Shown piece by piece: positions 1-19,124 of a DNA stretch of 19,124 bases. Source of the stretch: Promethearchaeota archaeon (lineage in GTDB: Archaea > Asgardarchaeota > Lokiarchaeia > Sigyniarchaeales > SOKP01). The position numbers and the translations under genes are program-made. Each line of letters opens with the position of its first letter. Position 1 is the stretch's first letter. Where the stretch lies: the NCBI GenBank assembly GCA_048941015.1, contig JBHLNZ010000059.1:1-19124 (forward strand), given 5' to 3'. The notes under the pieces were generated by a model. The model saw only the letters and a program-made list of their open reading frames with translations, searched no databases and was not told the origin of the DNA.

Positions 1-97
1 CATAGTTATAAATCAAATATGCATAAAGTTTTATATAATTATATAGATTAGATTTCTTAATAATAAGATTTAGATTTTTAATCATAATAATTTTAGT

Positions 98-102
98 GGT
101 GA
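98..102 (+). promoter_or_regulatory. Archaeal-type Shine-Dalgarno (GGTGA) for the TTG start at 107
   Basis: GGTGA lies 4 nt before TTG in an otherwise very AT-rich leader. Confidence 0.5.
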
Positions 103-116
103 AAGCTTGAAAGCTT
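100..116 (+). repeat. 8-bp tandem duplication (GAAAGCTT)x2 spanning the dehydrogenase start codon
   Basis: 101-108 GAAAGCTT and 109-116 GAAAGCTT, read directly. Confidence 0.8.
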
Positions 117-1318
117 TAAATTTAAAATTTGAAAAGTTAGCTCAAGCAATGCAAAAAGTAGCACAAAATCCAAATAATAGGCCAAAGGTTTATGATTTAA
201 TAGATTTAGATGAAATGCCTGAACCGAATTTAATAAATGAGGATTGGGTGAAAGTTAAAGTTAATTTGGGTGGAATATGTGGCACAGATCTACATGTTTT
301 AACTTTAAATATTTCATATGCACTCTCTAGTCTCACCTCATATCCCGCAATATTTGGACATGAATTTGTAGGAACAATTGTCGAAATTGGCGAAAATGTA
401 GATAATTTTTCATTAGGAGATAAAGTCGTAATTGAACCACTTATAGCTTGTGAAGTTCGTGGTCTTGAACTATGTGATTCTTGTAAGGTTGGAAATACTA
501 ATTTATGCTGTAATTTGGATGAGGGTAATATCGCACCAGGAACGTGGACAGGCTTTTGTAAAGATACAGGAGGAGGTTGGGGAGAATATGCTGTGGTTCA
601 TAAATCTCAATTGTTTAAAATACCTGACTCTATGTCATTTGAAGAAGCAGTATTAATAGAACCTCTAGCTGTTGCCATTCATGGGATTTTAAGGAAGCTT
701 CCAAAAGATAATGAAAATTGCGTAGTGATCGGAGCTGGAACTATTGGATTATCAACGATAGCCTCCTTGAAGGCATTAAGTAAGTGTAAGATATATGCAA
801 TTACAAAATATCCCTTTCAATCAGAATTAGCTGAAAAATTTGGGGCTGATGAGGTTTTCATGATTAAGAGAGATATACATATTAAGAAAATAGGTAAAAA
901 ATTGGGAGCGAAAACTATATCACCAATGATGGAAGATGCAATTTTGTTGGGTGGTCATGTGGATGTTGTCATCGACACTGTTGGAAATGCATCATCAATA
1001 ACAACGGCTTTAAGATTAATAAAATACAGAGGAAACTTTATACTTGTAGGTGTTCCTGCTTATGAGCAAATAGATTGGACGGTTTTAATGGCTAAAGAAG
1101 CCACAATTCTTCCATCAATGGGTTATGGAAGCGAATTACTCAATGGAGAAAAAAAAAGAACATTTCAACTTGCTATTGATTTAATGAGATCAGGAAAGAT
1201 TGATATTAAAGATATATTGACTAATAAATTTAGAATTGAAGATTATAAAGAAGCATTAACCGTAGCATTAAATAAAAGTGAGAATCACTCTATTAAAACT
1301 GTATTTAGTTTTCAATAG
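107..1318 (+). CDS. Zinc-dependent medium-chain dehydrogenase/reductase (MDR; threonine/sorbitol dehydrogenase-like), substrate unknown
   Basis: Catalytic Zn motifs GICGTDLH and GHEFVG; structural Zn cysteines CEVRGLELCDSCKVGNTNLC; EPLAVAIH; Rossmann GAGTIG. TTG start preceded by GGTGA at 98-102. Confidence 0.92.
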   Translation: MKALNLKFEKLAQAMQKVAQNPNNRPKVYDLIDLDEMPEPNLINEDWVKVKVNLGGICGTDLHVLTLNISYALSSLTSYPAIFGHEFVGTIVEIGENVDNFSLGDKVVIEPLIACEVRGLELCDSCKVGNTNLCCNLDEGNIAPGTWTGFCKDTGGGWGEYAVVHKSQLFKIPDSMSFEEAVLIEPLAVAIHGILRKLPKDNENCVVIGAGTIGLSTIASLKALSKCKIYAITKYPFQSELAEKFGADEVFMIKRDIHIKKIGKKLGAKTISPMMEDAILLGGHVDVVIDTVGNASSITTALRLIKYRGNFILVGVPAYEQIDWTVLMAKEATILPSMGYGSELLNGEKKRTFQLAIDLMRSGKIDIKDILTNKFRIEDYKEALTVALNKSENHSIKTVFSFQ

Positions 1319-1340
1319 AATAAATATTAAAAAAAGGAAA
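1319..1340 (-). terminator. Putative oligo(T) terminator in the short convergent gap between the dehydrogenase and aminotransferase
   Basis: A-run on + (T-run on -) just past the aminotransferase stop; archaeal intrinsic terminators are oligo-T. Confidence 0.4.
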
Positions 1341-2750
1341 TTATTCGACTTTTTGGCAAATATCATCAATCTTTTGAATAGTTTTTTCAATGATATCATC
1401 AGAATGAAGCAGGCATGTGTAAAAACGACTCCCTGCTACTGAAATAATTTCTTGATCAACTAAAGCAGCACCCATATGCTCCATAAATTCTTTACGATGT
1501 TTTATTTGAGGTCCTTGCTCAGGATCAGTAATAGAAAGCCCAAATACACATGAGGAGTGGAAGTGTACAGTTCCACCATAATTATATGAAAACCATGGTA
1601 AATTATATTTCTCAAAAACCTCATTTAAACCATTCGATAATTTTGTAGCTGCTTTACCTGCTATTTCAGTAGCATTCGTTTCTTCGACAAACTTCATAGC
1701 CCAATATGCTGCTGCACAAGTTAAAGGATTTGCTGCTAGTGTTCCTCCACAATATGCTCTTTTTGCGCCACCTCCAACTCCTGCAGCTACGGTTGCCATG
1801 ACTTCTGCTCTTCCTCCTATTGCAGCTGCAGAAGGATAACCGTGTCCAACAATTTTTCCAAATACTGACAAATCAGGAGTATAACCAAAATAAGCTTGAC
1901 CACCTCCCATATCCAATCTAAAAGCACATACAACCTCATCAGAAATAAGCAAGGTATCATTTTGATGACAGAGTTCTTCCACTTCTTTATTAAATTCTGG
2001 TCTTACGGGAATAGCTCCTGATTCTCCGCCCATAGGCTCGATTATCACTGCAGCAACCTTCCTTTTTTCTTTAAACATTTCTCTTAAGGCTTCAATGTCA
2101 TTTGGGGGGACGGAATCTATATATTTAAACATTTCCTTTGGAATACCATGAGACTCCATCCTTTTTGTACCAGGGACATGCATATCATATACTAATTGAT
2201 CTGACCATCCATGGTAACTTCCTCCGATTTTTATAACATGCTTTTTCCCTGTAAATACACGTGCTACTCTAATAGCCAACATATCCGCTTCTGTTCCACT
2301 CTGAAGCCACCTAACGTTTTCACAAGAAGGAAAATATTTTTGCAACTGCTCTGCTGCCATATACTCATATTCACTAGTAATTCCATGACATGATCCCTCA
2401 TTTTTAATCACTTCTAAGATTTTTTCTGTTAAAGGTTTATAATTATGACCTAAAATGATAGGTCCACCGCACATTAAGTAGTCAGTAAAAACCACATTGT
2501 CAATTGTTTCCATGTAACAATCGTAAACCTTTTTGCTAGTTAATGGAAACGGAAAGTTAAAGGCTAAATTATGTTCAACGCCACCTGGAATAACTTTTTT
2601 CGCCCGCTCATATGCTTCTTTTGATTTAGCGTGATTTTTCTCATATCTCTCAATAATTGCTTTCAATTCTTCTGGTTTAAATTCTCTTAATGGTTGACTT
2701 ACAATGTTTTCAATTTTGGCAATTTTTTCTTCATACTTTATGCTAGACAT
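1341..2750 (-). CDS. PLP-dependent class-III aminotransferase (GSA-aminomutase-like fold, probably not HemL)
   Basis: SGTEA, GSYHG, AAVIIEP, LISDEVVCAFR, PDLSVFGK (PLP lysine), GGTLAANPL. It has IPGGVEHNLAFN where HemL has PGGVNSPVRAF, plus an N-terminal extension. Confidence 0.9.
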   Translation of the reverse strand: MSSIKYEEKIAKIENIVSQPLREFKPEELKAIIERYEKNHAKSKEAYERAKKVIPGGVEHNLAFNFPFPLTSKKVYDCYMETIDNVVFTDYLMCGGPIILGHNYKPLTEKILEVIKNEGSCHGITSEYEYMAAEQLQKYFPSCENVRWLQSGTEADMLAIRVARVFTGKKHVIKIGGSYHGWSDQLVYDMHVPGTKRMESHGIPKEMFKYIDSVPPNDIEALREMFKEKRKVAAVIIEPMGGESGAIPVRPEFNKEVEELCHQNDTLLISDEVVCAFRLDMGGGQAYFGYTPDLSVFGKIVGHGYPSAAAIGGRAEVMATVAAGVGGGAKRAYCGGTLAANPLTCAAAYWAMKFVEETNATEIAGKAATKLSNGLNEVFEKYNLPWFSYNYGGTVHFHSSCVFGLSITDPEQGPQIKHRKEFMEHMGAALVDQEIISVAGSRFYTCLLHSDDIIEKTIQKIDDICQKVE

Positions 2751-2856
2751 TTTTGTTCAAATCTAAATTATATGTATATCTTATTTATAATAATTATAAA
2801 AGAGAAAGATATCAAATTAAGTTTATTTTCATAAAACAAATTAGTAGCAAAAAAAT

Positions 2857-4998
2857 TTAATTATTTATTGGAATACTTATAGGAACAATAATTTTTTTCT
2901 CGATTAAAGACTCAATTGCATTTATAACCAAATCTTCTTCTTTAATACCTAATTCTTCAATAAGAGTCATTAACAAAAAGCTACTATTATCTTTTAAAAT
3001 AGAAACAATCTTTTTAATTAGTATGATTTCCATCTTGGATAATCTGTATTTTTTTCTTAGTTTCGGAATATCGGCAGCATTAAATGATGCTTTGAAGGCA
3101 TTTTTATAAAAAATCTCGAAAAATTCATTAATAAAGGGAGGAATTTCTTTGTTAAAATACGCTAAATCATTATCCCAATTGTTTATGAATTTTGATAATC
3201 TCATATATAATGTCATTGTGAATTGATACATATATTGCTTTAATCTTTTGGAGGATTTATTTTTTAATATTAACACCGTTCTAAGTTCTTCAAAATCTAA
3301 GACAAGACAGAAAAATTGCTTGAGATCAAGTTCAATAATCTTTTTATATCCTAGTTTTGATTCAGGGTTTTTAATTTCCAGTTTCTGAGGTTCATTCTTA
3401 GAAATTTCTTCTCCTATAACTGAAATTGCTTGAATAAATCCAGAGAAAAGGGTGTTTTTACCTTTCATTAAATAAGAATAACTTTCTGTGAAGATAGGAA
3501 GTCCACTATCCTTATGCATTATTATTATTGCTTGTATATTACTTATATCTTTAAACCTTTGAGTTCTCAATAATAAATAATTTTCTCTTTTCTTCTTTCT
3601 TGGCATAAAAACATAAGATCTTAAACTTAAACTGCCTAAAATGGCAATTATAATAAATAAAATAATTAAAACCATCAAAATGATGAAATCTAAAGATGAA
3701 TCTTCTAAAAGAACAGTATAAGAAATCATAAGATATACTTCATCAATAGAGATTGTGATTTTTTCATCTAATGCGAAATTATCCGCTAAATATATCATTA
3801 TTGACAAAGAAATATTAATATTTGTAAAGATGTAAGATTTAATATCAGCCGCTCTTAAAATTGTAGTTTGATAAGTAGAATTCATTTCACTTAATTCCAT
3901 ATTTCTCCCAATCTCATAGTTATTAATAAAAATTTTTAATTCTGAATTGGGAGAAAGCGTTTCAGGCCAAGTCTTATCAATTTTAAATTTAAAATTAAGA
4001 TTTGCATCTCTTATTTTAATGTTTGCCTCATCAATTGATTCTCCAACTTGACATAATGAGATTGAGGTATAACGGTTTATGACCTTCTCGAATGAGAATG
4101 AAAAATTAACAAATTTTATAATTAATTCGTCAAAATTATCAAGATCCCAATAATCTGCAACATTGTCCTCGCTATAAATATCAATTCCTAAAGAAATTGT
4201 AAAATTTTGACTATTAGAGCCTAAGATAGATTCAAGATAAAATATTAAAACATCTTGGGGAACTGAAAGCATATTAGTATCAAATAAATAATCCTTACCA
4301 GGTGGATCACCAGTTCCAATCTGCTCTGTTTGAAAGTGTGCAATCTCATATACTTTATTTTTTTCTAAATCTGAAATTAACACATAAAATCTAGCATAAT
4401 CTCCAATGCTATAGGTATCAACATCATAATTTGGATTCCATCTTGCCAAATCTCCAGTTAAATAATCCTCTTCTCTGTCAAGGTTGTCATCAACTGTTGC
4501 ATTAACTATAACATGAATAGATGCAGATTTTATGACGTAATCTTCCATATCAATTGGAAGTGTTATATTGTGATCCCAGTGAACACTCGGATTCTGGACT
4601 GCAGTAGAATCATTAAACTCATGAGAAACTCTACAGCCATAAGAGGTAATTTCATCTAGATCAGGTCGATTTGGAAATTTGGGGTTATTTGTTTCAACCC
4701 AATCTATAGCGAGCGGTGGGTCTGCAATCAAAGAGAAATTTCCCTTCGAACCACAAATTTCAAAATTTCCTTGTCCTGAATGAATAGTTCCATTTACATC
4801 AGTATTATCTCCATCTTGTATTATATTCCAATGATCTTCTACACTAAAATCAGGATTTTCGATCCAATTTTTATTGTAGTTCACTTCTTTCAAAGCATGA
4901 GCATTTGATGTTAAAGTAATTATAGTAAATATACTAACTAAAAAAACGGCACTAAGACTATTTTTATAATTAAGTTTCCGCCATTCTTGATAAAGCAT
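2857..4998 (-). CDS. Type-I membrane protein: signal peptide, ~400-aa beta-rich ectodomain, single TM helix, cytoplasmic longin-like domain, C-terminal winged-helix-like domain
   Basis: Basic then hydrophobic N-terminus ending SNAHA|LK. TM FIILMVLIILFIIIAILGSLSL is followed by PRKKKR (positive-inside). IQAIIIMHKDSGLPIF...LFSGFIQAISVIGEEI matches the pattern of Asgard longin-like domains. The tail LSKMEIILIKKI...LLMTLIEEL...VINAIESLIEKKIIVP has a wHTH pattern. Confidence 0.75.
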   Translation of the reverse strand: MLYQEWRKLNYKNSLSAVFLVSIFTIITLTSNAHALKEVNYNKNWIENPDFSVEDHWNIIQDGDNTDVNGTIHSGQGNFEICGSKGNFSLIADPPLAIDWVETNNPKFPNRPDLDEITSYGCRVSHEFNDSTAVQNPSVHWDHNITLPIDMEDYVIKSASIHVIVNATVDDNLDREEDYLTGDLARWNPNYDVDTYSIGDYARFYVLISDLEKNKVYEIAHFQTEQIGTGDPPGKDYLFDTNMLSVPQDVLIFYLESILGSNSQNFTISLGIDIYSEDNVADYWDLDNFDELIIKFVNFSFSFEKVINRYTSISLCQVGESIDEANIKIRDANLNFKFKIDKTWPETLSPNSELKIFINNYEIGRNMELSEMNSTYQTTILRAADIKSYIFTNINISLSIMIYLADNFALDEKITISIDEVYLMISYTVLLEDSSLDFIILMVLIILFIIIAILGSLSLRSYVFMPRKKKRENYLLLRTQRFKDISNIQAIIIMHKDSGLPIFTESYSYLMKGKNTLFSGFIQAISVIGEEISKNEPQKLEIKNPESKLGYKKIIELDLKQFFCLVLDFEELRTVLILKNKSSKRLKQYMYQFTMTLYMRLSKFINNWDNDLAYFNKEIPPFINEFFEIFYKNAFKASFNAADIPKLRKKYRLSKMEIILIKKIVSILKDNSSFLLMTLIEELGIKEEDLVINAIESLIEKKIIVPISIPINN

Positions 4999-5226
4999 AA
5001 TTCTTCTCTTATTAATTTTAAATAAAAAAATTGAAATGTATTCTTATAGTTTAAATATTTACAACTTAACCCCTTTTTGAACAAAGAAATAGTACAATTT
5101 TTGTTATTTATAATTTTGTAAAAATTTCTAAATTTCAAATCAATTATTATTGAATTCTAGCTATTCTTACATTTCATTAAATATTTCAAATAATCTTTAT
5201 TTAGACTAAGAACATTTTAATTAATT

Positions 5227-6852
5227 ATGACGATTACTGAAAAAAAATTTATTCTTGCTATTGACCACGGTACAGGTGGACCTAAAGCTGCAGTTGTTTC
5301 TACACATGGAGATGTTCTTGAATGGGCTTTTCAAGAAGTGCCGCTATTTGTAGAAAAGGGAGGAGGTGTAGAGCAAAATCCAGATGATTGGTGGAATGCC
5401 ATAGTTAAAACATGTAAGCAAGTTATTGATACTGGATGTGTATCTGTTGATGATATTGTTGGTATCTGTAATACTAGTCAATGGAGTGGTACCATTCCAG
5501 TAGATAGAGATGGCAATCATCTTACGAATGCTATTATATGGATGGATACTCGTGGTGCACCTTATATTAAAGATTTCTATAAAGGCCTATTTCAAGTCTC
5601 AGGTCTTAATATTTTCAAAGCTTTAAAATTTGTTAGACGTACTGGGGGAGCTCCGGGGTTAAGTGGGAAAGACCCAATTGCTCATATGCTTTGTTTAAAA
5701 CATGAACAACCAGAAATATATGAAAAAACTTACAATTTTCTTGAACCTCAGGATTATATAAATTTAAAGCTCACAGGGAGATTTGCTTCTTCTTTTACAA
5801 CCATAGGAGTACATTGGTTAACAGACATAAGAAAGATTAATAGAATTAAATATTCTAAAAAACTCATAAAAATGACAAAGATTGACCAGAATAAGTTACC
5901 TTCTGAATTGGTAAATTCTACTGATATTCTTGGAAATGTAAAAAGAGAAGTTGCAGATGAATTAGGGCTTAATAGTAATACAAAAGTTATAGCAGGGGCT
6001 CCTGATGTTCCTTCTGCAGCCATAGGTTCTGGTGCTGTAAGAAATTATGAAACACATATTTATATAGGGACCAGTGATTGGGTAGTGTGCCATATTCCTT
6101 TTAAAAAAACGGATATTTTCCATAATATTGGTGCAATTGCTTCTGGAATACCTGGTAGATATATGGCAATAAATGAACAAGAAATTGCCGGTGGAGCATT
6201 ATCATTTTTAAGAGATAAAATTTTATATCATAAAGATGAATTATTGAGAGAAGAAGCATTACCAGATGTCTACAAAATCTTTGATAGAATAGTAGAAAAG
6301 GTACCCGCCGGTTCTAACAATCTTATTTTTACCCCTTGGCTAATTGGTGAGAGAACACCTGTAGATGACCATACTATTAGGGCAGGTTTATATAATTTAT
6401 CTTTAGAAATGTCTAGGGAACATATAATTCGAGCTATATTCGAAGGTGTCGCCTATAATATAAAATGGTTATTTATGTATTTAGAAAAGTTTATTCAAAA
6501 GCGAAAAATAAAAGAAAACCCAGGAATGACAAAAAAAGATATAGTGATACCAGAAATAAATATTATAGGAGGGGGTGCTAATAGTAAAATCTGGTGCCAA
6601 ATTTTTGCGGATATTCTTAATAGAACTATAAAGCAAGTTAAAGATCCTATTCAAGCAAATGCAAGAGGGGCTGCCTTTATGGCATCAGTTGCCCTTGGAT
6701 ATATACAATGGGATCATATTCCAAAGCATATCCAAATTTCAAATGTGTTCACTCCAAATCCGGAAAACAGAGAATTATATGATAAACTATTCGAAGAATA
6801 TGTAAATATTTATAAAATCATGAATAAAACATATAAACGTTTAAATTCGTAA
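5227..6852 (+). CDS. FGGY-family carbohydrate kinase (xylulokinase-like)
   Basis: LAIDHGTGGPKA (phosphate-1), VEQNPDDWW, AIIWMDTR, GAPD, YIGTS, PWLIGERTP, RAIFEGVA, IIGGGANS, ARGAA. Confidence 0.93.
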   Translation: MTITEKKFILAIDHGTGGPKAAVVSTHGDVLEWAFQEVPLFVEKGGGVEQNPDDWWNAIVKTCKQVIDTGCVSVDDIVGICNTSQWSGTIPVDRDGNHLTNAIIWMDTRGAPYIKDFYKGLFQVSGLNIFKALKFVRRTGGAPGLSGKDPIAHMLCLKHEQPEIYEKTYNFLEPQDYINLKLTGRFASSFTTIGVHWLTDIRKINRIKYSKKLIKMTKIDQNKLPSELVNSTDILGNVKREVADELGLNSNTKVIAGAPDVPSAAIGSGAVRNYETHIYIGTSDWVVCHIPFKKTDIFHNIGAIASGIPGRYMAINEQEIAGGALSFLRDKILYHKDELLREEALPDVYKIFDRIVEKVPAGSNNLIFTPWLIGERTPVDDHTIRAGLYNLSLEMSREHIIRAIFEGVAYNIKWLFMYLEKFIQKRKIKENPGMTKKDIVIPEINIIGGGANSKIWCQIFADILNRTIKQVKDPIQANARGAAFMASVALGYIQWDHIPKHIQISNVFTPNPENRELYDKLFEEYVNIYKIMNKTYKRLNS

Positions 6853-6865
6853 AATAAAAAAAAAT

Positions 6866-7723
6866 TTATTTAATTTTTATTCTATTCGCTAAATCACTAT
6901 AATTTCTTCGTTCGAAAAACTCCTTAATTAATCTGATACGATCTTTATTTATTGTTGAGAGTGTTGATTTTTGGTTTACTTCCTTAATTAAGTTTTTTTC
7001 AGAGATATGTTTATAATTTTCAAGAGTTTCCTTAATTAATTCTACATCTTTTACAAATTGATTGAAATAGCTTTCAACTATCTTATATCCATCATGTTCA
7101 TCTATTTCTAGAGATTTATTAATAATTAAGCTCTCATAGTTTACATTAGTATCCCATGGCATATTTACGATGTGTTTTTTTAGATTTACCAAGAAATCGT
7201 TTTTCATTTTGTTGCTAATTAAAAAGTAATAATATCCTGGATTTGGATAAATATCTCGATCGTATTTTAAGAATTGTATTGAAGGAGTGTCTCTATATTG
7301 CTCAGGAATTAATTTATCAAAAATTTTATCAAGTATACTTAAGTCAACAGTAAATTGTTTGCTAGTTATAATATATGAGGGGTAATTGAATAATTTAGCG
7401 TGAAGGAACCCTGCAACACAATTAAAACCAAAAAGATCTACGAGGTATTTTAAAGTTATGCCATTACTAGTTGCTTCTTTTGGTTCTTCAGATAACTTTG
7501 ATATTGACATATCAATAGTTTCATACCCAATTACATTCTGTTTGGTATCGGTAATCACGATAAATTGATGGTTTTGGCATACAGCACCTTGTGGAACTTT
7601 AATTTTGACAAGACCAAACTTTTTTTCTGAATATATGGACAGCGGAATTTTAAGGAGTTTTGACCCTCCACAATTAGGGCATTCTACTCTTAATGGTTTA
7701 AATTCGCTTTCCATTTTTATCAT
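6866..7723 (-). CDS. Hypothetical protein with N-terminal Zn-ribbon-like domain (CxxC...CxxH)
   Basis: VECPNCGGSK...GAVCQNHQF; 285-aa ORF without TM segments. The start may be the second Met (MESEF). Confidence 0.7.
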   Translation of the reverse strand: MIKMESEFKPLRVECPNCGGSKLLKIPLSIYSEKKFGLVKIKVPQGAVCQNHQFIVITDTKQNVIGYETIDMSISKLSEEPKEATSNGITLKYLVDLFGFNCVAGFLHAKLFNYPSYIITSKQFTVDLSILDKIFDKLIPEQYRDTPSIQFLKYDRDIYPNPGYYYFLISNKMKNDFLVNLKKHIVNMPWDTNVNYESLIINKSLEIDEHDGYKIVESYFNQFVKDVELIKETLENYKHISEKNLIKEVNQKSTLSTINKDRIRLIKEFFERRNYSDLANRIKIK

Positions 7724-7837
7724 CTACTCATGCATACTCAAATTATGCCAAAAATACCTAAAAACCCAAGTATAGATCGTCCTAGTGAATGTGATATAAA
7801 AGTAATATTATAAAAACATATCTAATTCGAAAAAGGT

Positions 7838-7860
7838 TTAAAAAAAAATTAAAAAAAATA
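7838..7860 (-). terminator. Putative oligo(T) terminator of the LURP1-like gene
   Basis: Two A-runs on + (T-runs on -) immediately after the stop at 7861. Confidence 0.5.
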
Positions 7861-8397
7861 TTATCTATTTTCTTCTTTTTCATGATGAAGCATAACAACA
7901 ATCCCTAATATTAATACTGCCATATCATCTGTAATATCAGGGCGCATTTTAACTCCATACGTTCCTTTAATTCTAAATAATTTTTTGCTTATTTCTGCAA
8001 CTTCATCATCTTTATACAAAATTTTGTATTTTAATTGCCAAATATTACCTTTCATCGTAAATAGTCTAGTCTCATTCGGGTCTTCAAACCAGTAGCTAGG
8101 TTTGATAGCAACAATCTTTCTTTTCAATTTCCCTATCATTTTATCATCATCTTCTTCTCCACCAGTATAAAAGGAATAAGTAGAGCGCATGGAAATGACT
8201 TTTTCATGCACAGTAATCAAGGGATTTGCTTCATTTTCATCCTCAATATTATACAGTCTGTATGTATTCCCAATTTTAATAATTTTGCCTTTAAAGTATC
8301 CTAACTCCTCCTTATCAGGAGTCATCACTTTTACTTTATCACGAAATGATAATAATTTCTCTTTAAGTAAAAATTCTCTTTGTTTTGCTAATTCCAT
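7861..8397 (-). CDS. LURP-one-related / scramblase / Tubby-C-like beta-barrel protein
   Basis: Repeated KEKLLSFRDKVKV / HEKVISMRSTYSF / KRKIVAIKPSYWF strands, MKGNIWQLKYKI, VAEISKKLFRIKGTYGV, and a terminal hydrophobic helix DMAVLILGIVVML that would fill the barrel. Confidence 0.85.
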   Translation of the reverse strand: MELAKQREFLLKEKLLSFRDKVKVMTPDKEELGYFKGKIIKIGNTYRLYNIEDENEANPLITVHEKVISMRSTYSFYTGGEEDDDKMIGKLKRKIVAIKPSYWFEDPNETRLFTMKGNIWQLKYKILYKDDEVAEISKKLFRIKGTYGVKMRPDITDDMAVLILGIVVMLHHEKEENR

Positions 8398-8514
8398 ACA
8401 AATTCACTTTTTTAGTTAGAATTTAATAATTAATCAAAATTCATGTTTATAAATATACAGATCTTGAAGTAAGTAAAAATAGAAAGAATTAATAAAAAAA
8501 AGTAAAATTTGAAG

Positions 8515-10374
8515 TTAACCTTTAATTTCTTTTCCCTTTTCTATCTTTTCAAAGTCCTTCTCTTGTAATTCTCTACGCTGGACTTTTCCAGTTGCACTAA
8601 CTGGCATTTTTCTAACAAATTCTAAATATTTCGGACTTTTCCATTTTGCCATATTCTCCCTAGCCCATTCTTTTAATTGTTCGCTTGTAATATCACTATC
8701 AGCTTTGAATTCTTTCTTCAATGAGACCCATGCTTTCACTGCTTCACCGGTCATTTCATCAGGAATGCCTGCAACTGCAACTTCATCAACCATTTCATGA
8801 TGACCTAATAATTCTTCTACTTCTTTAGGAAAAACAGAATGACCAGATACCTTAATTAGGGATTTTTTGCGATCTCGTATCTCAACCCATCCATGTTCAT
8901 CCATAAAACCGATATCACCAGTTAATAACCATCGTTTACCTTCCCAATATTTTAAATTGTCTTCTTGTTCTTTTTGTTTACCTAAATAACCTAACATTAT
9001 ATGGGGTCCAGCTAGACATATTTCTCCTGTATTTTCGATTCCAAAACCTCCTCTTTCTTTAGTTCCATCACAAATAGGACCTGCTTCGAAATTATCGGAA
9101 GGAAATATTGCCCAATCTGCTCCTGGAATTGGTAACCCTAACTTTCCAGACTTGGTTGGACCCCAGAAAGGTGCAATACTATGCACAGGTGAAGATTCCG
9201 TTAATCCATAACCAGCGCGTATTGGACAAAAGATCGATTCAAAAGGTTCCTGTACATAAGAATGCAAGGGACCTGCCCCCTGCGTGGCATATTTCAGTTT
9301 CTTCCAAAAATCAAATTTCTTTTTAAATTCATCAACACCCATTTCTTTTACAAAATCTGTAAACCTTTTAAACCACATTTCGACACCTGTATATATCATT
9401 CCTTCTGGAGCAGCAATTTTATTTACTGCTTCGCATAAAACATCGTCTGAGGGGGGCTTTGGGAAGAGCAACATAACCATTCCTATTCCAAGAGCGGCGT
9501 TCATAACACAGGTCATACCAAAGCTGTGAAAAAAGGGAATAATGCCTAAAGTCACCACACCGGCTCCAATACCTGTCCAAGGTTTAATCATATGTAGATT
9601 AGCACATAGATTAGCATGTGAAAGCATCGCAACTTTTGGTAGTCCAGTTGTACCACCAGTCATGAGATATATGGCAGGATCTGTCCAAGGATCAATATCG
9701 ACCTTAATTTCTTCTGGCTGTGTTTCCTTTATAATCTTATCCATCCAATACACTTTATAATGTTCTGTTTCATTTGGTATTTTGTCTCTAGCATTTGGAA
9801 TGCCCAATCTCTTAATTGTGCCCTCATCAGCTGTCAGGAAATCAACAAAATTAGATGGTATTAAAAATTTTACGTTCGTTTTTGGAAGGATATCTTTAGG
9901 ACCTGCAATATATAACATATCCATCATAACAAAAACTTTTGCTTTAGTCATAGTTAGAGAATGCAAAAGCTCCATTGGTCTATAGGTAGGATTGATCCCT
10001 TGTGCTATTGCACCAATATATTGACATCCCATATAAGCGACTACAAAATTGATCGAATTTGGTAGATCGATTCCAACAACATCGCCCTTTCTAATTCCTA
10101 GATTTTTATAGAGAAAAGTCCCAAATCTTTTGGCATATTCAAATAAAGTTCTTAGCTTTATACGTTCTATGTATGGACCGTATGCAAACACACAAATATC
10201 ATTATCCCATGTCCCGTATAAATCTGCAGCTTTCAAAAAATTTTCCCACAGGGGTAAAATTTCTACATTTTCAACATCTTTTAATTGTTTTGGTACACCC
10301 TCGGGCCAATAACCTCCAGTAAACCATACTTTATTTTCATCCACTAAAAATTCTGGATCTTCTAAACTTGTCAT
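8515..10374 (-). CDS. Long-chain fatty-acid--CoA ligase (FadD-like, ANL superfamily)
   Basis: YLMTGGTTGLPK (P-loop), PFFHSFG, GYGLTESSP, GEICLAGPHIMLGY, TGDIG, DRKKSLIKVSG, VFPKEVEE, GKVQRREL. Confidence 0.92.
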   Translation of the reverse strand: MTSLEDPEFLVDENKVWFTGGYWPEGVPKQLKDVENVEILPLWENFLKAADLYGTWDNDICVFAYGPYIERIKLRTLFEYAKRFGTFLYKNLGIRKGDVVGIDLPNSINFVVAYMGCQYIGAIAQGINPTYRPMELLHSLTMTKAKVFVMMDMLYIAGPKDILPKTNVKFLIPSNFVDFLTADEGTIKRLGIPNARDKIPNETEHYKVYWMDKIIKETQPEEIKVDIDPWTDPAIYLMTGGTTGLPKVAMLSHANLCANLHMIKPWTGIGAGVVTLGIIPFFHSFGMTCVMNAALGIGMVMLLFPKPPSDDVLCEAVNKIAAPEGMIYTGVEMWFKRFTDFVKEMGVDEFKKKFDFWKKLKYATQGAGPLHSYVQEPFESIFCPIRAGYGLTESSPVHSIAPFWGPTKSGKLGLPIPGADWAIFPSDNFEAGPICDGTKERGGFGIENTGEICLAGPHIMLGYLGKQKEQEDNLKYWEGKRWLLTGDIGFMDEHGWVEIRDRKKSLIKVSGHSVFPKEVEELLGHHEMVDEVAVAGIPDEMTGEAVKAWVSLKKEFKADSDITSEQLKEWARENMAKWKSPKYLEFVRKMPVSATGKVQRRELQEKDFEKIEKGKEIKG

Positions 10375-10519
10375 TTATCCTAACTCTTTTTTTAATTAAT
10401 TATTTTTAATTTAGATATAGAAATTTAATATTACTAAAATATGTTTTATATACTATTATATAATAAATTAATTTGATTTTGTAAAGATTATCATTTAGAA
10501 TTTACATTTTTATATAATT

Positions 10520-11377
10520 ATGGGGTTCAAAGAAAATCTCAGAGAAAAATTGGATGGAATTTTTACAGAGTATGAATTAAATCTCCTTCCAAGAGGCTTC
10601 CAGACTATAGGAAAAATAATGATTTTAAAGCTAAATCCGAAGTTATTAAATAAAAGGAATATAATAGCTAAAAAATGCTTAGAATTAATTCCTTCTATAA
10701 AATCAGTATATTTAAATCTAGGAAAGATTACAGGGCAATATAGAACTCCAGAAAGGATAGAATTTCTTGCTGGTGATGATAATCCTATTGTAGAGCATAA
10801 AGAACATAATATTATCTATAGATTTAATATTACAAAAATTATGTTTAGTAAAGGAAATATTAATGAAAGAAAGCTTCTAACAACCTTTGTAAGAGAGAAT
10901 GAAATTATTGTTGATATGTTTGCTGGAATAGGATATTTTTCCCTACCTATCGCTATACATGCTAAACCAAAAAAGATTTTCAGTATTGAACTTAACCCCG
11001 ATTCTTATAAATTCTTGCAAGAGAATATTAAACTTAATCATGTTGAAGATATTATTGTTCCAATTCAAGGGAATTCTAAAGAAGAGGTTATTAAACTAAG
11101 CAATAATGGAATTAGGGCAGACAGAGTTATTATGGGGGTATTTCCTGCTCCGAAAGATTATATAAAGGAAGCACTTACTGTGATGAGAGAAACGGGTACA
11201 ATATATCATTATGAGGGTATCCGAGAAAAGGATAATTATTTATCATTATTTAAAGAATTCGAAGATATAGCTAAAACTAAAAATGTTAAATGTGAATTAA
11301 TATCAAAAAGATTCGTCAAAAGTTATGGCCCTAATTTATATCACATTGTAATTGATATTTTAGCTAAAAAAATATAA
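10520..11377 (+). CDS. taw2: tRNA(Phe) wyosine-pathway aminocarboxypropyltransferase Taw2/TYW2 (Trm5/Met10 family, class I SAM-dependent)
   Basis: LLPRGFQTIGKI, ITGQYRTP, KIMFSKGNINER, VDMFAGIGYFSLPIA, IELNP, ADRVIMG, VKSYGPNLYHIVID. At 285 aa it lacks the Trm5 D1 domain; the MFSxxNxxER and RVIMG signatures fit archaeal Taw2. Confidence 0.8.
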   Translation: MGFKENLREKLDGIFTEYELNLLPRGFQTIGKIMILKLNPKLLNKRNIIAKKCLELIPSIKSVYLNLGKITGQYRTPERIEFLAGDDNPIVEHKEHNIIYRFNITKIMFSKGNINERKLLTTFVRENEIIVDMFAGIGYFSLPIAIHAKPKKIFSIELNPDSYKFLQENIKLNHVEDIIVPIQGNSKEEVIKLSNNGIRADRVIMGVFPAPKDYIKEALTVMRETGTIYHYEGIREKDNYLSLFKEFEDIAKTKNVKCELISKRFVKSYGPNLYHIVIDILAKKI

Positions 11378-11479
11378 AACACTATTAATTGAAGATTGTC
11401 GATTAATATTTCTAAAGTATTAAAAAGACCTAATTTATTAGTTCAATAATAATCAAAATAATTAAATTTAAACGTAAAA

Positions 11480-12250
11480 ATGATCCTTATGTTAGGTCAA
11501 ATTGTGAGCGATATCGCTAAATTATCTGGCTTATCTGCCCTAATAAACGTATTCATTGGCTTTTTTTTTGGTACTATCGTCCTGATAAGAAGTATTAAAA
11601 CAAGACAGAGACTTATTTTTAACTTTTTCCTATGCATAGTTTTTACGTTATCACCTTGGTATCCAAGTGGATTTGGATATTTATATTGGAGTATAACAAA
11701 TAATATATTACCATATCAGGTATACATCTTATTGGGTAATTTATTCATTCCAATTGCGATACTTGCATGGATTAATGTTTATATGACAACTTATAAACCC
11801 GAGAGGAAGAAAATAGTACTCCTTTTATATGGAATATTTTCTATAGGTTTTGAAATTTACATATTTTCTTTCCTTTTCTTTGCTCCAGGAGCACCGATCG
11901 AAACTATATTAGGTGTTTTTACTGATATCCATAATCCAATAGATATAGATTATAAGGGGTTTGTTTTAATTTATTTAGGGGTAAGTATTATAACAGCATG
12001 TATGACTGGTATTCATTTTGCAATAAAATCGATAAAAGAAAAAGTAGATAAATCAATCGTATGGAAAGGAAGATTTCTTTTTGTAGCTTTTCTTTGCTTT
12101 GGAGTAGCAGCAATTTTTGATGCCATAATTGAGATGACACCGCTATTATTACTCGTGATAAGAATTATTTTAGCAACAAATACGTTTCTCTTTTACTTGG
12201 GTTTCATTTTACCGAAATGGGCAAGAAAGCTACTTAAAATCCAAGATTAA
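11480..12250 (+). CDS. Stand-alone seven-transmembrane hypothetical protein
   Basis: Seven hydrophobic segments by eye; basic loops (RSIKTRQR, KPERKK, KSIKEKVDK) and basic tail PKWARKLLK imply N-out/C-in topology. No lysine in TM7. Confidence 0.75.
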   Translation: MILMLGQIVSDIAKLSGLSALINVFIGFFFGTIVLIRSIKTRQRLIFNFFLCIVFTLSPWYPSGFGYLYWSITNNILPYQVYILLGNLFIPIAILAWINVYMTTYKPERKKIVLLLYGIFSIGFEIYIFSFLFFAPGAPIETILGVFTDIHNPIDIDYKGFVLIYLGVSIITACMTGIHFAIKSIKEKVDKSIVWKGRFLFVAFLCFGVAAIFDAIIEMTPLLLLVIRIILATNTFLFYLGFILPKWARKLLKIQD

Positions 12251-12271
12251 AAAAATAAATTATTTTTTTTA
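12251..12271. terminator. Putative bidirectional terminator between the convergent 7TM and MFS genes
   Basis: A-run followed by a T-run in a 21-bp gap, giving an oligo-T on each strand. Confidence 0.5.
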
Positions 12272-13714
12272 TCATTTTTCTTCTTGAATTAAGAGAGCCC
12301 TTTTTTTCATTTCTTCGTTAACATTATTAAAATCATTCTTTGCAGTAACAAGTAGAGGAAGCCAAAATCCGATAGAAATTAATCCAAAAATCAAAGTTGA
12401 CCAAAATATAGTAGATGAAAAGCTCCCTGTGACTGTAACAACAAAACCTCCAATAATCGCTCCTAAAGCACGACCTATAGTATCAATAAATGATGCTATT
12501 GCAACCATTGTTCCTCTATTCTCTGGAAAATTAACATCAATCATTGATGCATACCAATTTGGTCCAATACCCATTGTAAATGCAAGTCCAACTCCTAAAA
12601 ACGAACAATAAACTATCCATAAAATCCAAAAACCAATTAGATTCACAGTTAATGTTTGAAAGAAAAATGACTCACTTGACACGTTAGGAGACATGGCAAA
12701 AGCAAATAAGAGAAAGGGTAAAGTTAAAATAGAACAAATAACAGCTACTTTTACTCTACCAGCAGGGTCTCCCTTCTGAACTTTTTTATCACCCCAATGT
12801 GCCAAGCCAAACTGACCAATAAATAGTCCAAAAACAGCTACGATTAGAAGTAACACAATGACTTTAATATCAATAAAGTCAATTCCGATTTCAAGCTCAA
12901 TATAAGGAAAAATATATGCAATTAATAAACCTGAGGCTATTACGTCAAAAAAGTTTAGGATTAAAAATATATTAGATTTTCTTTTAAAAATGAATTTTAA
13001 ATCTGAGATTTTAATTTTATACGAATATTGAAGATTTTCTTGGGTAAGAACATCTTTAAAATATTTTTCTGTCGCAGCTCTCTTAGGTTCTTTAGTTAAA
13101 AAAACATTTAATAGCGTAAAAGCTAAAGCAAACCATCCTAGAGTAAAGTAAGGTATTCTCCATGTGGTTAATGAATCAGAATAATTTGTTATGATATAAA
13201 TGATCTTATCTGGGATGCTGAGGTTTTCGATTGCTGTATAATCAATGGTATTAAAAGCTAAGGCAAAGAATCCAGCAAAAAAACCAGCAAAAGTAGAGAG
13301 AAGACCCCAAAATGCAAAGGATTTTGAACGGGATTCAGATGATATAACATCAGCTAGAAATGAAATAACTAAAGGAGCAGTTACTCCAACAGCAATAGCA
13401 GCAACTATTCGTCCAACCATCAATTGCCAAAATTCTTCTATAAATAGATAAAATATTACAGTAATTGACCACAAAAAGCCAGAGAAGATTAATAATTTCT
13501 TTCTTTGAATTTTATCTGTGAAATAGCCAAAAATTAGTATAGAGATTCCATGAAAAACAGTATATACACCAATTAATAGCCCGATTGCATCAAAATATAC
13601 GTCGAAATCTGCTGCAATTAGTACCTCGTTGGGTAGAATTAATGCACTGTCCATTATCATAAGTAAGATTAAAAATATTACTAAAAATAAAGAAAGAGTA
13701 TCTCTTTTTTTCAT
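12272..13714 (-). CDS. MFS transporter, Spinster-like
   Basis: About 12 TM helices; motif A GYFTDKIQRKK; GRIVAAIA; LADVISSESRSK; second-half WGDKKVQKGDPAGR and MIDVNFPENRGT. Confidence 0.88.
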   Translation of the reverse strand: MKKRDTLSLFLVIFLILLMIMDSALILPNEVLIAADFDVYFDAIGLLIGVYTVFHGISILIFGYFTDKIQRKKLLIFSGFLWSITVIFYLFIEEFWQLMVGRIVAAIAVGVTAPLVISFLADVISSESRSKSFAFWGLLSTFAGFFAGFFALAFNTIDYTAIENLSIPDKIIYIITNYSDSLTTWRIPYFTLGWFALAFTLLNVFLTKEPKRAATEKYFKDVLTQENLQYSYKIKISDLKFIFKRKSNIFLILNFFDVIASGLLIAYIFPYIELEIGIDFIDIKVIVLLLIVAVFGLFIGQFGLAHWGDKKVQKGDPAGRVKVAVICSILTLPFLLFAFAMSPNVSSESFFFQTLTVNLIGFWILWIVYCSFLGVGLAFTMGIGPNWYASMIDVNFPENRGTMVAIASFIDTIGRALGAIIGGFVVTVTGSFSSTIFWSTLIFGLISIGFWLPLLVTAKNDFNNVNEEMKKRALLIQEEK

Positions 13715-13877
13715 ATTTAACTCGCATCCACATATATAAATATTAAAATTAATACTAATTCGTCTTAACCTTTTAATAATGTTGCTATTTAAATCAGAAT
13801 CACTTAACGAAATTTTTAAAAGGATTTAGATAGAATTTTCATTTACATAAATTTTAATTTCTAAAAAAAACATAAAA

Positions 13878-14996
13878 GTGAGTTTAAATTTGACAGAAGA
13901 AGTCGAAATTGAGGATAAGTCGGGTCGTAAAGAACCATTGCACCCTCGATATGAATGGTTAGACCAATTTAGAGGGCTAATTATCATATTTCTAATTATT
14001 TCAGTCGTGACATGGCCATTAAGTGGAGATCCTACGGGCGCGGGAGATCCATGGATAAGTCCTCCATTATTGAATCATGGTTTTAAATATTTGAATGGAT
14101 GGCCTCCTTTAATTACTATCATTGACATTGGACAACAAATCTTTATGTTTGTTCTTGGTTTTGTAGGATATCTTGCTTTTACGAGCAGGAGACAGAAAAA
14201 AGGAGTGGGTGCTGCATGGAAACATGGTCTTATCAGAGTTGCAATTTTATACGTTTTAGCTTTTTTAGATGATGGTCTAATTGGAGGCTTGATATTTGGC
14301 GACGGAATTCCCTGGGATGAAGTTTTATGGTATGGAACGTTAGCTAATTTAGCTATTGGTACATTTGCTGCTTATTTATTCACATATTTAATGCCTAAAG
14401 ATGCTGACATTAGAATGTTTGTTCCAATCGGAATAATGGTTGTTCATGCAATCTTATATGCAACTCCTGTTTTCGATCATAAAGGTCCTATGGGAACGGG
14501 TGAAATAACATTTCCATTTAATGCATTAAATCATGCTGCTATTGCAATTGCAGCTACATGTTTCTCTCAATGGTATAAAATGGATCCAAATGATGCTAAT
14601 GTAGGATTTAAAAAAAGAATCTTACCCGCAGCTACAATTTTTATTATTGCATTCTATCTATTTGATTGGATACAACCAGCAGAACATCATGACGCAACGA
14701 CTTCATTAGCTCTATTTGCTATTGCGGCTTGCGGATTCTTGATCGCAATATTTTACGGTTTTGAGAAAATTGGTTTTAAAGTTCCAGTTTTAAGTGAAAT
14801 GGGCAGAAATTTATTATTACTGTTTATTATTGCGTTTGTATTTGATCAATATACTTCACTTATCATTGATGGCAATCGCGAATTTTTCGTAGCTTATCCT
14901 TATTTGGCAATGTTAGTATTTGGCGTAATTCCAATAGCAGTTGAAGCTGGAATTGCTATGTTGCTTGCTAAAAAAGATATTAAAATCAAAATTTAA
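13878..14996 (+). CDS. HGSNAT-like (heparan-alpha-glucosaminide N-acetyltransferase / DUF1624-DUF5009-like) multi-pass membrane acyltransferase
   Basis: RYEWLDQFRGLII matches the RxxxLDxFRG motif. LNHGF...TIIDIGQQIFMFVLG matches H..W.G.T.ADLVFPxFxFxxG. MGRNLLLLF matches GxNxLxxY. GTG start. Confidence 0.72.
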   Translation: MSLNLTEEVEIEDKSGRKEPLHPRYEWLDQFRGLIIIFLIISVVTWPLSGDPTGAGDPWISPPLLNHGFKYLNGWPPLITIIDIGQQIFMFVLGFVGYLAFTSRRQKKGVGAAWKHGLIRVAILYVLAFLDDGLIGGLIFGDGIPWDEVLWYGTLANLAIGTFAAYLFTYLMPKDADIRMFVPIGIMVVHAILYATPVFDHKGPMGTGEITFPFNALNHAAIAIAATCFSQWYKMDPNDANVGFKKRILPAATIFIIAFYLFDWIQPAEHHDATTSLALFAIAACGFLIAIFYGFEKIGFKVPVLSEMGRNLLLLFIIAFVFDQYTSLIIDGNREFFVAYPYLAMLVFGVIPIAVEAGIAMLLAKKDIKIKI

Positions 14997-14997
14997 A

Positions 14998-15022
14998 TTC
15001 TTTTTTTTTTAAACTTTATTTT
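14998..15022 (+). terminator. Oligo(T) terminator after the HGSNAT-like gene
   Basis: TTC followed by a 10-T run directly after the TAA at 14996. Confidence 0.6.
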
Positions 15023-15136
15023 AATCTATATGATTATAATAACTTTTCAAATGAGTTGGAAAAAAATATGTAAGATATTTAAAATTAGAAATTATTATAT
15101 TTTTGAAGAAAAAATTAAAACAGTTGCTTTGTAAGT

Positions 15137-16375
15137 ATGAGTAATATAATAACCATTGGTTTGGATTATAGCCATAATAACATGTTGACATTAGAAGCTT
15201 CAAGCTATGCTGATTTTACGCAATTCCTTTTTGCTTCAGCATATAAAGTAGGAAAGATTGAAGCTGGTTTTTATACTTCAGAAAAATTATTAGATTATAA
15301 TGCAATTATCATGTCTACACCGAGAAATGTGGATCTTAACCCTAAAGAAATCGAAATTCTTGAGCAATATGTTAGAGATGGAGGAAGTCTTTTAATTATT
15401 GGAGCACGTGGTGGTGATTATTTAAATAGAACTAACTTAAATGAATTGACTCAAAAATTCGGTTTTAAATTTGCGATAGATGAAATCTTTGATTCAGTTT
15501 CTTATGTTAATTTACAAAAAAGACCTATATTATCTAAATTTAGATCCCATTATATTACAGAAAATCTACAAAAAATTGTCTTGTCCAGTTCCTGTTCTTT
15601 AATACCTATTGAGATTGAAGATGAGAAAAATATTAAAATGGATATTTTAATCCATGGTGGTTTAAATTGTTGGAGAAATCTATTTAATGGTGAAGATTGG
15701 ATAGAAGAAGATTGTCCAAAAATTCCATTGATGATTTCAATTGAATATTTTAAAGGAAAAGTTGTAGCTTTCGGCACAATCTCAATTTTTTCTTCACTAG
15801 GGAGAGAATATGGTTTTACAGCGTTCAATAATGATATTGTCATAGCAAATATTTTAAGATGGCTCACTATGGATATTCAATTAGAAGGAAAAGTAATAAC
15901 TATCGATTTACAAAAAGATTTATTTCACTGGGCAGATTTTTTACTTTCAGAAAAAAACTGGGAAAATATATCTGATGTTGTTAATGTAAGTCTTAAATAC
16001 TTTAAAGATCATTATAAAGAGATTATTAAAGAATTAGAAGACATTCAAAAAGACAGATTAGAGAGAAGAAGAGTAAAAGAACTAGCAAAAGAGGAAACAA
16101 GTGAAGAAGAAGTAATTGATTTAATTCCTTCAAGAAAAAAGGAAGATTTAGAAGAAATTATTACTGCGATAGAAGAAGTTGCCGGAGAAAAATTTGAACG
16201 CTCTATCGACTTAGAAGAAGAGAATGATATCGGAAGTGAATTACCAGAAGATTTAAATACTTTAACAGTGAAAGAATTAAAAGCATTCTGTAATAAGAAT
16301 GATATCGAATTACCTGGCAATGCTCGTAAAGCGGATATTATAAAGGTTATTAATTATGTTTTAGGCAAAGATTAA
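15137..16375 (+). CDS. Soluble multidomain protein: GIFT/IFT52-N-like (DUF4350/GATase-like) domain + ribbon-helix-helix + acidic linker + HeH/LEM/SAP-like C-terminal domain
   Basis: IGLDYSHN...TSEKLLDYNAIIMSTPR...EIEILEQYVRDGGSLLIIG..GG....TNLNELTQKFGF...GKVVAFGTISIF...NDIVIANILRWL (GIFT). KVITIDLQKDLFHWADFLLSEKNWENISDVVNVSLKYF (RHH pattern). LNTLTVKELKAFCNKNDIELPGNARKADIIKVI (HeH/SAP/Rho-N pattern). Confidence 0.75.
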   Translation: MSNIITIGLDYSHNNMLTLEASSYADFTQFLFASAYKVGKIEAGFYTSEKLLDYNAIIMSTPRNVDLNPKEIEILEQYVRDGGSLLIIGARGGDYLNRTNLNELTQKFGFKFAIDEIFDSVSYVNLQKRPILSKFRSHYITENLQKIVLSSSCSLIPIEIEDEKNIKMDILIHGGLNCWRNLFNGEDWIEEDCPKIPLMISIEYFKGKVVAFGTISIFSSLGREYGFTAFNNDIVIANILRWLTMDIQLEGKVITIDLQKDLFHWADFLLSEKNWENISDVVNVSLKYFKDHYKEIIKELEDIQKDRLERRRVKELAKEETSEEEVIDLIPSRKKEDLEEIITAIEEVAGEKFERSIDLEEENDIGSELPEDLNTLTVKELKAFCNKNDIELPGNARKADIIKVINYVLGKD

Positions 16376-16455
16376 GCTGAAATCTGAGCATAAAGGAACC
16401 AGAATTATAATATCCTAAAAAATTGAAAGTATCACTATAGAAAGATATTATATCT

Positions 16456-16538
16456 TATCTTGAATAAAAAATATATAAAAATCTTAAGGGAAAAGTACTA
16501 AAATTTTCCTACTTTTTTAGATTCAAGATACTTTTTTT
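16456..16538 (+). other. Inverted repeat (TATCTTGAAT / ATTCAAGATA) with inner hairpin and trailing T-run upstream of the methyltransferase-nth pair
   Basis: 16456-16465 is the exact reverse complement of 16521-16530; inner GGAAAA/TTTTCC at 16489-16509; T7 at 16532-16538. Confidence 0.35.
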
Positions 16539-16547
16539 GAATATATA

Positions 16548-17951
16548 ATGAATAAATTTTTATTTGTTCTAGGGTCGAATTGGCAACTATCTATAGCGGA
16601 ATTGGATCATCTTTTAAAGAATTCACGCTTTAAGGGAAAAATTGTCGATTATTCTGCGAATATTGCTATAGTCGAATTTGAAAATCTCCTTGAAAATAGA
16701 TATTATATTAATGATTTAATGGAGATTCAGTATATATTAGGTGGTTGTCAAAAGATTGCGAGAATATACAATTTTATTGATATAGGTACTATAAATGAAG
16801 CATTTCCTCTAAAAATCGAGAAATTTAAGACACTTGGAGATAAAAGAAGTAAAATATTAAGCATTTTAGAAAAGTGCCTTATTGAAATTTTCCCTAAAAT
16901 AAAAAAAGAAAGCATTTTTTATGCGGTTTCTATATATCCGAATTTCTATGACGAAGATTATTATTCTAAAGTTTTAATTAAACATTTCTTACCCTTTCTA
17001 AATAAAAAAATTATGCAGATACTAAAAGAAAATGGAGCTGAAAAATCACTTTATTATAAATATCCTAAAGAAAATATTCAGGCAGGAAACTTAAATCCAA
17101 TTTTTCCACATCACGTTATTACGTATGGATTATTAAATAAAGACAGAGCTGAAATTATTTTTGGTTTTACAGAGGAAGGTGTATATATTGGAAGGACTTT
17201 TACAACTGATGATCCTAATTTTAAGAAGAAAATTGATGAAGAAAGACCTTTTAAGGATTTTAAAAGTAGTATATCCCCTAAATTAACTCTTATGATGTTA
17301 AATTTTTTGAACTTATTTGAAAATCGAAATAAAAAGAAAATTCTTGATCCTTTTGTTGGAAATGGAACAATCCTTTTATTTGCTCTAATTGAAGATTTTC
17401 AAATTTTTGGTTCAGACAATGATGATGAAAAAGTCAAAAATACAATCAGAAACCTTAATTGGTTGTACAATGAATTAGAAGAATCTGTACCATTATTAAT
17501 TGAAAATCAGATTAAAACAATAGATATTAAAAACTTAGGTATGGTATTCAAATCTGAATTTTTTGATGGTATCTGTTCAGAACCTGAGTTAGGGCCTTAT
17601 TATAAAGAAAGACCATATTATCTAGAAGCTAAAGAACTTATAGAAAAGAATTTGGAGCCATTATACAAAGATCTTTTTAATCAAGCAAATAAACTATTAA
17701 AATCAAAGTATCGAATATGTATTGTCGCACCTATTATTGAAACTATTGATGGTGGAGATATTCAGCTTAATATTGAAAATTTGGCTAATAAGTTCAATTT
17801 TAAGTTAATTCCAATATTGAATACAGAAAGAATAGTAAATAAATCAAACATTAGACTCCAATTTACTGAAAAACATGTTAAATCATTAATAGATGCTAAA
17901 AAAGATCAAATTATTAAAAGGAAAATCTATATTTTTGAAAAAGTGAATTAA
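16548..17951 (+). CDS. Trm11/TrmG10-related (COG1041-like) SAM-dependent RNA methyltransferase
   Basis: [15 protein letters not shown]-terminus, [34 protein letters not shown] (SAM motif I), GSD, and [11 protein letters not shown] at the DPPY position. Confidence 0.78.
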
Positions 17952-17952
17952 A

Positions 17953-18624
17953 ATGGACTTTAAAATGATTTTAGATATAATCGAATATCACCTACAAGGC
18001 GAAGCACACTTAGACGAACTTGCTAGAAATAAACAAGATCCTTTTAAGATTTTAATCTCAACAATTTTATCAGCAAGAACTCGAGATACAAATACCCGAG
18101 AAGCAACAAAAAAATTATTTTCAAAATATAAAACACCTCAAGAAATAGCAAATGCCGATACTGAAAGCTTAGAAAAATTAATTTATAAAGCTGGTTTCTA
18201 TAAAGTGAAGGCAAATCGTATAAAAGAAGTGGCAAGAATTTTATTAGATAAATTTGACAGTAAGGTGCCTGATAATTTTGAAAAACTCAGTTCCTTACCT
18301 GGAGTAGGAGCAAAAACAGCAAATTGTGTATTAGTATATGCTTTCAAGATACCAGCAATTCCAGTCGACACTCATGTTCATAGGATTAGTAATAGATTGG
18401 GTTGGGTTAAAACAATTAAGCCTGAACAAACAGAAAATGAGTTAAAAAAGATAATACCAAAAAATCAGTGGCTTCGCATTAACCGCTTATTTGTTAGATT
18501 TGGACAAGAAATATGTATTCCAAATAAACCTAAATGTTTTGAATGCCCTATTAATAGCGATTGCCCCAAAGATTTCTCTATGGAGCAAGAATTAAAAAAG
18601 AGAAGAACTAAAAGAAAATCTTAA
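17953..18624 (+). CDS. nth: Endonuclease III (HhH-GPD DNA glycosylase/AP lyase, 4Fe-4S)
   Basis: [33 protein letters not shown] (HhH with catalytic Lys), [15 protein letters not shown]-x6-C-x2-C-x5-C. Starts 1 nt after the upstream stop, so probably co-transcribed. Confidence 0.96.
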
Positions 18625-18641
18625 GAAAGAGAAATTCTTCA

Positions 18642-19124
18642 TCATCTTTTTTTATAAAACAAATATCCAAATAGAATCCCACCAATTAATCCAAAGAAAT
18701 GAGCATAGATATTAATCCCTGGAGAAAAAGAAGATAATAAAAAGAGAATGACATAAAACGTTCCCAAAAATAAGAGAGATTTATCTTCCTGCATTGCAAC
18801 CATAAGAAATGAAGTACCAATTAAACCGAATATCGCGCCGGATGCACCTAAACTGATTATATTACCAGGTAAAAAAAGTAATGAAAATAGATTACCAATC
18901 AATCCTGAACAGAAAAAAATTATTAGATATTTATACTTTGGTAAACTAGATTCAACAAAAGTTCCAAATAGAAGCAATCCAAACATATTTGAAAAAAGAT
19001 GTAATGGATTCCCATGAACAAATATTGCAGTTAGTAATCTCCAATATTCAAAATTATTAAGAATTCTATCATTAATTTGAACGAATAAGTAAAATATCTC
19101 AAAATTAAAATAGATTACAAAAAA
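18642..19124 (-). CDS. Rhomboid-family intramembrane serine protease (5' end outside the window)
   Basis: The frame is open from 19124: FFVIYFNFEIFYLFVQINDRILNNFEYWRLLTAIFVHGNPLHLFSN then MFGLL... It shows the WR motif, HxxxN, catalytic GASG and AHFFG. The ORF track's Met at 18986 is internal. Confidence 0.93.
   Translation of the reverse strand, partial: FFVIYFNFEIFYLFVQINDRILNNFEYWRLLTAIFVHGNPLHLFSNMFGLLLFGTFVESSLPKYKYLIIFFCSGLIGNLFSLLFLPGNIISLGASGAIFGLIGTSFLMVAMQEDKSLLFLGTFYVILFLLSSFSPGINIYAHFFGLIGGILFGYLFYKKR

Follow-up and report, generated by a model that had tools for sequence, protein, structure and literature searches.

A gene in the window (the whole stretch of 19,124 nucleotides analyzed here, from a Promethearchaeota archaeon of the Lokiarchaeia) encodes a seven-helix membrane protein that stands alone, an observation that is confirmed by the present analysis (Table 1). 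The protein is one conserved ortholog in a large family that has no name and that, by profile-profile comparison, is a distant relative of the HisKA_7TM domain (PF16927), which in histidine kinases of archaea and bacteria forms the N-terminal sensor region in the membrane; it is separate from the members that pass the Pfam threshold. We read it, with about even confidence, as a stand-alone membrane sensor module that works with a separately encoded partner.

Gene and family

One search with the protein sequence retrieved 267 relatives at E ≤ 0.01 and a second one 494 representative clusters at E ≤ 1e-3, so that the open reading frame (ORF) is a true gene and not a chance ORF. The alignments of relatives begin at about residue 4 of the window protein, which makes M4 a possible alternative start. 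No model of Pfam or NCBIfam matched the protein even at permissive limits (E ≤ 1 and E ≤ 10), a search of the PDB sequences with the family profile yielded nothing useful (best E 0.12), and a description of the family was not found in the literature. The orthologs are 52-81% identical to the window protein (119 others among the matches listed). An alignment of 88 sequences of the family (A1) is the source of the residue-conservation counts given below.

The ORF ends 14 residues past TM7 and no further domain is fused to it, in agreement with the first-pass annotation, which had seen neither a kinase nor any other output domain. Every one of the best 150 of the 494 clusters has a length of 359 aa or less, and longer relatives (630-2000 aa) were sought by word-index search with no result; because the range of about 450-630 aa lies outside both word-index searches, this absence of longer fused relatives is weak evidence.

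Topology, structural model and conserved residues

The Kyte-Doolittle profile has seven peaks (18-36, 45-63, 80-101, 112-130, 160-178, 199-217 and 222-240), and the AlphaFold2 model (mean pLDDT 96.9, pTM 0.91) consists of seven long helices and a short helix at 246-251, which bears out both the seven TM segments and the amphipathic tail after TM7 that had been read from the sequence. Among the 21 lysines and arginines, 18 fall within three loops (37-44, 106-111 and 183-198) or the tail (246-253), the remaining ones being K14 and K159 outside and R228 within the membrane. Under the positive-inside rule, this distribution indicates an N-out/C-in topology with basic inner loops, as first proposed, and the paralogs with cytoplasmic TIR and zinc-finger domains after TM7 agree with an inner C-terminus. 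The long acidic outer loop that the first-pass annotation placed between TM4 and TM5 spans residues 135-159 with the sequence quoted there; it contains four acidic residues (E141, D149, D155 and D157) against K159 and is modeled as a short helix and a two-stranded hairpin.

Table 1. Features of the window discussed in the text (positions in the window, strand, residues of the 7TM protein)
Feature	Position	Strand	Description	Basis
TYW2/Trm5-type tRNA methyltransferase	10520..11377	+	upstream, same strand, 102-base gap	context only
7TM ORF	11480..12250	+	256 aa, ATG start, stop included	ORF, relatives, model pLDDT 96.9
TM1	11510..11602	+	aa 11-41, outside to inside, then basic loop RSIKTRQR	hydropathy, model
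TM2	11609..11698	+	aa 44-73, kink at 57, ends in conserved outer motif SPWYPSG	model, alignment
TM3	11714..11794	+	aa 79-105, kinked; P91 and W97 near-invariant	model, alignment
TM4	11798..11881	+	aa 107-134, buried E125	model, alignment
Outer loop 2	11882..11956	+	aa 135-159, acidic, short helix and beta-hairpin	hydropathy, model, conservation
TM5	11957..12034	+	aa 160-185, conserved T176-G177-x-x-F180	model, alignment
TM6	12050..12127	+	aa 191-216, inner-face K196-G197 at start, D214 near outer end	model, alignment
TM7	12140..12205	+	aa 221-242, R228, inner-end Y239-x-G241-F242, no lysine	hydropathy, model, alignment
Helix 8	12215..12232	+	aa 246-251, short, amphipathic, after near-invariant P245	model, alignment
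MFS transporter	12272..13714	-	convergent, 21 bases from 7TM stop codon	context only

The three polar intramembrane residues that had been singled out in TM4, TM6 and TM7 are all buried in the outer half of the bundle in the model and are conserved in A1, namely E125 (65 of 88 sequences), D214 (D in 73 and E in 10) and R228 (R in 82 and K in 3). Such a buried E/D/R set would suit a transporter, a channel or an enzyme just as well. Also retained are W60 in the outer motif of TM2 (78/88), P91 and W97 in TM3 (82/88 each) and P245 (86/88). Across the family, conservation is highest in TM6 and TM7; among the orthologs, outer loop 2 reaches the level of the helices (mean top-residue fraction 0.79). 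Taken together, this pattern of buried charges, conserved TM6 and TM7 and conserved outer loop 2 would fit a receptor.

Paralogs and fused forms

Within one taxonomic family of Loki-type Asgard archaea (f1), all 25 sampled genomes carry members of the window family, with 3-19 copies each (10 in the source genome), and tandem pairs of family members occur. Multiple copies and tandem pairs are usual for sensory or defense families. The search for effector-fused paralogs that the first-pass annotation had recommended was positive within the source genome itself: two of the 10 paralogs contain a TIR_2 domain after TM7 (E 9.8e-11 and 9.9e-10, both over the cut-off), and one contains, in the same position, a RING-like C4C4 zinc finger with eight cysteines, for which RING domains score best in the PDB (RNF4, E 8.6e-4). 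Family members P0148 and P0269 also bear this finger, as does P0126, which is 42% identical to the window protein. The fused forms are a minority, comprising 3/10 of the paralogs of the source genome, with the zinc finger present in 3/88 of the A1 sequences and the full 7TM-TIR fusion in 2/41 genomes. In the source genome, the C4C4 finger is additionally attached to unrelated N-terminal modules (two with 9-10 helices, one with 6 helices and two soluble proteins). On the family tree, the zinc-finger forms call for 4 events of gain or loss, no fewer than 3 of them forced by well-supported branches, so that loss leading to the stand-alone form is plausible.

One fused paralog is located 3-5 kb from a complete set of genes for a ubiquitin-like protein, E1, E2 and JAB. 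Candidate partners are encoded in the source genome: HATPase_c is matched 11 times over the cut-off, receiver domains number 9, and both TIR proteins (12 matches) and Arf-like proteins are numerous.

Gene neighborhoods

Where the sequence of a related locus extends upstream, the TYW2/Trm5-type gene precedes the 7TM gene in 10 of 11 cases, and where it extends downstream, the MFS gene is present in 9 of 11. The whole 12-kb region is likewise kept in most of the 13 related loci, which belong to close relatives; the window gene follows the synteny of the entire region, which says nothing about function, and both neighbors were set aside as functional leads. A scan of 89 neighboring proteins detected no recurrent partner gene adjoining the stand-alone paralogs. 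The paralog on contig C62 has on one side a gene for a 359-aa protein outside any known family and on the other a convergent gene for an Arf-family GTPase, and this trio recurs in 10 of the 12 loci holding its ortholog, own genome included; it is indistinguishable from general synteny, and the GTPase was not retained as a clue to the partner. DUF6125, which adjoins one paralog and is located 4 kb from another, was judged a coincidence.

Remote homology to HisKA_7TM

The parallel with HisKA_7TM that was drawn in the first-pass annotation is supported by an hhalign comparison of A1 with A2, an alignment of 14 genuine HisKA_7TM domains from Asgard histidine kinases of about 600 aa. The match has a probability of 90.5% (E 1.4e-6) over 193 columns, from TM1 to TM6, and leaves out TM7; in the controls with either alignment reversed, the probability was 0.2-0.3%. 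One family member, P0153, matches positions 3-214 of the 224 positions of PF16927 with E 2e-5 and 25 bits, near the cut-off of 28.6; it is the only one of the 88 with such a sub-threshold match, and none exceeds the 28.6-bit gathering threshold. PF16927 matched nothing in the source genome at E ≤ 10. When sequences of one family were compared with the profile of the other, the signal was weak (3/88 at E ≤ 0.01 in one direction, 0/14 in the other). In a comparison of language-model features, the nearest Pfam-bearing cluster has HisKA_7TM in 10% of its members (score 0.88 in both searches), which we take as a lead only.

In a model of HisKA_7TM (pLDDT 86.6), as in that of the window protein, there are seven helices, and a hairpin separates TM4 from TM5. 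The two models have in common the N-out/C-in topology, the TM4-hairpin-TM5 element and the order of the helices, and their structural neighbors are of the same kind, with GPCRs the best. In their consensus lines, both families show G-x4-P in TM3, and in both a conserved W marks the outer end of TM2. The differences are that HisKA_7TM has a kinase attached, whereas the window protein has none and falls below the Pfam threshold; that TM7 of the window family is not alignable and has its own invariant R228 and Y-x-G-F-x-x-P motif; and that the window family is a separate clade on the family tree (support 99). Among the 151 Asgard genomes sampled, the window family and PF16927 are largely complementary; in f1, the former is present in 25/25 genomes and the latter has a match in 1/25, below the cut-off. 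In the Asgard kinases of A2, HisKA_7TM occupies the sensor position, and it is listed among sensor domains in the accessible part of PMC5847659; neither that part nor the accessible part of PMC6944256 describes the signal that it senses.

Fold comparison with GPCRs and other seven-helix proteins

The best 50 rows of a fold search with the window model consist of 47 GPCRs, 2 designed GPCR-like folds and a single enzyme, ACER3; microbial rhodopsins, transporters and insect-type chemoreceptors are absent from the top 50 rows of both this search and the one with the HisKA_7TM model. The helix count is seven, and GPCR 7TM domains rather than transporters head the structural matches, these being the two points on which the first-pass annotation had staked its receptor reading. 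The window protein appears to resemble the 7TM domains of GPCRs (class C such as CaSR and mGlu5, adhesion, Frizzled and taste T2R receptors) in helix order and topology, in the outer-loop-2 hairpin and in the short helix 8 after TM7. No GPCR family of Pfam matched the window protein or any of the 88 members at E ≤ 0.01, and, in contrast to class A GPCRs, the sequence contains no DRY or NPxxY motif. We know of no heterotrimeric G protein in the source organism. The likeness to GPCRs also holds, and more strongly, for HisKA_7TM, and therefore is not specific to the window family and by itself provides no tie to eukaryotes. In its accessible portion, a preprint (10.64898/2026.10.28.762692) mentions '7TM proteins' of Asgard archaea and 'a class C GPCR' structural cluster.

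A stand-alone seven-helix receptor with a separately encoded partner is exemplified by sensory rhodopsin II and its transducer HtrII in haloarchaea (available text of PMC13466386). We propose this pair as a working model for the window protein, which likewise stands alone and has no output domain. The two differ in that sensory rhodopsin II binds retinal through a TM7 lysine, whereas the window protein has none; there is no sequence relation between them, and the transducer gene is adjacent to that of the receptor, whereas no partner gene is adjacent to the window gene. The retinal-binding lysine of microbial rhodopsins is missing from TM7: residues 221-244 contain no lysine, as had been noted at first sight, and position 228 is R in 82/88 and K in 3/88 of the sequences.

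The 7TMR-DISM proteins of bacteria are 7TM sensor modules fused to output domains. The DgcT and CdgI proteins of Escherichia coli combine a 7TM module with a cyclase (PMC10760455, accessible part). The bacterial modules and the window family have in common an apparently GPCR-like packing ahead of interchangeable cytoplasmic output domains, but in the window family the outputs are TIR and the RING-like finger, and most members have no output domain; neither the window protein nor any of the 88 members had a sequence match to these bacterial families. Seven-helix 7TMIC chemoreceptors are described, in the portion of 10.1101/2023.08.30.555482 available to us, as having an inverted (N-in) topology and an insect-receptor-like fold. 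For the window protein, the charge distribution and the C-terminal cytoplasmic fusions indicate N-out, and the fold was compared within the rows listed.

Seven-helix hydrolases of the ACER/PAQR type have conserved metal-binding histidines and an aspartate. In the window family, there is no histidine among the positions conserved in ≥70% of the 88 sequences and no metal-binding set of this kind.

Functional interpretation

Since the family appears to share the shape of the hormone receptors of animals and is a distant relative of an archaeal sensor domain, it probably senses something at the cell surface. For the window protein, we envisage that a signal, either a small ligand or the state of the membrane or envelope, would be perceived in the outer half of the bundle, where the candidate perceiving elements are the SPWYPSG motif, the hairpin loop with its acidic residues, and the three buried residues E125, D214 and R228. 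The resulting change would then pass through TM6 and TM7 and reach the conserved inner face, formed by K196-G197, Y239-x-G-F-x-x-P245 and helix 8. In the relatives, this face would continue covalently into the output domain, that is, the histidine kinase in the case of HisKA_7TM and TIR or the RING-like finger in the paralogs of the source genome; lacking an output domain, the window protein would act on a separately encoded cytoplasmic partner. The initial interpretation as a whole, a ligand-binding membrane receptor signaling through a separate partner, is thus partly supported.

Three other explanations have to be weighed against this one. The protein could be a small transporter, channel or membrane enzyme in which E125, D214 and R228 form a substrate, ion or catalytic site, its likeness to sensors and GPCRs reflecting only common seven-helix packing. 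Three charged residues conserved within the membrane, a stand-alone gene convergent to that of an MFS transporter and ortholog identities in a range typical of housekeeping functions are all compatible with such a role, which we nevertheless consider unlikely: apart from single weak matches, no such family was matched in the 88 members at E ≤ 0.01, 49 of the best 50 structural rows are GPCRs or GPCR-like designs, an ACER/PAQR-like set or conserved histidine is missing from the family, the profile-profile link points to a sensor domain, and 3-19 paralogs per genome together with TIR and RING-like fusions would be unusual for a transporter or an enzyme.

It is also rather improbable that the seven helices are a mere membrane anchor or scaffold that positions cytoplasmic TIR domains, RING-type ligases and other proteins with no sensing involved, the stand-alone members being scaffolds or remnants of fused forms. 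The RING-like finger, found on unrelated modules, does look like a mobile domain that is just sent to one location or another, and its 4 gains or losses on the tree make loss to a stand-alone form plausible; an anchor would, however, have no need of seven helices in which buried charges, an outer loop and outer motifs are conserved, and the related HisKA_7TM occupies the sensor position of histidine kinases and is included among sensor domains (PMC5847659, accessible part). Involvement in an anti-virus or conflict system, with the family members acting as membrane sensors or membrane-damaging effectors alongside TIR proteins, appears very improbable. The two TIR-fused paralogs, the very numerous TIR domains of the source genome (12 matches) and the lineage-specific, multi-copy distribution with tandem duplicates would be in line with it, but the only PADLOC result for the window protein was a '2TM effector' model (E 0.008) that is not meaningful, the outer loops are conserved rather than diversifying, and the gene is a stable ortholog in a conserved housekeeping neighborhood found in 13 related loci, not part of a variable island. 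The reading of the window protein as a stand-alone sensor module with a separate partner remains the one that we prefer.

A more far-reaching version, which we regard as a long shot, is that Loki-type Asgard archaea possess their own family of GPCR-fold surface receptors (3-19 copies per genome) and that these couple, in cis or in trans, to cytoplasmic signaling machinery of a eukaryote-like kind, including RING-type ubiquitin ligases, TIR domains and Arf-family GTPases. The window protein would then use its conserved inner face and helix 8 to recruit a partner of this sort. If true, ubiquitin or G-protein signaling under receptor control would have a counterpart, or even a forerunner, in prokaryotes.

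Implications

The family belongs to the multi-copy gene families of its Lokiarchaeial family and appears to have a receptor-type seven-helix fold; even if its members turned out to be transporters or scaffolds, they would still make up a large uncharacterized membrane family that deserves a name. In evolutionary terms, it shows that a sensor module known from histidine kinases has parted from the kinase, increased in copy number and been joined anew to TIR and RING-like domains. Should the stand-alone forms signal via separate partners, they would offer a tractable entry into Asgard signal transduction, and such signaling would bear on the question of receptor-coupled ubiquitin and small-GTPase signaling predating eukaryotes.

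Topology and predicted structure

The first-pass annotation described the window protein as a stand-alone 7TM protein with N-out/C-in topology, and the observation was borne out in every element. Its seven hydropathy peaks correspond to seven long helices (TM1-TM7) in an AlphaFold2 model generated from an 88-sequence alignment of the family, which is very confident (mean pLDDT 96.9, pTM 0.91), and the N-out/C-in orientation is predicted from the location of 18 of the 21 K/R residues in alternate loops (37-44, 106-111 and 183-198) and in the tail (246-253). The outer TM4-TM5 loop (135-159), which contains a short helix and a two-stranded hairpin, is acidic (E141, D149, D155 and D157 vs K159); TM7 contains no lysine, hence no retinal lysine, and is followed by a short helix (246-251) in the tail. 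The polar intramembrane residues in TM4, TM6 and TM7 proved to be conserved across the 88 sequences: the buried E125 is kept in 65, D214 is D in 73 and E in 10 more, and R228 is R in 82 and K in 3 more. Further conserved positions in this alignment are W60, P91, W97, T176-G177, K196-G197, Y239, G241 and P245. The G+C content of the window is ~30%.

A Foldseek search of the model against PDB produced no match at E<=1e-3; nevertheless, in line with the proposed parallel to GPCRs, all the rows listed were GPCRs, the best being the calcium-sensing receptor (E 1.2e-3, TM 0.54). The top matches of a second fold search, independent of Foldseek, were ADGRV1 (11.9, 4.5 and 231 in its three value columns), GABA-B (11.7, 5.4, 234), a designed GPCR-like fold (11.7, 4.0, 205), ACER3 (11.4, 5.3, 201) and mGlu5 (11.4, 4.3, 212).

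Family size and distribution

Pfam and NCBIfam scans of the window protein, permissive thresholds included, returned no match. A word-index search detected 267 relatives at E<=0.01; the 120 listed are all 223-280 aa long, and the 119 listed matches outside its own cluster show 52-81% identity to it and, where the source names them, are annotated as 'hypothetical' and come from Promethearchaeota (Loki-type), Odin- or Hermodarchaeota. In an exhaustive phmmer search, 494 representative clusters reached E<=1e-3, of which 231 also passed E<=1e-10 and 28 passed E<=1e-30. The best 150 span 78-359 aa, the full-length ones being nearly all 235-260 aa; ten distant members that were looked up are also Lokiarchaeial where named.

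When the family profile was compared with whole genomes, 33 of the 151 sampled Asgard genomes contained matches at E<=1e-5, among them all 25 genomes of the window's own taxonomic family (3-19 copies per genome), both genomes of the sister family (1 copy each) and 5 of the 123 genomes of the remaining Asgard families (1-3 copies). The window's own genome (3.59 Mb, 95% complete) encodes 10 paralogues at E<1e-6. These are spread over different clades of a quick FastTree tree with local support only and are therefore old paralogues; the window gene falls in a five-row clade (support 99) and has orthologues in 13 related loci (59-83% identity). Family members also stand in tandem pairs in three further genomes from this taxonomic family (loci L063, L075 and L076), pointing to ongoing local duplication.

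Relationship to HisKA_7TM

The parallel to HisKA_7TM sensors drawn in the first-pass annotation is supported by profile comparison. A protein-atlas cluster automatically named 'putative Histidine kinase N-terminal 7TM region' pointed to PF16927 (HisKA_7TM); in the closest atlas cluster to which any Pfam family is assigned (score 0.88), 10% of the members have HisKA_7TM, which we treat as a lead only. One family member, P0153, matches almost the whole PF16927 model (E 2e-5, 25 bits vs a cut-off of 28.6). An hhalign comparison of the family alignment with 14 genuine HisKA_7TM domains, taken from histidine kinases of ~600 aa and from related proteins in other Asgard families, gave a probability of 90.5% (E 1.4e-6) over 193 columns from TM1 to TM6, vs 0.2-0.3% with either alignment reversed. 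Profile-to-sequence searches between the families were weak, matching 3 of the 88 sequences at E<=0.01 in one direction and 0 of the 14 in the opposite one, and a PF16927 search of the window's genome found nothing at E<=10. Taken together, these sequence comparisons identify the window protein as a distant relative of HisKA_7TM and not a member of PF16927 as defined.

In the tree, the two families split cleanly (support 99), and they are largely complementary across the genomes sampled: PF16927 matches occur in 15 of the 151 Asgard genomes and in 1 of the 25 of the window's own taxonomic family, there below the cut-off. Judging from the models, the two look alike in architecture and structural neighbors, and the GPCR likeness appears to belong to the HisKA_7TM-type fold more widely rather than to the window protein in particular. 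In the relevant portions of two papers (PMC5847659, PMC6944256), HisKA_7TM appears only in listings of the sensor domains found in archaeal histidine kinases, and its signal is not named. A protein from another genome of the window's genus (locus L037) has a weak HisKA_7TM match and, after it, ~200 cytoplasmic residues that belong to no known family; it represents another 7TM-plus-output architecture in the genus.

Fused output domains and the RING-like finger

The search for paralogues fused to effector domains, proposed along with the receptor reading, was positive within the same genome, with two TIR fusions and one RING-like finger fusion. The TIR domain follows TM7 in both TIR paralogues; among the 41 genomes available for the taxonomic family, the full-length architecture was found in 2, the window's own and G065 (two copies). 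TIR domains are very numerous in the window's genome as a whole (12 matches with a TIR-containing query, several in open frames of >1000 aa). The third paralogue, of 355 aa (contig C50), carries past TM7 a C4C4 finger (CxxC-x10-Cx(1-2)C-x4-CxxC-x10-CWxC) in which all eight cysteines are invariant. Its best PDB matches, all weak, are RING domains (RNF4, E 8.6e-4, then RBBP6, TFIIH p44, TRIM37 and PCGF/BMI-1), and it scores below threshold against Pfam zf-C3HC4_3. The finger is also present in the family members P0126 (42% identical to the window protein), P0148 and P0269, and these fused forms are scattered on the tree, with 4 changes needed and at least 3 forced. Because the TIR domain and the finger, both output domains of cytoplasmic types, come after TM7, they independently support the C-in orientation.

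The same finger, with its conserved linker (..RPxKxTEEEV..REKKICLVCKG..), ends five more proteins of this genome whose N-terminal parts are unrelated: two of the five have 9-10 helices, one has 6, and the remaining two are soluble, repeat-like proteins. Together they resemble a ligase-like family whose front ends are interchangeable. A complete ubiquitin-like set lies 3-5 kb from the 7TM-finger gene: a JAB protease, a ThiF-type E1, an E2 and an 86-aa ubiquitin-like protein ending ..IGGFF, with a P-loop/TIR protein and a DUF6345 protein in between. The 7TM-finger paralogue could be a membrane-bound E3 of an Asgard ubiquitin system.

Coordinates of the features discussed (G000, the window's own genome; C, its contigs; L, loci; G071, another genome)
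Feature	Location	Coordinates (strand)	Length (aa)	Match
7TM ORF	window	11480..12250 (+)	256	
Protein with IFT52 and HeH/LEM matches	window	15137-16375 (+)	412	IFT52 GIFT domain, N-terminal, sub-threshold, E 1.4e-8; HeH/LEM-like, C-terminal, E 9.7e-6
LURP-one-related (LOR) protein	window	7861-8397 (-)	178	PF04525 E 7.6e-10
Window protein	window	2857-4998 (-)	713	no Pfam match at E<=0.1
Window protein	window	6866-7723 (-)	285	no Pfam match at E<=0.1
Window protein	window	13878-14996 (+)	372	no Pfam match at E<=0.1
7TM-TIR paralogue	L051 (G000:C87:29577-30878)	6078-7379 (+)	433	PF13676 E 9.8e-11, above cut-off
7TM-TIR paralogue	L050 (G000:C58:125270-126535)	6071-7336 (-)	421	PF13676 E 9.9e-10, above cut-off
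7TM-plus-output protein	L037 (G071)	847-2151 (-)	434	HisKA_7TM E 0.0024
C62 trio	L044 (G000:C62:27600-38820)	4864-5943 (+), 6052-6816 (+), 6855-7547 (-)		
Ubiquitin-like locus	L049 (G000:C50:105400-118500)	16-909, 915-1415, 1460-2371, 2384-2947, 2961-3221 (-), 3320-4276 (-), 6029-7096 (-)		
Finger protein	G000:C37	1518-2768 (-)		
Finger protein	G000:C138	5057-6313 (-)		
Finger protein	G000:C58	120815-121714 (+)		
Finger protein	G000:C144	5956-7521 (-)		
Finger protein	G000:C144	7546-9054 (-)		

Gene neighborhoods

The window gene is preceded on the same strand, after a 102-base gap, by a TYW2/Trm5-type tRNA methyltransferase gene and followed, 21 bases past its stop codon, by a convergent MFS transporter gene. 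Of the related loci, 10 of the 11 with upstream sequence have TYW2 ahead of the 7TM gene, and 9 of the 11 with downstream sequence have the MFS gene behind it; given that the region from FGGY kinase to HhH-GPD glycosylase is all collinear in close relatives, this linkage carries no functional weight. Among the 89 proteins scanned around the nine other paralogues of the genome, no recurrent neighbor was found. Upstream of the C62 paralogue is a gene for a 359-aa protein that belongs to no known family, and downstream is a convergent gene for an Arf-family GTPase (PF00025, E 1e-14; sub-threshold G-alpha match). The three genes occur together at 10 of the 12 orthologous loci, counting that of the window's genome, and across several genera, a linkage inseparable from general synteny. 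Elsewhere in the window, the 412-aa protein has an unusual, eukaryote-like pairing of IFT52 and HeH/LEM matches, and this protein, like the 285-aa and 372-aa ones, is kept in related loci.

Functional implications

The best-supported reading is that the window protein is a stand-alone sensor module, to which we give about an even chance. The buried conserved charges lie in the outer half of the helix bundle, and within the orthologue group the outer loop is as conserved as the helices (mean top-residue fraction 0.79); family-wide, TM6 and TM7 are the most conserved helices, and the inner face is conserved. A sensor of this kind would perceive a signal on the outer side and pass it through TM6 and TM7, and the stand-alone window protein would act on a separate partner. 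The charges also enter into a different explanation, a transporter, channel or enzyme using the E/D/R set, which we consider rather unlikely. The fusions past TM7 bear on two others: that the helices serve only to anchor or scaffold cytoplasmic domains at the membrane, which seems unlikely, and that the family has a defence-related role tied to TIR proteins, which is highly improbable.

For the sensor module, candidate partner classes in the genome include 11 HATPase_c proteins over the cut-off, 9 receiver domains, many TIR proteins, Arf-like GTPases and RING-like proteins, none of which is singled out. The boldest proposal, which we consider improbable, is that the family consists of receptors feeding into ubiquitin-like, TIR or small-GTPase signaling in the closest relatives of eukaryotes.

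Full-text literature searches found no description of the stand-alone 7TM family. A preprint from 2026 (10.64898/2026.10.28.762692) refers to '7TM proteins' of Asgard archaea and to a structural cluster described as 'a class C GPCR'; if these correspond to the present family, the fold-level observation is already in print. The family represents a HisKA_7TM-type sensor module that became separate from the kinase, expanded in a single Asgard lineage and was fused anew to TIR and RING-like domains.
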